From: Gammaproteobacteria bacterium
GTDB taxonomy: Bacteria; Pseudomonadota; Gammaproteobacteria; JASBUN01
Assembly (NCBI GenBank): GCA_030147845.1
Contig: JASBUN010000022.1
Span: 6,152 to 70,151 of the forward strand
DNA: 64,000 nucleotides
Reading direction: 5' to 3'
In this document: piece by piece, positions 1-64,000 of the stretch
Position numbering within the stretch: the stretch's first letter is position 1
Layout of the letters: each line of letters starts with the position of its first letter
The notes under the pieces: generated by a model
Database searches by the model: none
What the model was told of the DNA's origin: nothing
The model's input: the letters and a program-made list of their open reading frames with translations, nothing else
Made by a program: the position numbers and the translations under genes

Positions 1-1063
1 TTCGTATGGGAATGGCGAGCGTTCGTGCAGCGCCAAGAGTCCGGAATGAAAATCGCGAGGCAGTGCGCTGTTGGCGCGTGCTGCATACATCATGCGGCGG
101 GCGACATCGGCCTCAGCGACAGCACAGCGGGCATGCGGGCTGACTTGTGTTGTGAGTATGTGGCGAATACCTAACTCCGATGCAATGCCGAAAAGAACGG
201 CATTGATGCCTGCGGTATCAGCATCCGTCAATTCGGTCACATTGCCGATTCCCATCAATATTTCAACGTCCGGATGTTTACGGCGTAAGTTCCGGTAACG
301 CACCAGCGATTCCGTAAAACCGTGTTGGATGGGGTCAAGTATGGGATCGACAATATAGCGCAATTGGTGTTGATCGAGCGCATTCATCGCCTCTGTTAAA
401 GAATCGAGATCGCCCGAAACGGCGGGAATTATAACCGGAATAGAAGGCACTTCGTGGGCGATCCACAGTGTCTTCGTGGTCAGACTGAGTAGATAGTCTG
501 CGCCCACATGGCCGCCGCGCAGCAGCTCGTCGGAATTCATCGAATCGACGCTGACGCGATATCCCTGTTCTCGCAGAGCGATCACGGATTGCTCGAGATG
601 TGGGAACGGCGTGTCGGGCAGACAGCCAATGTCAATGACATCCGCGCCGGCTGCGCCGTAACGTTCCGCTTGCGCCACGATCTCATCAATCGACATGTAC
701 GGTGCATCGACAATTTCCGCGAATATTGTCGTATCGTGACGGCTCAAATCAGGCTGTATTCGTTCATGACCAAAAAAAACCGGTATGTCTTTCAATTCAT
801 CCGGCCCGCGACGGACGGGTACGCCCAGTTTGCTTGACAGCGTATCGATATCGCCGCGGCAGCGTCCGGGGATGACAATGCCGTCGAACGCTGTCACTTC
901 GCCGATACGTCTGGCGATCATGTCCGTCGTCATCAAGGCGGCTACGCTTACACCTAGTTGCCGAATTTGATACGTAAAATCGCTACCCTGCATTTTCCCG
1001 AGAACCGAGCGCAAGTTATTTTCCGCGAGTTTGCCGGTCAGGAACAGCAGATGTTCAGACATT
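1..1063 (-). CDS. Pterin-binding DHPS-like protein (dihydropteroate-synthase-like; H4MPT/pterin biosynthesis-associated). 5' end complete (ATG at 1063), 3' end runs off the window
   Basis: Manual reverse-complement translation is open from the ATG at 1061-1063 (MSEHLLFLTGK...) to position 1, which is why it is absent from the ORF track. Contains a DHPS-like motif (GAAGADVIDIGCLPDTPFP). Co-oriented with PTPS-like and flavoprotein genes. Confidence 0.6.
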
Positions 1064-1676
1064 GTAGCCGCTCCGCAAGCGCCGACTCGAGATCATGTAA
1101 CGTGGTTATCACTTGTGTTCCAGAATGGCTGGATAATCTTTTCGTGTGCTCGAGATCGATAGGCCGCGGATAAACCGGTACCTCTTTTCCGGGTGCTTCG
1201 GTACGCATGATTGGTTGTGTATCGCAGGCGAAAACGAGGGAAGGAATGCGACATTTTCCGGCTTGCGCATAGATGTTGGTTACCAGAGTATCCGAAATTC
1301 CGAGTACGCATTTGGCTACCGTATTGGAGGTGGCGGGTGCGACGACCAAGGTATGGTAGTGGTTTTCATAAAAAAGACCGACGGGTGGAGCACTGGCCGC
1401 ATTGTCGCGAAATATTCTCACTTCTTTGCGCAGATGAGCCAGATCGTAACCGTATACCTGCAACACTTCGGCTCCGGCTTTGCTCAGGAACAGATCGACA
1501 TTTTTGGTTTTGCCGATCAGTTCCAGACACTCGCGTAGATAATGTCCAGAGCCGGTAATGGCCCACGCCAGTCGTGGCACTGTGTCGCTATTGTTCGGCA
1601 CCAACCCATCTCCGATAAACTCCCCACTGTTGATCGGCTTCCTCAACCGCGACTTGAACTTCAACCGCACGCCCAA
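1038..1676 (-). CDS. HFCD-family flavoprotein (flavodoxin-like, CoaC/AfpA-like); candidate dihydromethanopterin-reductase-type flavoprotein
   Basis: Motifs AITGSG...LVVAPATSNTVAKCVLGISDTLV are typical of HFCD flavoproteins. The ORF overlaps the upstream PTPS-like gene by about 89 nt, so the true start is probably an internal TTG/GTG near 1601-1604. Confidence 0.55.
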   Translation of the reverse strand: MGVRLKFKSRLRKPINSGEFIGDGLVPNNSDTVPRLAWAITGSGHYLRECLELIGKTKNVDLFLSKAGAEVLQVYGYDLAHLRKEVRIFRDNAASAPPVGLFYENHYHTLVVAPATSNTVAKCVLGISDTLVTNIYAQAGKCRIPSLVFACDTQPIMRTEAPGKEVPVYPRPIDLEHTKRLSSHSGTQVITTLHDLESALAERLQCLNICCS

Positions 1677-2169
1677 GTGCGTTGTTAGACTGCAGGCGAG
1701 CGATCAGGGAATCGGCAATGTAATAGGCGAGTAGTTCGGCAGTCGTATTCGCAATCGGTAATACGGCGCAGTTTTCGTCCGGGAAGTTGAACCGCTTTCC
1801 GTGGCTGTTAACCTCAATCATACCGTGCCGGCGCTCCAAGTTGACTTCGGCGCTACTTCCGGGCAGTAAAATGCGATCGTGTAACGTATCGCAAATTTCG
1901 GCTGCATAGCGTGTAAGCTGGACAAAATCCACAACAAAACCATCAGAATTGTTGTCGCCGTTCACGTCAACACGCACGTGAAAGTTATGACCGTGCAGAT
2001 TTTCGCAGGTGTCGTCAAAGGTGATGAAGTGCGCTGCGCTAAAGCGTAGTTCACCAGGGTGGACCGATACGGAAAAAGAATTTAACGATTGACGCACGAA
2101 CAGCTCCTCGACAATCCGGCTTGAATTCCAATGATAACGCAATTCGCGTGCCAGAGTGTATTTGGGCAC
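1588..2169 (-). CDS. 6-pyruvoyl-tetrahydropterin synthase (PTPS/QueD-like) family protein
   Basis: CENLHGHNF zinc/catalytic motif and length are typical of the PTPS family. Confidence 0.7.
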   Translation of the reverse strand: MPKYTLARELRYHWNSSRIVEELFVRQSLNSFSVSVHPGELRFSAAHFITFDDTCENLHGHNFHVRVDVNGDNNSDGFVVDFVQLTRYAAEICDTLHDRILLPGSSAEVNLERRHGMIEVNSHGKRFNFPDENCAVLPIANTTAELLAYYIADSLIARLQSNNALGRAVEVQVAVEEADQQWGVYRRWVGAEQ

Positions 2170-2234
2170 GACGTCGGGTTGCGACGAGCGCGCTCGAGGT
2201 CGTGGGCCCTAGCGTGGGTGTGCTGAAGATAGTG

Positions 2235-4205
2235 CTAACGTGGTGGTTTGATTCCGTATCGTTTCATTTTTCGATACAGGGTGTTCCGGCTCAGGCCGAG
2301 CTTGCGCGCCGCCTTGGCAATATTCCACCGTAAAGCTTCCAGTTCACGAAGTAGGGCCGTGCACTCGGCCATCGACAACGGGTCATCGAATGGCGTTTCC
2401 GGCTCAACTTGTTCAACCGTTTGTTCACTGGGCGCCGACAGAACGGTTGGTTGCTTTACCTCCGGCGGAAGATCGTCTACAGAAATGGCTTTACCGCCGC
2501 ACAAGGCGACCAGTGTCCTTAATATATTGCAGAGTTGCCGAATGTTGCCCGGCCAACTGTAGCGGGCAAGTATCTCCAAGGCTTCGTGGGTAATCGTCGC
2601 GTCGACATTGGCGCGATTTTGTTCCAACCAGAGCAATTTGGCGATGAGCTCGCGTTTATCGGTACGCGCTCGTAGCGCCGGCATGGTGATGCTCATTCCA
2701 TGCAAGCGGTAAAATAAATCTTCACGGAAGCGCCCGCTCTCCATTAATTCGGGCAAACTGCGGTGGGTGGCGCTTATGATGTTTACGTCGACTTTTTCAG
2801 GCGTTTCGCCACCAAGAGGTACGACTTCCTTTTCTTCCAGCACCCGCAATAATCGTGCTTGCAAAGCCAGCGGCATATCACCGATTTCGTCGAGAAACAG
2901 GCTTCCACCATTCGCCTGCGCAATTTTTCCTCGGCTACCTTTTCGGTTTGCGCCCGTAAATGCGCCAGGACGATAGCCAAACAGTTCACTTTCGATGAGC
3001 GATTCCGGAATGGAGGCGCAGTTCACAGCGATGAATGGCTTTCCTTGACGAACACTGCCATCGTGGAACGCTTTGGCAAATACGCCTTTGCCGGTACCCG
3101 TTTCGCCATATATGAGTAACGGGATATCCCGATCGGTGATCATGCGCGCGCGGCGGATATTTTCAGAAATTACGGCGTCGCTCGATTCCAAATGCTCGAA
3201 GCCGGCGCTTGTAGTGCGCTCGCGCTGCGGTCGTCCCTCGTCACTATCCCGCCTGGAGACCGGCGCGGGCGTTTTCAACGCGGCTTCCGGCAGTTGAACG
3301 ATACCGAAGAAGCGCCGGCCATCTTTGCTAGTGTGTATCGGCGTCGGATGGAAAGATTGACGTCGGCCGAGTGCGAGTAGTGCGTCGAGTGTGGTGTCGA
3401 ACACTTGGCTCAACGATTGACCCAGTACGTTGTCGCATTTGAGTCCGAGTTGGAACAGTGCGCTACGGTTGGCGCCAAGTACGTTGCCGGACCCGTCGAA
3501 CGCCAGCGCACCTTCGCCCAAGGTGCTAACAAATTCAGGCCGACTATGAAACCGCAGTATGAAGTCGTTTCGAAAGGCGCAAAGAAACAGGCGATTCTCG
3601 ATGGTCTGAGCCGACATGTTAACCAGTACCATCGTATGCTGCTGCGCCATACTGGACTCACTTGACGCATCTAATATCGCGATGGTCTTGCCGCGCGGAT
3701 CGACAATGGGCGCCGCCGAACACGTGAGGCCGGTATGCTGAGCGAGGAAGTGCGCCTCTTTGTGCACTACCAACGGTCTGCACTCGATTATGCAGGTTCC
3801 CATACCGTTGGTGCCTTGTGCCTCCTCGCTCCAGACCGCACCGTTTTGCAACCCGCTTCGGGCAGCGGCGTTGGTGAACAGTGGATCCCCTACATAGTTA
3901 AGTATCACGCCGTCCATGTCGGTAAGAAGAATGGCATAGCCGGAACCAGCCACTTGCTGGTAAAGACTGGTCATCTCATTCTTCGCCAATGCCAACAGGC
4001 GTGCCAAACGTTCTTGACGCTCATTGAGATCGGCGTGCGCGATGACGACCGGTTCGCGCCGGGCTAATGGGTCGAGTTGATAGTCGGCCGTACACCTTTG
4101 CCAGGATGTACGTACGGCGGGGTCCATTTGTGCAATTGCGTCTCGATTACCGGCTAGCACCGAATCGATTAACCGGATGTGTTCAGATGGCTGCGGATAT
4201 TGCAT
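2235..4205 (-). CDS. Sigma-54-dependent transcriptional activator, AcoR-like (N-terminal GAF-type sensor, AAA+ sigma-54 interaction domain, C-terminal Fis-type HTH)
   Basis: GETGTGKGVFAKAFH Walker A; ESELFGY...GAFTGA GAFTGA motif; C-terminal LSRNTLYRKMKRYGI HTH; 656 aa. Confidence 0.85.
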   Translation of the reverse strand: MQYPQPSEHIRLIDSVLAGNRDAIAQMDPAVRTSWQRCTADYQLDPLARREPVVIAHADLNERQERLARLLALAKNEMTSLYQQVAGSGYAILLTDMDGVILNYVGDPLFTNAAARSGLQNGAVWSEEAQGTNGMGTCIIECRPLVVHKEAHFLAQHTGLTCSAAPIVDPRGKTIAILDASSESSMAQQHTMVLVNMSAQTIENRLFLCAFRNDFILRFHSRPEFVSTLGEGALAFDGSGNVLGANRSALFQLGLKCDNVLGQSLSQVFDTTLDALLALGRRQSFHPTPIHTSKDGRRFFGIVQLPEAALKTPAPVSRRDSDEGRPQRERTTSAGFEHLESSDAVISENIRRARMITDRDIPLLIYGETGTGKGVFAKAFHDGSVRQGKPFIAVNCASIPESLIESELFGYRPGAFTGANRKGSRGKIAQANGGSLFLDEIGDMPLALQARLLRVLEEKEVVPLGGETPEKVDVNIISATHRSLPELMESGRFREDLFYRLHGMSITMPALRARTDKRELIAKLLWLEQNRANVDATITHEALEILARYSWPGNIRQLCNILRTLVALCGGKAISVDDLPPEVKQPTVLSAPSEQTVEQVEPETPFDDPLSMAECTALLRELEALRWNIAKAARKLGLSRNTLYRKMKRYGIKPPR

Positions 4206-5046
4206 AGGTCACCTAGTGCCGGACAGTAAAGAGGCAATCGAACGTTACCTTGTCAGGCGCGATTGCGCATTTATCGTTATGCGTTGGCGAAAAGGCTTCC
4301 TTGCAGCAACGCCGGCTAAATTCACGTGCAATATATAGGCCGAGTCTATGCTGGGGTGCTCGGGTCAGCGCACTACCAGCACGATAGGTGATCGGATCGC
4401 AAGCGAACCACTTGGTTCATCGGTTCCAACGTTCCGTCTCCTAGCCGCGCCCCCAATAAAACATACAAAAAACACGCTGTAAAGGAGCGGTTAATCGGTA
4501 GGCCTGCCGGCTTGTAAATTAATGTGTCAGTTTTGGCGCATTCCGGCTTATGTTGCCGTTACGGTCGCCAGTAAATTTTCGCACCGTCGTCCGTGATGCA
4601 CGGGGTCCGGGAGTTTCAGTCGGCGTTGGCCGTGCGTTGAACTCGAACGGGTAACGTGATCACCCGACTAGGCCAGCCAGCACGCGGTGCAGCAAAACCG
4701 TAACCGACTGTCGAGCCAGCTAGCATGCCGGTCGTATACCCGCATTGCGGTGCGTTGAGCGCGGCGAAATGAGGTTAGGTTTAGCGCGCTTACTGATCGA
4801 AACTCATTTTGTCAGTCGTGGTTAGCCGGTCGATGTCGTTACCAGTGGGTCTGCTACGGTGGGCGTGCCCATCACGCGCATCAGTATATAAGTACATTAA
4901 TGTATTGTCAGTTTTCGTACTGCTCGCGCTGCGCTTTTCGCCAGCATGGTGACGTCAATCGTGGCAACCGGAGTGCAATCGGCGGGCGTGTCGTACTTAT
5001 TTCCCGCTGTATCGATCGCACACTGTATCACCCAGGTGGCACTGTC

Positions 5047-5062
5047 GTTGCCGTTGTGCTGC
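5047..5062 (+). promoter_or_regulatory. Candidate sigma-54 (-24/-12) promoter TGGCAC-N5-TTGC
   Basis: TGGCACtgtcgTTGCC matches the GG-N10-GC spacing and the TGGCAC/TTGC consensus exactly. Lies about 370 bp upstream of the ABC operon start and divergent from the sigma-54 activator. Confidence 0.5.
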
Positions 5063-5217
5063 CGAGAAGAGACAGTTGAGTTCTCGTCCATTCCGCCGCA
5101 CCGGACGCGCGTTCGCGCAACAATGCATACCTATACCGACGGATCGTGCGTGTGCGGTACGTCAGGCGTGCAATGTGGATCAATTGTACGTTTAACATCG
5201 AAACCGTATTAACTCTT

Positions 5218-5233
5218 GGCACACCTCATGCAT
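5218..5233 (+). promoter_or_regulatory. Second candidate sigma-54 promoter (TGGCAC-N5-ATGCA)
   Basis: TGGCACacctcATGCA has correct GG-N10-GC spacing and a conserved -24 element, but ATGC instead of TTGC at -12. Lies about 195 bp upstream of 5427. Confidence 0.35.
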
Positions 5234-5426
5234 ACGCAGACCTAATACGAATTTTTCCGATGCACCGGATTGTCAGTCGCAAAGTAGGCACGCATTCGTT
5301 GTGTAGTCGATAAACGCGACGTGCGAGAAAAGCGAATCGGCACGTTAAAGGTGCGGCCAAAATTTTGGTCTCGTCCACGGTTTTGGATGAGGACGTAGTC
5401 GGCAGTCCGTCAGTTGGCCGCGGCAT

Positions 5427-6266
5427 TTGATTCGATCCGGAATTCAAAGAGCGACGTTTATGAATACAGTGGTGCGTAACGAAAAATATTGGCTCATGGC
5501 TGCCGGCTATATCGGCGCGATTTTTCTCTGGTACGCCAGCGTTAAGTGGTTACCAATAAGTTCGTTCAATAGACTTCCCGACCCGCTGTCGGTGATTCGC
5601 GAATGGCTTAGCCCGGACCCGAGCTACGGCATCTCCATTTTTACCAGCGACTACTACGTACATATTTGGTACAGCACCTATCGCGCCTTCACAGCATTTT
5701 TTCTCGCCGTTCTGCTCGGCGTTCCATTGGGAATCTTTATGGGGTGGAATGCGAAATTTCGTGAATTTTCCGGTGCCCTGGTGGGCTTGCTACGACCAAT
5801 ACCGCCCCTGGCATGGGTGCCTCTGGCTATTCTACTGTTTCCGGGTGTCGAGCCGGCGGTCATCTTCGTGACTTTTCTAGTGGCGTTCTTCGCCACCACG
5901 ATGAACACCCTGGTAGGCGTGAGATCCATCGACGAGGATTATTTCCGCGCTGCGCGTTGCCTTGGTGCCAGTCGGACCGACATCCTTCGTGACGTCATTG
6001 TCCCAGGAGCACTTCCGCATATTTTTACCGGTCTGCAAATCGCGATGGGAGCCGCGTGGTTCTCACTCGTCGCGGGCGAAATGATCGCTGCGCAATATGG
6101 GCTCGGATATGTGATTTGGGAAGCCTACAACTTGATCCAGTATCCAACTATTGTGATTGGCATGGCGACACTAGGGATTGTCGGATTTCTTAGCAGCGCT
6201 GCAATTCGATGGGTCGGTCAGCGGCTTATGCAGTGGCGTGAAGAATCGCTCGGCCTCGGAGGTTGA
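5427..6266 (+). CDS. ABC transporter permease, NitT/TauT family (nitrate/sulfonate/bicarbonate type), permease 1 of a hetero-oligomeric system
   Basis: Multi-TM protein with the conserved loop AARCLGASRTDILRDVIVPGALPHIFTGLQIAMGAAWFSLVAGEMIAA, typical of SsuC/TauC/NrtB-type permeases. Confidence 0.8.
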   Translation: MIRSGIQRATFMNTVVRNEKYWLMAAGYIGAIFLWYASVKWLPISSFNRLPDPLSVIREWLSPDPSYGISIFTSDYYVHIWYSTYRAFTAFFLAVLLGVPLGIFMGWNAKFREFSGALVGLLRPIPPLAWVPLAILLFPGVEPAVIFVTFLVAFFATTMNTLVGVRSIDEDYFRAARCLGASRTDILRDVIVPGALPHIFTGLQIAMGAAWFSLVAGEMIAAQYGLGYVIWEAYNLIQYPTIVIGMATLGIVGFLSSAAIRWVGQRLMQWREESLGLGG

Positions 6267-6270
6267 CGGC

Positions 6271-7155
6271 ATGGAACAGGTAATGAAGCGCGATCGGGGC
6301 TCGAACAATAGCGAGGGATTGGCGCCAAGACCCGAGTTCGGGAAACTGTCGATCCGGAACGCGGGAAAAACGTATGACCCACAGGGTTCGGCCGTCGTCG
6401 CCGTGCATGATTGCAGCATTGAGATAGAGGCCGGCGATTTTGTAGCGATTGTCGGCCCCTCGGGGTGTGGCAAGAGCACTTTAATGAATGTGCTTGCGGG
6501 ATTCGATAACGTCACGAGTGGCGAAGTGTATCTTGACGACTCCTTGCTTGCGTCTCCGCGACAAGCTCCAAGCCCAGGGGCAGATCGCGTCGTGGTGTTT
6601 CAAAACGGAGCTTTATTTCCTTGGAAAACGGTGCTTGAAAATGTCACCTATGGATTACTAAAGACGAACGCGATGAGCCGCGCTTCCGCCGAAGAGAAGG
6701 CGAAGGATTTTCTAAGCCGTTGCGGTGGGCTCGATAAGGTAATGCGCTCATACCCGGCACAACTTTCGTCCGGCATGCAGCGGCGTGTGGAAATTGTACG
6801 TGCCTTGGTCAACGAACCCAGAATCCTGCTATTGGATGAGCCGTTTCGTGCGATGGACACCATTTCAAAAACGACCATGCATCAGCACCTTCTGAAAATG
6901 TATAGCACATGCCGAAGAACGATCGTGTTTATCACACATGATTTGGAAGAGGCGATTTATTTGTCAGATAAAGTCATTGTCATGACGACTCGTCCGGGGA
7001 CGGTGAAGCTGGAGTTAACGGTTCCGTTGCCAAGGCCAAGGACGCCGGAGATGACGGCTTCGGTCGAATACATGGACCTAAAAAAAGAAGCAATAGAATC
7101 GGTGCATGAAGAAGCGAAAAAGGCGTTTGAACGTGGTGAGCGAGAATTGGCGTAA
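6271..7155 (+). CDS. ABC transporter ATP-binding protein, NitT/TauT family (ATPase 1)
   Basis: Walker A GPSGCGKST, signature LSSGMQRRV, Walker B LLLDEP. Start taken at the internal ATG at 6271 with a GGAGG RBS; the ORF-track start at 6178 would overlap the permease. Confidence 0.85.
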   Translation: MEQVMKRDRGSNNSEGLAPRPEFGKLSIRNAGKTYDPQGSAVVAVHDCSIEIEAGDFVAIVGPSGCGKSTLMNVLAGFDNVTSGEVYLDDSLLASPRQAPSPGADRVVVFQNGALFPWKTVLENVTYGLLKTNAMSRASAEEKAKDFLSRCGGLDKVMRSYPAQLSSGMQRRVEIVRALVNEPRILLLDEPFRAMDTISKTTMHQHLLKMYSTCRRTIVFITHDLEEAIYLSDKVIVMTTRPGTVKLELTVPLPRPRTPEMTASVEYMDLKKEAIESVHEEAKKAFERGERELA

Positions 7156-7166
7156 GGGGAGTTGAT

Positions 7167-8012
7167 ATGCCGGATGTGGAAGAATCCATCAGAGCCGCGC
7201 ATGCAGTGAAGTCGGAGCGCTCGACGAACAACACCAAGCGTGCGTTTCGGCTGAGAATTCCACGCATTCGATGGCGCGGCGCGCTTGCTATCGTTGGATT
7301 TTTTATTCTGTGGGATCTATTGGTACGTAACCAAGCCCCGGGGTTTGATTCGATTCCGTCGCCACTGGCTGTGATTCAGATATTTTTTAAGCAGTTTGCT
7401 TTCACGGCGACATATTGGCATTCGTGGTTTGTTAGTTTTCAGCGGGTAATGTATGGCTTCATCCTGGCGCAGCTTTTGGGCATCCCGTTGGGTTTGATTT
7501 TGGGAACACGAAAGAGAGTAAATTATCTACTGTTTCCGATTATCGAACTGCTCCGGCCGATCCCACCGTTAGCGTGGGTGCCGCTATCAATTTTGTTTTG
7601 GCCGACGAACGAACTGAGCATCGTCTTCATCACATTCATTGGCGCCTTCTTCATTATCGTCATCAATGTCTATGACGGCGTCAGAACGATAAGAAAAGAA
7701 CACTTCTGGTTGGCCCAATCGTTGGGTGCATCGCAGAGCACCATATTTCGTCGAATTATTATCCCATCCGTAATTCCCTCGATCGCGGTGGGCATGACGC
7801 TCGGAATAGCCGTGACCTGGAACGTTGTTATTGCAGCCGAAATGATCGCTAGCGATAGCGGACTGGGTCGTCTCACCTGGGAAGGCTATGTTAGCGGCTC
7901 GCCGTCGATCGTTGTCGTGGGCATGATCAGCATCGGCATAGCGGGATATCTCTCGACCATCATCGTTGATTACATTGAAAAGCGAATGATGCCTTGGAAA
8001 CAACTTTCGTAA
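7167..8012 (+). CDS. ABC transporter permease, NitT/TauT family (permease 2)
   Basis: Paralogous to the 5427 permease (LRPIPPLAWVPL, AQSLGAS..FRRIIIPS, AAEMIAS motifs); GGGGAG RBS. Confidence 0.8.
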   Translation: MPDVEESIRAAHAVKSERSTNNTKRAFRLRIPRIRWRGALAIVGFFILWDLLVRNQAPGFDSIPSPLAVIQIFFKQFAFTATYWHSWFVSFQRVMYGFILAQLLGIPLGLILGTRKRVNYLLFPIIELLRPIPPLAWVPLSILFWPTNELSIVFITFIGAFFIIVINVYDGVRTIRKEHFWLAQSLGASQSTIFRRIIIPSVIPSIAVGMTLGIAVTWNVVIAAEMIASDSGLGRLTWEGYVSGSPSIVVVGMISIGIAGYLSTIIVDYIEKRMMPWKQLS

Positions 8013-8053
8013 CAAAACCTGTGAGCGAGCGTGGCGGCCGGACGGAGAAGCAC

Positions 8054-8860
8054 ATGAATACGACGAGCGGGGCGTTGGTGGGCAAGAATATTTCGAAGAC
8101 CTACGCCGTCAAGGGTAGGGCGGATGCGGTGGCGCTGAAGGATTGCACGTTCCACTTTGAAGCAAACAAGCTGAACGTAGTCATGGGCACGTCGGGCTGC
8201 GGTAAGTCAACGCTCGCGTATATTCTCGCCGGCTACATTGCGCCGGACGAAGGTAATTTGACCTTGGATGGTCAGCCGGCAAAGGGACCGATCGGTAACC
8301 GGTTAATGGTATTCCAAGAGACCGCGTTGTGGCCGTGGATGACGGTTGAAGACAACGTTACTTTCGGCCCCGTTGTTAGAGGTACGCTCTCACGCGCTCG
8401 CGCCAAGGCGCGCTCGCACGAGTTGTTGGACAAATTTGGGCTCGGTGATTTCAAAACCAAGTATCCAGAGCAGCTATCAGGTGGCATGAAACGGCGCGCG
8501 GAGCTCGCGCAAGCGCTAATCAACAGTCCGGATGTCATGGTTCTCGACGAGCCTTTTCGCGGTCTCGACGTAATGAGTCGGGAGCTGATGCAAGAGTATT
8601 TTCTGCGCCTATTTGAAGACACTGGCCTGACGACGATATTCATCACCTCGGAACTAGAGGAAGCGATTTTTCTTGCTGATCGAATTTACATCATGTCGGA
8701 TGCGCCAGGACGTATAGTGGATGTAATTGAAGTGGACTTACCAAGACCAAGGGAAGTTTCCTGTTTGACCACGGAAAGATACAGAGAGTTGAAGGAAATC
8801 GCGCTGAAATCGCTCTACGGACACATAAAGACGGAAGAGAACGATTTTGCGATAAGTTAG
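8054..8860 (+). CDS. ABC transporter ATP-binding protein, NitT/TauT family (ATPase 2)
   Basis: GTSGCGKST Walker A, LSGGMKRRA signature, VLDEPF Walker B. Internal ATG at 8054 with a GGAG RBS preferred over the track start at 7994. Confidence 0.85.
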   Translation: MNTTSGALVGKNISKTYAVKGRADAVALKDCTFHFEANKLNVVMGTSGCGKSTLAYILAGYIAPDEGNLTLDGQPAKGPIGNRLMVFQETALWPWMTVEDNVTFGPVVRGTLSRARAKARSHELLDKFGLGDFKTKYPEQLSGGMKRRAELAQALINSPDVMVLDEPFRGLDVMSRELMQEYFLRLFEDTGLTTIFITSELEEAIFLADRIYIMSDAPGRIVDVIEVDLPRPREVSCLTTERYRELKEIALKSLYGHIKTEENDFAIS

Positions 8861-8914
8861 CCCGATTTAACAGCCGGAAAAACAACTACTACAGATATAA
8901 AACGAGGAGCGGCT

Positions 8915-10006
8915 ATGAACAAAGTTTCCAAATTAGTGATCGGCGTACTCGGTGTATTTGCCGTACACGCTGCGGCTTATGCCGCTGACCCCGTCCATAT
9001 AACTTACGGTTATCATCCCTATTGGACCGGAGGTTGGAACGGTGTCATCATCAAGGCAAAAGGATTGTGGAAAAAATATCTCCCGCCTGGTAGCACCGTT
9101 AAATTTGAGCCGCATCTGACCGGTCCACCGATGGTGAATGCACTGCTCGCAAATAAGATGCAGATTGGCACCATGGGAGACATGCCGTCGCTAGTCGCGA
9201 CAACGAAAAAAAATATCGCAGATATACGTTTGGTTTCGGTTCCGATGTTTAGTGATGGGCAGAACTGCAACAAGATCGTGGTGCGGAAGGACGCACCCAA
9301 CTTCAAAGACGTAAAACAGGCCATGAAATGGCTGAATGGCAAGAATTTTGCCGTGCATCGTGGCACCTGCGCCAATCGATTTGTAAAATCGATCATCGAG
9401 AAAGGCGCTTTCACTCCCAAACGTGTGATGTATATGCCAATCGAAGTGATTGCCAGCAACTTTGAAGCGGGCAAGTTGGATGCCGCCGCAATGTGGGAGC
9501 CGCATGCTCGAAGGGTGGTCGAGAAAGGTTTTGCAAAGTACGCGGCTACTGGCGCGCCTTGGAACGAGACCGACGCCGATTTCACTCTCATGCGGGAAGA
9601 TTTTATTAAACAACATCCGGAAGCCGCAGTTGGTTGGATGAAGGCGGAAATCGAAGCGGTGCGGTTTATGGCCGAGCATCCGAAACAGACCGCCGAAATC
9701 ATGGCGAAAGAGCTTGTCAACTATACGCCGGAGATGGCGTGGACGGCCTTGTATGAGAAAAACCCGAAGAGCATAGGCGGCGCAAAAGTAAACTACATCG
9801 GTAAGATGGTGTTCGATGCGCAAGCGCTGGACTTGATGAAGAAAGGTTATGCGTTCTTATATAAGATGAAGGTGTTGAAGTCACCTGACATGCCTAAAAA
9901 CGCTTACGATCCGGGCCCGATTAATACGGCGCTGAAGGAGCTGGGCATGAAGGCGCCGGTTGGCGAGATTGTAGGCCGGCCGCGCGCGGACATGCCCAAG
10001 TTTTAA
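8915..10006 (+). CDS. ABC transporter periplasmic substrate-binding protein, NitT/TauT (NMT1/SsuA-like) family
   Basis: N-terminal signal peptide MNKVSKLVIGVLGVFAVHAAAYA; 363 aa; last gene of a permease-ATPase-permease-ATPase-SBP operon; GAGGAG RBS. Confidence 0.75.
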   Translation: MNKVSKLVIGVLGVFAVHAAAYAADPVHITYGYHPYWTGGWNGVIIKAKGLWKKYLPPGSTVKFEPHLTGPPMVNALLANKMQIGTMGDMPSLVATTKKNIADIRLVSVPMFSDGQNCNKIVVRKDAPNFKDVKQAMKWLNGKNFAVHRGTCANRFVKSIIEKGAFTPKRVMYMPIEVIASNFEAGKLDAAAMWEPHARRVVEKGFAKYAATGAPWNETDADFTLMREDFIKQHPEAAVGWMKAEIEAVRFMAEHPKQTAEIMAKELVNYTPEMAWTALYEKNPKSIGGAKVNYIGKMVFDAQALDLMKKGYAFLYKMKVLKSPDMPKNAYDPGPINTALKELGMKAPVGEIVGRPRADMPKF

Positions 10007-10030
10007 TCACGGGCGCTAAGTGCTGACGCG

Positions 10031-10079
10031 AAGACGTACACCCAAGCGGGTTTGGAGTTGGTGCATGGGTGTACGTCTT
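10031..10079 (+). terminator. Candidate intrinsic terminator / stable hairpin after the SBP gene
   Basis: 14-bp perfect stem AAGACGTACACCCA...TGGGTGTACGTCTT with a 21-nt loop, followed by the T/A-rich TTATATACAC. Confidence 0.4.
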
Positions 10080-10140
10080 TATATACACTGAAATTGGCGT
10101 AGTGCATTTCTGAATCGGAGTCCCCGAGGATACAACCGAC

Positions 10141-10539
10141 ATGGACAAAGAACACTATGGCGTGTGCCGCTGGGACAAAAATGGCTATGAGTCGTGGACG
10201 CCTTTTGGCAAGATAAATATGTTCGATAGTGGCGGCCAGAGGGCGGTTGAACTATTTCTGCTGTCGGCGGCCGCCTGTTTGAATTTCTATTTGGTCGAGT
10301 ACGTGCGCAATCGTAACTTACCGGTGCGTGAACTTCACGTGCGCTGCGATGGCGATATGCTCAAGGCCCCGGAACGTGTTGGAAAAATGACTACGGTTGT
10401 TCGGATTGATGCGGATCTGTCCGATAAAGATCGCGCCAAGATGGTGAAGATGTGCGAGCGCGCATGTAAAGTGATGAACACGCTCAAGGATAGCCCGACG
10501 ATCGAGGTTGTAATACAGGCGATTGACACGCAAAGGTAG
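10141..10539 (+). CDS. OsmC/Ohr-family protein (OsmC-like peroxiredoxin fold)
   Basis: 132 aa; size and pattern (AAACLNFY ... CERACKV, two Cys) are consistent with the OsmC family; weak recognition only. Confidence 0.5.
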   Translation: MDKEHYGVCRWDKNGYESWTPFGKINMFDSGGQRAVELFLLSAAACLNFYLVEYVRNRNLPVRELHVRCDGDMLKAPERVGKMTTVVRIDADLSDKDRAKMVKMCERACKVMNTLKDSPTIEVVIQAIDTQR

Positions 10540-11061
10540 AGCGGCCGGAAGCGCTCAGATGACGCTCTTCCTCAAGCAATGTTCGTCGCCGGTGATTGTA
10601 AATCAAGCCAGTCCTGCACGCTTTAGATGTGCGTGTGTGGGGAGGCTGCCAGAGTGCTCTCCGCCCCAATCATGGACAAATCCTGATACTTCGCGCCGAT
10701 TGTTATAACGGCTCACGGCTGGCGTGCCCGGCGCTGGACAGTGGTGTCTCCGGAAAGTGTCCGTTCTTGTGACACACTGTTGCAACCGGCGAGCGCATCA
10801 CCCGGCTCGAGACCAAACGTGAGCGTAACTCCGGCGTGTTCCGAGCACGGTCGCGGTTTGCAACTACCGTCCGCGCTGGTGCGAGTAGCTCAATATGCGC
10901 TGCTGAACCGTTGTTTTTCCCGTATCTAACTGTTTTGATGAAAATAATGTAAGTGGCGCGGCCGGCTTATAGATCGTCTGTAGCGGCATACTCCGATTTT
11001 ACTCCCCTGCTCACCGAGATAAGCTTCCGGTTGTCGAAATGCTTGTCCCATCGCATACCGG

Positions 11062-11077
11062 TGGCACGACATTTGCT
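11062..11077 (+). promoter_or_regulatory. Candidate sigma-54 promoter TGGCACG-N4-TTGCT (perfect consensus)
   Basis: GGTGGCACGACATTTGCTCT has canonical -24 TGGCACG and -12 TTGC with correct spacing. Intergenic, about 400 nt upstream of the secreted DsrE-like gene. Confidence 0.5.
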
Positions 11078-11476
11078 CTGTTGACTGGAGGACGGTGCGG
11101 ACGACTTTCGCAACGTTATGGTGCCGCTCCGACAGGGCATCTGGAAAAATGGAAGCTATTTACATAAATGGCCTCCGAAATGATTGGTTTACCGAGCAGC
11201 AATAAGACTGAGCACGACTATGTGCAATCATCGTTGCTTTTTCGTTCGCAGACTTCGCAGGTCTTAGGGTCGGCGGTGCATTACACGGCACGTCCCAACT
11301 GCGACGCACTTTGATACGCAACTTAGTTTATCGATGCATGAATATACGTTGCATGACTCGATACGTGGAGAACGACTGGAAAGGGATAGCGTGTACGTAG
11401 AGGATGGCTGTTCATGCGTGATGCATTGGCGGCTTTTTCGCAAATTATAAATTTAGAACATCGGGAGGAGATCCAC

Positions 11477-11992
11477 ATGCTTACAAGCAAGCTAAGTAAA
11501 GTATGTACGAGCGCTATCTTTGGTCTGGTCGCAATGATGATTGGAGCAAGCAGTTACGCCGGTAGTGAACCGAACGATGCGCGCGCATTACACGGTTTGA
11601 CCTCGGCCAAGGCTATCTTCGACATTACCACCGCAAATCCGAAGAAACTGTATTTCTATTTGAACCTGATTGAGGCGACGGCGAAATCGATGGAGGCGCA
11701 AGGCGTAAAGCCGAAGTTCGTATTGGCGTTTCGTGGACCGGCGACATTCTATATGAGTAGTGACCGCAGTAAGATCAAACTCGAGGACGGCGAGATCGCG
11801 GATAAGATCGAGAAAAAGATCACCGAGCTCGGGCATGACCCAAATTTACATTTGGAGCAATGTTCCGTCGCTGCCCACGCCCTGCATGTCGACAAAAAAT
11901 CCATATATCGCCCGATCAAAGTCATCGGCAACAGTTGGATCTCGTTGATCGGATATGAAAACAGAGGTTACGCCATCGTTCCAGTGCGGTAG
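11477..11992 (+). CDS. Secreted DsrE/DsrF-like (YchN-like) family protein, paralog of 60820..61320
   Basis: Signal peptide MLTSKLSKVCTSAIFGLVAMMIGASSYAG; strong RBS GGGAGGAG 7 nt upstream of the ATG at 11477; conserved Cys context EQCSVAAHALHV and C-terminal VIGNSWISLIGYENRGYAIV are shared with the 60820 ORF. Family assignment is tentative. Confidence 0.45.
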   Translation: MLTSKLSKVCTSAIFGLVAMMIGASSYAGSEPNDARALHGLTSAKAIFDITTANPKKLYFYLNLIEATAKSMEAQGVKPKFVLAFRGPATFYMSSDRSKIKLEDGEIADKIEKKITELGHDPNLHLEQCSVAAHALHVDKKSIYRPIKVIGNSWISLIGYENRGYAIVPVR

Positions 11993-12179
11993 TATTCGAG
12001 CTAGCGTACAAGGTAGGCAGCGGGTCCATGCGCGGTGCGGCTTATGTTTAGTGCGGGTTTGGTGTTTAGGCTGAGCACTGATATTGGGCCGTACCGCCGG
12101 GGCAAAAGGGGTGGCGGATGCTGCCAATTGATCCGACTATCCACGATCTTAAGATGATCCAACCACGATTAAGTGAGAC

Positions 12180-12809
12180 ATGACAGAACGCAACTCCCAT
12201 ACAACTCAATTCGCACGGTGCCTCGGATTGGGTGCTTTGCTTATTTCGATACTCGGCTGCTCTACCGTAGTACACGACGAGACACAGCAGCGCAAAATCC
12301 TACAGGATAAGGTTGTAGGAAGTTACCGTTGGATAATGACGGCGCCGTCCGGCGTGAATTTCACGCTTGCTCAGCGGCTTCCCGATCAGACGCGCTCGTT
12401 TTATCTCGCGCGCGGCTTCTCATCCGCTGCCGCCAATAGTTATGCGATTTCATGCGTATTTCAGACCATCGTCCATAACGACACGAAAAAAAGCGTCGTT
12501 GCCTTCAATCTGGCCGATTGGCGAATTATCGAAAATGGACACGAGCGTCCACTGAAACTTACCTCGCAATGGCAGCAGGATTGGAAAAAAATGGGTCTAC
12601 CAAAAAGCGCACAAATTGCGTTTCAGTGGTCACAATTCCCAACTATACAGAAGCACAATCCGGGCGATTGGTTTCAAGGGATGATTGCTGCAGGACTGCC
12701 GCCCGGCTCCACGTTTGGAGTAAAGATCGTTTGGACTCAAGACGGTGTGCCGCATCAGGCCAAGATGACCGATATACAGTGTCCGAAAGACCGGACAATA
12801 AAGAGGTAA
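12180..12809 (+). CDS. Hypothetical lipoprotein
   Basis: Lipobox LISILGC at the N-terminus; gene-like codon usage; no recognisable domain. Confidence 0.5.
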   Translation: MTERNSHTTQFARCLGLGALLISILGCSTVVHDETQQRKILQDKVVGSYRWIMTAPSGVNFTLAQRLPDQTRSFYLARGFSSAAANSYAISCVFQTIVHNDTKKSVVAFNLADWRIIENGHERPLKLTSQWQQDWKKMGLPKSAQIAFQWSQFPTIQKHNPGDWFQGMIAAGLPPGSTFGVKIVWTQDGVPHQAKMTDIQCPKDRTIKR

Positions 12810-12815
12810 TTAGAC

Positions 12816-13346
12816 ATGCTGAAGAAGATACCGCTGGCGATCATTTTTGCTGTTGCGCTTGTATTCGGTACGGGTGGTACCGCGGGTGCGGCGGAAATGC
12901 AGACAATACAGGCCGTTCCGCAAAAGCCCGCTGCGCCGAATTTTACGTTGAAGGATTTGAACGACAAAACGCACAGTTTGTCTGATTTCCGCGGCAAGGT
13001 GGTTGCGGTAAATTTTTGGGCGACATGGTGCCCGCCATGCCGGAAAGAACTGCCGTCCATGCAGCGGGCCTATAAGGATTATCACAAAAAAGGTTTCGTT
13101 ATTCTCGGTGTCAACGAAGGCGAGGATTGGGATACGATCGCGCCCTTTCTTGAGAATTTCTCGCTGACCTATCCTATTTTGCTCGACAAGGAATCAACGG
13201 TTATCGGCAAGTGGAAAGTACTCGGTTTGCCAACCACGTTTATCGTCGATCGAAAGGGAAGAATCACACATCGAATCAATGGTGGGCGTGATTGGGATGA
13301 TCCCGCGTTCCGCAAGGCGTTGGAAGCCGCTATTGACGGTGATTGA
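12816..13346 (+). CDS. Periplasmic thiol:disulfide oxidoreductase, TlpA/ResA/CcmG-like thioredoxin family
   Basis: Signal peptide plus VNFWATWCPPCRKELP (the WCPPC active site typical of TlpA-like reductases). Confidence 0.85.
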   Translation: MLKKIPLAIIFAVALVFGTGGTAGAAEMQTIQAVPQKPAAPNFTLKDLNDKTHSLSDFRGKVVAVNFWATWCPPCRKELPSMQRAYKDYHKKGFVILGVNEGEDWDTIAPFLENFSLTYPILLDKESTVIGKWKVLGLPTTFIVDRKGRITHRINGGRDWDDPAFRKALEAAIDGD

Positions 13347-13515
13347 GTAACTCCTGTCAGCCATAACTACAGCTAAGTCGCAGCGGCTATCAGCCCGCTT
13401 TAGCGCGATTAGGTGGGTGGCTCGACAATGTCTTTGGGCTTGCGCCGATTCGGACGATAATTTCGCCGTCGGCGCCGGGCGTACTCGGGGGATTCAGGTG
13501 AAGATACAGAAATTT

Positions 13516-15375
13516 ATGGCGATGGTTGGCGCCGTCGTCATTGCAAGTACGATATGGGCGCTGCCGCTAAGCGCAGCGCACGCGGATTTTTTACCTCCTG
13601 AACAGGCCTTCGTGCTGGCGCAGCCGACGGTGGTGGATGGCGGGAAAGCGATCCTGTTGCAATGGAAAATCGTCGATGGTTATTACCTCTACCGCGATAA
13701 AATAAAAGTACGGGCTGGCGGCGAAGATCACGGTTTTAAGCTGGGCACGCCGGTAATGCCGGCCGGAAAAACGCACAAGGATCCAAGTTTTGGCACCGTG
13801 GTGGTTTACTACCATGAACTCCGTGCGCAGGTTCCGGTGTCGGGCGCTGCGGCCGGTTCGACCGTATTGCTTAAGGTGCGTTATCAGGGGTGCGCGGATG
13901 CAGGGTTATGCTATCCACCACAGACGCGCACGGTAAGTGTCTCAATGCCATCTGTGGGGGGAGGTGCGTCGACTGCCGCTGTGGCCACTTCGACGCCCGC
14001 GCCACCGTCGGGTACTGTGAGTCGGTCGCCCGCGGCACCCAGTGCCGGCACGCCCCCGGAGTCAGAGCAAGGGAAATTGGTCGAGCTGCTCAAGAACGGC
14101 AGCGCGCTGGCGATTATAGGCGCGTTCTTTCTTGCCGGTTTGGGCTTGTCATTAACGCCGTGTGTGTTCCCGATGATCCCCATTTTGTCCGGAATAATCG
14201 TCGGGCAAGGCGAAGGTATTACTACCAAGCGCGCATTCGGATTGTCGGCGATCTATGTCTTCTCGATGGCTGCTACGTATACGGTCGCCGGCGTTTTGGC
14301 CGGACTATTCGGCAAGAACTTACAGGCCAGTTTGCAGAATCCATGGGTGATCTCGGCGTTCGCCGCCATATTTATTGCGCTGGCTCTATCCATGTTTGGA
14401 CTTTACAACCTGCAATTACCTGCGAGTTGGCAAAGTCGTCTGACCGAAGCGAGTAATCGACAACGCGGCGGTACCCTGATTGGCGTCGGTGTCATGGGGT
14501 TTCTGTCAGCATTAATCGTGGGTCCCTGTGTCGCGGCGCCGATCGCTGCGGCCCTGATCGTTATCGGTCAGAGCGGTGATCCCGTGCTTGGCGGAGAGGC
14601 CTTGTTTGCCCTTAGTCTCGGCATGGGGGCGCCGTTGCTCCTGATTGGTACCAGCGGCGGAAAGCTGCTTCCACGCGCCGGCGCATGGATGAACACCGTC
14701 AAGGCTGTGTTTGGCGTGGTTATGTTGGGCGTAGCGATCTGGATGCTGGAGCGGATACTGCCAGGTCCGTTGACACTCGTGCTGTGGGGCCTGCTGCTGC
14801 TGGTAAGCGCGGCTTATCTTGGTGCTTTTGATGCGCTACCAGAGAAGATGAGAGGCTGGAGAACCCTCTGGAAAGGTTTTGGTATTGCTCTGGCGCTCTA
14901 CGGAGCGGCGTTGCTGCTCGGGGCATCGCTAGGTAGTGATGATCCATTGCAGCCGCTTGCGAGATTAGGCGCGGGCGGGATTGCCACGGCAACTGCCGAG
15001 CCGAGCCATGGGTTAAGCTTCGCTCGAGTTCGAAACTTGACCGATTTGCAAGCGAAGGTAAAAGCCGCGGCAAGTGAGGGGCGAATTGTTATGCTCGATT
15101 TCTATGCCGACTGGTGCGTGTCATGCAAGGAGTTAGAGCGAAACACATTCACGGATCCCGCCCTGCGTGCGCAACTGTCGAACGCAGTATTACTGCAAGC
15201 CGATGTAACCAAAAACAGTGCCGACGACATCGCACTGATGCGGGCTTATCATGTCATCGGACCACCAACGGTACTATTCTTTGGCGCCAACGGTAACGAA
15301 CGCTATAACCTTCGGGTAGTCGGATACCTCGACGCAAGCCAGTTTCGGGCCCGAGTGAACCGCGTAATCAATTGA
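13516..15375 (+). CDS. dsbD: Thiol:disulfide interchange protein DsbD (DipZ)
   Basis: N-terminal periplasmic domain, central membrane domain with CVFPMIP and GPCVAAP cysteine motifs, C-terminal thioredoxin domain DWCVSCKE. Start taken at the MAMVGAVVIAS signal peptide rather than the track start at 13417. Confidence 0.85.
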   Translation: MAMVGAVVIASTIWALPLSAAHADFLPPEQAFVLAQPTVVDGGKAILLQWKIVDGYYLYRDKIKVRAGGEDHGFKLGTPVMPAGKTHKDPSFGTVVVYYHELRAQVPVSGAAAGSTVLLKVRYQGCADAGLCYPPQTRTVSVSMPSVGGGASTAAVATSTPAPPSGTVSRSPAAPSAGTPPESEQGKLVELLKNGSALAIIGAFFLAGLGLSLTPCVFPMIPILSGIIVGQGEGITTKRAFGLSAIYVFSMAATYTVAGVLAGLFGKNLQASLQNPWVISAFAAIFIALALSMFGLYNLQLPASWQSRLTEASNRQRGGTLIGVGVMGFLSALIVGPCVAAPIAAALIVIGQSGDPVLGGEALFALSLGMGAPLLLIGTSGGKLLPRAGAWMNTVKAVFGVVMLGVAIWMLERILPGPLTLVLWGLLLLVSAAYLGAFDALPEKMRGWRTLWKGFGIALALYGAALLLGASLGSDDPLQPLARLGAGGIATATAEPSHGLSFARVRNLTDLQAKVKAAASEGRIVMLDFYADWCVSCKELERNTFTDPALRAQLSNAVLLQADVTKNSADDIALMRAYHVIGPPTVLFFGANGNERYNLRVVGYLDASQFRARVNRVIN

Positions 15376-15386
15376 TTGCGATGATA

Positions 15387-15408
15387 ACGGCGCCGACTCG
15401 CCGTTTTT
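15387..15408 (+). terminator. Rho-independent terminator after dsbD
   Basis: ACGGCG-ccgact-CGCCGT hairpin followed by TTTTT. Confidence 0.6.
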
Positions 15409-15522
15409 CGCCGGCTAAATGGCATCGGCTGGCCACCGCATCGGCGATGCCATGTATGTCTCGCGGCGGCAGTGTTGACGCCGGGCGGCGGTGGCGGCTG
15501 CGTTCCAACTAAACCGTGACGA

Positions 15523-16284
15523 TCAGCCTTGCAAACTTTCCTGCATTTCAGCGCAGTATTGCTCCAAATGCTCCGGTACGTCAGGCGGACAAACACCGCA
15601 TTGACGATTACCAGGTACTGCGTAATCAATGAACTTCGGGTAGGCAAGATCCATTTCTTCCATAATCCGGACGAACTCGTCTAGCGGCTTATCGTTTCCA
15701 AGCCGCGGGTTGCGTATTTTTTCCTGGCCTATGCTGGTGACGCGTCGGCCTTCGTAGTCGTGCGCGGGAAACACCAAGCTGTCATCCGGTAACGAGAACA
15801 GTTTGTCGTGGATACTTCTGTAGAGTGTCCGCGCATCGCCGTTTTGAAAATCCGTTCGGCCGCAGGCCTCGATCAAAAGCGCATCGCCGCTGAATACGCG
15901 ATCGCTCAAACCGTCTTGAACGCGATAGGCATGATGGCCGTCAGTATGCCCTGGCGTGAATAGCGGATCGAGGCGGATGCTGCCCATTTCGAACGGTTTC
16001 CCGTCTTCGATCTCGATATCGACACACGGAAGTTTGTCGACCCCCGGATGTGCGATACGGCTGCCGGCCTCACGACGTAAAGTCAGCGCAGACGTGATGT
16101 GGTCGGCGTGGATATGGGTGTCGAGCGTGAAGGCGAGCTTCAACTTGAGCTCATTGATAATTCCGAGATCGCGTTCCCATGTCGGCAGCACCGGGTCGAT
16201 GAGTAGTGCCTGGCCCGTATCCTCGCAGGCGAGGAGATAGGTATAGGTGCTGGATATTGGTTCAAAGAGCTGACGAAAAATCAT
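15523..16284 (-). CDS. MBL-fold metallo-hydrolase, persulfide dioxygenase (ETHE1/Blh)-like
   Basis: HxHxDH motif THIHADHIT, GHTDGH, about 250 aa with a Cys-containing C-terminal extension. Start taken at the internal Met (MIFRQLF) rather than the track start at 16353. Confidence 0.7.
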   Translation of the reverse strand: MIFRQLFEPISSTYTYLLACEDTGQALLIDPVLPTWERDLGIINELKLKLAFTLDTHIHADHITSALTLRREAGSRIAHPGVDKLPCVDIEIEDGKPFEMGSIRLDPLFTPGHTDGHHAYRVQDGLSDRVFSGDALLIEACGRTDFQNGDARTLYRSIHDKLFSLPDDSLVFPAHDYEGRRVTSIGQEKIRNPRLGNDKPLDEFVRIMEEMDLAYPKFIDYAVPGNRQCGVCPPDVPEHLEQYCAEMQESLQG

Positions 16285-16704
16285 GTAAGAATTCCTTTGC
16301 AACGATCGATGTACTACACGGCAGTTTAGCAGCCATACGCGCATCGGCAGCATGTGACCATTATTTCATGCCCGCTCAGTGGCCTGACGCCGGGACCTTG
16401 CCGATATGCGTAGAGGCATTAAGGAGTATTGAAACGACGGTCCGCAGGACGGCTGCCGAGCGCGAGTGTATGTAGCCGTCAGCCGTGTTGGTCACCGCCA
16501 AAAAATACGCCAGCGAAGCACATCAGGCAAGGCGCGCAAAGGCCACGCCAACGGCTTTGCGCCGCTAGCGATGTTGCTCCAGCGTGCGCCGGCCCGCAGT
16601 CGCCACCATAGGCCGACGCGCAGCTTAGGTGCCCGATATAGTCGCTTCTGTGGTCCGTACAACGATTTATTTGTTGGTTTTATTGAACAATTAGGGTCGA
16701 GCGC

Positions 16705-16732
16705 TTGACAGCACCAAAATTGGATTTATACT
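16705..16732 (+). promoter_or_regulatory. Sigma-70-type promoter TTGACA-N16-TATACT for the GntR-family gene
   Basis: Exact -35 hexamer and a 5/6 -10 hexamer with a 16-bp spacer, immediately upstream of the gntR-like ORF. Confidence 0.45.
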
Positions 16733-16764
16733 GGATTCATAATGAATGCAATTGAATCCAATTT
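16717..16764 (+). promoter_or_regulatory. Nested palindromic operator-like element (AAATTGGATT...GGATTCA-N13-TGAATCC...AATCCAATTT)
   Basis: 10-bp outer and 7-bp inner inverted repeats overlapping the -10 hexamer and the 5' end of the GntR-family gene; plausible autoregulatory operator. Confidence 0.4.
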
Positions 16765-16774
16765 AGAGAGTCGA

Positions 16775-17461
16775 ATGGCGATGAATTCGCAGGAACGCGC
16801 GTACAAGTACATCAAGGATGAAATTATCGGCTATCGATTGAAGCCGAACGAGCGTCTTACTGCAGCGTCATTGGCGTCGATACTCAATATCAGCCGCACC
16901 CCAGTCCGCGAAGCGCTGAGCCGCTTGGAACAAGAACGGTTGGTGGTACGCGAATCTGGCTGGGGCTATGTCGTTCGGCCCATGACGTTTGCCGATGTGG
17001 CCAATATATTTCGCGTTCGCGAGGCTCTTGAAATTGAAGCGGCCTATGAGGCGCTGCCGAATCTCGATGACGGAGCGGCAGATTTTATGAGTGCGTTGTT
17101 GGCGCGTGCGGAGGAGTTGCTGGCCGAGAATGAAGTTTCGGAATTCCTGCGCATAAACCGGCAGTTTCACAACACCTTCGCGGAATACAGTGGCAATTGG
17201 GTGTTGCAGGACATGTTGCAGATGATCACCGATCGCATACAGATCGTCGGCGCTTTGGTTATTGATCGTTATCCGCAACGCGCGGTCGAAATATTGCAGG
17301 AAAATAAGCGCATTCTAGCTGCGGTACGCACTAAGAATGCGAATCTGGTAGACACCGAGCTGCGCGCCCATATCCGCCGAGCACGTGAGCGTGTAAGTAC
17401 ATTTTTAAAGCAGGAGTCACGGCATTTTTATCTGGGGGATGGTGCACGCTATCCCGTCTAA
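16775..17461 (+). CDS. GntR-family transcriptional regulator (FadR/FCD subfamily)
   Basis: N-terminal wHTH (LTAASLASILNISRTPVREALSRLEQERLVV) plus a C-terminal FCD-like helical domain. ATG at 16775 has an AGAGAG RBS; the track start at 16742 is in frame. Confidence 0.8.
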   Translation: MAMNSQERAYKYIKDEIIGYRLKPNERLTAASLASILNISRTPVREALSRLEQERLVVRESGWGYVVRPMTFADVANIFRVREALEIEAAYEALPNLDDGAADFMSALLARAEELLAENEVSEFLRINRQFHNTFAEYSGNWVLQDMLQMITDRIQIVGALVIDRYPQRAVEILQENKRILAAVRTKNANLVDTELRAHIRRARERVSTFLKQESRHFYLGDGARYPV

Positions 17462-17832
17462 CCAGGAAGCGATAGGCATTACGTCTCGCCCACGAGACAG
17501 CATACACGCGGTCAGTTAGCAGTCGGCCACAATAGATATAACTATAAAACAGTCCGAGTTGTTGAGAAGTTCGGCTCAACACGACAGGAGGATGGACCAT
17601 GTCCGTCACACCGCCTAGAACATGCGTATCCGCCATTCTGTATTTGGCGCGCCTTCATTGCCCGTTCTCTATGTACGTGTCCGTAGTCGGGCCTCCCGGA
17701 AAGTCATCTGAAGTTTCGTAGTTGGCAGTAATTTCTTGACGCACTAGTAGCGCGCCAATCTGTCGCCGACCGCGCGCTACCGACTTTTCTGGTTCGCCAG
17801 GGGGGTTGCTGCCGTATCCACAGGAGACTCGG

Positions 17833-18723
17833 ATGTTAACTACCTTCTTCGAATCCCGCTCAAATGGCTATTCGAAACAACGTGCACCGACCGAGAATGG
17901 TGGGTTGCATGCACTTGTTACACAAATTCGCGCCGTCGGCATCACCAAGATATTCCAAGCGGTAGATGGCAGTGAAGTGGTGGCCTTGGACGGATTGGAC
18001 CTGGACATTCGCCCCGGAGAATTTGTATGCGTCGTCGGTCCGTCTGGATGCGGAAAATCCACTTTTCTGTCGATGATGGCGGGACTGGAAACACCTACCG
18101 AGGGCACGATTGCAATCAAAGACACCGTGATCAGCTCGCCGCATCCAGACGTCGCTATGGTATTTCAGGAACATTCGTTGTTTCCCTGGAAAACGGTGCT
18201 GCATAACGTAGCGGTGGCGCAAAAGGCGCGCGGCATGCCACGCAAGCAACGCGAACAGCGCGCACGCGAAATTATTGCCATGGCAGGTCTCTCAGGTTTT
18301 GAGGACAAGCATCCATGTGAATTATCGGGCGGTATGCGCCAACGTGTCGGGATCGCGCGAGCGCTGGCGGCTGAGCCGGAGGTGCTGTTGATGGATGAAC
18401 CGTTCGGTGCACTTGACGCTCAGACGCGAAAACTGTTCCAGGAAGAACTCTTGAGGATCTACGACCAGTTTGGGAAAACCATTGTGTTTGTTACGCACAG
18501 CGTGGAAGAGGCGGTGTTTCTCGCCGACCGCGTTGTGGTCATGACTTTTCGTCCTGGACGAATAAAAAAGGTGTTCGATGTACCGATCGAACGGCCGAGA
18601 ACGCTGGATATTTTGAACGATGAAATATTTCAAGAAATACGAACAGAGGTTTGGGAGAGTTTGAAGGAGGAAGCCAGCCTGGCGTTTGAGGCCTTGGGTA
18701 ACCGAGCGGGGCGTTGCAAATGA
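17833..18723 (+). CDS. ABC transporter ATP-binding protein, NitT/TauT family (MsmG-like)
   Basis: GPSGCGKSTFLSMMAGL, LSGGMRQRVGIARAL, LLMDEPFGALD; GGAG RBS before the ATG at 17833; first gene of the transporter-msmABC block. Confidence 0.85.
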   Translation: MLTTFFESRSNGYSKQRAPTENGGLHALVTQIRAVGITKIFQAVDGSEVVALDGLDLDIRPGEFVCVVGPSGCGKSTFLSMMAGLETPTEGTIAIKDTVISSPHPDVAMVFQEHSLFPWKTVLHNVAVAQKARGMPRKQREQRAREIIAMAGLSGFEDKHPCELSGGMRQRVGIARALAAEPEVLLMDEPFGALDAQTRKLFQEELLRIYDQFGKTIVFVTHSVEEAVFLADRVVVMTFRPGRIKKVFDVPIERPRTLDILNDEIFQEIRTEVWESLKEEASLAFEALGNRAGRCK

Positions 18724-19568
18724 ACCTTACCACACTTGCCGGGTCGCGAAGGACCGTTAGCGGAAACTCCGGCGCGTCGCACAGACGCATAATTGGCTAC
18801 AGGACACGGGAATTTTTTCTGTTTCTACTCCCGATTGCCGCCTTTGTCTTGATTTGGGAAATTGCCACGTTGGTGGCGAAATGGCCGCCATACTTACTTC
18901 CCGGTCCTGCCAAAGTTGCCGAAACATTTTGGGCGCTGTTGATCAATGGCGATCTTTTGCGCTATCTGCGCGACAGCGTTGGGCGTCTGATGTTAGGCAG
19001 TGTCACGGCATTTTTTGTCGCGGTGCCGATGGGCTACCTGATTGCCACCTCCAGGTTTGCCGATCGGGCGTTTTCACCGCTGATTGCCATGACGCAACCG
19101 ATTCCCGGCATCGCCTGGATTCCACTGGCAATTCTTTGGTTTGGTCTAGGGCCCGCGGCAGTCGGTTTTATTATTTTTCTATCGGCGTTTTTCCCCATTC
19201 TGATTAATACCGTAGCCGGTGTACGTGCTGTCGGAAAGGATTTACGCCGGGTGGCGCAGGTGTTCCATTTTCCGCGCCGTATGTTGCTATTCGACGTGAT
19301 GTTGCCGGGCGCCCTCCCGTACATCGTTACCGGAACGCGGCTCGGATTCGGGTACGGATGGCGCGCGCTGGTGGCGGGCGAAATGATCGCGGCCAGTAGC
19401 GGGCTGGGTTACATGATATTTGATGCGAGGAACTATTTGAAAACCGACGAAGTCATCGTCGGCATGCTTACAATTGGCCTGTTTTGGGCATTCGTGGAAC
19501 GTGTCGCCCTGCGCCCAATTGAGCGCTGCACTGTCGAACGCTGGGGAATGGTGACGAGTGCAAATTGA
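18720..19568 (+). CDS. ABC transporter permease, NitT/TauT family (MsmF-like)
   Basis: ATG overlaps the ATPase stop (ATGA coupling; the track uses TTG at 18714); conserved AQVFHFPRRMLLFDVMLPGALPYIVTG and AGEMIAASSGLGY motifs. Confidence 0.8.
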   Translation: MNLTTLAGSRRTVSGNSGASHRRIIGYRTREFFLFLLPIAAFVLIWEIATLVAKWPPYLLPGPAKVAETFWALLINGDLLRYLRDSVGRLMLGSVTAFFVAVPMGYLIATSRFADRAFSPLIAMTQPIPGIAWIPLAILWFGLGPAAVGFIIFLSAFFPILINTVAGVRAVGKDLRRVAQVFHFPRRMLLFDVMLPGALPYIVTGTRLGFGYGWRALVAGEMIAASSGLGYMIFDARNYLKTDEVIVGMLTIGLFWAFVERVALRPIERCTVERWGMVTSAN

Positions 19569-19614
19569 ATTATAACGATAGCAAAATTCCGGTCCCACCG
19601 GGGAGGGCGATATT

Positions 19615-20640
19615 ATGATCAAGCTATTTACGGTTGCAGTGCTGGCACTGCTAACGAGTCAAGCGATGTATCTGCCGAGCGCAAATGCGTCGGATGTTGA
19701 GTTGCGGTTTGCGACATTGACGTCGATTAGTAAGGCACCACCGGGTGTGGTCGCCGAGACACACAATCTATTCGAAAAAGAGGGTGTGCACGTCAAAATG
19801 AAGCTGTTCACCTCGGGTAAGGCAGCCGTCGAATCATTGGCCTCGGGGCAATTCGACATCGCCATGATCGGTGATATTCCGGCGCTGGCTCTTTTAGGTC
19901 AGGGCTATCCAGGTAAGATCATCGCCGCCGGTCTCGGCGGACCGAAGCGCCAGTCCGTTTTGGTAAAACGGGATTCCCCGTACAAAACGGTCGAAGATCT
20001 TAAGGGCAAGCGGATTGGGCTGACGAAAGGGTCGACCGACGATATCGCCTTGGGGGCGACGTTCAAGAAACATAATATCAAGTGGTCGGATGTTACGGTC
20101 GTCAATCTGCGCCCACCGGCGAAGGCGGCGGCGTTGGAGACCGGCGCGGTGGACGCTGTCGAAGGCTGGGAGCCGGTGCCGGCGATTATCGTTACCAAGG
20201 GTATAGGGCGCCGGCTATTTAGTGCGGACGGCGACATTCCCGACATCGTTGGTGTAATTGTCGCCAGCGACAAAATTCTCCGTGAGCATCCTGATGCGGT
20301 CGTGCGTTTTCTACGTGCAATCCATGGCGGCGCAAGTTATGCGCGCGCCCATCCTGATGAAATGGTTGACCTATTGTCGAAGCGCCTTGGCTTGGATAGG
20401 AAAATATTAATCGATGCGATTCCGACACAGTGGTGGTATGTCGAGGTGTTCAGCGACACGATCTCCGATTGGCAGCGATCCGCCGACTTGTTGTTCGGCC
20501 TGAAGCGCTTGGCTTCGCGCCCCGATGTCGCCGGATTGGTGGACTTATCGTATCTGTCCAAGGCGTTGGGTAAAAAATATCCACGCGGCGAAAGTGCAGC
20601 CGATGTAATGAAATATCCGACCGTGTCCATCACACAATAG
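19615..20640 (+). CDS. ABC transporter periplasmic substrate-binding protein, NitT/TauT (NMT1-like) family (MsmE-like)
   Basis: Signal peptide MIKLFTVAVLALLTSQAMYLPSANA; 341 aa; immediately upstream of the Rieske oxygenase genes. Confidence 0.75.
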   Translation: MIKLFTVAVLALLTSQAMYLPSANASDVELRFATLTSISKAPPGVVAETHNLFEKEGVHVKMKLFTSGKAAVESLASGQFDIAMIGDIPALALLGQGYPGKIIAAGLGGPKRQSVLVKRDSPYKTVEDLKGKRIGLTKGSTDDIALGATFKKHNIKWSDVTVVNLRPPAKAAALETGAVDAVEGWEPVPAIIVTKGIGRRLFSADGDIPDIVGVIVASDKILREHPDAVVRFLRAIHGGASYARAHPDEMVDLLSKRLGLDRKILIDAIPTQWWYVEVFSDTISDWQRSADLLFGLKRLASRPDVAGLVDLSYLSKALGKKYPRGESAADVMKYPTVSITQ

Positions 20641-20728
20641 ATGCGTAGGCGCGGGCCGGTTTTGTTACGTGCGGTCTGTATTGTTAATACGCCGAATATT
20701 TTTTTATCGATTTGGAGGTGAAGCAAAC

Positions 20729-22009
20729 ATGTCTACCGTGGCTGGAGAAAGTCCACAGGCAAAGCAATCCGCCGACAATGAAGTTACCGGGCGTTTGTCC
20801 AAACAATGGTCGGCGCGTCTGCCGCTACCCGACAGTCATCTTGTTGACACCCGCATTTACACGGATCCAGCGATATTCGAGCAAGAGATTGAACGCATCT
20901 GGCATAAGACCTGGCTGCCGGTTTGCCACGAAAGTGAGCTCGCCAATCCGCTGGACTTTCGTTCTTCCGGCATTGCCGGTGATGTGCCTATTGTGATAGT
21001 GCGAGGCACGGACGGTAAGGTAAGGACATTCCTGAACGTATGCCCGCATCGCGGGAACCTGATTGTACGTAAGGCGCGCGGAAATTTATCCGTGGCCGAA
21101 CCATCCGGAAATTCCAATCATATGACCTGCATGTTTCACGGTTGGCAATTTAATGCCGAAGGTCGCTGTGTGGAGATACCCCGAGAACGCGCCGGATATC
21201 AAGACCGGGTGTGTAAGGCAGGCATGGGTTTGCGTCAAATCAGAACCGAGGTCGCTTATGGCGGCTTTGTCTGGGTCAATCTCGACGATGACGGAGAATC
21301 TCTGGACGACTATATGGGCGGTATTTTCGACTACATGAAAGTTGAACTGGAAAGCGAGCCTTTGGAGGTATTTCACTACCAAAAGGTCGTTATCAACACC
21401 AACTACAAATATTTTCACGAGACCGGGCGAGAGTTTTATCACGACTTTTTGCATTATCACAACCGACAAACAGGGATGATGCAGAAAGGCTATTTCGATC
21501 GAAAATATGTCCCGTATAAGAATGGACATTGTTTGATCGGACTGACTATTTCTCAATATAAGGCGTATCAGGGCTACGAGGATCGCGGCTTGACGTTTCC
21601 CGGCATGCCAAAGAATGGCTGGAAGGGTATCGGTCTGTTTCCGGGAATTACGTTCAATTTACGCTCGTCCTGTCTGCGGGTTAATTTCATGACGCCGATC
21701 AGCGAGAATCGCGTTCTCATTGAGGTGCGTGGCCTGGGTTTGAAGCGGGATGATGACGAGACCCGGGCGTCGAGAATCCGTGATTTCAACACCATATGGG
21801 GGCCGTTTGGCCGCAACGCACACGAGGACTTCTTGGCCATACAGACTCAGGCGGTGGCGGTGCGACCGGGTTCCGGCGCGAAATACTGTGTCATGGCGCG
21901 TGAGGAAGACGACACCACTCACGACGAGATCGGCCTGCGTTGCTACTACAGTGAGTGGAGTCGGCGTATGGGCCGGTTGGCTAGCGATCCGACTCGCACT
22001 CACCCATAG
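20729..22009 (+). CDS. msmA: Rieske non-heme iron oxygenase alpha (hydroxylase large) subunit, MsmA-like (methanesulfonate monooxygenase-type) with CXH-X26-CXXH Rieske motif
   Basis: CPHRG...(26 residues)...CMFHGW: the two ligand pairs are separated by 26 residues instead of the usual 15-17, the hallmark reported for MsmA. 426 aa; GGAGG RBS before the ATG at 20729. Confidence 0.65.
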   Translation: MSTVAGESPQAKQSADNEVTGRLSKQWSARLPLPDSHLVDTRIYTDPAIFEQEIERIWHKTWLPVCHESELANPLDFRSSGIAGDVPIVIVRGTDGKVRTFLNVCPHRGNLIVRKARGNLSVAEPSGNSNHMTCMFHGWQFNAEGRCVEIPRERAGYQDRVCKAGMGLRQIRTEVAYGGFVWVNLDDDGESLDDYMGGIFDYMKVELESEPLEVFHYQKVVINTNYKYFHETGREFYHDFLHYHNRQTGMMQKGYFDRKYVPYKNGHCLIGLTISQYKAYQGYEDRGLTFPGMPKNGWKGIGLFPGITFNLRSSCLRVNFMTPISENRVLIEVRGLGLKRDDDETRASRIRDFNTIWGPFGRNAHEDFLAIQTQAVAVRPGSGAKYCVMAREEDDTTHDEIGLRCYYSEWSRRMGRLASDPTRTHP

Positions 22010-22184
22010 TCGGCAGGTATGGCAGTGAGTGGGCGGGTCGCCGCGCAACCTCCTGCCTAGCCCGATAGCCAGTCCGAGGTTTGTTGACAGGAGACTATGT
22101 CGGACTCAATGCGATCGCGTCCAACTGATTTGTCGAATGTGCTAGTTGAAATTGATGACCAATAGAACCAGTGAGGAGTCGAGC

Positions 22185-22694
22185 ATGTCCGCAGTATTGG
22201 CAGTGCCGCAAGATATACGAAATCGGGTCCATGACCTGATTTATGAGAGCTGTCTGCTCTTGAATGAAGAGCGCTGGGACGATTTTTTGGATTTATGCGA
22301 TTCGGAAACGTTTCGATATGTAATAGGAAACTACAGCCCGGAGATTGGGAAAGAACAATTTTGGCTGGATATCGACTTTGCCGGGATGAAGCATATGTTT
22401 GAGATGCTGCCAAAACACAATACCGACCATGCGCAGCTCACACGTCAATCGACGGTCTATCGCCTTGAGTATGCGCCGGAAAATGAGGTAATAACCGCGA
22501 CCACCGGTTTTACTATTTATCGCACCCACGAAGATGGTGGTTATGCACATCTCGATGGTGGCAGCACGTGTTTGTATGTCGTTGGACAATATATTGATCG
22601 CGTGGCGTTGCGCCCGGACGGTGACAAATTAACGCAACGTACGGTGTGGACCAATACACGGCAACTGGACATCGGATCACACTATCCATTTTAA
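22185..22694 (+). CDS. msmB: Ring-hydroxylating oxygenase beta (small) subunit, NTF2/SnoaL-like (MsmB-like)
   Basis: About 170 aa, typical beta-subunit size and position immediately downstream of the alpha subunit; GAGGAG RBS. Confidence 0.6.
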   Translation: MSAVLAVPQDIRNRVHDLIYESCLLLNEERWDDFLDLCDSETFRYVIGNYSPEIGKEQFWLDIDFAGMKHMFEMLPKHNTDHAQLTRQSTVYRLEYAPENEVITATTGFTIYRTHEDGGYAHLDGGSTCLYVVGQYIDRVALRPDGDKLTQRTVWTNTRQLDIGSHYPF

Positions 22695-22746
22695 ATTTGT
22701 TTTCGTAGTCAAAGAGCTGGGCCGTAACCTTTATTTGGAGCCGATC

Positions 22747-23079
22747 ATGTCGTGGAAAAGTGTATGCAAATTGGATGATTTACCGCTCGGTGGCCTTACC
22801 GTGGTGACTATCGACGGCGTGGAAGTGCTGTTGGCGCGGTCTGATAAATGCGTGACGGCAATGCCGCCGCTTTGTCCACATATGAAAGAGCCATTGGTCA
22901 ACGGCGTATTTGATGGTGAAAATTTAACTTGCCTGAAACACCTGTGGCAGTGGGATGTTAAGACCGGCGAAAGTCTAGGCGAGGCGGAAAAGCCGTTATG
23001 CCAATATCAATTACGTGTGACTGATGGTCACGTTGATATCAATATGGCGGAAGAATTGAAATATGAATACGAAGCCTAA
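22747..23079 (+). CDS. msmC: Rieske-type [2Fe-2S] ferredoxin (MsmC-like electron-transfer component)
   Basis: CPH (LCPHMKEP) and CxxH (CLKHLWQW) with 17-residue spacing; about 110 aa; GGAG RBS. Confidence 0.7.
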   Translation: MSWKSVCKLDDLPLGGLTVVTIDGVEVLLARSDKCVTAMPPLCPHMKEPLVNGVFDGENLTCLKHLWQWDVKTGESLGEAEKPLCQYQLRVTDGHVDINMAEELKYEYEA

Positions 23080-23100
23080 CGCGTCAGGAGTATTGCGGTA

Positions 23101-24585
23101 ATGACTACTATTGTTGCGAGTGAGAACAAGCCTGTAAGGACTGTGTTCGAAGCACACGATTACGGTCGCGCTCTGTATATTAGTGGCGAATTCGTGAGCG
23201 CCGCGAGCGGCAAGCGAATCGATGTGCTTAATCCTGCTAAGGGAGAAGTATTTCAGTCGGTAAGCTATGGCGATATCGATGACGTTGATCGTGCGCTATC
23301 GTCGGCCGAAGCCGCGTTTCCGAGTTGGTCGCGGTCATCGATACGCATGCGCGCGGATCTTCTCAATGAGGTTGCCCGTTTGCTCCGCAATCGCAAAGAA
23401 GTTATTGGTGCGATACTGTGCCAAGAGTCTGGAAAGCGCCGTGTCGAAGCTATTGCCGAAGTGAACTTCGCTGCGGAATACTTTCAATGGTTTGCCGAGG
23501 AGATCCGCAGACCATGTGGGTCAATCATCTCCGGCGACTCTGCCAGCCGGCGGCAATGGGAGATACATGAACCGTGCGGCGTTGTGGGGTTGTTGACGCC
23601 TTGGAATTTTCCGATATCTATACAAGCGCGTAAGCTTGCGCCGGCCCTTGCCGCCGGCTGCACCGTCGTCTCGCGCCCGAGTGAAAAGGCGCCATGCTCG
23701 GTGGTAGAGCTGTTCCGCTGTTTACACGATGCTGGGATTCCTGCGGGTGTTGCGCAGCTTGTTTTGGGTCCACCGGCCGAGGTCACACAACGAATTTTTT
23801 CCCATTCTGCGGTGCGCTTGGTCAGCTTCACGGGTTCTACCGGCGTGGGCAAACAGTTGATGCGCTTGGCCGCCGACCGCGTCGTTAGATTGTCGCTTGA
23901 ATTGGGAGGAAATGCCGCGTTCATCGTTCATAGTGACGCCGATATCGATGCGGCGGTAGACGGAGCGGTGATGGCGAAGTTTCGCAATAATGGCCAATCG
24001 TGTATAGCGGCCAACCGGTTACTGATCCATGAAAATTGTTACCGAGAGTTCGTGAATAAATTTGTGAGTAGGGTAGAGCGCTTGAGGGTTGGTAACCCCA
24101 TGGACGATGATGTCGATATTGGTCCGCTGATCGACGCATCGAGTCAGGATAAATTGGAACGTGCAGTGCGCGCAGCTATCGCCGAAGGCGCGGAAGTTCT
24201 CAATACGGAAATGAGAGCGCCGGAGGAGGGATCGTACGTGGTGCCACGTGTTTTGGCGCACACCCCGATAAACACATTTTTGGGTTGTGAGGAGATCTTT
24301 GGCCCGATTGCAGTCGTTTCATCTTATACCGATATCGACGAAGTGATCGAGATGGCCAACCGGCCCAACGTTGGATTGGCGAGTTACGCTTATACCCGCG
24401 ATTTACGCCTCGCCACTCGACTAACCGAGGCGCTTCGGGTGGGGATAGTAGGTCTCAACAACGCCTTGCCCGCGGCTGTGTTCGCACCTATGGGCGGTAT
24501 GAAAGAAAGCGGCTTCGGGAGAGAGGGGGCACAGCACGGCTTGCGAGAATTTCAGGAAATAAAATACGTATCGATGGAATTGTGA
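23101..24585 (+). CDS. NAD(P)-dependent aldehyde dehydrogenase (ALDH superfamily, GabD/succinate-semialdehyde-DH-like)
   Basis: Catalytic Cys motif FRNNGQSCIAANR, LELGGNAAFIV, EEIFGPIAVV; 494 aa; 21-bp gap after msmC. Confidence 0.8.
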   Translation: MTTIVASENKPVRTVFEAHDYGRALYISGEFVSAASGKRIDVLNPAKGEVFQSVSYGDIDDVDRALSSAEAAFPSWSRSSIRMRADLLNEVARLLRNRKEVIGAILCQESGKRRVEAIAEVNFAAEYFQWFAEEIRRPCGSIISGDSASRRQWEIHEPCGVVGLLTPWNFPISIQARKLAPALAAGCTVVSRPSEKAPCSVVELFRCLHDAGIPAGVAQLVLGPPAEVTQRIFSHSAVRLVSFTGSTGVGKQLMRLAADRVVRLSLELGGNAAFIVHSDADIDAAVDGAVMAKFRNNGQSCIAANRLLIHENCYREFVNKFVSRVERLRVGNPMDDDVDIGPLIDASSQDKLERAVRAAIAEGAEVLNTEMRAPEEGSYVVPRVLAHTPINTFLGCEEIFGPIAVVSSYTDIDEVIEMANRPNVGLASYAYTRDLRLATRLTEALRVGIVGLNNALPAAVFAPMGGMKESGFGREGAQHGLREFQEIKYVSMEL

Positions 24586-24658
24586 GTGCGCCGATGATCG
24601 ACGCCGCGCGAGCGCAGATATCGGCTTAGCCGTTTACTGTGGAGTCTTTTGGCTTGAT

Positions 24659-25588
24659 ATGAGCATGCGCATCTTGATTATCGGTGGTACCGGGCAAATC
24701 GGCGCAAGGATTTCACGCCATCTATGTCAGCGCGGCGACGACGTTTACGTTTTCGGTAGAAGGCCACCGGGCGATGCCGCGGTTCACCACGCGCGTACTA
24801 ATTTCCACTGGGTGCAAGGCGATGTGCGTGATGCAATCAAGGTTCGCGAAGCGGTCAAGGCGATTCGGCCGATTAAAATAATACATCTTGCGGCGCTGCT
24901 GCAGTTTGCCTGCGATGTTGATCCGGCGCAGGCGATTGAAGTCAACGTTGTAGGCACGTTGAACGTGCTAGAGGCGGCGCGCGAATTTGGCGTGGCGCGT
25001 GTATTATTCGGCAGCAGCGTTGCGGTCTACGGCCAGCAGCGCGCCTTACTTCGAGAGGACGGCGCGGTCGGCGCCGACGTCTCGTTGTATGGCGAGACTA
25101 AGCTCATGGGAGAAAAGCTCGGAGCGCAGTATGCAAAAAATTACGGCTTTGAGTTCATCGCGCTGCGCTTTTGCGGCATATTTGGCAGCGGAGCGCCACA
25201 GAGCCGGGGTATGGCCTGGGTGAGGCGCCAAATTGAAAGCTCGGTAAATGGCGAGCGAGTCCTGATAGAGGACGCGTCAGGCGACGAGCGTGTGCAACTA
25301 ACGTATGTTGCCGATGCGGCGGACGCATCGGTGGCATTGCTCGATCACGCGCAGCCGACGTTCGGCGTTTACAATATCGCGGCAGGGCACGAGAACTACA
25401 TTAGCTTGCGTCAATTTCATGCATTGATCAAGAGTGTGGCGCCAGGCGCGGGTGACGTGGAGTTCGTCGGCTGCGGTCGCGATATGGCGCTGGTCAGCAT
25501 CGATCGATTGCATGCGCTTGGCTTCCAACCAAGATATTCGGTTGTCGACGGCATCCGTGCCTCGCTGGAGGCGCTTCAGGGGCAGTAG
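24659..25588 (+). CDS. NAD-dependent epimerase/dehydratase family protein (extended SDR)
   Basis: N-terminal Rossmann ILIIGGTGQIGARI, catalytic YGETK; 309 aa. Confidence 0.7.
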   Translation: MSMRILIIGGTGQIGARISRHLCQRGDDVYVFGRRPPGDAAVHHARTNFHWVQGDVRDAIKVREAVKAIRPIKIIHLAALLQFACDVDPAQAIEVNVVGTLNVLEAAREFGVARVLFGSSVAVYGQQRALLREDGAVGADVSLYGETKLMGEKLGAQYAKNYGFEFIALRFCGIFGSGAPQSRGMAWVRRQIESSVNGERVLIEDASGDERVQLTYVADAADASVALLDHAQPTFGVYNIAAGHENYISLRQFHALIKSVAPGAGDVEFVGCGRDMALVSIDRLHALGFQPRYSVVDGIRASLEALQGQ

Positions 25589-25853
25589 ACGCGGCTCGCG
25601 CCGTCGGCGGACCGGAACCGGCGTTGGTCTGTGGTAAAGTCCGCAGTGACGCCCACTTAACCCGCTGTGACCACGTGACCGCGCGCATCGCTACAACCGG
25701 TATTTTACCTCTATTTTGCCTCATCGCCGTTAAAACGCCATTACTGGAGGCTGGCCCGGCTGCGCTGCGGCGTCCCTGTCGCAGGTTAAATCCTCATGAA
25801 ACTAGTGATTTACCTGCGCGACGGTTCCATACTATGGTATACCACACGCGACG

Positions 25854-27899
25854 TTGGGAGCTTTGCGCAGAGCGATGCAAGTAGACGTAATTCGTATCCT
25901 CCTGGTTGAAGACAACCCTGCTGACGCGCGGCTGGTCGAGTGGGCGTTGTCCGAGGTCGTCGGTTGCCGCTTCGACGTGATTCGAGCCGAGCGTCTTTCC
26001 GAGGCGTTGCAATGCCTCGATGGCCCGCGCTTCGACGCCATTCTGCTTGATCTATCACTGCCCGATTCTTTCGGCCTGGATACCATTTCGCAAATTGGGA
26101 TTGTTGCGCCAACCGTTCCGATCGTGGTGCTAAGCGGTCTACTGGACGACGAGCTTGCTTTTGAGGCCGTCAAGGGCGGTGCGCAGGACTATCTCGTCAA
26201 AGGTCAGGGCGACGGCTATTTGATCGCGCGTTCGGTTCGCTACGCGATGGAACGTAAGCGTGCCGAAGAGGCGTTGCGAGAGAGCGAGCGTATGCTCGAG
26301 CAGGCGCAACGCATCGCACACGTTGGACACTGGGTGTGGGATATCGCCTCGGGACATTTGTGCTGGTCCGACGAGGTATATCGGATCTATGGATATCAAC
26401 CGCAGGCTTTTACGCCGACGTACGAGCTGTTCCTTGCCGCTGTCGCGGTGGAAGACCGACAACGTATGGTGGACTCAATCGACGCTAGCTTGCGCGGTCG
26501 TGGACCGCTTGCGTTCGAGCACGGTATCGTGCGCACCGACGGTACACTTCGTACCGTCGAGGAGCGTGGCGAGATGGACTTTAATGCCGCCGGCAACCCG
26601 GTTCGCATGCGGGGCACGGTGCAGGATGTTACTACCTTTAAAGAAGTAGAGACTGAATTACGTCGCGCGCGCGATGATCTGGAACTCCGCGTCGAGGTTC
26701 GCACTGCGCATCTAGCCGAAGCCAACCGGCGCCTTGAGCATGAGGTTGTGCAGCGTACACGCACCGAGGAAATATTGCGTGGCGAACGCGACTTTATCGC
26801 CGCCGTTTTGGATACGGTCGGCGCACTAGTCGTTGTATTGGACGGCAAGGGGCGCATTATTCGATCCAATCGCGCCTGCGAGCAAACGACCGGTTACTCA
26901 TTCGAAGAAGTGCGCGGAAAGCCCGTCTGGGAGATATTTGTAGCGCCAGACGAGCGCCGCGGTGTGAAGCAGATATTCAATCAATTGTTGAACGTACGGT
27001 CGCCCAGCGAGTATCAAAATTACTGGGTTACCCGCAGTGGCGAAAGGCGCATGATCGCCTGGTCGAATACGGTATTACCGGCGCGCAATGGGGCCGCCGC
27101 GCATGTGATTGCAACCGGTATCGATATAACCGATCAGCGTAAGGCCGAGGAGCACGAGCGGCAGCGCATGCTGGAGTTGGCCCACGTCGGCCGCCTGAGC
27201 ACGATGGGCGAGATGGCTACGGAGATCGCCCACGAACTCAATCAGCCGTTGACCGCCATCGCGAGCTATAGCGATACGTGCAACCGTATTATGAAACTGC
27301 CGACCTGGAATGTGGATGAGGTACATGAAATTCTCGGAGAAATTTCCGGGCAAGCACATCGTGCCGGCGAAATCATTCGGCGCTTGCGAAGTTTTGCGCG
27401 TAAAGAAGACTCGCAACGTGCGTCAGTCGATGTCAACGAATTGGTCAAGGATATGGTCTACTTGACCGAGGCGGAGGCGCGCTGGCATGACGTGACCGTG
27501 TTACTCGAGCTGGCTGATCGCTTACCGTCGGTGGTAGCGGACCGAATATTGATCGAACAAGTAATGATCAACCTAGTGCGTAATGCTATTGATGTTTTAG
27601 GTAGCGATCAGTCCGTACAAAAGCGCGTGCTGGTGCAGACCTGGGTCAATGATCGAAATATGGTTGAGGTTGCGGTGAGTGACACTGGGCCTGGTTTGTC
27701 GGCCGACGCGGTGAAGCGAGTTTTCGAGCCATTTTACACAACCAAGTCCAGCGGTATGGGCATGGGTTTGTCCATCAGTCAATCCATTATTGAATCTCAC
27801 GATGGTGAACTATGGGTAACATCGCAGCCGGGACAGGGGGCGACCTTTGGTTTCGTGCTGCCTTTAGAGACGGAGGTGGAGGTCAGTAATGCGGTCTGA
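25854..27899 (+). CDS. Response-regulator-receiver / PAS / histidine kinase hybrid sensor (REC-PAS-PAS-HisKA-HATPase_c), FixL-like
   Basis: N-terminal REC (ILLVEDNPADARLV...ILLDLSLPD), PAS repeats, H-box EIAHELNQPLTAI, HATPase TGPGLSADAVKRVFEPFYTTK...GMGLSISQSII. Alternative ATG at 25875. Confidence 0.8.
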   Translation: MGALRRAMQVDVIRILLVEDNPADARLVEWALSEVVGCRFDVIRAERLSEALQCLDGPRFDAILLDLSLPDSFGLDTISQIGIVAPTVPIVVLSGLLDDELAFEAVKGGAQDYLVKGQGDGYLIARSVRYAMERKRAEEALRESERMLEQAQRIAHVGHWVWDIASGHLCWSDEVYRIYGYQPQAFTPTYELFLAAVAVEDRQRMVDSIDASLRGRGPLAFEHGIVRTDGTLRTVEERGEMDFNAAGNPVRMRGTVQDVTTFKEVETELRRARDDLELRVEVRTAHLAEANRRLEHEVVQRTRTEEILRGERDFIAAVLDTVGALVVVLDGKGRIIRSNRACEQTTGYSFEEVRGKPVWEIFVAPDERRGVKQIFNQLLNVRSPSEYQNYWVTRSGERRMIAWSNTVLPARNGAAAHVIATGIDITDQRKAEEHERQRMLELAHVGRLSTMGEMATEIAHELNQPLTAIASYSDTCNRIMKLPTWNVDEVHEILGEISGQAHRAGEIIRRLRSFARKEDSQRASVDVNELVKDMVYLTEAEARWHDVTVLLELADRLPSVVADRILIEQVMINLVRNAIDVLGSDQSVQKRVLVQTWVNDRNMVEVAVSDTGPGLSADAVKRVFEPFYTTKSSGMGMGLSISQSIIESHDGELWVTSQPGQGATFGFVLPLETEVEVSNAV

Positions 27900-28494
27900 A
27901 GCAACTATCTACATAGTCGACGACGATGAGGCAATAAGAAAGTCGTTGGCGTTGCTAATGAGGTCGGAAGGCTATCTGGCTAAGACTTGTTCATCGGCGC
28001 AGCAATTTCTAAAATCGTATGTCCCTGCTGTGCCGGCGTGCGTGGTGTTGGATGTGCGCATGCCGGGAATGAGTGGCATGGAACTACAGGACCTACTGAT
28101 AAAACGTGAAATTCATGTTCCAGTTATTATTATGACGGGACATGGTGATATTTCCATGGCTGTTAGAGCAATGAAAGCCGGCGCCTGCGATTTCATCGAG
28201 AAGCCGTTCGAGAACCAGCTATTGCTAGGACGTATCGAGGAGGCTCTCCATGACGCCATGGATGAATTGCGGCGCGACGGTGAGGCAGCTCATGCCCGTG
28301 AGCGTCTTGAGCTACTGACACCTCGAGAACGCGAGACGCTGGAACTGCTCGTTGTTGGTAAGCTCAACAAACAAGTCGCCTCTGATCTCAATATCAGCGT
28401 CCGTACGGTAGAGGCGCACCGAGCCAAAATCATGGAGAAGCTCGAGGTTCGCTCATTGTCCGAACTGGTTAGGCTTGCCTTGCTGGCGAACTGA
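27889..28494 (+). CDS. Two-component response regulator, FixJ/NarL (LuxR-type HTH) family
   Basis: REC domain IYIVDDDEAIRKSL...MPGMSG, C-terminal LuxR HTH LTPRERETLELLVVGKLNKQVASDLNISVRTVEAHR; overlaps the upstream kinase by 11 nt. Confidence 0.85.
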   Translation: MRSEATIYIVDDDEAIRKSLALLMRSEGYLAKTCSSAQQFLKSYVPAVPACVVLDVRMPGMSGMELQDLLIKREIHVPVIIMTGHGDISMAVRAMKAGACDFIEKPFENQLLLGRIEEALHDAMDELRRDGEAAHARERLELLTPRERETLELLVVGKLNKQVASDLNISVRTVEAHRAKIMEKLEVRSLSELVRLALLAN

Positions 28495-28803
28495 TCTGCC
28501 CATTCATCAAGTCTATAGGGGTTTACACGTACTAGCGTGTAATGCTCTTGTAACCATTCCGTAAGGTACCGCTCCCCGCCGTACTATCGCGCCTTTCCCG
28601 CGTGTCGTCCATGAACGGATGTTTCTTTTGCCGGTCTTTCGACCGATATCCGCCGTGTATTGGTAGAACTACGGATTTCGGCCCACCCCACACTGCCGTA
28701 TAACAACCCCAACATAGTGATCTGGCATCGCATAGTCATTGCACGGATTTTTGATTAAGCGAACGTTAGTGCCATCTATTTTCATCGAATCGAAAGGACT
28801 TCC

Positions 28804-29802
28804 ATGACTACGTTAAGCTCTGTTGAGACGAATAAGACCCAAGTAAAAATTCCCCGTGGATACGAAGCCGAAGATGAAGTCGAGTCAGCGGTCATTGATA
28901 CGCACGAGGATGTTTCGGAAGACGATGCGTCCGAAGAAGTGACGTATTCGGCCGACGAGGCTGATCTTGATGTCGAGCGGTTATATTTTCGCGAGGTAGG
29001 CCGACATCCGTTGCTTCGCGCCGACGATGAGGCGCGCCTCGGCAGGTTGGTACAAAATGGCGACATGGACGCCAGACAGCGTATGATCGAATGCAATCTG
29101 CGTTTAGTTGTGAAAATGGCGAGACGCTACGTATATCGCGGATTGCCGCTTATGGATCTTATTGAAGAAGGCAATCTCGGCTTGATTCGTGCGGTTGAAA
29201 AATTCGACCCTGAACGGGGATTCCGCTTCTCCACTTACGCCACATGGTGGATCCGCCAAGCCATGGAGCGGGCGATCATGAACCAGAGTCAGACTATTCG
29301 TATCCCGGTTCATGTGGAAAAAACCATTAGTCGTTATCAACGTACCGCATACCAACTCAGTCAAGCCAACGACCGGGAAGTCAAGCCGGAAGACATTGCA
29401 GACGCATTAGATGAGTCACCCGATAATGTCCGCTATCTGATGAGCTTGAAGGGCAAGGTCACGTCGCTGGAATCGTTCTCGGATGGCGATAATGGTCAGT
29501 CATTACTGGATGTCATTCCGGATGAAAGCTCTGGACCCGAGGAAACCTTGGCGGATGATGAAGAAAAGGGCGACATCGCGTTCTGGTTGTCACATTTGAA
29601 TAAGCGCGAACAAGAGGTGGTAGCTCGCCGGTTTGGGCTCGGCGGCCAGGACCGTGCTACGTTGGAAGAAATCGGTACCACTATCGGCATCAGTCGCGAG
29701 CGTGTACGTCAGGTGCAAAGCAGTGCCCTCAAGCGTCTTCGCGGTTTGATCGAAAGCGGCGTAGTGCCGCCGCGGCGTTCCGCAAACAGTATGGTTCGCT
29801 AG
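28804..29802 (+). CDS. rpoS: RNA polymerase sigma factor, sigma-70 family group 2 (RpoS-like)
   Basis: Acidic N-terminal region; region 2 ([37 protein letters not shown]) and regions 3-4 conserved; 332 aa, close to RpoS size. Confidence 0.6.
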
Positions 29803-29946
29803 TCCTCCAGCGCACGCTTTCTGCGTACAGTTGGGAATTTTTGCTGCGGCTCGCGCGTCTGGTGTTCTATGGCGGTATCTGTGGACCGACGTCCTCACAC
29901 CGACCGTGGTCGTCTGCTTCCGGCAGCGATCGTGAGCTGTCAGTAG

Positions 29947-31098
29947 ATGCGGCGGAGCAGGCTGAACATGCACGATCGGAGTTTACAATCGGGCGCACAT
30001 GACAATTCAGCGGAATGGTACATCTCGTTAGGCCAGTGGATTGAGGCCGTGCCCAACGCCGTAGTGGTTTCAAATTCGCGCGGAATCATCGTGCTATGCA
30101 ACCGTGAGATCGAGTCCCTGCTTGGTTATTCCACTAACGAGCTGGTGAACGAATCGATTGACCTACTCGTTCCGGAGCGCTTCCGCGCGGATCACGTACG
30201 GAAGCGCTCATCTTACTATGATGCTCCCGAATCTCGCCGTGTTGGGGAAGCGCGTCCGTTGTTTGCACGGCGTAAAGATGGTGCCGAGATAGCGGTCGAA
30301 ATCACGCTCAGTTCAGTCGACAGCGGAGGGAACATATTGGTCGTCAGTATGATCCGCGATGTTAGCGAGCGGACGCGATTTGAAGCCGCGTTGGAACAGC
30401 GAACGCGGCAATTGGAACAGTCCAATTTAGAACTTCAGCAGTTCGTTTACGCTGCGTCGCATTATCTCCAAGAACCACTGCGCATCATTACCGGCTACGC
30501 CAAACTGCTCGATCGTCGTTATCGGGAATATTTTCAGGCCGACGGCCGCGAATTTATCGAATTCATTGTCGATGGCACCGCGCGCATGCAAGAGCTAATC
30601 GACGACTTGATGGAATTTTCTCGTATTGGGACGCGCGCCAAGCCGTCCATACCGGTGCGATTGTCGGACGCAGTCGAGCAGGTGATAAGCGGGCTCCGGC
30701 CTGCTATTGAGGAATCTGGCGCGACCATATCAACGGATGAGGGCAGGATGTCTGTAATTGCAGACGAAGCGCAACTGGTACAAGTTCTGCGTAACTTGAT
30801 ATCCAATGCGCTAAAATTTCGCCGCCGCGAGCCGCCGGTGGTGACGGTCTCCTGGCTACAGCAGGGCGATCAGGTCATCGTATCGGTGGCCGATAATGGT
30901 ATCGGTATAGAATCTCGACACCACGTTCGAATTTTTCAATTGTTTCAGAAGCTACATACGAAACGCGAATATCCGGGTACCGGCATGGGTCTCGCCATCT
31001 GCAAAAGGATTGTCGAACGCCATGGCGGGCGTATTTGGGTGACAAGTGATCCCGGGAAAGGCGCTACGTTTCAGTTCTCCCTGCCGGTCGTGAGTTGA
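29947..31098 (+). CDS. PAS-domain sensor histidine kinase
   Basis: PAS, H-box AASHYLQEPLR, HATPase VADNGIGIE...GTGMGLAICKRIVERHGGRIWV. Confidence 0.8.
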   Translation: MRRSRLNMHDRSLQSGAHDNSAEWYISLGQWIEAVPNAVVVSNSRGIIVLCNREIESLLGYSTNELVNESIDLLVPERFRADHVRKRSSYYDAPESRRVGEARPLFARRKDGAEIAVEITLSSVDSGGNILVVSMIRDVSERTRFEAALEQRTRQLEQSNLELQQFVYAASHYLQEPLRIITGYAKLLDRRYREYFQADGREFIEFIVDGTARMQELIDDLMEFSRIGTRAKPSIPVRLSDAVEQVISGLRPAIEESGATISTDEGRMSVIADEAQLVQVLRNLISNALKFRRREPPVVTVSWLQQGDQVIVSVADNGIGIESRHHVRIFQLFQKLHTKREYPGTGMGLAICKRIVERHGGRIWVTSDPGKGATFQFSLPVVS

Positions 31099-31229
31099 TC
31101 GGTAGGAAATCTTTTTGATCGAAGCTCGGCCAAGGATACACTCGGCCGGATTGGCGCCGCCCGAAAGTGCTGACTTGTAAGGGTAGCCGGGAAATGCGAA
31201 CGGCCAAAAGCCGTAATCGATGGAACCGC

Positions 31230-33377
31230 TTACGCAGCGCCGAGCGTATCGCTTTCGCACGTCAGTGCGGGATGACGCATACCGTGCGGAAAGTCGTCGG
31301 CCGGGCAGGCGGGACAGAGGAAATTGCCCTGCCCCTGGTCGCAGCCCTGGTCGCGTAACATTTCCAGTTGTCGCCTATTCTCAACGCCCTCGGCGATGAC
31401 GCGCATGCCAAGACTTTTGGCCATTGAAACGATGGCAATTGCGATCTGTGCGCCATCATCGCCGGGAAGGTCGCGGACAAAGGATTTGTCGATTTTCAGA
31501 CCATGTATTGGTAGATGTCGCAGTACGCTCAGTGACGAATGGCCGGTTCCGAAATCGTCGACGGTTACGGCTATTCCCATATTGCCGAGAGAGCGTAGCG
31601 CTGTGGCGGCTTGTTCGAGATTATCCATGACCGCGCTTTCAGTCACTTCTAACTCAAGTAGCGTCGGCTCCATATCAGTTTCGCGTACGATTTGTTGTAT
31701 TCTCGATAAAAGATTATCTTGACCAAGTTGGATGGGGGACAGATTGACACTGATGCGAAGCTCGCGCTTACCTTCTTTTTTCCATTGGGCACGCTGTTTA
31801 CAGGCCGTACGTATCGCCCATTCGCCGACTTGAACAATCAATCCCGTTTCCTCCAGGATAGGCACAAAATCTTGCGGCGCCACGAGTCCGTGAGCAGGAC
31901 GAGACCAGCGAATCAACGCTTCGCATCCAGACATGCCGCCTGTCTTTAGATCGAATTGTGGCTGATAGTAGAGCACGAACTCCTCACGTTCGACCGCTCG
32001 GTGCAGTGCTTGCTCAAGCTGCCGACGTTCGTCTAGATGAGCGTTCATGTCATTGCGATAAAATTGATAAGTATTTTTACCGCGCTCTTTCGCCGCGTAC
32101 ATGGCAACGTCGGCATTTTTTAGCAACTGTTCCGGGCTGGAGCCGTCATCAGGAAAACAGCTGATGCCGATGCTGCATGTCACGTAGACTTCTTCGCTAC
32201 CGATGACAACGGGCTGGGAAAGATTATGTAAAACTTTTTCCGCCACCATTGCTGCCTCATCGACCGAAGACATACGATCAATAATAGCAATGAATTCATC
32301 GCCACCGAGACGCGCGGCGACATCATGTTCGCGGATACAGTGGCGCAGCCGTTTGCCGATCGAGTTCAATAGAGCGTCGCCGACATCGTGGCCCATGGTA
32401 TCGTTGATGAATTTGAAGCGATCCAAATCAAGAAACATTACCGCCGACATCGGCCGTTCGGAATCGGGTCTGCGCCGTATGATGTCGCGCAGACGTGTTT
32501 CTAACAAATTGCGGTTCGGGAGGCCGGTTAGTGTGTCGAAATGGGCCATTTTAGCCAGGCGCTGCTCGGCCTCTTTATGGGCGCTGACGTCAACCATAAC
32601 CCCGCGCAGCTGTATCGGACGCGAGTGCTCGTCACGCACTACCCGGATGGTATCGCGAATCCAGATAAACCGATCCTCGGCGTGACGCGCGCGATATACG
32701 ATGGATTGGCTTTCGCGATTCTCCAGTACCTTGCTATAAACTTCCATGCTGTACTGCCGGTCCTCGGGATGTATCAGATTGGAGAGAAAATTCCGGTCGT
32801 CGTGCCATTGTTCGACTTGATAGCCTAAGATGTTTTCGGCTTGCTGGCTGACGAAGGAAAATTGCTGATCCAGGACGTCATATTCCCAGACCACGGCGTC
32901 GAGCCCTTGAACGAGGTCATAGAATCGCTTCTCAGAGGCCATCGCTGATCGTCGAAGGGCTTCGCGTTGCTGCATTATTTCGACGTTTTTCTCGTATAAG
33001 TCGACGAATACCATCACTTTGGAGCACAACACTTCGGGCATAACCGGCTTGACCATATAGTCGACCGCACCGACTTCATAGCCCTTGAATACGTATGTGT
33101 CTTCGGCGCTTTTCCCGGTGAGAAAAATGATGGGAGTCCGATAAGATCGGCGCCTTTCACGAATTAATGCCGCGGTCTCGAAGCCGTCGAGACCAGGCAT
33201 CTTCACGTCGAGAATGATCAGCGCGAATTCATATTCGAGTACTTTTCGAAGCGCTTCCTCGCCCGAGGTGACCGTCATAATACGTGGCCCGAGCTTTTCG
33301 AGCAGCGCAGACAACGCAGCCGCGCCGGACGGATCGTCATCGACGATTAAAATACAAGTATCGTTCAAGCGCGGCAT
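31230..33377 (-). CDS. Response-regulator-receiver / PAS / GGDEF / EAL protein (c-di-GMP cyclase/phosphodiesterase)
   Basis: N-terminal REC (ILIVDDDPSGA...ILDVKMPGLDG), PAS, GGDEF (RLGGDEFIAII), EAL (CEALIRW ... DDFGTGHSSL). Start is 25 nt downstream of the giant kinase stop on the same strand. Confidence 0.85.
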   Translation of the reverse strand: MPRLNDTCILIVDDDPSGAAALSALLEKLGPRIMTVTSGEEALRKVLEYEFALIILDVKMPGLDGFETAALIRERRRSYRTPIIFLTGKSAEDTYVFKGYEVGAVDYMVKPVMPEVLCSKVMVFVDLYEKNVEIMQQREALRRSAMASEKRFYDLVQGLDAVVWEYDVLDQQFSFVSQQAENILGYQVEQWHDDRNFLSNLIHPEDRQYSMEVYSKVLENRESQSIVYRARHAEDRFIWIRDTIRVVRDEHSRPIQLRGVMVDVSAHKEAEQRLAKMAHFDTLTGLPNRNLLETRLRDIIRRRPDSERPMSAVMFLDLDRFKFINDTMGHDVGDALLNSIGKRLRHCIREHDVAARLGGDEFIAIIDRMSSVDEAAMVAEKVLHNLSQPVVIGSEEVYVTCSIGISCFPDDGSSPEQLLKNADVAMYAAKERGKNTYQFYRNDMNAHLDERRQLEQALHRAVEREEFVLYYQPQFDLKTGGMSGCEALIRWSRPAHGLVAPQDFVPILEETGLIVQVGEWAIRTACKQRAQWKKEGKRELRISVNLSPIQLGQDNLLSRIQQIVRETDMEPTLLELEVTESAVMDNLEQAATALRSLGNMGIAVTVDDFGTGHSSLSVLRHLPIHGLKIDKSFVRDLPGDDGAQIAIAIVSMAKSLGMRVIAEGVENRRQLEMLRDQGCDQGQGNFLCPACPADDFPHGMRHPALTCESDTLGAA

Positions 33378-33401
33378 CCAAAGTATCCTCGGTTATTTAT
33401 T

Positions 33402-36400
33402 TTATTGTACCGGCCGGCGAAGCCACACGCGCAGCAACGCTAGCAGCTGCGCAACATCAATGGGCTTTGCCATGTAGTCAGATGCACCCGCTTCAATGCA
33501 CTTTTCCCTGTCGCCCTTCATGGCCTTGGCGGTGATTGCGATCATCGGTAGATGTTCAAAGTTGTCCAGCGAGCGAATGGCCCGCATGGTATCGTAGCCA
33601 TCCATATCGGGCATCATCACGTCCATTAGTACGACATCGATGCTAGGATTGCTTTTAAGCATAGTGACGGCGTCGTTGCCGTTTTCCGCGTATACCACTT
33701 CCATTTCCTGCTCTTCCAGTACACAGGTCAGCGAAAAAATGTTGCGTATGTCATCGTCGACGATGAGCGCTTTTTTCCCGGATAGCACGTGGTCGGTATG
33801 ACTGAGTTGCCTGATCATATCCTGCTTATCCGGGAGCATTTTGCTTACCGGGACGTGCATGAGGAGAGCAGTCTCACTGACCAGCCGCGCCGGAGAGCTG
33901 GCGTCCTTGGTGATCACCGATTCAGCGTGGTCCCACAAAGCGCTTCGGTCGGCCTGGTTTAACTCCTTTGCCGTGTAGATGATCATCGGCACCGATTTCA
34001 ACTTCTTATTTTCGCGTAGCGCCTTTAGTAGCTCCAGCCCGTCCATATCCGGTAAGGTAAGATCGATCACAATACAATCGTAGCTTTTTGTTCGCAGTGC
34101 TTGAATGGCGTCCGCGGCGGTTCCTACTCCTTCGGCGACCGTTTGATTAGCAGTTAACAAGGAACTGAGGTATTCGCGTTGAATATCTTGATCTTCAATG
34201 ATCAAAATCCGCCGCTCGGCGCGCTCGTAAAGCGCTTTTAGATTTTTGAGTATACTAGCAATCTCCGCTTTACCAGCCTTTTTCCGAGTGCATCCCGCAG
34301 CGCCTTTCATGAGGCCACGCGGAATGTTGGTACGAGTGGAAATCATCTGCACGGGAATGTGCCTCTTTGCCAGATCGTGCTTGAAAAGATCGAGCACGGC
34401 CCAGCCGTCCATGTCGCTGATGCTTGAGTTGAGAAAAATTGCCGATATCACGTACTTGGCGGACAGCGACAGGGCTGCGGTACCGGTCCATGCGATAAGG
34501 ACTTTCATGCCGAGCGTATGAGCTATAGTTCGGACCTTTTCACAAAATTCTTTATCGCCATCGATAATAAGAAGAACGGTGTCGCCATCACGCAGCGAGG
34601 TACGGTCGTCTGCCGGTATGTCGTCGTGTTCGATGCGAAGCTCCGGTGCCTCGACCGTTTCTTCTATGACGATGTCACGGGCGGACGAAAATGCCGATTG
34701 CACGTCTACGTGCGTACTATTTCCCGTAATCAATGGCAAAAACAATGTGAAGGTGCTCCCTTGATTAGGCGCGCTGGTTACGGTCAGCTCACCACCCAGT
34801 CGGCGTGCGATCTCTCGGCTAATGGACAGTCCAAGCCCGGTACCGCCGTATTTACGGCTGGTGGTGCCATCGGCCTGCTGAAAGGCTTCAAAGATAATCA
34901 TTTGTTTGTCGGCCCGAATGCCGATACCGGTGTCCGATACCGCAAATGCAACGATCGAATCGGCCGATTTCAGAATTTCATTGTCTGCGGACCAACCATG
35001 CGATGCCAATTCCATACGCAGACTGACGGAGCCTTTTTCGGTAAATTTGAAGGCGTTGGAAAGCAGATTTTTAAATATTTGCTGTAGTCGTTTGGCGTCG
35101 GTCTGGATTGTAGGCGGCAAGCGATTGTCGATCTTGATGGAAAAATCGAGTTGCTTGTCATGAGCGAGTTGCCGAAAGGTGCGCTCGACATAGTCGCGCA
35201 TGTCTTCGAAGCGTTCATTGCCCATTTCCAGCGTAAACGTGCCCGACTCGATTTTGGAAAGATCAAGAATGTCGTTGATCAGTGCCAGTAGATCTGATCC
35301 GGCCGAATGGATCGTCTTGGCAAATTCCACTTGCTTGGGTTGCAAATTGTTGGCCGGGTTGTCGGAAAGCAGGCGCGCCAAGATCAGCAAACTGTTTAAG
35401 GGAGTCCGAAGTTCGTGCGACATATTGGCCAAAAATTCGGATTTGTACTTGGAAGCCAGCGCCAGCTGCTCGGCTTTTTCTTCCAACGCAACCTTGGCCA
35501 GTTCGACCTCGCGGTTTTTCAACTCCACCTGTGCTTTCTGTTCAGATAGCAGACGGGCTTTCTCTTCCAGCTCGCTATTGGTCGTTTGCAACTCTTCCTG
35601 TTGCGCCTTTAACAATTCCTCCGACTTACGAAGATTTTCGGCTTGCTGTTCCAGCCGATCATTCGTGTTTTTGAGCTCCTGCTGCTGACTTTGCAGTTCC
35701 GCCGTGAGCGACTGCGATTGTGTAAGAAGATCCTCCGTACGCATATTGGCTTCGATGGTATTCAATACGATGCCAATACTCTCCATGAGTTGGTCGAGAA
35801 ATGATTGATGGGTTTCGCTGAAGGCGCCAAACGAGGCCAGTTCGATTACAGCTTTTACTTCGCCTTCAAACAGCACCGGCATGACAATAATATTGCGCGG
35901 CGTGCTTTCACCGAGACCGGAGTGGATCTTGACGTAGTCGCTCGGCACCTTATCCATGAAAACACGTTTCTTTTCGTAGGCGCACTGACCGATAAGTCCT
36001 TCTCCGAGCTGAAAGCGATTCGGAACCGCATTCTTGCCCTTATAGGCATAGGAGGCCTGCAATTCCAGCGCCGCTTCTTTGCCATAGACTTTAGTGATAT
36101 AGAATACGCCGTGCTGTGCGTTCACCAACGGTGCGAGTTCCGATAGCACCAAGCGGCAGACGGTCAGCAGGTCGCGCTGTCCCTGCAGCATTTTGGTAAA
36201 TTTGGCGACGTTCGTCTTGAGCCAATCCTGTTCGGTATTTTTTAACGTCGTTTCGCGCAGGTTACTGATCATCTCGTTGATGTTGTCTTTCAACGAGGCG
36301 ACTTCACCGGAGGCCTGTACGGTGATGGAACGCGTCAAGTCGCCCTTGGTCACCGCAGTGGCGACTTCGGCGATGGCGCGAACCTGTGTGGTGAGGTTGG

Positions 36401-38966
36401 CGGCAAGCTGATTGACGTTGTCGGTCAGGTCGCGCCACAGGCCAGCGGCGCCCGGCACCTTGGCTTGTCCGCCGAGTTTTCCTTCGATACCGACTTCACG
36501 CGCGACGTTGGTTACCTGGTCTGCAAACGTCGCTAGCGTATCGATCATGCCGTTGATCGTGTCGGCCAGGGCGGCGATCTCGCCTTTCGCTTCCACCGCC
36601 AACTTGCGCTTCAAGTCACCATTGGCCACGGCGGTCACGACGTCGGCGATGCGTCGTACTTGGTTGGTCAAGTTGGCGGCCATGGAGTTTACGTTGTCGG
36701 TCAGATCTTTCCAGATGCCGCCGACACCGAGAACGTTGGCTTGGCCGCCGAGCTTGCCTTCGGTGCCGACCTCGCGCGCCATGCGCGTAACTTCCGAGGC
36801 GAACGACCCGAGCTGATCGACCATGGTGTTGATGGTGTTCTTGAGCTCCAGAATTTCGCCCTTTACGTCCACCGTGATTTTTTTGGAGAGATCGCCGCGC
36901 GCCACTGCCGTGGTTACGTCGGCTATATTGCGCACCTGTCCGGTCAGGTTGCTGGCCATGGCGTTGACGTTGTCGGTTAAATCTTTCCATGTGCCTGCGA
37001 CGCCACGCACTTGCGCCTGTCCGCCGAGCTTGCCTTCGGTGCCGACTTCACGCGCGACACGTGTCACTTCCGAAGCAAACGAGTTGAGCTGATCGACCAT
37101 GGTGTTGATGGTGCTCTTCAGCTCCAGAATTTCGCCCTTTACATCCACTGTGATTTTTTTGGAGAGGTCACCGCGCGCTACCGCCGTGGTCACTTCGGCG
37201 ATGTTACGCACCTGACCGGTCAGATTTCCGGCCATGGAGTTGACGTTATCAGTGAGGTCCTCCCAGATCCCATCCACGCCGGGAACGTTGGCCTGTCCAC
37301 CCAATTTGCCTTCGGTGCCGACTTCGCGCGCTACGCGTGTGACCTCCGAGGCGAACGAATTGAGCTGGTCCACCATCGTATTGATGGTGTTTTTCAATTC
37401 CAGGATTTCACCTTGGACATCGACCGTGATTTTCTTCGATAAATCGCCACGCGCCACGGCGGTGGTTACATCAGCGATGTTGCGCACTTGGCCGGTAAGG
37501 TTGCGCGCCATGGCGTTAACGTTATCGGTCAGGTCCTTCCACGTCCCGGCGACGCCACGCACCTCCGCCTGTCCGCCGAGCTTGCCGTCGGTACCCACTT
37601 CGCGCGCAACACGCGAGACTTCAGACGCGAATGAGCTGAGCTGATCCACCATCGTATTGATGGTATTTTTTAGCTCCAGAATTTCGCCTTTCACGTCTAC
37701 CGTGATTTTTTTTGATAAATCGCCGCGTGCCACGGCGGTGGTCACATCGGCGATGTTACGTACCTGACCGGTGAGGTTGCCGGCCATGGAATTGACGTTA
37801 TCGGTCAGGTCTTTCCAGGTGCCGCCGACGCCGGCGACGTTGGCTTGGCCACCGAGTTTGCCCTCCGTGCCGACTTCGCGCGCAACGCGCGTGACTTCCG
37901 AGGCGAAGGAATTGAGCTGGTCGACCATCGTGTTGATGGTGTTCTTCAATTCGAGAATTTCGCCTTTGACGTTGACGGTGATTTTTTTCGACAGATCGCC
38001 GCGCGCCACGGCGGTGGTCACATCGGCGATGTTACGCACCTGCGATGTCAGATTGGCGGCCATCGAGTTGACATTGTCGGTAAGGTCTTTCCAGATGCCG
38101 CCCACGCCGCGCACGTCGGCTTGGCCGCCGAGTTTGCCTTCGGTGCCGACTTCGCGCGCGACGCGCGTGACTTCCGAGGCGAACGAGCCGAGCTGGTCGA
38201 CCATCGTATTAATGGTGCTTTTCAACTCCAGAATTTCGCCTTTGACGTCGACCGTGATTTTCTTCGACAAATCGCCGCGCGCCACCGCAGTGGTGACCTC
38301 GGCGATATTGCGCACTTGATCACGCAGATTGGCGGCCATCAAATTTACGCTGTCGGTGAGATCCTTCCAGGTGCCGGCCACACCCTTGACCTTGGCTTGC
38401 CCGCCGAGCTTACCTTCGGTACCGACTTCGCGCGCGACGCGGATGGTTTCCGTAGTGAAGGAGTTGAGCTGATCAGCCATGGCATTGACCACTTTGCCGA
38501 TGCGCAGAAACTCACCTTGGAGTGGATAGCCGTCGATTTCCAGTTGCATGCGCTGACTCAGGTCACCCTTGGCCACCGCGCCGATAACGCGCGACATTTC
38601 ACTGGTCGGTTTGACCATGTCGCTGATGAGGTTGTTGATGGAATCGATGCCATCGGCCCATGCGCCGGTGACGTTACCGATGCGCGCGCGCTGTGAGATC
38701 ATGCCCTGCTTGCCGACCACGAGGCTGACGCGCGCCAGCTCTTTGCCCATCATATCGTTGAGTTCGACGACATCGTTGAAGGCGTCCGCCAGTTCCTGGC
38801 CCAGAGCGGAGTCGGTACTCGGCATATGGACCGAGAAGTCGCCGCGCTTGAGTGCTTTGAGCGCTCTGAGTAACTGGCGGGCGTGGTTTGCATCGACGCC
38901 GGCTGATTCGCTGAAATGCGTTGCCAACTCGGCCTGGGCGGTGGCACTCAGGTCTTCTCGTGTCAT
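33402..38966 (-). CDS. Giant soluble hybrid sensor histidine kinase: poly-HAMP array (about 10 HAMP-like units including eight 92-aa tandem repeats) - GAF - coiled coil - HisKA - HATPase_c - three receiver domains
   Basis: 1854 aa with no TM segment. Eightfold repeat [18 protein letters not shown]...[59 protein letters not shown] domain ([13 protein letters not shown]). H-box [12 protein letters not shown]. HATPase VSDTGIGI...[22 protein letters not shown] domains ([10 protein letters not shown]..., [10 protein letters not shown]... and one degenerate). Confidence 0.85.
36190..38440 (-). repeat. About eight tandem 276-bp (92-codon) repeats inside the giant kinase CDS, roughly 85-90% nucleotide identity by eye
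   Basis: Recurrent DNA blocks such as GAGCTGATCGACCATGGTGTTGATGGTG...CAGAATTTCGCCCTTTAC...GTGATTTTTTTGGAGAG/CGACA. This also produces long antisense ORFs in the track (for example 36412..38696 +). Confidence 0.8.
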
Positions 38967-39249
38967 TATTTTATATTCCTATAATCAAATAGATACAATA
39001 TTATTGTGATGTAAAATATAAGAAATTTACGCACTTCCCCTATTGAGGTTAGTGCGCGCCTGTGGCCGGCGCCAGCGTTATCCGTTAGAAAGCGCGCGTC
39101 GCGTAAGCCCAACATGCACACAGGCGCGAATTGGAAACTGCAGCACGCATCCGTCGTTCGAATAGCGACAGCGGGAGGACTTAACCCACCGTGCGCCATC
39201 CAGCCACATCGTAAAAATAAGCCACCCATACCGATCTGTTAACATTTTA

Positions 39250-39319
39250 TTTTTTGCCGAGGGACCCGCCCATCCAAGTGTATGTTTTTTGCCGAGGGAC
39301 CCGCCCATCCAAGTGTATG
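39250..39319. repeat. Perfect 35-bp tandem direct duplication TTTTTTGCCGAGGGACCCGCCCATCCAAGTGTATG x2 in a divergent promoter region
   Basis: Exact repeat read directly, between the giant kinase start (38966, minus) and the uup start (39474, plus). Confidence 0.9.
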
Positions 39320-39473
39320 CGCTGTTTGACGCAGAGCGATGGGTTTCGCAATGTCAACGTGGGTCGACCCGCAACGTTGGGGTGGGCGTGCCCCGGCGCA
39401 CATGGTATTCGAGGTATAATGCTCCGTTGCAGCGCCGACCCGGCGCTCCGGCCTGATCGGAAAGCTTGTCTCT

Positions 39474-41366
39474 ATGCCTGTCATCTCCCTCGAAAATGTG
39501 TCTATGGCCTACGGCCACGTGGCTTTGCTCGACGCCGTGTCGCTGCAACTGGAAGCCGGTGAGCGCGTCTGTCTGGTGGGCTGCAATGGCACCGGCAAAT
39601 CGACCTTGATGCGTGTGCTGAGCGGTGCCGTGCTGGCCGATGACGGTAGCGTCTGGCGGCAGCCGGGCATTCGGGTCGCGCACTTGGAGCAGGAGGTGCC
39701 GGTTGACGAGCAGCGCTCGGTGTTCGATGTAGTCGCAGAAGGGCTGGGAAATTTGGCTGCGCATATCTCTGCCTATCACCGCACCACGGTCGAACTTGAG
39801 CGCGAACCGTCGGATGAGCTGGTACAGCAGTTGGCGCATTTGCAGATGGCGCTCGAAGCCGAAGACGGTTGGCGTTTGCAGCAACGCGTGGAAACGGTGC
39901 TTACGAAGTTGGGATTGCCGGCCGATCAAACGGTGTGTTCGTTGTCAGGTGGCGCCAAACGTCGAGTCCTGATGGCGCGCGCGTTAGTGGTCGAGCCGGA
40001 GCTTTTGTTGCTCGATGAGCCGACCAATCACCTCGACATCGATACGATCCAGTGGCTCGAAGAGGTACTGCTCGCCTATTCGGGCGCGTTGCTGTTTATC
40101 ACCCATGATCGGGCGTTTCTACAGCGCTTGGCCACCCGTATCGTTGAATTGGACAGGGGGTCGTTGACTTCGTGGCCCGGCGATTATGAGCGCTATATCG
40201 CCCTACGCCAGGAGCGGCTGGAGGTCGAGGCGCAGCACCGGGCTAAATTTGAAAAAAAGCTGGCTCAAGAAGAGACCTGGATCCGTCAGGGGATCAAGGC
40301 GCGCCGTACGCGCAACGAAGGTCGTGTGCGTGCTTTGGAGGCGTTACGCCAGGAGCATGCGCGACGCCGCGAGCTGCGCGGCAACGCGCGCTTGTCACTG
40401 GACCGTGGTGATACATCCGGCAAATTAGTGCTGGAAGCGGAGCACGTTAGCTTTGGCTATGAAGGTGCGACCATAGTTAAGGATTTTTCGACGCGCATCT
40501 TGCGCGGCGATCGGGTCGGCGTCATAGGGCCGAACGGCTGCGGCAAAAGCACGCTTATCAAGCTGTTATTGCAACGATTGGCGCCCGATGCCGGAGCGGT
40601 GCAACACGGTAGTCGACTCGATGTGGCCTTCTTCGATCAGGAGCGCGCCCAGCTCGATTTGAACAAATCCGTAGTCGACAACATTGGCGCCGGCAGTGAC
40701 ACGGTAACAATCAACGGACAATCAAAGCACGTCATGAGTTATCTGCGTGATTTTCTGTTTCCGGCTGAACGTGCGCAATCGCCGGCGCGCTCGTTGTCGG
40801 GCGGCGAACGAAATCGCCTGTTGCTGGCGCGGCTATTTACGCGCCCGGCCAACCTTCTGGTGCTGGACGAGCCGACCAATGATCTCGACATGGAAACGCT
40901 CGAACTGCTGGAGGAACTGTTGGCTGACTACGACGGTACGCTGATATTGATCAGTCATGATCGGCGCTTTCTCGACAATGTCGTGACCAGCACGCTGGCA
41001 TTCGAGGGCGAGGGCCGTTTCGTCGAATATGTCGGTGGTTATCGCGATTGGCTGCGCCAACGTCAGCCTCTACCTGCTGACGCGCCGCAGATACCCCGGA
41101 ATGCTCATTCAAATGCGCCGCCGCCGGCGCCGCCCGCGCCCAAGCCACGTAAACTCAGCTACCGCGAACAGCGTGAACTCGATGCGCTGCCGCGCGCCAT
41201 CGAGCAACTGGAAGCAGAACAGTCGGCCTTGCAGGCGCGTATCGCAGAGCCGCAATTTTACCGCGGCGCCGCCGCCGACGTCGCCACCGCCGTGCAGCGC
41301 CTGGAGGAGCTTGGGCAGCAACTGCAGCGCTCCTACGATCGTTGGCAAGAGCTTGATGAACGCTAG
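39474..41366 (+). CDS. uup: ABC-F family ATPase Uup (two ABC domains plus C-terminal coiled-coil domain)
   Basis: Two Walker A sites (GCNGTGKST, GPNGCGKST), two signatures (LSGGAKRRV, LSGGERNRLLLARL), the WIRQGIKARRTRNEGRVRAL inter-domain linker typical of Uup; 630 aa. Confidence 0.85.
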   Translation: MPVISLENVSMAYGHVALLDAVSLQLEAGERVCLVGCNGTGKSTLMRVLSGAVLADDGSVWRQPGIRVAHLEQEVPVDEQRSVFDVVAEGLGNLAAHISAYHRTTVELEREPSDELVQQLAHLQMALEAEDGWRLQQRVETVLTKLGLPADQTVCSLSGGAKRRVLMARALVVEPELLLLDEPTNHLDIDTIQWLEEVLLAYSGALLFITHDRAFLQRLATRIVELDRGSLTSWPGDYERYIALRQERLEVEAQHRAKFEKKLAQEETWIRQGIKARRTRNEGRVRALEALRQEHARRRELRGNARLSLDRGDTSGKLVLEAEHVSFGYEGATIVKDFSTRILRGDRVGVIGPNGCGKSTLIKLLLQRLAPDAGAVQHGSRLDVAFFDQERAQLDLNKSVVDNIGAGSDTVTINGQSKHVMSYLRDFLFPAERAQSPARSLSGGERNRLLLARLFTRPANLLVLDEPTNDLDMETLELLEELLADYDGTLILISHDRRFLDNVVTSTLAFEGEGRFVEYVGGYRDWLRQRQPLPADAPQIPRNAHSNAPPPAPPAPKPRKLSYREQRELDALPRAIEQLEAEQSALQARIAEPQFYRGAAADVATAVQRLEELGQQLQRSYDRWQELDER

Positions 41367-41538
41367 AAAGGCTTGGATGAGTGCGCGGCAGCAGCGTTGA
41401 TCGCCGTGAAAAGCGGTCCAGAATGCTCGTCATAGCGCCTGTAAACCGGACTGGGTTACCGCCATCCGCCGCGCCTTCGTACTGTTGATTGCAGCAAGCA
41501 AAGAAGTGCTCGTTGGTCCGATGCCTCGATCGCAAACT

Positions 41539-42282
41539 TCAATTCGGTTCGTTGTAGCTCATACAGCGCAGGGCGGTCGCGCCACCGCGCACGGCAATGC
41601 AAGCGGCGTAATCGGGTATCGGCGGTAGATCGCGTGCGCGGCACGGCTTTAAGCCGTCCTCGCTGGTTTGCCAGATACTATCGGGCGCGGCATGGACGGG
41701 TGTATAGATTCGGCCCAGTCCGCCTTTGCGTATGCCCTCGCCAGTGCCTTTGAGTAGTGCTTCTTTTCGCGTCCAGGAGAGGAAAAACGCCTGTCGTCGT
41801 TCGGCCGGTGATATTGTCTCCAAGGCATCGGCTTCGGCCTTCAGAAAGAAGCGCCGGGCCAATTTCAAGGCGGCAATGTTGTCGCGCATGTACTCTAGAT
41901 CGACGCCGACTTCGCAATTCGCTGATACCGCAAGTAGCGCCACGTCAGCGGAGTTGGATAAATTGAACTGCAACACGTGCGCGCCGGCTAAATAGGGCTT
42001 ACCGTAGATGCCGCGATCAAACTCCACATCGGCGGCATTGCCGCCCAGGTAAGCCGCTAACAGCGTGCGCATCATACCGTGTGAGACGATATGCCGCCGC
42101 CGTGCGTCGTCGCGCGTAAGCCGTTGCGCACGGCGAAGCTCGTCGGCGTTCAAGCAGCGCTTTAACTCGGCGACTCGATCCGCCGAGTGACGCAGCGAAA
42201 AACGCCAAACGTGTATTTCGTCGGCGTTAAGCTGTGGTGGCCTGCTGGTCGGAATCCAGTGCTCTTGCGCGTGTGTCGACAT
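41539..42282 (-). CDS. 4'-phosphopantetheinyl transferase, Sfp/EntD-type
   Basis: FNLSNSADVALLAV and WTRKEALLKGTGEGI PPTase motifs. Start taken at the internal Met (MSTHAQEHW), about 247 aa, rather than the track start at 42423. Confidence 0.7.
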   Translation of the reverse strand: MSTHAQEHWIPTSRPPQLNADEIHVWRFSLRHSADRVAELKRCLNADELRRAQRLTRDDARRRHIVSHGMMRTLLAAYLGGNAADVEFDRGIYGKPYLAGAHVLQFNLSNSADVALLAVSANCEVGVDLEYMRDNIAALKLARRFFLKAEADALETISPAERRQAFFLSWTRKEALLKGTGEGIRKGGLGRIYTPVHAAPDSIWQTSEDGLKPCRARDLPPIPDYAACIAVRGGATALRCMSYNEPN

Positions 42283-42414
42283 GATGGGCAGAAGCCGTGT
42301 CTGATGAAAAGATACGCCAATTGTACACAACCAAAACCGATCGCGGCGGTGCCAACTTGGCGCCAGCGGAGTTACCATGGCCTCCAGCCCTGGCAACAGT
42401 GTGGAGATGCAACG

Positions 42415-43896
42415 ATGAGGCACCTGAAATCGGCAGGTATGCTGCTAATCGCAGCCGCTGCGTCAGCGATCGCCGTGCCCGGCTCGGCGGCCGATTCTTT
42501 GACTATTTATAGCAGCGGTAATCGAAGCGCTATGGCGCAGCCATCCGGTGTCGGCGGCTTGGCAGTGGTACGCCAGGAGCATGAGTTCACATTATCGCAA
42601 GCACACGATACGGTGCGTCTGGTCGGGGTAGCGGCGCGCATCGATCCGACGACGGTAACGTTTCATTCGTTGACCGATCCATCGACGCGCGTGACCGAGC
42701 AGCGCTATCGTTACGACATGGCGCGCGGATCCAGCCTGTTGAATCGCTATCTTGGCCGCACGGTGACGGTCGACCAAATTCGCGGCAACCAAGTCGTATC
42801 AACGACCGGCACTCTGCTAAGCACGCACGACGGTGTTGTCTTACGCGACGCCGACGGCGGCATACAGCTCATACGACGCTACGCGAATCTACACTTGCCG
42901 CCGCCGGCGGTGGCGCTGGTGACGCAGCCGACGTTGGTCTGGAAAGTGGCGGCTTCTCACCCCGGCCCCAAACGCGTACGCGTGAGCTATCAGACGGCAG
43001 GCATGAACTGGTGGGCGGATTATATCTTGCGCTATCGTGACGATGGCGATGACGGCCGCTGCAGTGCAGATCTCGACGCCTGGGTGAGCGTCGCCAACCA
43101 ATCCGGTGCGAGTTATAAAGGCGCGCAACTGAAGTTGGTGGCCGGTGATATACATCGCGCTAAGCAAGTCATGCCAATCGCCCGGCGCGCCATGGCGGCC
43201 GCCGAAAGTGGTATCTCGTCAGCGGGGTTTCAGCAAAAATCATTGTTCGAATACCACCTTTATACGCTCGGCCATCGAATTACGCTGCCTGACGATACTA
43301 CGACGCAAGTCGAATTTATGCCGACCGCCAAGGCGATTCCGTGCGCGAAACGATGGGTCTACCACGGCTATACGCCGCGCTATCGGGGTACTAGCGGCCG
43401 GCCGTTGCTCGATCAAAACCCCGCGCCGCAGCCTGACGCCGGCGTCAAGGTGTATCTCGAATTCCGCAATGACAAGGCCAGCCACTTGGGATTGCCGTTG
43501 CCAGCCGGCCTGGTGCGTGTGAACAAAGTCGATAACAAGGCTGGCGATGAGGAGTTTATTGGCGAAGATCGCATTGGCCCGACGCCAAAAGATGAGCCGA
43601 TTCGACTTCAGGTGGGTAACGCATTCGATGTCGTTGGCGCAAGAAAACAGCTCGCATTCCACATCGATTCGGCGCACAAACGAGTCGACGAAGAAATCGA
43701 GATCACGCTGCGTAATCACAAGCCGCGGCCGATCAGCATCATGGTAGTGGAAAGTCTCTACCGCACCGCCGACTGGGCGATCATCAAGAGTAACCACGAA
43801 TTTCAGAAAACCGATGCCGGGACGATCCAGTTTCCCACCACGGTTGGCGCGGATAAAAAAGTTACCGTGCGCTATACGGTGCGTTATTCATGGTAA
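42415..43896 (+). CDS. Secreted DUF4139-family protein (MuiA-like conserved hypothetical)
   Basis: Signal peptide MRHLKSAGMLLIAAAASAIAVPGSAA; about 493 aa; the 42187 extension is rejected because it overlaps the divergent PPTase gene. Confidence 0.5.
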   Translation: MRHLKSAGMLLIAAAASAIAVPGSAADSLTIYSSGNRSAMAQPSGVGGLAVVRQEHEFTLSQAHDTVRLVGVAARIDPTTVTFHSLTDPSTRVTEQRYRYDMARGSSLLNRYLGRTVTVDQIRGNQVVSTTGTLLSTHDGVVLRDADGGIQLIRRYANLHLPPPAVALVTQPTLVWKVAASHPGPKRVRVSYQTAGMNWWADYILRYRDDGDDGRCSADLDAWVSVANQSGASYKGAQLKLVAGDIHRAKQVMPIARRAMAAAESGISSAGFQQKSLFEYHLYTLGHRITLPDDTTTQVEFMPTAKAIPCAKRWVYHGYTPRYRGTSGRPLLDQNPAPQPDAGVKVYLEFRNDKASHLGLPLPAGLVRVNKVDNKAGDEEFIGEDRIGPTPKDEPIRLQVGNAFDVVGARKQLAFHIDSAHKRVDEEIEITLRNHKPRPISIMVVESLYRTADWAIIKSNHEFQKTDAGTIQFPTTVGADKKVTVRYTVRYSW

Positions 43897-44148
43897 TCGT
43901 GACGGCTTGTGATGGGCGTGGTCGGTGCTGCACAGGAATTGTGTAACTATCGATGGCCACGCCCGCGCGCTCCCGCCGCGCTCGTACCGGATGGCTGCTG
44001 GAAGCCGGCTGGTCGATTGCATGGTGTGCGCTTCTGCGGTACTCTGTCGCGCCTGCAGCCGCCGGATGATCGATTTCGGGTTATTCAGGGCTTCGCTAGC
44101 GGTCGGCAATGCGCTGCTATGTCGAGCCGGCGGACGGCGGGAGTTTTT

Positions 44149-44239
<91 letters not shown>

Positions 44240-44443
44240 AACCGTTTGTAGGCGAAAGCGCTGGGCCATGGCGTTTTCGTCTGAGTGGCGGATTCGAGCC
44301 GTCGGTTTCGATTGATTGGTTCGGCCGATTGATTCGGTAAGCGGTGTCGCCTAACGCGAGCAATCCATCCCGCGCTGCCGCCGAGCATTGCTGATTTTGG
44401 CTGACATGGTCACGATCGACGTCTTAAACTAAAGGTACCGCTC

Positions 44444-44564
<121 letters not shown>

Positions 44565-44715
44565 AAGCCGGCCCAGGCCTGCAATAATCAATGACTTGCC
44601 GTGATTCGCGCCGGTTTGGGCTGCGGTAACGGTTTCTCGCCAGCAGTGTTTCCGATATCATTTCCCGATCTGTTTGAAGCGCCCCGCGAGCCGTTCTGGA
44701 GAGTATTCCAATATC

Positions 44716-46368
44716 ATGAGCTATCAGGTGTTGGCCCGAAAATGGCGCCCACGCAATTTCGGTGAGATGGTCGGTCAGGAGCATGTGCTGCGTGCCCTGG
44801 TCAATGCGCTGGACCATGACCGTCTGCACCACGCGTTCTTGTTTACCGGTACGCGCGGGGTGGGCAAGACCACGATTGCGCGTATCTTGGCCAAATCACT
44901 CAACTGCGAGGCAGGCGTGAGTTCGTCGCCATGCGGCCGGTGTTCCTCTTGCTGCGAGATCGACGAGGGACGTTTTGTCGATCTCATCGAGGTCGACGCC
45001 GCTTCGCGCACCAAGGTCGAGGACACGCGCGAGCTGTTGGAGAATGTGCAATACGCGCCCAGCCGTGGACGCTACAAGGTCTATCTGATCGACGAAGTGC
45101 ATATGCTTTCCGATCACAGCTTCAATGCTTTGCTGAAGACGCTCGAAGAACCACCGCCACACGTTAAATTCTTGTTGGCGACTACGGATCCGCAAAAACT
45201 GCCGATTACGATTTTGTCGCGGTGTCTGCAGTTCAGTCTCAAGCGCCTGCCGATACGATTGATCGCCGATCACCTGACCGAGATCATGCGGCGTGAAGAG
45301 ATCGCTGCCGATGCGCCAGCGCTGCAAGAGATCGCGCGCGCGGCTGACGGCAGCATGCGTGACGCTCTCAGTCTGCTCGATCAGGCCATTGCCCACGGTG
45401 GCGGTCGCGTTGTTGATCAGGATGTGCGCGACATGCTCGGCACCATCGAGCGCGGCCAGGTTTTCGATCTGCTGCATGCGCTGGCCGCCAGTGACGGCCA
45501 GGCTGTGTTGGAGGTGGTCGAGACGCTGGCGCAGCAGGCGCCGGATTTCGAAGCCGTGTTGGCGGAGCTGACTTCGGTGTTGCATCGGGTGGCAGTCGCG
45601 CAAGCAGTACCCGGCGCAGTGGACGACAGCCTCGGCGACGCCGATGCAGTGCGCAAACTGGCCGGCCTGGTCGGCGCCGAAGATCTGCAATTGTTTTATC
45701 AGATCGCATTGATCGGCCGCCGCGATCTGCCGTTGGCGCCGGATCCGCGCAGTGGATTGGAAATGGTGTTGCTGCGCATGTTGGCCTTCCGCCCCAGCGC
45801 GATGCCGGGTCCGGCGCTGACGTCGGCAGTGGAACAAAACGCCGCGCGCAATTCCGCTGTGGCCACGCCGGCGGCCTCGCCAAGCCGGACGCCAAGCCGG
45901 ACGCCAAGCGCACGTCCGGCGCCCGTCGAGGCGAAGCACCCCGCGCCATTGTCATCGTCAGCGCCAGCGGCGGCGCCATTGAGCGAAACGAGCGATGAGT
46001 GGGGCGGCATTGTCGCCGCCCTCGGATTACGCGCGGCGGCGCGCGAGTTGGCGGTCAATTGCGCGCTCGTAAGTCGCGACGACAAGCGTATTGTGCTGGC
46101 GCTCGATCCGGTGCACGAGCAACTGGCCGGCAACAACGTACGTCAGCGCTTGGAGCAGGCCTTGCAACAGCATTTCAATGCACCGATCAAGCTCGATATC
46201 ACGATTACCAAACCGGATGCTGAAACGCCGGCGACGCGCCGGGCGCGATTGCAGGACGAGCGACACCAGGCTGCGGTGCAGTCCATAGAGGACGACGCTG
46301 TGGTCAAAAATCTACGTGACGTATTCAATGCTGAGGTCCGGCCGGACCTGATTCAGCCGGTTGATTGA
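44716..46368 (+). CDS. dnaX: DNA polymerase III subunit tau/gamma
   Basis: [24 protein letters not shown] Walker A, zinc module [13 protein letters not shown], Pro/Ala/Ser-rich linker. 550 aa from the ATG at 44716. Confidence 0.9.
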
Positions 46369-46409
46369 AACAGCTCCGTATAGCAACCCAGACGACGAGG
46401 AATACAGAC

Positions 46410-46733
46410 ATGAAAGGCGGTCTCGGAAACTTGATGAAGCAGGCGCAGAAGATGCAGGAGGACATGCAGAAGGCGCAGGCGGAGTTGGCGCAAATGGAAG
46501 TGACCGGCGAAGCCGGTGGCGGACTGGTGCGCATAGTCACCAATGGCCGTCACGAGGTCAAGCGCGTTACGCTGGATGACAGTCTGCTGCAGGAGGATCG
46601 CGACATGCTCGAGGATCTGATCGCCGCGGCCATTAACGATGCCGTGCATAAGGTTGAAAAAACCACCCAGGAAAAAATGTCATCGTTGACGTCCGGACTG
46701 CCGCTACCGCCTGGAATGAAGTTGCCGTTTTAA
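46410..46733 (+). CDS. ybaB: Nucleoid-associated protein YbaB/EbfC
   Basis: [21 protein letters not shown]...LPPGMKLPF is near-identical in pattern to E. coli YbaB; GAGGAA RBS. Confidence 0.9.
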
Positions 46734-46734
46734 T

Positions 46735-47331
46735 ATGGGTTATTCGCCACTGATCGACCGGCTTGTCGAGTCGCTGCGTTGTTTACCCGGCGTTGGGCCG
46801 AAATCGGCGCAGCGCATGGCCTTTCACCTATTGGAGCGCAACCGCGAAGGTGCTTTGGCGCTGAGCGACAATCTGCGCCAGGCGGTGGAGGGTATCGGCA
46901 ATTGCCGCTCGTGTCGCACGCTGACCGAACATGACCAGTGCAGCTTGTGTGCCAGTGACCGTCGTGATCGCACCGTGCTGTGCGTGGTGGAGACGCCCGC
47001 TGATGTATTGGTGTTGGAGAAAGCGACCGGCTTCCGGGGCTTGTACTTCGTGCTCATGGGCCACTTGTCGCCGCTCGATGGGATTGGGCCGAAAGAACTC
47101 GGCATGGACCTGCTGCTCGATCGCTTGGATCAAGGTGAGATCGTCGAAGTGATCTTGGCGACTAACGCTACCGTCGAAGGTGAGGCGACGGCCCATTATA
47201 TCAGCCAGGCGGCGCGCAGCCGGGGCATCCGCTCGACGCGCATTGCGCACGGCGTACCGCTGGGCGGCGAGTTGGAATATATTGATGGTGGTACGCTGTC
47301 GCACGCATTTGCCGATCGCCGCGAGACTTAG
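46735..47331 (+). CDS. recR: Recombination protein RecR
   Basis: C4 zinc finger [16 protein letters not shown], Toprim domain; 198 aa; ybaB-recR gene order. Confidence 0.9.
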
Positions 47332-47510
47332 CCGGTAAGCGACTGCGCCCGGGAGGCGGCTCCGAGCGTTACGCCGACTTTCGTCGGCTGTAGCGATTTC
47401 CAGGCAAATTCCGTCACTTGTGCTATTCTACTGGAGTTCCGGTCGCTTGCGGTGTGCGACTGATCGATTGATCAATTACTCCGGTGCCGTGTTGATCGGC
47501 GACATTCCCG

Positions 47511-47837
47511 ATGGAAATAGGCTCGCTCCCCACATTGGTGTCACCGCGCCCCGCGACCACGCGCTCGGGAGTCGGCGGCGTGCGCGCGTCGTCCGCACAA
47601 ACCAACAATGGGCCGGTCCTGCACGGTGAGCTGCTGCGGCGCGAACGCCAGCAGGGCGAGCAGTTCAACGCCAAAGCAGAGGTGATAAAAGCGCGCCGGC
47701 GCGACGATCACCCGGCTTTTCAGCGCCGTCATGATAACCCTAATTACACCCAGCGACTCGCCATGCAAGCCTACCAAGCGCACACCTCAATAGCGCAGCA
47801 AGGCAACGCCCGCGGGCGCGTCGACTATTTCGCATAG
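47511..47837 (+). CDS. Hypothetical small protein (about 108 aa), no recognisable domain
   Basis: Gene-like GC3-rich codon usage in an otherwise unassigned 570-bp gap between recR and the HIT gene; start uncertain. Confidence 0.25.
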   Translation: MEIGSLPTLVSPRPATTRSGVGGVRASSAQTNNGPVLHGELLRRERQQGEQFNAKAEVIKARRRDDHPAFQRRHDNPNYTQRLAMQAYQAHTSIAQQGNARGRVDYFA

Positions 47838-47954
47838 CGGTTTTAGCCTGATCTGGCCGGGTCATTACTGGCACGGCGCGGGGACGAGTGTCGACGATTT
47901 ATTATGGCGCGCGTAGGTGCCTTGATCTCAGCTGCGAGGAAGGAGAATAAGAGC

Positions 47955-48299
47955 ATGAACGATTGTGTTTTTTGTCGCATGGTCAGCGGCGAGATTAAAC
48001 CCGACATCGTCTACGAAGACGAATGGGTATTGGCCTTCCGCGATCTTAATCCGAAGGCGCCGACGCACGTACTGGTCGTTCCGCGCGAGCATATTGCCAC
48101 CCTCAATGATCTGGAACAGAAACACGCGGAGCTGGTTGGGCGCATGTATTTGGCCGCGAAGTACGTCGCCGAACAGGATAACATCGCCGAGCCTGGTTAT
48201 CGGACGGTTATCAACTGTAACGCCGAGGCCGGTCAAAGCGTATATCACTTACATCTGCATGTGCTCGGCGGACGTACCATGACATGGCCGCCGGGCTGA
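47955..48299 (+). CDS. HIT-family (histidine triad, Hint-like) nucleotide hydrolase
   Basis: HLHLHVLGG histidine triad, N-terminal CVFCRMVSGEI; AGGAG RBS before the ATG at 47955. Confidence 0.85.
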   Translation: MNDCVFCRMVSGEIKPDIVYEDEWVLAFRDLNPKAPTHVLVVPREHIATLNDLEQKHAELVGRMYLAAKYVAEQDNIAEPGYRTVINCNAEAGQSVYHLHLHVLGGRTMTWPPG

Positions 48300-48317
48300 G
48301 TAAGCGACCACTGATCA

Positions 48318-48950
48318 TGCGTGCATGGGTTTGGTTCATCCATACATGGCCGAAAACGCATAAAGCCGATGTTTTCTTTGCGAGCTTGGCGGCTTTGCGA
48401 GAGATTAAGGTTTGGTCAACACAAATGATGCTCTCGCAAAGACGCGGAGCCCGCCAAGGTGAATTAGGTCGCCTCATGTCGTGACTTCCGAATGATGCAC
48501 GGATGAATCCGTGCCTACAAAATCAAGCGGCCGTGCATGACACCTCCAGCCGAAGAAATCCCCACCTTGTAGGCACGGCTTCAGCCGTGCACGGGTCTGC
48601 TTTGGTCCAGCCATGCATCGTTGAAAACACATAAAACTGTCCCTTCTTTGCGCGCTTGGCGGCTTGGCGAGAGATTAAGGTTTGGTCAACACGAGGTGAT
48701 GCTCTCGCACAGACGCGGAGCCCGCCAAGGTGAATTAGGTCGCCTCATGTCGTGACTTTCGAATGATGCACGGATGAATCCGTGCCTACAAGATAGGCGG
48801 CGATATTCAAACGCATCTGCCGCGCTCGAGCGTGTTCATTTTGATTTTGTAGGCACGGTTTTAACCGTGCATGGGTTTGGTCCAGCCATGCATCGTTGAA
48901 AACGCATAAAACTGTCCCTTCTTTGCGCGCTCGGCGGCTTTGCGACAGGT
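48318..48950. repeat. Cluster of about 2.5 composite intergenic repeats (about 200-230 bp units) containing GTAG-headed REP-like hairpins (GCACGG-loop-CCGTGC)
   Basis: Unit ...GAAAAC(A/G)CATAAAACTGTCCCTTCTTTGCGCGCTTGGCGGCTTGGCGAGAGATTAAGGTTTGGTCAACAC...GATGCTCTCGCA...GCCAAGGTGAATTAGGTCGCCTCATGTCGTGACTT.CGAATGATGCACGGATGAATCCGTGCCTACA is repeated at 48318-48510 and 48567-48791 and partially at 48847-48950; related to repeats at 62990-63495. Confidence 0.85.
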
Positions 48951-49048
48951 TCGTTACGCTGAAACTGACCCCACTGAAAACGATGCCGGGTTGCCAGGAA
49001 TAGTCATAAAACTTCGCGCGATGGGGCTGGATCGTCGCGTACCAGGGG

Positions 49049-50134
49049 TTACGAAAAAATATCTTTGGTTTCTTCTTTTACGGCTTCCATGATGAGCTGG
49101 TAGCTCTGTAAGCGATGGCGGTCTACTTGTCCGGCCGCTACCGCTTCGAGCAGGGAACAGCCTGGTTCCATGCTGTGCGTGCAGTTGCTGAATTTGCAAG
49201 TGCCGAGAAACGGGCGAAACTCGATAAAGCCGTGGGCGATACGCTCGGCTTCGATGTGCCAAACGCCGAAGTCCCGCACGCCGGGTGAGTCGATCAGTTG
49301 GCCGCCCGACGGCAACTGGTATAAAGCCGACGTGGTGGTTGTATGGCGCCCCCGCTGGGCTTTCGACAGCGCGCCGACACGCACATCTTCATGCGGCAGA
49401 AGTGCCTGCACCAGCGATGACTTCCCAACGCCGGACTGACCCACCAGAATGCTGGTGCGGTCGTTGAGTTGTTGGCGTAAATCATCCAGCCCATGTTCCA
49501 CTTTGACACTGGTGAGCAGAACACGATAACCAATATCGCGGTAAGCTTGCAGGTGTTTGGTGAGTCCGGTGTTGGCCTGGGAGCCGAGTAAATCGGTTTT
49601 ATTGATGACGATTACCGGTGTGATGCCAATGCTCTCGGCGGTCAACACGTAGCGGTCGATCAGCTGTCTGCCCGGCAACGGTTCGCCGGTAGCGACAATG
49701 ACGATCTGATCGATGTTGGCCGCCACCGCCTTCTGTTGTCTGCCCGCGTCAGGGCGTGAGAGTAGGGTCTTGCGCGCCAGCACCGCTACCACTACACCAT
49801 CTTCGCCGCCGCTCGCTTGCCACACCACACGGTCACCGCACACCAGCGCGCCGAGATTCTGTCTGCTCACACAGCGAACGATTTCGCCATCGTCGCTGCG
49901 TATGTCAGCGCTGTTTCCGTAACGGCATATCACCCGACCGTGGCGTTCGGCACCGAGGGATTCAGCTTGCTGGGGTTGCGGGTCATGGCTGGCGTCGCGC
50001 GCACGCGTGGCACGCGCGTTCTGCCGTTGTTTAATTCGCCCCCGCTGCTGGTCGCTAAGCCTACGGTTGCTCATCGGCACGGCAGGCAAGTTTGGTGCGG
50101 CAATGGCGCGGGCGTTGCGTTTGGCTCGGTTCAT
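49049..50134 (-). CDS. rsgA: Ribosome small-subunit-dependent GTPase A (RsgA/YjeQ)
   Basis: GQSGVGKSSL G1 motif, circularly permuted GTPase (VINKTDLL precedes G1), C-terminal zinc knuckle CKFSNCTHSMEPGC. Confidence 0.85.
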   Translation of the reverse strand: MNRAKRNARAIAAPNLPAVPMSNRRLSDQQRGRIKQRQNARATRARDASHDPQPQQAESLGAERHGRVICRYGNSADIRSDDGEIVRCVSRQNLGALVCGDRVVWQASGGEDGVVVAVLARKTLLSRPDAGRQQKAVAANIDQIVIVATGEPLPGRQLIDRYVLTAESIGITPVIVINKTDLLGSQANTGLTKHLQAYRDIGYRVLLTSVKVEHGLDDLRQQLNDRTSILVGQSGVGKSSLVQALLPHEDVRVGALSKAQRGRHTTTTSALYQLPSGGQLIDSPGVRDFGVWHIEAERIAHGFIEFRPFLGTCKFSNCTHSMEPGCSLLEAVAAGQVDRHRLQSYQLIMEAVKEETKDIFS

Positions 50135-50247
50135 GCGGTTGTACTGCCACGGAACCCGCGTCCGCGCCAGTAGCGCTATAGCCGCGGTTTTTCGGCATAC
50201 ACGTGGGCCGGTGAACTTTGCCTGGCGTTACAACGCCAGGCGACGAC

Positions 50248-51510
50248 TCAGTGGGCCGCAGCAGCATGCGCTACCTTATCCAGTAGATGATTGACGCGTA
50301 TCGGGGCCGGGGGATGCGAATCATAAAAGCCCGAATAGACCGGATCGGGTGTCAGCGTACTGGCATTTTCCTGGTACATTTTCACCAAGGCCTGCACGAG
50401 CGTGCGACCGTCGCGTTTATCGGCGGCGTAGGCATCGGCTTGAAATTCGTGCTTGCGTGACAGCCACGACATGGTGGGCGTCAGTAAGAAACCAAAAACC
50501 GGTGCGGTCAACATGAACAGCAACAGCGCAACGTACTTGGATGGTTGCAGCACGCCCAGTCCGCTGTAAAACCATGGTTGTCCGATTAGCCAGCCGAGCA
50601 GGGCGAGGCTGAACAGACTTAGCGCACCCATAATGAGCAGGCGCTTACGGATGTGATGCAGCCGGAAGTGGCCCAACTCGTGCGCAAGCACGGCTTCGAT
50701 CTCATCGCCGTTGAGTTGCTTGAGCAGGGTATCGAAAAACACGATGCGCTTGTTGTTGCCAATGCCGCCAAAATAGGCGTTGCCGTGGCTGGAACGGCGT
50801 GAACCATCCATGACGAATACGCCGTTGCTCTTAAAGCCACACTGCGTCAGTAGCCGGTCGATGCGCTGGCGTAATTCCTGGTCCTGGAGTGGCTCGAACT
50901 TATTGAACAACGGCGCGATGACAGTCGGGTAGGCCCACATCATCAGCAGGCTGAAGCCAAACCAGACTACCCAAACATAAAGCCACCATAGACTGCCGGA
51001 GCCTTGCATGATCCAGAGTACGATCCAGGCGAGCGGGATGCCGAGCACAATCATAACTAAGCCGCCCTTGGCGAGATCGGCGATAAAGGTACTCGGGCGA
51101 ATGCGGTTAAAGCCGAAACGTTGTTCGATAACGAAGGTACGGTAGGCGCTCATTGGCAATTCGAGTAGCGACGTCAACAGGACGGCGCTGACCAACAGTG
51201 CGGTACCGGTTGCGACCGGGCCCCAGCCGGCGGCGCGCCAGGCGCGATCGAGCAAGTCGATGCCGCCGCCAAAGGTCCACAGCAATAAAAGAATAGTGCT
51301 GTAGGCGAGGTCGACGGGCGAAAAGCGGGTACGGGCAACGGTGTACGCGGCGGCATTTTGGTGTGCATCAAGCGAAATACTGTCGCGGAATGCTTCCGGG
51401 ACGCGATCGCGGTGCGCGCGCACGTGGTGGACCTGGCGGCGCGCCAGCCACAGCTGCACGGCTACGGTTAGGGCCAAAACGCCTAGAAATATATAGCTGA
51501 ATGTATTCAT
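50248..51510 (-). CDS. M48-family zinc metalloprotease (Ste24/HtpX-like), integral membrane
   Basis: HELGHF zinc-binding motif, multiple TM segments. Start taken at the internal ATG (MNTFSYIFLG). Confidence 0.75.
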   Translation of the reverse strand: MNTFSYIFLGVLALTVAVQLWLARRQVHHVRAHRDRVPEAFRDSISLDAHQNAAAYTVARTRFSPVDLAYSTILLLLWTFGGGIDLLDRAWRAAGWGPVATGTALLVSAVLLTSLLELPMSAYRTFVIEQRFGFNRIRPSTFIADLAKGGLVMIVLGIPLAWIVLWIMQGSGSLWWLYVWVVWFGFSLLMMWAYPTVIAPLFNKFEPLQDQELRQRIDRLLTQCGFKSNGVFVMDGSRRSSHGNAYFGGIGNNKRIVFFDTLLKQLNGDEIEAVLAHELGHFRLHHIRKRLLIMGALSLFSLALLGWLIGQPWFYSGLGVLQPSKYVALLLFMLTAPVFGFLLTPTMSWLSRKHEFQADAYAADKRDGRTLVQALVKMYQENASTLTPDPVYSGFYDSHPPAPIRVNHLLDKVAHAAAAH

Positions 51511-51693
51511 GTTGTTCCCGGATTTGGGCGATATAGCGCCTTGTCTTTGAACCGGCACGCATACGCGTTCTACAATGTAGCCATGCTAAGTATACGCTTG
51601 CTGGGAATTTACGGGCAGGTTAGGGCATTTTAGCCGCTGGGGCGCGATTAGCGCTACAAACATAGTCAGAACCATGTTTTGAAAGGAATTTGC

Positions 51694-52266
51694 GTGGCAC
51701 AGGACCCTACACATTTGATTTGGATTGACCTGGAAATGACCGGCTTGGACACGCAGAACGATTCGATCATCGAAATTGCGACAATCGTTACCGATTCGAA
51801 TCTGAACATTATTGCCGAAGGACCAATGTTGGCAATGCATCAGAGCGACGAGGTACTCGATCGTATGGATGACTGGAACAGAAACCAACATGGCGGGTCC
51901 GGTTTGCTGGAGCGCGTACGCTCCAGTCACATACATGAGATCGAGGCGCAAATGCAGACGCTGGCGTTTCTTCAGCAGTACGTACCGGCGGGTAAGTCGC
52001 CGATGTGTGGCAACAGCATCTGCCAGGACCGCCGCTTCTTAGCCCGCTGCATGCCCGACCTTGAACGCTATTTTCACTACCGTAATCTCGATGTCAGCAC
52101 CATCAAGGAATTGGCGGCGCGTTGGTATCCCAATGTGGCGCAGGATTTCAGAAAAAATTCGAGTCACTTGGCGCTGGACGATATTCGCGACTCCATTCGC
52201 GAACTGCAGTTCTATCGCGAGCGATTGTTCAAAGCGCCTGCGACGGTGAGCAGCGGCGCGGGGTAG
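51694..52266 (+). CDS. orn: Oligoribonuclease
   Basis: [12 protein letters not shown] DEDDh exonuclease motif I; about 190 aa. GTG at 51694 with an AAGGAA RBS preferred over the track TTG at 51679. Confidence 0.85.
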
Positions 52267-52278
52267 GCCGTGCGGCCA

Positions 52279-53097
52279 TCAATTGGCGATAGGAGTACTG
52301 GTATCGTTGCCCCAATCGGACCATGCGCCGGCATAACCTCTGACTCTGGGATAGCCCAGCGATTTCAGTACGACGTAGGTGTGAGCCGAACGGTGATGGG
52401 ATTGGCAGTACGTGATCACTTCTCGATCGGGGGTAATGTGCTGTTGTTCGAACAGCTCACGCAGTGCGGGTTCCGGCAGAAGACGCATATTGCGATCGCG
52501 ATCCAGTGTTAACTGCCAGTCCGAATTGACCGCACCCGGAATATGGCCGCCGCGCGCCGACAGGCGCTTGGCGCCGCTGTACTCCTCGGCGCTGCGTGCA
52601 TCCAATAGTGCGACCTCGGTATCGTCGAGATGATCGAGGATGTATTTCTTGTCGGCGATTTCAGTCTCGGTAAAACGACATTGAAAATCGGCTCGGCGCG
52701 GTTCCGAGGCATGCGCATCTAGCCGGTGATGTTCATTGGCCCAGGCATAGAGACCGCCGTTGAGTAACGATGCCGAAGTGTGGCCGAGGACATGCAGCGT
52801 CCATATTAGGCGTGCGGCCTTTCCGCCGCCTTCATCGTCGTAGGCGACTACGTGCGTGTCGGCGTCGATGCCTAGTTGGCCGAATAGCGTGCATAGGTAG
52901 TGTTCATCCGGTAGTAGGCCGACGACCGGTTTATTACTGCGAACGATGCGCGGGAACTCGAGATGAACCGCGCCCGGCACGTGCGCCTGCACGTGGGTCT
53001 CGGCTTTTGAAAGATCAATAACCAGCAACTTTTCCCGACCAAGTTGCGCTTCGAGTGTATCCGGTTCCAGTATGTACGGAAGATCTACTGCTGTCAT
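52279..53097 (-). CDS. Rhodanese-family sulfurtransferase (tandem rhodanese domains; thiosulfate/3-mercaptopyruvate sulfurtransferase-like)
   Basis: Two rhodanese domains; active-site Cys context YCQSHHRSAHT; 272 aa. Confidence 0.7.
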   Translation of the reverse strand: MTAVDLPYILEPDTLEAQLGREKLLVIDLSKAETHVQAHVPGAVHLEFPRIVRSNKPVVGLLPDEHYLCTLFGQLGIDADTHVVAYDDEGGGKAARLIWTLHVLGHTSASLLNGGLYAWANEHHRLDAHASEPRRADFQCRFTETEIADKKYILDHLDDTEVALLDARSAEEYSGAKRLSARGGHIPGAVNSDWQLTLDRDRNMRLLPEPALRELFEQQHITPDREVITYCQSHHRSAHTYVVLKSLGYPRVRGYAGAWSDWGNDTSTPIAN

Positions 53098-53249
53098 AAT
53101 TGAGTTACCTCGCGCCGTATGGGTTGGCGGGCCAAAGCATAGTTGAACATCGCGGCGGTTTGTAGCACAGAACTGTATGGTTATTCTGGCTCGGCAGTAT
53201 TCGAGGACGCCGGCGGCGGCGCCTGTTCCGGGCTGGCGAATAGCGGGAG

Positions 53250-54464
53250 CTAATGTTGCAGTAGTTCGATCCAGTGGACTACCGGTACGCGTGCGCGCTT
53301 GCGTAGCTCCAATAGACAGCCGATGTTGGCGGTTACGATCATTTCCGGGGCGTCCGATTGCAAGGCAGCGACTTTATTGTCGCCCAGTTGCGTTGACAGT
53401 TCGGCTTGCAGGATGGAGTAAGTGCCGGCCGATCCGCAACACAGATGCGCATCCGGTACGCTCGCAAGCTCGAAGCCGAGTTGGCGCAATACTGCTTCCG
53501 TAACACCGCCTAAGCGCATGCCGTGCTGCAGCGTGCATGGGGCGTGAAACGCGATACGCGGCCGGCGCCCGGGGGGCTGTTGGCGCAGCGCGTCGAGGTT
53601 TTCTACGTGCAGGATTTCGCTGATGTCTTTCGCCATGGCCGAGACACGCGCGGCCCGCTCGGCGTAGTTCGGGTCGTGGGCCAGTAGCCGGCCGTAGTCT
53701 TTAACGGTCACGCCGCAACCGCTGGCGGTAATTACGATCGCCTCCGCCCCGGCTTCGATATGCGGCCACCAGGCGTCAATGTTGCGCCGCATGAAGTCCG
53801 CGGATTCCTCCGTGGCGCCCAAATGCAAGCTTACTGCGCCGCAGCAGCCGGCCTCGGGCTCGGCGATGACGCGGATACCCAGACGATCGAGCACCTGCGC
53901 GGTGGTTCGATTGATTTCCGGCGCCAGGGCCGGCTGTACGCAGCCGGATAACATCAGCATGCTGCGTGCATGCTGATTGTCAGGTATCGCCACGCGGCGT
54001 TGCCGGCGCGGTAACACGCGCCGAAATTTGCCGGGAAGCAGCGGGCGCAGCAATTGGCCGGCCCGTACCAACGGCGTGAAGCGTGAGCGGTAGGGTAGGA
54101 TGCGTCGCAGGGCCAGCCGCAGCAGGCGCTGGTGCCAGGGTCGTGCCACTCGTTGCTCGACCATATCGCGGCCGATTTCCAGTAATTCGCTGTAGCGGAC
54201 GCCGGACGGGCAGGTGGTCTCGCAGTTGCGGCAGGTCAGGCAGCGATCAAGGTGCAGCTGCGTACGCGAGGTCACCGCGTTGCCTTCCAGCATCTGCTTC
54301 ATGAGGTAAATGCGCCCGCGCGGGCCATCGAGTTCGTTACCTAGCAGCTGGTAGGTCGGGCAAGTGGCGTTACAAAAGCCACAGTGTACGCAGCTACGCA
54401 GAATACGGTCGGCTGCTTGTCCTTCCGCGGTGTCGAGAATCGATTGTAACAGTTGTGTTTGCAT
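53250..54464 (-). CDS. glcF: Glycolate oxidase iron-sulfur subunit GlcF
   Basis: Two 4Fe-4S ferredoxin motifs CVHCGFCNATCP and CLTCRNCETTCP plus CCG domains; downstream of glcD-glcE on the same strand. Confidence 0.85.
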   Translation of the reverse strand: MQTQLLQSILDTAEGQAADRILRSCVHCGFCNATCPTYQLLGNELDGPRGRIYLMKQMLEGNAVTSRTQLHLDRCLTCRNCETTCPSGVRYSELLEIGRDMVEQRVARPWHQRLLRLALRRILPYRSRFTPLVRAGQLLRPLLPGKFRRVLPRRQRRVAIPDNQHARSMLMLSGCVQPALAPEINRTTAQVLDRLGIRVIAEPEAGCCGAVSLHLGATEESADFMRRNIDAWWPHIEAGAEAIVITASGCGVTVKDYGRLLAHDPNYAERAARVSAMAKDISEILHVENLDALRQQPPGRRPRIAFHAPCTLQHGMRLGGVTEAVLRQLGFELASVPDAHLCCGSAGTYSILQAELSTQLGDNKVAALQSDAPEMIVTANIGCLLELRKRARVPVVHWIELLQH

Positions 54465-54492
54465 GTCGGTGGCTGCCGCTTACATAGAACGA

Positions 54493-55563
54493 CTAGAGGT
54501 CCGCATATAACCGGCCGGGATTGAGCAAGCGCAGCGGATCGAAGGCATCCTTGAGACGTTGATGCAATGCCATGATACTGGGCGCGGGTGTCTGGAACAC
54601 CTCGCCGCCACGGTTGCCGCCGCGGAAAATGGAGGCGTGGCCGCCGGCTTGCAGCGCGGCTTTGTGTATCGCCTCATCGCTAACCGACGTGCGCAACCAG
54701 CGCTGCGCGCCGCCCCAGTCCAAGATCCATTTGCCGGGTAGTTTGAGTTCCGGTGTATTCGGCGCCACTGCAATACGCCAAAGTGGACTGTCCGCGGCAA
54801 AAAAATCGAGCCGATGCTCGCGCAGATCGGACCAGAATGCGGCGCTCTCGCCATGCTCCTCGCCGCCCAGGCGCGCGCGCGTAGCCGACACGGCCGAGCT
54901 GGCGCCGGAGAGCCGGATATGTAATCGCTGACCATCGTGGCACAGGGCGCTGAGCGGCAACGGCTTAGCACTCCAGGCGCTCATGGCGGCGATGGCCTCG
55001 GGCGCGGACATGTCCTGCGACAGCGTGACTTCACGCACCGGCACCGGCAGTACTTTTATCGAGATCTCTAGCAACACGCCCAAACTGCCCAAGGCGCCGC
55101 ACATCAGACGCGAGACATCATAGCCGGCTACATTCTTCATGACTTGGCCACCGAACTGCAGAATTTCGCCTTTGCCGTTCAGTATTTTTACGCCTAAAAC
55201 GAAATCGCGTGTGGAACCGCAAAAGGGTCTGCGCGGACCCGACAGGCCGCAGGCCACGGCCCCGCCCAGCGTGGCCTTATCACCAAAGTGGGGTGGCTCG
55301 AACGGCAGCATCTGCTTGTGTTGGCCGAGCAGCGTTTCGATTTCGTCGAGCGGCGTTCCGGCGCGCGCGGTCAATACCAGCTCGGTCGGTTCATAACTGA
55401 CGACGCCGCGGTGGCCGCTGATCGGCAGTGGCTCACCGCTGGCGGCACGGCCGTAAAACGCCTTGCTGTCGCCGCCGATTATGCGTAACGCAGTGCCTGA
55501 GCTGGCGGCCGCCATAATTCGGTCCTGCAACATTTTGCTTTCATCGGTGTCGTCGGTGCTCAT
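54493..55563 (-). CDS. glcE: Glycolate oxidase FAD-binding subunit GlcE
   Basis: FAD-binding PCMH domain (LRIIGGDSKAFYG). Start taken at the internal Met (MSTDDTDESK) rather than the track start at 55671, which overlaps glcD. Confidence 0.75.
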   Translation of the reverse strand: MSTDDTDESKMLQDRIMAAASSGTALRIIGGDSKAFYGRAASGEPLPISGHRGVVSYEPTELVLTARAGTPLDEIETLLGQHKQMLPFEPPHFGDKATLGGAVACGLSGPRRPFCGSTRDFVLGVKILNGKGEILQFGGQVMKNVAGYDVSRLMCGALGSLGVLLEISIKVLPVPVREVTLSQDMSAPEAIAAMSAWSAKPLPLSALCHDGQRLHIRLSGASSAVSATRARLGGEEHGESAAFWSDLREHRLDFFAADSPLWRIAVAPNTPELKLPGKWILDWGGAQRWLRTSVSDEAIHKAALQAGGHASIFRGGNRGGEVFQTPAPSIMALHQRLKDAFDPLRLLNPGRLYADL

Positions 55564-55624
55564 AGGATCGCGCGCATAGTGCAGTCGAATGAATTCGATG
55601 ATCGGAATATCATGGATACGTGTT

Positions 55625-57118
55625 CTAGAATCGTTCGATGTCGGGAAATGCCAGTTGGCCGTGATGTACATGCATCGCGCCGAATTCCGCGCAGCGTGTC
55701 AATGTCGGTACCGCCTTACCTGGATTAAGCAGCCCGAGCGGATCGAAGGCGGCTTTGACGGCGTGGAATTGGCTCAATTCCGCGGCCTGAAACTGCACGC
55801 ACATGTGGTCGATTTTTTCGACACCAACGCCGTGTTCGCCGGTGATCGTGCCTCCCACCTGGACACATAATTCGAGAATTTTTCCTCCCAGTTCCTCGGT
55901 GCGTTCAAGCTCGCCGGGGCGATTGGCATCGTACAGAATGAGCGGGTGCAGATTGCCATCCCCGGCGTGGAAGACATTGGCGATCGGTAAGTTGAACTGT
56001 TCCGAGAGTTCGGTCATGCGTGTCAACACGTGCGACAGCTCGCGGCGCGGGATGGTCCCGTCCATGCAGTAATAGTCGGGTGAAATGCGCCCGACGGCGG
56101 GAAACGCGGCTTTACGGCCGTGCCAGAAGCGCTGGCGCTCCTGCTCGTCGCGGGAAGTACGTACTTCGGTTGCGCCGAACTGCTCGAGCAGTTGGCGAAC
56201 TTGCAATATCTGCTCAGAGACTTCCTCGTTGGTTCCATCGAGTTCGCACAAAAGAATGGCCAGAGCGTCGACTGGATAGCCGGCGTGGACGAAATCCTCC
56301 GCCGCTCGAATGGCCGGATTGTCCATCATCTCCAGGCCGGCCGGAATGATGCCGGCCGCAATGATCCCGGCTACCGCCGCGCCGGCCTTGTCGACCGAAT
56401 CGAAGGCGGCGAGCATCACTTGCGCGCGTTCGGGCTTCGGTAACAGTTTGACGCAGACCTCGACGATCACGCCCAGCATGCCCTCCGAGCCGGTCATCAA
56501 CGCCAACAGGTCATAGCCGGGCGAGTCGGGCGCCAGCCCGCCGATAGTGAGGATGTCGCCCTCCATGGTGACCACGGTCAGTTCCAAAATATTATGTACG
56601 GTCAGTCCATACTTCAGGCAATGCACGCCGCCGGAATTTTCGGCGACGTTGCCGCCAATACTGCAGGCGATCTGTGACGACGGATCCGGCGCGTAGTAAA
56701 GATTGTAGGCGGCCGACGCTTCAGAGATCGCCAGGTTACGCACGCCCGGTTGAACCCGGGCATAGCGGTTGAGAGGATCGATTTCGACAATGCGATTGAA
56801 GCGCGCCAAGCTCAATAATACGGAGTCAGAGCGAGGCAGGGCGCCGCCGGATAGCCCGGTGCCGGCGCCGCGCGCGATAACGGCTACGCGCATTTGGCTG
56901 CAAATACGCAGAGCAGCCTGCACTTGCGCTACGGTTTCCGGCATTAACACTAACAACGGCAGTTCGCGATAGGCGGACAGACCATCACACTCGTAAGGCC
57001 GCATGTCTTCCGGCTCTTGCAGAATAGATTGTTCGGGAAGATGGCGGCGCAATTCACGCAAAAGCGCCGTTCGGTCCGTGTCGACGGCCGTATTGCCTGT
57101 AGATGGCGCAGTACTCAT
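55625..57118 (-). CDS. glcD: Glycolate oxidase subunit GlcD (FAD-linked oxidase)
   Basis: 497 aa FAD-linked oxidase with C-terminal VAO-type domain; gene order glcD-glcE-glcF. Confidence 0.85.
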   Translation of the reverse strand: MSTAPSTGNTAVDTDRTALLRELRRHLPEQSILQEPEDMRPYECDGLSAYRELPLLVLMPETVAQVQAALRICSQMRVAVIARGAGTGLSGGALPRSDSVLLSLARFNRIVEIDPLNRYARVQPGVRNLAISEASAAYNLYYAPDPSSQIACSIGGNVAENSGGVHCLKYGLTVHNILELTVVTMEGDILTIGGLAPDSPGYDLLALMTGSEGMLGVIVEVCVKLLPKPERAQVMLAAFDSVDKAGAAVAGIIAAGIIPAGLEMMDNPAIRAAEDFVHAGYPVDALAILLCELDGTNEEVSEQILQVRQLLEQFGATEVRTSRDEQERQRFWHGRKAAFPAVGRISPDYYCMDGTIPRRELSHVLTRMTELSEQFNLPIANVFHAGDGNLHPLILYDANRPGELERTEELGGKILELCVQVGGTITGEHGVGVEKIDHMCVQFQAAELSQFHAVKAAFDPLGLLNPGKAVPTLTRCAEFGAMHVHHGQLAFPDIERF

Positions 57119-57407
57119 GATCGAAAACTCGTAATCGAAGGGCCGATTCGCCCAACAACGCGGAAGGTTGCGGTGTGCGCGCCAGCGTAGTTGCTGTAGC
57201 GCGATCCATATGCGCTACTTTAATCAATTTACGCCGTCATGGGAATGATTACACCCGACTTCATGCCGTCGTAGCGGCAGGCACGCGGCGAAATATTCGA
57301 TTCAGCGCCGGAAGACCGCGCGATAACGCTCGAGACAGACGGCAAATGACGAACGAACGAGCTAAGGCGCCTGTCGGCGCCGCTTCCGCAGATCGATCAG
57401 CGCTTCC

Positions 57408-59114
<1,707 letters not shown>

Positions 59115-59144
59115 TCAAACACGGGTACGGTATGTTATTATCAT

Positions 59145-59654
59145 CGCATGATTACTGCGAAGCGCAATCTGCTGGAGATGTTGCTCAAACGTCGGCAATT
59201 CACCGGACTCATGGAATTGTATGAAATTAATTATCGTTTGCTGCATAAGCTGATTCCTGCCCTCGAAGCCATTTCGTCTTCGGCGGTGTCACACGTTTCC
59301 GGTTCGCCGGATCTGCATCTCCGAGTCGAGCAACGATGCAAGTTCACCACCATGTTATCGCTCACTTACTATTTTGACTCCGAGGCGGGCGATGCGGTGT
59401 GCAACCCGGATTTGCGGATCCGCATGTATCACGACGCCCGTTTGGCCGAGGCCATGACCGGTCGGTCGGGTGACTTTCCGTTGATGACGCTGCCGGATAG
59501 CGGCGAACCAGGCGCGGTCGGGCGCAAATGGGATGGCAACTTGTTCCTCGAGAAATGGCTAGTCTACACGCTGGCGCAAGGTCACCGGTTTGGCCTTGAT
59601 GATGTGATCGACGACGCCCACGAGGCGTCCGACGAGCGTCTTGAGACGAGTTAA
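59145..59654 (+). CDS. DUF1249 (YqiB-like) protein
   Basis: ELYEINYRLLHKLIP ... IRMYHDARLAEAMTG ... LEKWLVYTLAQGHRF parallel E. coli YqiB blocks. The track start at 58950 overlaps pgm and is rejected. Confidence 0.6.
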   Translation, partial: RMITAKRNLLEMLLKRRQFTGLMELYEINYRLLHKLIPALEAISSSAVSHVSGSPDLHLRVEQRCKFTTMLSLTYYFDSEAGDAVCNPDLRIRMYHDARLAEAMTGRSGDFPLMTLPDSGEPGAVGRKWDGNLFLEKWLVYTLAQGHRFGLDDVIDDAHEASDERLETS

Positions 59655-59933
59655 ACTTAAGCTTGCCGCCGCCGCGTACAAAATTAGCAATTATTAATAA
59701 ACCTTAATAAAATACCGCGCTATCAGATACCCACAACGCTGCTAAGTGTCCTAAACTTTCAATCATGTGGTATGCACGTGTTCCCGTCCCCCGCCCGCAT
59801 ATATCCCTTTCGGCGGCTAGGTCCTGAGACGTCTACTACAGTCGGGTCACGCAAAATAGTACCTATTTAACAATGGGTTGTGTGATTGGCTGATTCTGAT
59901 CCCATAGTATTTGTTTAACATTTTGTAACCAAA

Positions 59934-59959
59934 TATTCTTGACTAAATTAGTCAGGATA
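59934..59959 (+). promoter_or_regulatory. IscR type-1-like palindromic operator (ATTCTTGACTAAATTAGTCAGGATAT) overlapping a sigma-70-like promoter
   Basis: About 20/25 match to the IscR type-1 consensus ATASYYGACTRWWWYAGTCRRSTAT. Core inverted repeat TTGACTAA-ATT-AGTCAgg. Lies 75 bp upstream of the Rrf2 gene in an AT-rich region. Confidence 0.5.
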
Positions 59960-60033
59960 TAGATACTTCTGGACAGGTTACGAATACTTTTATTTATCTG
60001 GTTAACGTCTAAAAATCCTGAGGAGGCGGACTT

Positions 60034-60516
60034 ATGAAACTGTCAACGAAGGCCCGCTATGCGGTCACTGCAATGATGGATCTTGCATTGCACGAGAAGT
60101 CCCACCCGGTAACCTTGGCGGATATTTCCCATTATCAGGGAATTTCGCTCTCGTATCTGGAGCAGCTGTTTGCCAAGCTGCGCAAGAAGGGGCTTGTTAG
60201 TGGGGTGCGGGGCCCAGGTGGTGGTTACCGATTGGCCCGCCCTGCCAGCGAAATCAGCATTGCCGAAGTGGTAGCGGCGATCAATGGTACCGAGGAACAG
60301 GTGTTCAAGGGTGACGCTCCTGCGAATGAACCGAACAATGATCGGGACAAGCTCGAGGTCATGTGGAGCAATCTGAGCAACAAGATTTACGACTTCCTCG
60401 ATGACATCACTCTGGACGAATTTGTGCAGGGCGGTCACACGGAATCTGCGGGAGGCACTGAACCGCGACAAAGCTATGGTGACGCGACGCACCACGGAAG
60501 GTCCGAAGCGGCGTGA
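60034..60516 (+). CDS. Rrf2-family transcriptional regulator, IscR-like but lacking all Fe-S-ligating cysteines
   Basis: N-terminal 85 aa closely parallel E. coli IscR (KARYAVTAMMDLAL...LADIS..QGISLSYLEQLF.KLRKKGLVSGVRGPGGGYRLAR), yet the protein contains no Cys at all. No iscSUA genes follow; GAGGAGG RBS. Confidence 0.75.
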   Translation: MKLSTKARYAVTAMMDLALHEKSHPVTLADISHYQGISLSYLEQLFAKLRKKGLVSGVRGPGGGYRLARPASEISIAEVVAAINGTEEQVFKGDAPANEPNNDRDKLEVMWSNLSNKIYDFLDDITLDEFVQGGHTESAGGTEPRQSYGDATHHGRSEAA

Positions 60517-60819
60517 AAGTAGTGGCTCAACCGAGCGCATGGTTGACGCCGGGATCGATGTTTCCCGGCGTCGCCGTCGGTGGGTTGACGCCCGCTCCAT
60601 TTTCGCCTGTCTAAGCCGTCGGTTCACCCACGCTGGCCGTGCTTACCCGTTGAAAGACCTCATCCACTCCTGCCCCAGCAGACCCAATCCGCGTTTTGTC
60701 GCCGCATTCGTCGATACCCGTCGATGAGTTTTTACTTGTGCGTTGCAGCGTGCTTCGCACTTGCTCGCGCGCGAATGTGACACTACAGTGTCATTCTTAC
60801 CTCAGAAAAAGGATGGCTA

Positions 60820-61320
60820 GTGATGTCGACTCGATGGCTGAATATTGGCGCGGCGATTCTGTTGTTACTGATGTTGGCGCCTATGGCGCACGCGACAGAC
60901 AGCAGCGACACCCTGGTCGAAGCTATGATTCGCGCCGAACAGCCACCCGAAGGCGTAGTGTTCGAAGTCGTTAGTAGCGACCCCAGTGGCCTGCAGTGGG
61001 CCTTGCCGCGCATTCGTGACTACGTCAAGCGCTTGCGTGCACGTTTTCCTGGCCTGGAGATGGCCGTGGTCACGCACGGGCGAGAAGAGTTTTCGTTGCA
61101 AACGAAAATGAACGAGCGTTACGCCGAAGTGCACGGCGAGGTTCGCAGCTTGGTGCAAGATAGTGACGTGCCGGTACATGTGTGCGCGGCCTACGCTGAG
61201 ACGCGCGGTGTAGAGCCACAAGATTTCCCCGACTACGTCCAAGTGGCTCCGCATGGACCGATTCAGATTCAAAATTATGAGGCGCTAGGCTATACCCTCG
61301 TTCGCGTACAAAAGCCATAG
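60820..61320 (+). CDS. Secreted DsrE/DsrF-like family protein, paralog of 11477..11992
   Basis: Signal peptide MMSTRWLNIGAAILLLLMLAPMAHA; conserved VPVHVCAAYAETRGV Cys context and C-terminal VQVAPHGPIQIQNYEALGYTLVRV align with the 11477 ORF. Confidence 0.45.
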   Translation: MMSTRWLNIGAAILLLLMLAPMAHATDSSDTLVEAMIRAEQPPEGVVFEVVSSDPSGLQWALPRIRDYVKRLRARFPGLEMAVVTHGREEFSLQTKMNERYAEVHGEVRSLVQDSDVPVHVCAAYAETRGVEPQDFPDYVQVAPHGPIQIQNYEALGYTLVRVQKP

Positions 61321-61346
61321 CGCGGCGTCGCCCGCACGTGGTCCCA

Positions 61347-62537
61347 CTAGAGACGCATGCGCACGATCTGGCCGATTTCCGCGTCCGTGAGTACGATCGG
61401 ATTGGTCTTCATGCTGCTACCGCGGCTGTGCTCAACGATGTGCTTCAGGTCGGTATCGGCGACACCATAGGCAGACAGTCGCTGCAGATGTAATTGCTCG
61501 GTCCATTGCTCCAATACTTTCAGCAATGCCTCGTGGGCGTGTTCATCGGTGCCGACATCGTGTGAGGCCAACAGGGCGCCCAGGCGCGCGTATTTTGTCA
61601 GCGCCGGATTATCGGCATCGCGTTGTCGCAGAGCTTCAATATTGATACGCGTGGCCGCAGCGACCAGCGTACCGCAGACGACGCCATGCGGGATGGGAAA
61701 GAATGCACCCAGCGGTGACGCCAAGCCATGCACCGAGCCAAGGCCGGTCTGCGCCAGGGTTATGCCGGATAACATGGACGCATAGGCCATGCCCCGTCGC
61801 GCGGCGGTTTGCTTGGCGCCGCCTTGGTAACACGCCATTAGACTATCGCGTGCTGCTTCGATGCCGCTCAGCGCCAAGGCATCCGTGAGCGGGTTGGCGC
61901 GCGTCGACAGATAAGACTCCATTAATTGTGTAAGCGCATCCATGCCGTTGGCGGCGATCAGCGCCGCCGGGCACGTGGCCAGGAATGCCGGGTCGACGAT
62001 GGCTACTGCCGCGACCAATTGCTCGTCGCGAAACGACTTTTTGAACCCATCGCGGCCTTGTTTGCTGAGCACCGCGTTCTTGGTGGCTTCGCTGCCCGTA
62101 CCGGCGGTGGTCGGTACGGCAATAAAGGGTAGTGGCGGGCCGACGTAAGGCCGTTCCGGGCCGACACCCTCGAGATGATCCATGACCGAATTCCCGCACG
62201 TTAGCAGGCCGGCGACAGCTTTGGCCGCGTCCAGCACACTGCCGCCACCGATGCCAACGACTACCTCCGTTCCGCCACCAGTATGGTCAGCGACGATGGC
62301 ATCGACCAGTTCGGGCGATGGCTCGCCACGCACGCGTACCCGTTGCCAATCGATACCGTGCCTTTGTAACGCATTGACGAAGGGCGGCCACTGCGGCGCG
62401 GCGTCCAGCGATGAGCCGCCGGTTACCAGTAGTACGCGTTTTCCATAGCCGCGGATTACGTCCGGCAGACGGTCGAAGGCGCCATCGCCGAACTCGATGT
62501 GCGGCAGCCTGGCGATGGCAAAAGGCGGAATTACCAT
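61347..62537 (-). CDS. Iron-containing (group III) alcohol dehydrogenase family protein
   Basis: GGGSVLDAAKAVA NAD-binding motif and His-rich metal site. Start taken at the internal Met (MVIPPFAI) for about 396 aa; the track start at 62621 is a non-ATG codon. Confidence 0.75.
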   Translation of the reverse strand: MVIPPFAIARLPHIEFGDGAFDRLPDVIRGYGKRVLLVTGGSSLDAAPQWPPFVNALQRHGIDWQRVRVRGEPSPELVDAIVADHTGGGTEVVVGIGGGSVLDAAKAVAGLLTCGNSVMDHLEGVGPERPYVGPPLPFIAVPTTAGTGSEATKNAVLSKQGRDGFKKSFRDEQLVAAVAIVDPAFLATCPAALIAANGMDALTQLMESYLSTRANPLTDALALSGIEAARDSLMACYQGGAKQTAARRGMAYASMLSGITLAQTGLGSVHGLASPLGAFFPIPHGVVCGTLVAAATRINIEALRQRDADNPALTKYARLGALLASHDVGTDEHAHEALLKVLEQWTEQLHLQRLSAYGVADTDLKHIVEHSRGSSMKTNPIVLTDAEIGQIVRMRL

Positions 62538-62839
62538 TGCCGGGCATCGGCGGGCATCAGACCCTTGTGGAGTACCGCCTTCCGCGGTGAGGCCATCCAG
62601 TCGGTGACGGCATCGCGCCAAGCCAGGTAGTGCGCGGTCTGCTTGTGCGCAGCGGCGGCCTCGGCGTTGGCGTAGACCTCATAGAATACGAATCGGGTCG
62701 GATCATCGGCTTGCTGGGCGATATCGAAGCGCAGATTGCCCGGCTCTTTGACCGAGCCGAGATGATTTTTGCGCGTCGCGGCAATGAAGTCATCGAGGTT
62801 TTCTGCCCGAACGTGTACGTGTACTACTGTGACGTGCAT
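62531..62839 (-). CDS. ABM-domain (antibiotic biosynthesis monooxygenase / YgiN-like quinol monooxygenase) protein
   Basis: About 100 aa ferredoxin-like ABM fold pattern (VTVVHVHVRAENLDDFI...FVFYEVYANAEAAAAHKQTAHY). Confidence 0.6.
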   Translation of the reverse strand: MHVTVVHVHVRAENLDDFIAATRKNHLGSVKEPGNLRFDIAQQADDPTRFVFYEVYANAEAAAAHKQTAHYLAWRDAVTDWMASPRKAVLHKGLMPADARQW

Positions 62840-62989
62840 GGTGTGCTCCTGTCCGCGCGCGGTACGGCGCGCCTTGGGTTATGCAATTGTAGCGCCCGCC
62901 GGGCACTGACAAAAGCGCGCATTGCCACGGTGACAGGCATATTCACCGTGCCGCTACCGTACGCTGTAGCAAGCTGCCGCGCGATATTT

Positions 62990-63495
62990 TGTAGGCACGG
63001 ATGAATCCGTGCCTACAAAACCCTGCCACAATCGGCCACGTACCGTATGGTGTTGTAGGCACGGCTGAAAACGCATGCGGCCGATGTTTCTGTTGCGTGC
63101 TCGGCGTCTTGGCGAGAGCCAGCGAGTTAGCCAAATTGCATGAAACTCTCGCCAAGGCGCAAAGCACGCCACGAAGAATAGATTCCTGATGTTGCGACTT
63201 TGAGTGAGGCACGGATGAATCCGTGCCTACAAAACCCTGCCACAATCGGTCACGTACCGTATGGTGTTGTAGGCACGGCTTTAGCCGTGCATCGGTGTCC
63301 GGTGTGGCAACCGACGCATGGCTGAAAACGCATAAGGCCGATGTTTCCTTTGCGTGCTCGGCGTCTTGGCGATAGCTTGGGAGTTAGTCAATTGCATGAA
63401 ACTCTCGCCAAGGCGCTAAGCACGCCAAGAAGAATAGATCCGTCATGTTGTGACTTTGAGTGAGGCACGGATGAATCCGGGCCTACGAAACTGCT
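62990..63495. repeat. Two tandem about 240-bp composite repeats with GTAG-headed REP-like hairpins, same family as 48318-48950
   Basis: Perfect hairpins TGTAGGCACGGATGAATCCGTGCCTACA at 62991 and 63207 and a degenerate one at 63457; shared module GAAAACGCAT..GGCCGATGTTTC.TTTGCGTGCTCGGCGTCTTGGCGA.AG...CTCTCGCCAAGGCGC.AAGCACGCCA.GAAGAATAGAT. Confidence 0.85.
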
Positions 63496-63538
63496 CGCGA
63501 TCGCATGGCCGCGATGCGTGGTGCCCTACAAGGATCCT

Positions 63539-64000
63539 TCAACGCCTTACCCGGCGTACACGGAAGCGGCGGATCAAGCCGCGCAGTTTGTGTAGCTGTG
63601 CCGCGTTTGGCGTCGGGCCATAACGCAAGGCAATGTATAACTGGGTGATGCGGCGCGCGCGGCCGGCCAACTCTGGACGTGCGCGCGTAACGCGTCGGAC
63701 ATAGTCGAGCGGTCCTTCCTGCGCTGCGCGCGCCAGGCCGCGGCGTTCGAGCTTGCGGCAAAAGCGTTGATAGGCATCGCGCACGCGGTCGCGGTTGGCG
63801 CCACGTTGTCGGAGCGTCAGGTAGCCGAACAACACGATCAAAGCGCCGCTGACCGTCAGCGCCAGGGCACTCGCCAACCATTGCCATGAGGCGTTGCCCA
63901 GCCCGAGTTGCGACCACAAGCGTGTCTGGCGGTTGTTGTCATAGCCCAACACCCATTGATTCCAGCCGTTGTTGAGCGAATCCCACATCAGCGCAACATG
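63539..64000 (-). CDS. C-terminal part of a DUF4129-like (transglutaminase-associated) membrane protein; gene continues beyond the window end
   Basis: C-terminal pattern RKLERRGLARAAQEGPLDYVRRVTRARPELAGRARRITQLYIALRYG resembles the DUF4129 C-terminus; reading frame open to position 64000. Confidence 0.35.
   Translation of the reverse strand, partial: HVALMWDSLNNGWNQWVLGYDNNRQTRLWSQLGLGNASWQWLASALALTVSGALIVLFGYLTLRQRGANRDRVRDAYQRFCRKLERRGLARAAQEGPLDYVRRVTRARPELAGRARRITQLYIALRYGPTPNAAQLHKLRGLIRRFRVRRVRR

Follow-up and report, generated by a model that had tools for sequence, protein, structure and literature searches.

Why should a regulator with the DNA-reading head of IscR, and with an IscR-type site in its own promoter, lack every residue that would hold a [2Fe-2S] cluster, and on what does it act? 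The question is raised by a gene in a 64-kb stretch of DNA, referred to here as the window, which is followed by a gene for a predicted exported DsrE-fold protein (Table 1). A sequence-only reading of the window had proposed a cluster-independent Rrf2 regulator that kept the IscR operator and acquired a different target, possibly in sulfur trafficking. As set out below, the view of the gene product as a conserved, ligand-free IscR-type protein stands, whereas the new sulfur-trafficking target lacks motif support.

Table 1. Features of the regulator locus, in window coordinates
Feature	Position	Strand	Basis
DUF1249 (YqiB-like) gene	59091..59654	+	Pfam PF06853, E=4e-23; 187-aa gene call in the identical contigs L001/L002
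IscR type-1-like operator, homologous to canonical "site A"	59935..59959		consensus match, related loci
Predicted sigma-70-type promoter	59939..59967	+	consensus scan, 9/12 matches
Ribosome-binding site GAGGAGG, 7 nt 5' of the ATG	60020..60026	+	read from sequence
Cys-free IscR-derived Rrf2 regulator, 160 aa	60034..60516	+	Pfam/NCBIfam profiles, alignment, AlphaFold2
Stable GC-rich hairpin (GACGCCGGGA-N8-TCCCGGCGTC), right after the regulator stop codon	60545..60572	+	fold; kept in L171
Terminator-like hairpin followed by TTTTTACTTGT, between regulator and dsrE-like gene	60706..60739	+	consensus scan
Inverted repeat TGACACT-AC-AGTGTCA, 30 nt 5' of the dsrE-like start	60778..60793	+	sequence, comparison with L171
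Predicted exported DsrE-fold protein, 165 aa	60823..61320	+	homologues, AlphaFold2, Foldseek
Fe-dependent alcohol dehydrogenase (Fe-ADH) family gene	61347..62537	-	Pfam Fe-ADH, E=6e-42; 396-aa gene call in L001

The regulator and the loss of its cluster ligands

Membership of the Rrf2 superfamily is clear from Pfam PF02082 (E=1e-36; 126.4 bits, cut-off 30) and from TIGR00738 (134.2 bits, cut-off 73.3). Among NCBIfam models the two IscR equivalogs rank highest, but the protein stays below the cut-off for both TIGR02010 (151.5 bits, cut-off 207.55) and NF008110 (143.1 bits, cut-off 275). CymR is the next-best named family, far under its own cut-off (NF047409; 95.2 bits, cut-off 195), and the HypR model gives E=0.005. 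The N-terminal DNA-binding half had been described as IscR-like, and alignment with E. coli IscR bears this out, with 54 of 85 residues identical (64%) over residues 1-85, compared with 11 of 50 past residue 85. The reported lack of any cysteine is also confirmed (a count of zero across the 160 residues), and the IscR cluster ligands C92, C98, C104 and H107 align with G93, E99, D105 and E108 of the regulator. Because all four ligands have been lost, Fe-S status cannot be sensed via a cluster. Residues 1-85 form the winged HTH and are followed by a variable stretch at about 86-101 that corresponds to the old cluster loop, by a dimerisation helix at 102-123 and by a disordered tail that ends in SEAA; the AlphaFold2 model has pLDDT values of 81-95 for residues 1-80, about 52-71 for residues 81-100 and below 50 for residues 139-157. 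As judged from its sequence, the regulator is a natural, "always cluster-free" IscR that has retained the head for DNA reading.

A ligand-free clade at the position of iscR

The identical protein is present in four other assemblies, and in a neighbour-joining tree built from non-loop columns only, the related Cys-free proteins (79 sequences) group together with no other sequence among them; the tree has a single outgroup and no support values, and nesting of the clade within canonical IscR is not readable from it. All 79 members are without the [2Fe-2S] ligands, and the clade carries the signature substitutions G7A, C34Y, V83I, D84N, T106L and L109M. Across 38 diverse members, the segments I37-F46 (including S40, Y41, E43 and Q44) and R59-Y65 are invariant, and the IscR DNA-contact residues S40, Y41, E43, Q44 and R59 are kept in all 38; the former cluster loop varies among the same proteins in both length and sequence. 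In total, 44 positions are invariant among members that are 52-77% identical, and these cover the recognition helix in full as well as the wing and the core of the dimer helix. The pattern points to strong purifying selection on the clade, which is large and old. No description of a ligand-free IscR-like clade was found in the literature by full-text searching.

The chromosomal neighbourhood links the clade to canonical iscR. The neighbours of the regulator in the window are pgm, DUF1249, Fe-ADH, ABM, glcDEF and a rhodanese, and the order pgm(-)/DUF1249(+)/regulator is shared by the window, most Cys-free loci and many canonical IscR loci. DUF1249 is the conserved upstream neighbour of canonical iscR and of the Cys-free regulator alike, and Fe-ADH, on the opposite strand, is the conserved downstream neighbour. 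The same pgm/DUF1249 position is held by a canonical CX5CX5C IscR in Thiothrix, Thiolinea, Cocleimonas and Thioalkalivibrio, and in some Thiotrichales this synteny is shared with iscR-iscSUA-hscBA-fdx. The Cys-free and canonical types never co-occur at one pgm-DUF1249 locus. Judged by position, the gene is best explained as the iscR orthologue of an uncultured gammaproteobacterial lineage.

It had been noted that iscS, iscU and iscA do not follow the regulator, and this was correct: no canonical IscR, isc or suf gene was found in the 64-kb window or in flanks of up to 10 kb in 19 related lineages. The description of the regulator as "detached from isc genes" is true but not special to it, since canonical, Cys-bearing IscR also stands alone at pgm-DUF1249 in many Thiothrix, Cocleimonas and Thioalkalivibrio genomes. 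In the 380-bp gap between DUF1249 and the regulator, tblastn detected no remnant of a lost rhodanese, and Rfam gave nothing within 59-62 kb. Two ORFs lying 3' of canonical IscR, of 166 aa in Competibacteraceae and 121 aa in Cocleimonas, were considered as dsrE-like and rejected, one being PNPOx-like and the other having no family match.

The predicted type-1 operator and its promoter

A near-consensus type-1-like palindrome had been recognised in the regulator promoter, and it proved to be unique in the window. The 25-mer agrees with ATASYYGACTRWWWYAGTCRRSTAT, the E. coli type-1 consensus, at 21 of 25 positions, a score that 20 block shuffles of the window never reached, while the runner-up in the window scores 19/25; its core palindrome, TTGACTAAATTAGTCA (59939-59954), is the sole match in 64 kb when up to three mismatches are allowed. 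The GG at 59956-59957 corresponds to the CC pair contacted by Glu43 in IscR-DNA structures (PMC5411485). The predicted promoter consists of a -35 hexamer TTGACT (59939-59944), a 17-bp spacer and a -10 hexamer GATACT (59962-59967), such that the operator takes in the -35 hexamer together with the greater part of the spacer. The -10 core ATACT occurs at the same spacing in 10 of the 12 related loci retaining site A, and AGGAGGCGG at the ribosome-binding site is kept in L005, L006, L011 and L012. Half of the operator coincides with the -35 hexamer, for which conservation is expected anyway.

Canonical iscR promoters of related taxa have site A over the -35 hexamer and, some 30 bp further downstream, a second site, site B. 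At Cys-free loci only site A is present, at -83 to -110 from the ATG, and site B is missing at every one of them. Site A scores at least 18/25 in 12 of 19 distinct Cys-free lineages, or in 13 with the weaker 19/25 match in L174 included. At the loci that retain it, site A is nearly the sole strong type-1 match over approximately 190 kb of related loci, where matches of at least 20/25 fall at regulator promoters with a single exception, a tandem repeat in L008. The GG pair of the right half-site is invariant across all retained sites, and in the window's subclade this half-site reads AGTC[A/G]GG, which is more symmetric than the canonical ACTnGG; the left half-site contains the TT that disfavours apo-IscR. 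The site has decayed in L008, L165, L009, L173, L175 and L176, so that some of the clade can do without any autoregulation through site A. The proposal that the IscR operator was kept is thus upheld, in the form of a predicted type-1 operator in the regulator promoter, by descent from canonical iscR promoters. A scan with the type-2 consensus returned only two weak matches in the window, both within distant genes.

The predicted exported DsrE-fold protein downstream

The next gene had been read as encoding a secreted DsrE-like protein, and structure prediction agrees, although the sequence match is below threshold (Pfam DsrE PF02635; 15.8 bits against a gathering cut-off of 22.7, E=0.017). The product has a signal-peptide-like N-terminus (...LAPMAHA/TDSS), and hydrophobic signal-like N-terminal segments occur in all aligned homologues. 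Of 156 homologues, several are named as DsrE family or carry PF02635, and some at 43-55% identity have a precomputed PF02635 match. Cys121, in the motif VPVHVC, is invariant across 38 aligned homologues and falls within the stretch that a profile alignment matches to positions 59-87 of TusD. The AlphaFold2 model (pLDDT 93.3) was matched by Foldseek to 1l1s, 2pd2, 2qs7, 2hy5, 1jx7 and 2d1p with probability 1.0, TM-scores on target of up to 0.83 and E-values down to 2.6e-7; the top PDB matches are all DsrE/DsrF-like, DsrEFH, YchN or TusBCD, with the exception of a designed protein cage at rank 2. From the model, a DsrE-type alpha/beta fold is predicted with confidence. A second dsrE-like copy, at 11478-11992, encodes a distant paralogue in which the cysteine is aligned (20% identity, pairwise E=1e-5). 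The sigma-54 promoter ascribed to this copy is supported by a site matching the consensus TGGCACGACATTTGCT with zero mismatches at 11062-11077; this site is better than another candidate at 11427-11442, which has five mismatches and was rejected.

Association of the dsrE-like gene with the regulator is uneven across the clade. In four subclades, most lineages have the dsrE-like gene 3' of the regulator, with a spacing of 26-82 bp in L007, L009, L091, L093, L115, L142 and L152. It is not downstream in L011 or L173-L176, and is 5.6 kb away in L005; tblastn found no remnant of a lost dsrE-like gene in L011. Viewed from the other side, a regulator is located upstream at 8 of 80 DsrE-like loci and is absent at 72. 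An exported two-domain rhodanese is found upstream of the dsrE-like gene in L007-L010, L013, L091, L093, L115, L152, L165 and L174, and the wider DsrE-like family often adjoins exported rhodanese-like genes.

The gap between the two genes in the window is 306 bp and is predicted to be highly structured (60517-60822; -118 kcal/mol, z = -4.6). The hairpin that follows the regulator stop codon is conserved in the close relative L171 although the remaining spacer diverges, and hairpins with other stem sequences are found at the same place in L007, L115 and L152. The terminator-like element is weak, having only three G-C pairs, and such sites are no commoner than in shuffled sequence. The inverted repeat close to the dsrE-like start, whose core CACTACAGTG is kept in L171, is not IscR-like and might serve as an operator or form an RNA hairpin. 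The suggested search for the palindrome in front of both dsrE-like genes was negative: neither gene in the window is preceded by a type-1 or type-2 site (none of at least 19/25, and none at up to three mismatches to TTGACTAAATTAGTCA), and no IscR-type site was found in front of the rhodanese genes. Control of a new sulfur-trafficking target by the regulator is likewise without motif support, the hairpins and the separate CACTACAGTG motif setting the dsrE-like gene apart and the pairing being confined to part of the clade.

How might the regulator act?

The reading that we favour, with modest confidence, is that the protein would be a cluster-independent, self-repressing IscR derivative acting on site A of its own promoter. 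It would remain a dimeric winged-helix DNA-binding protein with the IscR reading head unchanged, and would most likely bind the single retained type-1 operator over the -35 hexamer and spacer, so repressing itself cluster-free. We infer that it is the regulator itself which occupies site A, and that this occupancy represses transcription. Ancestrally, one promoter may have served both the regulator and the downstream exported DsrE-fold gene, usually next to the exported rhodanese, a coupling that appears to have loosened in the window through the structured spacer, the terminator-like element and the separate conserved motif. If anything modulates the regulator, it may be a small ligand or a partner protein, or else turnover via the conserved alanine-rich C-terminal tail. 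By strict analogy with E. coli, the regulator should bind its own type-1 site poorly, given the invariant Glu43 and the TT of the left half-site; cluster-free E. coli IscR binds type-1 DNA only once Glu43 is replaced by alanine (PMC5411485). A bolder form of the favoured reading, which we hold tentatively, envisages a natural IscR that binds type-1 operators cluster-free, locked in a holo-like mode by G7A, C34Y, D84N, T106L, L109M and an extended dimer helix, with its input elsewhere, for example in proteolysis via the alanine-rich C-terminus; such proteins would be a widespread and unstudied environmental class.

The E. coli precedent could equally be taken at face value, with the regulator a permanent apo-IscR whose targets are type-2-like sites elsewhere (it might activate suf, for example, or repress other genes) and which leaves its own type-1 site to a second, canonical IscR, in which case Fe-S status would still be reflected in how strongly the Cys-free protein is expressed. 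In E. coli, type-1 sites are bound by holo-IscR only and type-2 sites by both forms (PMC8593673), and Glu43, which blocks apo binding to type 1 (PMC5411485), has not changed in the clade. Canonical IscR is found in other contexts, such as iscR-iscU-acnB, in other gammaproteobacterial MAGs, making two IscR-type genes per genome plausible. Nevertheless, we consider this arrangement unlikely. Site B, which is part of the canonical holo-IscR architecture, is gone from every Cys-free locus, there is no good type-2 match near any local promoter, and the more palindromic right half-site of the window's subclade fits continued binding by a co-evolving protein; the absence of canonical IscR, isc and suf genes from the window and the flanks of the 19 lineages also speaks, weakly, against it.

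The neighbouring genes suggest a different role, in which the regulator is dedicated to the exported rhodanese and DsrE-fold pair as a sulfur-transfer system and senses sulfur status via a partner, in the manner of CymR-CysK, or via a small molecule. The frequent and often close linkage of regulator and dsrE-like gene, the upstream rhodanese and the rank of CymR after IscR among named families are all consistent with such a role, but it appears improbable when set against the lack of IscR-type sites before these genes, the lineages in which the dsrE-like gene is missing or displaced, the large majority of DsrE-like loci without the regulator, and the window's own conserved motif and intervening hairpins; moreover, the hypervariable former cluster loop is a poor fit to a conserved ligand pocket. 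Loss of the sensor residues, of site B and, in some lineages, of site A could also be expected of a functionless, decaying iscR remnant, or the Cys-free state might be an assembly or frameshift artefact. Artefact is ruled out by the intact ORF with its end-to-end alignment to IscR, by the identical protein in four independent assemblies and by dozens of Cys-free homologues; together with the invariance within a large and old clade, these identical proteins effectively refute both versions, to which we attach almost no probability.

Comparison with known systems

The regulator resembles IscR of E. coli and other gammaproteobacteria in its Rrf2 winged-helix fold, in an identical recognition helix (GISLSYLEQLF) and the same wing (RGPGGGY), in a predicted type-1 operator that overlaps its own promoter, and in a chromosomal position common to the canonical iscR of related taxa. 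It differs in being without Cys92, Cys98, Cys104 and His107, in scoring under both equivalog cut-offs, in having one operator rather than two and no isc genes downstream, and in the variable acidic linker that replaces the cluster loop. The closest solved structures are those of E. coli apo-IscR (C92A/C98A/C104A; PDB 4HF0 and 4HF1; E=3e-37), which is likewise cluster-free with an intact DNA-binding head. That protein is a laboratory variant and binds type-2 but not type-1 sites (PMC5411485), whereas the natural regulator keeps a type-1 site.

Other Rrf2 proteins without the three-cysteine motif, namely CymR, SifR and HypR, are similar to the regulator in this respect but much more distant in sequence. 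SifR and HypR rely on a sensing cysteine; the regulator, in contrast, has no cysteine at all, and the CymR operator differs. The inputs of CymR (Bacillus, Staphylococcus), SifR and HypR are reported to be the partner protein CysK, quinones and thiol oxidation (PMC9218516, PMC6067689). The IscR of Rhodobacter sphaeroides is reported to be a single-Cys protein of a new Fe-S-binding type that heads an isc-suf operon (PMC4618611); both proteins are reduced in cysteines, but the regulator has none and no isc or suf gene nearby. The downstream protein shares with the DsrE/TusD/YchN sulfur-transfer superfamily its predicted fold and a conserved cysteine within the stretch aligned to the TusD active-site region. 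Unlike these proteins, it is predicted to be exported and single-subunit, with a mature length of approximately 140 aa and an extra N-terminal helix, and it scores below the Pfam and NCBIfam cut-offs.

Implications for cluster switching

With no structure of holo-IscR available, accounts of how the [2Fe-2S] cluster moves IscR between type-1 and type-2 sites still draw on mutants and on structures of NsrR (PMC5411485). The Cys-free clade is a natural experiment on this switch, combining the IscR head, including Glu43, and the type-1 site with a protein that is unable to hold a cluster. If clade proteins bind type-1 DNA, the clade-specific substitutions would mark the positions through which the cluster signal is passed on; failing such binding, retention of the site would imply cross-regulation between two IscR-type proteins. 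"IscR" annotations in metagenomes also hide many proteins that are unable to sense Fe-S status, as a search with the clade profile indicates: among its matches, the ligand loop was Cys-free in 55 of 106 alignable representatives of 50%-identity clusters.

Regulator identity and the ligand-free clade

The regulator is an Rrf2 protein (Pfam E=1e-36) whose top named models are both IscR equivalogs, with scores well below their cut-offs (151.5 vs 207.55 bits and 143 vs 275), and the nearest solved structures are those of E. coli apo-IscR (4HF0, 4HF1). The sequence-only reading had described a cysteine-free IscR-like protein, and this was borne out by an ORF with zero cysteine codons and a DNA-binding half 64% identical to E. 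coli IscR (residues 1-85), compared with 22% over residues 86-135. In alignment to 4HF0 and 4HF1, the ligands C92, C98, C104 and H107 are replaced by G93, E99, D105 and E108. By sequence, the protein resembles IscR at the DNA end, but departs from it in two defining family tests (ligands and equivalog score), and model scores place it far from CymR, HypR and NsrR. An assembly or frameshift artefact was rejected, since the identical protein is present on four contigs of four separate sequencing runs and many ligand-free homologues exist. The nearest GTDB relative of the source, an uncultured gammaproteobacterium, is 78% identical at this protein.

A protein search returned a long run of ligand-free homologues (55-80% identity), mixed with canonical CX5CX5C IscRs at ~60%. 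In a neighbour-joining tree of columns outside the ligand loop, with branches that carry no support values, 79 ligand-free sequences formed one pure clade, with the signature substitutions G7A, C34Y, V83I, D84N, T106L and L109M. Among 38 diverse members, the recognition helix I37-F46 (S40, Y41, E43, Q44), the wing R59-Y65 and the dimer-helix core are invariant, whereas the former cluster loop is freely variable in length and sequence. The AlphaFold2 model agrees with this pattern, being confident at the winged helix and long helix 102-123 and poor at about 86-101 and the tail. A dead iscR relic is excluded by the conservation pattern. The loop lacked cysteine in 55 of the 106 alignable best matches from a profile search of 1.84 billion representatives, and the predicted ligand-free IscR-like proteins show a diversity reaching well past the main clade.

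A few independent partial ligand losses lie outside the main clade in the tree (loci and homologues L019/P0064, L070/L086, L065/P0117 and L087). One is in L019 (Acidihalobacter MAG); L065 (Competibacterales MAG) has one cysteine in the protein, none at ligand positions, and an IscS-like gene directly 3'; L070 and L086 (Thiotrichales MAGs) keep a single cysteine and a type-1 site scoring 20-23/25; and L087 (Thiogranum MAG) has CX6CX5C spacing and shares the Fe-ADH synteny. A full-text literature search gave no account of a natural ligand-free IscR clade. The cluster-free IscRs that it found are laboratory variants, whereas the present regulator is a natural protein, and Rhodobacter IscR has a single cysteine, compared with none here. 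Cluster-independent Rrf2 proteins in the literature include CymR, SifR and HypR.

The regulator tail, disordered in the AlphaFold2 model, resembles an ssrA/ClpX-type degradation tag in sequence. Among sequences sampled in the regulator alignment, 42/86 ligand-deficient and 34/105 canonical proteins end in AA, with others in VA, IA or SSF, and the tail seems to be inherited from the canonical IscR of these lineages.

Features of the window (window coordinates)
Feature	Position	Strand	Remarks
GAF-domain sigma-54 activator gene	2235-4205	-	adjoins NMT1/SsuA-like ABC transporter
sigma-54 -24/-12 consensus	11062-11077	+	TGGCACGACATTTGCT; zero mismatches
second dsrE-like copy	11478-11992
TlpA/AhpC-like thioredoxin gene	12816-13346
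full DsbD gene	13417-15375
1854-aa ORF	33402-38966	-
tRNA; small bacterial SRP RNA	44149-44236; 44456-44552	+	just 5' of dnaX-recR; ordinary
site A (25-mer)	59935-59959
palindrome TTGACTAAATTAGTCA	59939-59954		single occurrence in window
predicted promoter TTGACT-17-GATACT			-35 hexamer and spacer under type-1-like site; consensus match only
Cys-free regulator ORF	60034-60516	+	uninterrupted, 160 codons; GAGGAGG ribosome-binding site
regulator C-terminus	60499-60516		...GRSEAA
post-regulator hairpin	60545-60572
dsrE-like gene	60823-61320	+	Sec-type signal-peptide look; predicted export

Locus and operator

The window and its close relatives share the order pgm(-), DUF1249(+), regulator(+), dsrE-like(+), Fe-ADH(-), ABM(-), with an exported two-domain rhodanese inserted between DUF1249 and the regulator in more distant members. 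The pgm(-)/DUF1249(+) pair also lies 5' of Cys-bearing canonical iscR in Thiothrix, Thiolinea, Cocleimonas, Leucothrix, Thioalkalivibrio and many MAGs, which makes the Cys-free gene a positional orthologue of iscR. At this position canonical iscR is followed by iscSUA-hscBA-fdx in some Thiotrichales and is stand-alone in many others, so the split from the isc genes either came before cluster loss or was independent of it. The separation from isc genes noted earlier is real, but is not a special trait of the Cys-free gene. In another canonical arrangement, in gammaproteobacterial MAGs, a 5-cysteine iscR with two textbook type-1 sites upstream precedes a lone iscU (NifU_N; L014-L021, L023, L028, L029, L032, L033, L042, L057); in L015, with downstream genes checked by Pfam, aconitase B, then crcB, serS and others follow.

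The claim of a near-consensus type-1-like palindrome in the regulator's promoter held, as the 25-mer agrees with the type-1 consensus at 21/25 positions, the best in 64 kb (runner-up 19/25), a score reached by no block shuffle. Canonical iscR promoters of related taxa carry two type-1 sites, site A (ATACTTGACTnnTTTACTnGGTAT), which overlaps the -35 hexamer, and site B (AACCTACTAAATTAGTnGG) ~30 bp downstream. Cys-free loci have site A only, at -83 to -110 from the ATG and followed in most by an ATACT -10 element, and their operator is, judging from these sequences, inherited from canonical iscR promoters. Twelve distinct lineages keep site A at 18-22/25 (window, L005, L006/L012, L007, L011, L091/L093, L110, L115, L142, L152); it is weaker in L174 (19/25), marginal in L013 and decayed in L008, L165, L009, L173, L175 and L176; almost no other match of at least 20/25 occurs in ~190 kb of Cys-free loci. 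Since neighbouring non-coding DNA is unalignable at these distances, the kept spacer positions point to a bound protein. The right half-site in the window's subclade is AGTC[A/G]GG, more symmetrical than canonical ACTnGG. The GG pair is invariant; its counterpart CC is contacted by Glu43 in IscR-DNA (PMC5411485).

Proposed mechanism

With slightly better than even confidence, the regulator is considered a cluster-independent autorepressor still using site A, through which it would repress its own transcription with no cluster needed. The main difficulty is that Glu43 is invariant in the clade, and E. coli apo-IscR binds type-1 sites only when Glu43 is removed (PMC5411485). The chief alternative, which we regard as unlikely, has site A filled by a canonical IscR from elsewhere in the genome and the Cys-free protein acting at other sites as a permanent apo-IscR. 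Less probable still is a regulator dedicated to a sulfur relay; the earlier suggestion of a different target, possibly in sulfur trafficking, found no motif support.

Evidence on the dsrE-like gene as the target of the regulator is mixed. The regulator-to-dsrE-like gap is 26-82 bp in several subclades, where the predicted site-A promoter probably drove both genes. Nevertheless, the window motif scan found no IscR-type site upstream of the dsrE-like gene or its paralogue, and the palindrome search suggested earlier for both genes gave nothing at up to 3 mismatches. In addition, in L005, L011 and L173-L176 the dsrE-like gene is either missing or displaced, and the regulator stands upstream in only 8/80 metagenomic DsrE-like loci.

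The dsrE-like gene and its spacer

The DsrE-like nature of the next gene stood. Its product falls below the Pfam threshold for DsrE, but the fold assignment is sound given an AlphaFold2-type model (pLDDT 93.3) with best PDB matches to DsrE/DsrF-like, DsrEFH, YchN and TusBCD proteins. Several of its 156 homologues are named DsrE by their sources, and Cys121 in VPVHVC is invariant among the 38 homologues aligned. Other metagenomic loci adjoin exported rhodanese-like, TauE-like, thioredoxin-like, Crp/Fnr-like or MoaA-like genes, judged mostly by sequence resemblance or by eye, with MoaA Pfam-confirmed in one NCBI genome. Among L091-L170, an exported single-domain rhodanese-like gene lies directly 5' of the DsrE-like gene in 8 loci, and a TauE/SafE-type permease, thioredoxin-like protein, Crp/Fnr regulator and MoaA recur by resemblance.

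The window spacer (306 bp) also speaks against the dsrE-like gene as the regulator's target. It contains stable hairpins (z = -4.6) and a terminator-like element (consensus match only), and at its end lies a separate motif, CACTACAGTG, kept in L171 while the remaining spacer is not. A strong hairpin also follows the regulator stop in L007 (8466-8530), L115 (4891-4962), L152 (4893-4974) and L142 (948-1017); stems differ in sequence with pairing kept (-25 to -33 kcal/mol in 65-82 nt), and a clear U-run follows in L152 only. This hairpin, reminiscent of the E. coli iscR-iscS spacer (PMC8593673), could act as an intercistronic stabiliser or attenuator. Upstream of the regulator, the window and L171 share 99% identity, and the spacers (60606-60822 vs 9520-10000; 306 vs about 550 bp) are almost unalignable except for the first hairpin and the terminal motif; the spacer is a putative local rearrangement hot spot between near-identical flanks.

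Other features of the window

The second dsrE-like copy encodes a distant paralogue with predicted export, and a consensus match for the sigma-54 promoter attributed to it lies ~400 nt upstream. Thioredoxin and DsbD genes follow, and a sigma-54 activator gene lies ~7 kb upstream; together these have the look of a periplasmic thiol or sulfur module under sigma-54 control. Giant ORFs similar in size to that of the window occur near the regulator in L007 (1885 aa, no Pfam match) and L173 (1806 aa).

Follow-up and report, generated by a model that had tools for sequence, protein, structure and literature searches.

The repeat cluster at positions 62991 to 63486 of the window, by which we mean the entire 64,000-nucleotide stretch of DNA analyzed here, is most probably a recent, lineage-specific, and non-coding mosaic of selfish repeats resembling BIMEs, in which REPs and the end repeats of gene-less GxxExxY cassettes form a composite unit of 220 to 260 nt. 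We assign a probability of about three in four to this interpretation. The presence of the repeats at these positions, far beyond chance expectation, was confirmed, and the composite repeat was shown to be lineage-specific, to occur in at least 5 copies, to be amplified in tandem, and to be associated with both a deletion and a synteny break. Its presence is a sign of recent change in the genome, namely the loss of an EamA transporter gene and a break of synteny at a sister locus, and the analysis links a very widespread and uncharacterized protein family, GxxExxY, to a sharply bordered DNA element of which gene-less derivatives are abundant. The function of this family, the origin of intergenic repeats that break metagenome assemblies, and self-mobilization by a PD-(D/E)XK protein of about 130 amino acids are now directly testable.

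Composite repeats at two loci of the window

The cluster, here called locus B, contained 2 tandem composite units, as had been reported in the preliminary description, and a repeat search of the window identified direct repeats of 74 to 102 nt at spacings of 214 and 256 to 257 nt. The difference in spacing is due to a 43-nt deletion in unit 1 relative to unit 2, which is also why the array was not reported by Tandem Repeats Finder. A sister locus at 48.3 kb, locus A (48343 to 48948, plus strand), was delimited by the repeat search, an arm scan, and a unit alignment. The pattern of a 26-nt hairpin matched the window 6 times with at most 3 mismatches, compared with 0 matches in 100 shuffles, and all 6 matches were located in locus B or at 48.5 to 48.8 kb, with plus-strand copies at 62991, 63207, 63463, 48493, and 48764. 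Likewise, the module TTGCGNGCTYGGCGNCTTNGCGA had 9 matches, every one of them in loci A and B, against 0.04 expected. The 5 units of the 2 loci could be aligned from end to end, linkers included, with a mean identity of 73%, which indicates that the composite unit has been copied as a whole between the loci. The earlier view of locus B as a second locus of one composite family, with the module and the REP hairpin in common with the locus at 48.3 kb, was thereby upheld.

Two repeat types that are independent of each other are combined in each unit: REP hairpins with a GTAG tag, arranged as inverted pairs, and an inverted pair of a 28-nt motif, the copies of which are here referred to as arms. 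Locus B starts with a REP that forms a perfect 26-nt palindrome, GTAGGCACGGATGAATCCGTGCCTAC (62991 to 63016; 0 mismatches), with a GTAG tag on both strands and a DNA fold of -12.1 kcal/mol (z = -7.9). It is followed on the plus strand by a 38-nt spacer between head-to-head REPs (63017 to 63054), which recurs at 63231 to 63268 with one difference (repeat family, 99% identity), by a REP of a second type (GTAGGCACGGCT...; 63055 to 63066), truncated by the 43-nt deletion relative to 63269 to 63323, and by a linker conserved in the unit alignment, GAAAACGCAT..GATGTTTC (63067 to 63090), of which the GAAAACGCAT..ATGTTTC segment formed no stable hairpin (fold z = 0.27). Next come a '>' arm (TGTTGCGTGCTCGGCGTCTTGGCGAGAG; 63091 to 63118, plus strand), which matches 22 of the 25 specified positions and is of the type found directly after GxxExxY stop codons, a 27-nt inter-arm junction seen in both the repeat search and the unit alignment (63119 to 63145, plus strand), a '<' arm on the minus strand (CTCTCGCCAAGGCGCAAAGCACGCCACG on the plus strand; 63146 to 63173; 24 of 25), which is of the type found 13 to 14 nt upstream of GxxExxY start codons, and another linker conserved in the unit alignment (..ATGTTGCGACTTTGAGTG; 63174 to 63206, plus strand).

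The remainder of the locus comprises REP copy 2, identified by pattern match (GTAGGCACGGATTCATCCGTGCCT on the minus strand; 63207 to 63230, minus strand), the recurring spacer, the second-type REP GTAGGCACGGCTTTAGCCGTGCAT (63269 to 63292, plus strand), a linker that includes the conserved GAAAACGCATAAGGCCGATGTTTC (63293 to 63347, plus strand; unit alignment), a '>' arm (63348 to 63375, plus strand; 23 of 25 specified positions), a 26-nt inter-arm junction (63376 to 63401, plus strand; unit alignment), a '<' arm (63402 to 63429, minus strand; 24 of 25), and REP copy 3, also a pattern match (63463 to 63486, minus strand). The hairpins had been described as perfect, which applies to the first copy, whereas the other 2 have a different 5' end (TGAGG...), with an additional stem mismatch (CCGGGCC) in the third. 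Locus A contains arms at 48376 to 48403 (plus strand), 48431 to 48458 (minus), 48646 to 48673 (plus), 48702 to 48729 (minus), and 48921 to 48948 (plus), and REPs at 48495 to 48518, 48569 to 48592, 48766 to 48789, and 48849 to 48872. In total, the window contains 9 arms in inverted orientation, each matching 22 to 25 of the 25 specified positions.

GTAG-type REPs are defined by an unpaired GTAG at one end of a short palindrome with a stem of 5 to 13 bp and a loop of 2 to 20 nt (PMC3733652). GTAGGCACGGCTTTAGCCGTGCAT has this structure, with an unpaired GTAG, a 7-bp stem, and a 4-nt loop (-8.8 kcal/mol, z = -4.9), and the other REP type of the window reads GTAGGCACGGATTCATCCGTGC on the minus strand. 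GTAGGCACGG was present in 10 copies in 2 intergenic loci of the 64 kb, against 3.8 chance matches expected for a pattern with 1 mismatch. The REPs of the window, counted over 64 kb, are extragenic and arranged in inverted pairs and tandem clusters, as is typical of the GTAG type. The term mosaic REP cluster used previously is therefore appropriate, in that GTAG-tagged REPs in inverted pairs are reiterated in tandem together with other DNA, which matches the published description (PMC3733652). It was also noted that another GTAGG-tagged sequence, GTAGGGCACCACGCATCGCGGCCATGCGATCGCGAG, is located just past the tgpA stop codon (63491 to 63529, minus strand); its fold was no better than that of shuffles (z = -1.0), and this sequence is possibly a REP of another type that has decayed.

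GTAGGCACGG was absent from all of the at least 117 listed stretches of other genomes that contain the 28-nt motif, and 5 metagenome contigs with the REP contained no 28-nt arm, so the 2 repeat types are independent of each other. REP and arm are joined only in the composite unit of this genome. The metagenome contigs in which GTAGGCACGGATTCATCCGTGC was observed (L119 to L123) had quite different flanks and base compositions, and some contained other GTAG-tagged hairpins; the REP type is thus not confined to one species.

A REPIN consists of 2 inverted REPs with a short conserved spacer and is able to fold into a single long hairpin. The spacers between head-to-head REPs are 38 to 59 nt long and conserved within locus B but unrelated to each other within locus A, where the DNA between these REPs is unique in each unit, whereas the segment of about 170 nt inside the tail-to-tail REP pair is conserved. 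The unit could accordingly be parsed as bounded by REPs, in which case a GTAGG REP, about 170 nt, and an inverted GTAGG REP would represent an oversized REPIN moved by a RAYT, one of the REP-associated tyrosine transposases that are thought to mobilize REPs, and the arms would be passive cargo captured once. Such a parse places all unique DNA between the head-to-head REPs and none inside the unit, as the unrelated spacers of locus A would suggest, and it agrees with the linkers inside the unit being conserved between the loci, as if the composite had been copied whole, and with REP dimers with structured spacers being known (PMC3733652). Locus B has its exact end at a REP. The exact end of locus A is at a '>' arm, for which an arm-bounded parse is the better fit, and the unit phase cannot be read from tandem arrays. 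Typical REPIN spacers are furthermore much shorter, 20 to 100 bp (PMC3733652), and no HUH motif of a RAYT was found by a regular-expression scan of the 64-kb window, which is a weak test. We consider the oversized REPIN unlikely and retain the mosaic of REPs and cassette ends as the preferred interpretation.

Elsewhere in the window, a tandem repeat of 276 nt was present in 6.6 copies of 80% identity at 36666 to 38488 (TRF score 1999), probably inside a large repetitive coding gene, and a perfect tandem duplication of 35 nt, TTTTTTGCCGAGGGACCCGCCCATCCAAGTGTATG, was present in 2 copies at 39250 to 39319. The sole Rfam matches above the gathering threshold in the window were a long-arm tRNA of 88 nt (44149 to 44236) and a small SRP RNA (44456 to 44552), located 220 nt apart.

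Gene loss and broken synteny in comparison with a relative

Both of the flanking genes are encoded on the minus strand; tgpA has its 3' end at 63539 and the ABM gene starts at 62839, which places locus B downstream of tgpA and upstream of the 5' end of ABM. The association with convergent gene ends that the preliminary description had proposed for examination was thus not observed at this locus. In a close relative (L124), in which the ABM protein is 96% identical to its counterpart in the window (P0001) and the flanks show about 90% to 95% DNA identity, the orthologous site consists of tgpA, about 340 nt, one REP, an intact EamA gene, and then ABM. The segment of about 340 nt contains a hairpin followed by a T run and looks, by eye, like an intrinsic terminator.

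The similarity between the window and the relative breaks off 9 nt past the tgpA stop codon. It begins again at a distance of 8 nt from the first REP, inside the final 40 nt of EamA (62943 to 62982, minus strand); this remnant marks one edge of the replacement and indicates that the lineage of the window has lost EamA. A cluster of 552 nt in the window is found in the place of 1,279 nt at the orthologous site. The cluster was absent from the orthologous sites not only of L124 but also of the relatives L125, L128, and L129. At locus A, the rsgA stop codon is the exact point at which similarity to the relative ceases, and the neighboring genes differ, which constitutes a synteny break. Contigs assembled from short reads of the window's own species terminate within these repeats, which agrees with the presence of additional copies at other sites of the genome.

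The 28-nt motif and the GxxExxY cassette

The 28-nt motif, CTTKGCGNNCTTKGCGNCTTKGCGAGAG, is made up of three 8- to 9-nt repeats (CTTKGCG) followed by AGAG. A scan of one genome per species identified at least 117 stretches with the motif in about 60 assemblies from more than 10 phyla; these copy numbers and the taxon range are lower bounds, and single matches may include MAG binning errors. The motif was found in sulfur-oxidizing Gammaproteobacteria, including the cultured Sedimenticola hydrogenitrophicus and Thioalkalivibrio denitrificans, in Bacteroidota, including gut Prevotella, and in Nitrospirota, Planctomycetota, Verrucomicrobiota, Lentisphaerota, Desulfobacterota, Chloroflexota, and others. 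The bases beyond the search pattern (CT before and GA after) were kept in 114 to 121 of 125 distinct matches, and a mismatch-tolerant scan identified 260 arms compared with 0 in a reversed-sequence control, which shows that the matches are homologous rather than due to chance. The motif was not found in any of 2.9 million viral contigs or 72,556 plasmids, and an exact-sequence literature search for the arm found no paper.

The arrangement of the arms was classified for 133 clusters, which included 61 isolated pairs with the GAGAG ends facing outward, 53 solo arms, and 4 isolated pairs that face inward as in the window. Altogether, 61 of the 65 isolated pairs of other genomes were outward-facing, and their interiors were mostly 15 to 50 nt long, AT-rich, and without conservation. 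In the window, the GAGAG ends of the arms instead face a core of 26 to 27 nt, and since isolated pairs elsewhere face outward, this center is best understood as a short junction from the end of one arm pair to the next. The preliminary description had recognized conserved arms around a variable center, with a core that differs from the one at 48.3 kb. The arms are indeed conserved, as 2 inverted copies of one motif, and the cores of loci A and B, which are alignable but weakly similar, are only about 41% identical compared with 73% for the whole unit; however, the center is a junction, and the CTCTCGCC that had been placed at the end of the core is part of the second arm.

Most arms are intergenic, with a depletion in divergent spacers (10 of 83) that has also been described for REPs (PMC3733652). 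No transposase was associated with the arms: ORFs between distant arm pairs were ordinary genes, no protein family was enriched near arms, and no HUH signature was found in about 0.9 Mb of motif loci. Searches against Pfam and NCBIfam with the ORFs that span the repeats of the window gave no match. Direct repeats of 3 to 8 nt flanking 42 isolated pairs, such as would be left by target-site duplication, were no more common than in shuffled controls (for k = 5, 5 compared with 2.1 ± 1.3 in shuffles).

More elaborate arrangements of the arms were also noted. Tandem arrays with a period of about 105 nt, in which inward- and outward-facing arm pairs alternate, were present in the Gammaproteobacteria MFD03551.bin.2.59 (L028, 7226 to 7978, and L106, 18 to 751) and in Prevotella UMGS868 from the human gut (L112, 2991 to 3492); one of these arrays adjoins a full GxxExxY gene, and the Prevotella array is located between a glycoside-hydrolase-like gene and ilvC. 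Arms with an internal 16-nt unit, GCGAGCTTGGCGCCTT, repeated up to 4 times were seen in L024 (4364 to 4513) and in a Pirellula MAG (L113, 1880 to 2012), and the number of 8-nt units per arm is thus not fixed. Nitrospiria MAGs (L022, L047, L080, L059, L082, and L092) provided another case in which arms have become joined to local palindromic repeats; the arm pairs there are located inside longer genome-specific composites and are flanked on either side by additional small hairpins, for example TTAGGCGCTTACGCCTA and TCCGGCTTGTCCGGG.

A full-length GxxExxY gene for a protein of about 130 amino acids was bracketed by arms in all 7 of the fetched loci with such a gene, namely L028 and 6 further loci that were fetched independently, from unrelated neighborhoods, and that all had the same arm layout. 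The '<' arm at the 5' end (CTCTCGC...CAAAG) ends 13 to 14 nt before the start codon in 6 loci and 47 nt before it in L028, while the '>' arm at the 3' end starts 3 to 13 nt after the stop codon, at 3 to 4 nt in most loci and at 13 nt in Sedimenticola, where it is a shortened arm of 2 units. The complete 130-amino acid ORF of L028, situated exactly between 2 arms, matched TIGR04256 (GxxExxY protein) with 146.7 bits and PF13366 (PDDEXK_3, of the PD-(D/E)XK nuclease superfamily) with 146.8 bits. Alignment of 7 cassettes from unrelated neighborhoods revealed similarity solely between the outer ends of the arms, with unrelated flanks, which defines a discrete unit of about 465 to 480 bp. All 6 of the fetched cassettes examined for orientation were co-directional with the upstream host gene.

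Degenerate forms of the cassette connect it to the window. In the Thiodiazotropha pairs with interiors of about 300 nt, the conserved sequence proved to be a truncated or frameshifted GxxExxY ORF (5 copies), and in L138 and L140 a full cassette is followed in tandem by gene-less or truncated ones. The arm-to-arm junctions of L138 and L140 are 16 to 56 nt long and the interiors of L138 about 170 nt, and the corresponding values in the window are 26 to 28 nt for the junctions and 174 to 191 nt for the interiors, which are filled by REP pairs. By this correspondence, the conserved arms of the window and the center between them are the 3' repeat of one degenerate cassette, a short junction, and the 5' repeat of the next. 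A tblastn search of the 64-kb window for a GxxExxY ORF gave no match at E below 0.01, and the window copies are gene-less derivatives rather than full members of the cassette family. The linkers of the window showed no significant similarity to the leader and start codon, or 5' UTR, of the cassette (z at most 1.5); at the sequence level, the connection of the window to the cassette is through the 28-nt arms only.

In one subfamily of cassettes, a conserved trailer, CCCACAAATTYTGCTGAAGAGCC, was located 23 to 24 nt after the 3' arm. Its carriers were the Thiodiazotropha loci L011, L019, L041, L050, L055, L067, L070, L089, and L107, plus L139, and none of 5,000 random 70-nt segments of motif loci contained it. 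The trailer motif CCCACAAATTYTGC, located after the 3' arm, is similar by eye to the core in the window, but it is confined to Thiodiazotropha and L139, and we do not claim a relationship.

The members of TIGR04256 form large paralogous families and are also found in 23S rRNA intervening sequences. At least 7,982 homologs of GxxExxY/PF13366 were identified at E ≤ 1e-20 among 8,000 candidates scored. The protein had no relative in the PDB by sequence, and its AlphaFold model was of moderate confidence (pLDDT 65.8) and gave no match to the PDB in Foldseek (best E = 0.72). A tblastn search for the four-helix-bundle protein, with an approximate query sequence that makes it unreliable, gave no match. 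PF13366 has been listed under "function unknown, multiple transfers" (PMC3424549), and the papers found on GxxExxY proteins and on 23S intervening-sequence proteins do not mention flanking repeats, so the link between the GxxExxY cassette and the arms appears to be undescribed in the literature searched.

As a tentative proposal, to which we give somewhat less than even odds, the arms and the GxxExxY gene may together constitute an undescribed selfish gene cassette that is distributed across phyla. It would consist of an arm, a 13-nt leader, the ORF, 3 nt, and an inverted arm, would insert without target-site duplication, downstream of and co-directional with host genes, and would leave many gene-less pairs and solo arms behind in genomes from Gammaproteobacteria to Nitrospirota, Planctomycetota, Verrucomicrobiota, Bacteroidota, and Desulfobacterota, with the nuclease recognizing the 8-nt repeats of its own ends. 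If this is true, the uncharacterized GxxExxY family gains a function in homing or mobility.

Arm pairing, spread, and known repeat systems

The units had also been suggested to be paralogous small RNA genes, in which a long hairpin presents a variable loop for target recognition. The arm-loop-arm structure does fold strongly, with -80.8 kcal/mol and z = -5.1 on the plus strand and z = -4.3 on the minus strand, and the loops differ between loci A and B, but a stem that forms equally well on both strands is what is expected of an inverted repeat in DNA. Scans with a sigma-70-like consensus identified no promoter-like site at either locus, and a consensus scan for terminator-like sites found none in the repeats of locus B and 2 at 48.3 kb, compared with 1.1 expected from shuffles. 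No Rfam family matched the repeats of the window or 18 motif loci at the gathering threshold, and in E-value mode both loci of the window gave chance-level matches to miRNA-like hairpins only. Outside the loops themselves, no sequence in the window was complementary to them over 11 nt or more.

Covariation was assessed at 7 variable positions of the arms by comparing true partners with randomly re-paired arms. In 57 outward-facing pairs, 2.63 of the 7 positions were complementary, compared with 3.05 ± 0.16 after shuffling, and in 24 pairs with the orientation of the window the values were 2.38 and 2.88; the fraction of shuffles at or below the observed complementarity was 0.005 to 0.009. True partners are thus less complementary than re-paired arms, the opposite of compensatory change, which indicates that the arms are conserved as a sequence motif and not via pairing. 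The deficit may possibly reflect an avoidance of perfect long palindromes, which has been argued for REP heterodimers (PMC3733652). Considering also that the cluster is missing in the close relative and that the same arms elsewhere usually face outward or bracket a protein gene, it is very unlikely that the units are small RNA genes, and an annotation that was tempting but unsupported is hereby removed from the window.

The lack of covariation bears equally on the possibility that the arm pairs are host elements, such as bidirectional terminators or RNase III sites, in which the 28-bp stem is selected in RNA and the link to GxxExxY is regulatory. Such a role would agree with the preference of arm pairs for gene 3' ends (97 facing 3' ends and 69 facing 5' ends, tallied from context counts), with the co-directionality of all 6 cassettes with the upstream gene, and with the A-rich DNA before and T-rich DNA after many outward-facing pairs (by eye), yet the arms of the window face inward and have no T tracts. 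Moreover, conservation across phyla extends from the pairing to the sequence itself, the number of 8-nt units varies (as in the expansions of L024 and L113), 53 of the 133 clusters are solo arms, and the cluster is dispensable in the close relative. We regard host elements of this kind as very unlikely.

Under the preferred interpretation, a composite unit of about 220 to 260 nt, with at least 5 copies at 2 loci, has been amplified locally in tandem, and the 28-nt motif would form the terminal inverted repeats of a small cassette, about 465 bp long and found in many phyla, with a gene for a GxxExxY protein. The arms may be kept as recognition sites for a protein, most plausibly the nuclease of the cassette itself, rather than as a paired stem, and the gene-less pairs would persist as MITE-like derivatives; the REPs would serve as the substrate of a putative RAYT-type transposase. 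We hold these 3 suggestions with moderate confidence. The composite would then spread or amplify by REP-mediated events and recombination, and any cellular effects, for instance of the hairpins as barriers at the 3' end of the tgpA transcript, would be a by-product. If the cassette moves, it would do so as a chromosomal element, without target-site duplication or an associated transposase.

The REPs of the window resemble GTAG-tagged REP elements (Di Nocera et al. 2013, PMC3733652) in having an unpaired GTAG, a GC-rich stem of 7 bp, and a loop of 4 to 6 nt, and they resemble REP clusters and dimers (PMC3733652) and REPINs (Bertels and Rainey 2011, PMC3116915) in the head-to-head pairs and the tandem reiteration with adjoining DNA. 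They also share with these elements an extragenic location downstream of a gene and differences between close relatives. Unlike in REP dimers and REPINs, however, the outward-tagged REPs of the window enclose about 170 nt with a second, unrelated repeat type; in addition, no RAYT was seen in the window, and the REP sequence also occurs in metagenome contigs of other contexts.

In the BIMEs of E. coli, REPs of alternating orientation are interleaved with conserved motifs, one of which is an IHF binding site. The window likewise contains alternating REPs interleaved with other conserved motifs in tandem arrays, but the interleaved 28-nt triple repeat is common to a cassette found across phyla and is not a species-specific linker. 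MITEs, such as the Correia elements, are gene-less derivatives of elements bounded by terminal inverted repeats. The arm pairs are similar to MITEs in having terminal inverted repeats of 28 nt around a short, AT-rich, and non-conserved interior, many intergenic copies, and a gene-carrying version with the same ends, whereas they differ from classical DDE-derived MITEs in lacking a target-site duplication, in that the cassette protein of about 130 amino acids belongs to the PD-(D/E)XK family and is not a known transposase, and in that the arms are periodic with a variable number of units. The TIRYT/TIRtron elements (PMC3733652) encode an HUH tyrosine transposase and have a reported GGGGWSAS motif that is absent here, and the gene of the cassette is instead a GxxExxY PD-(D/E)XK gene; in both systems, however, long inverted repeats surround one small gene and are also dispersed as dimers and clusters.
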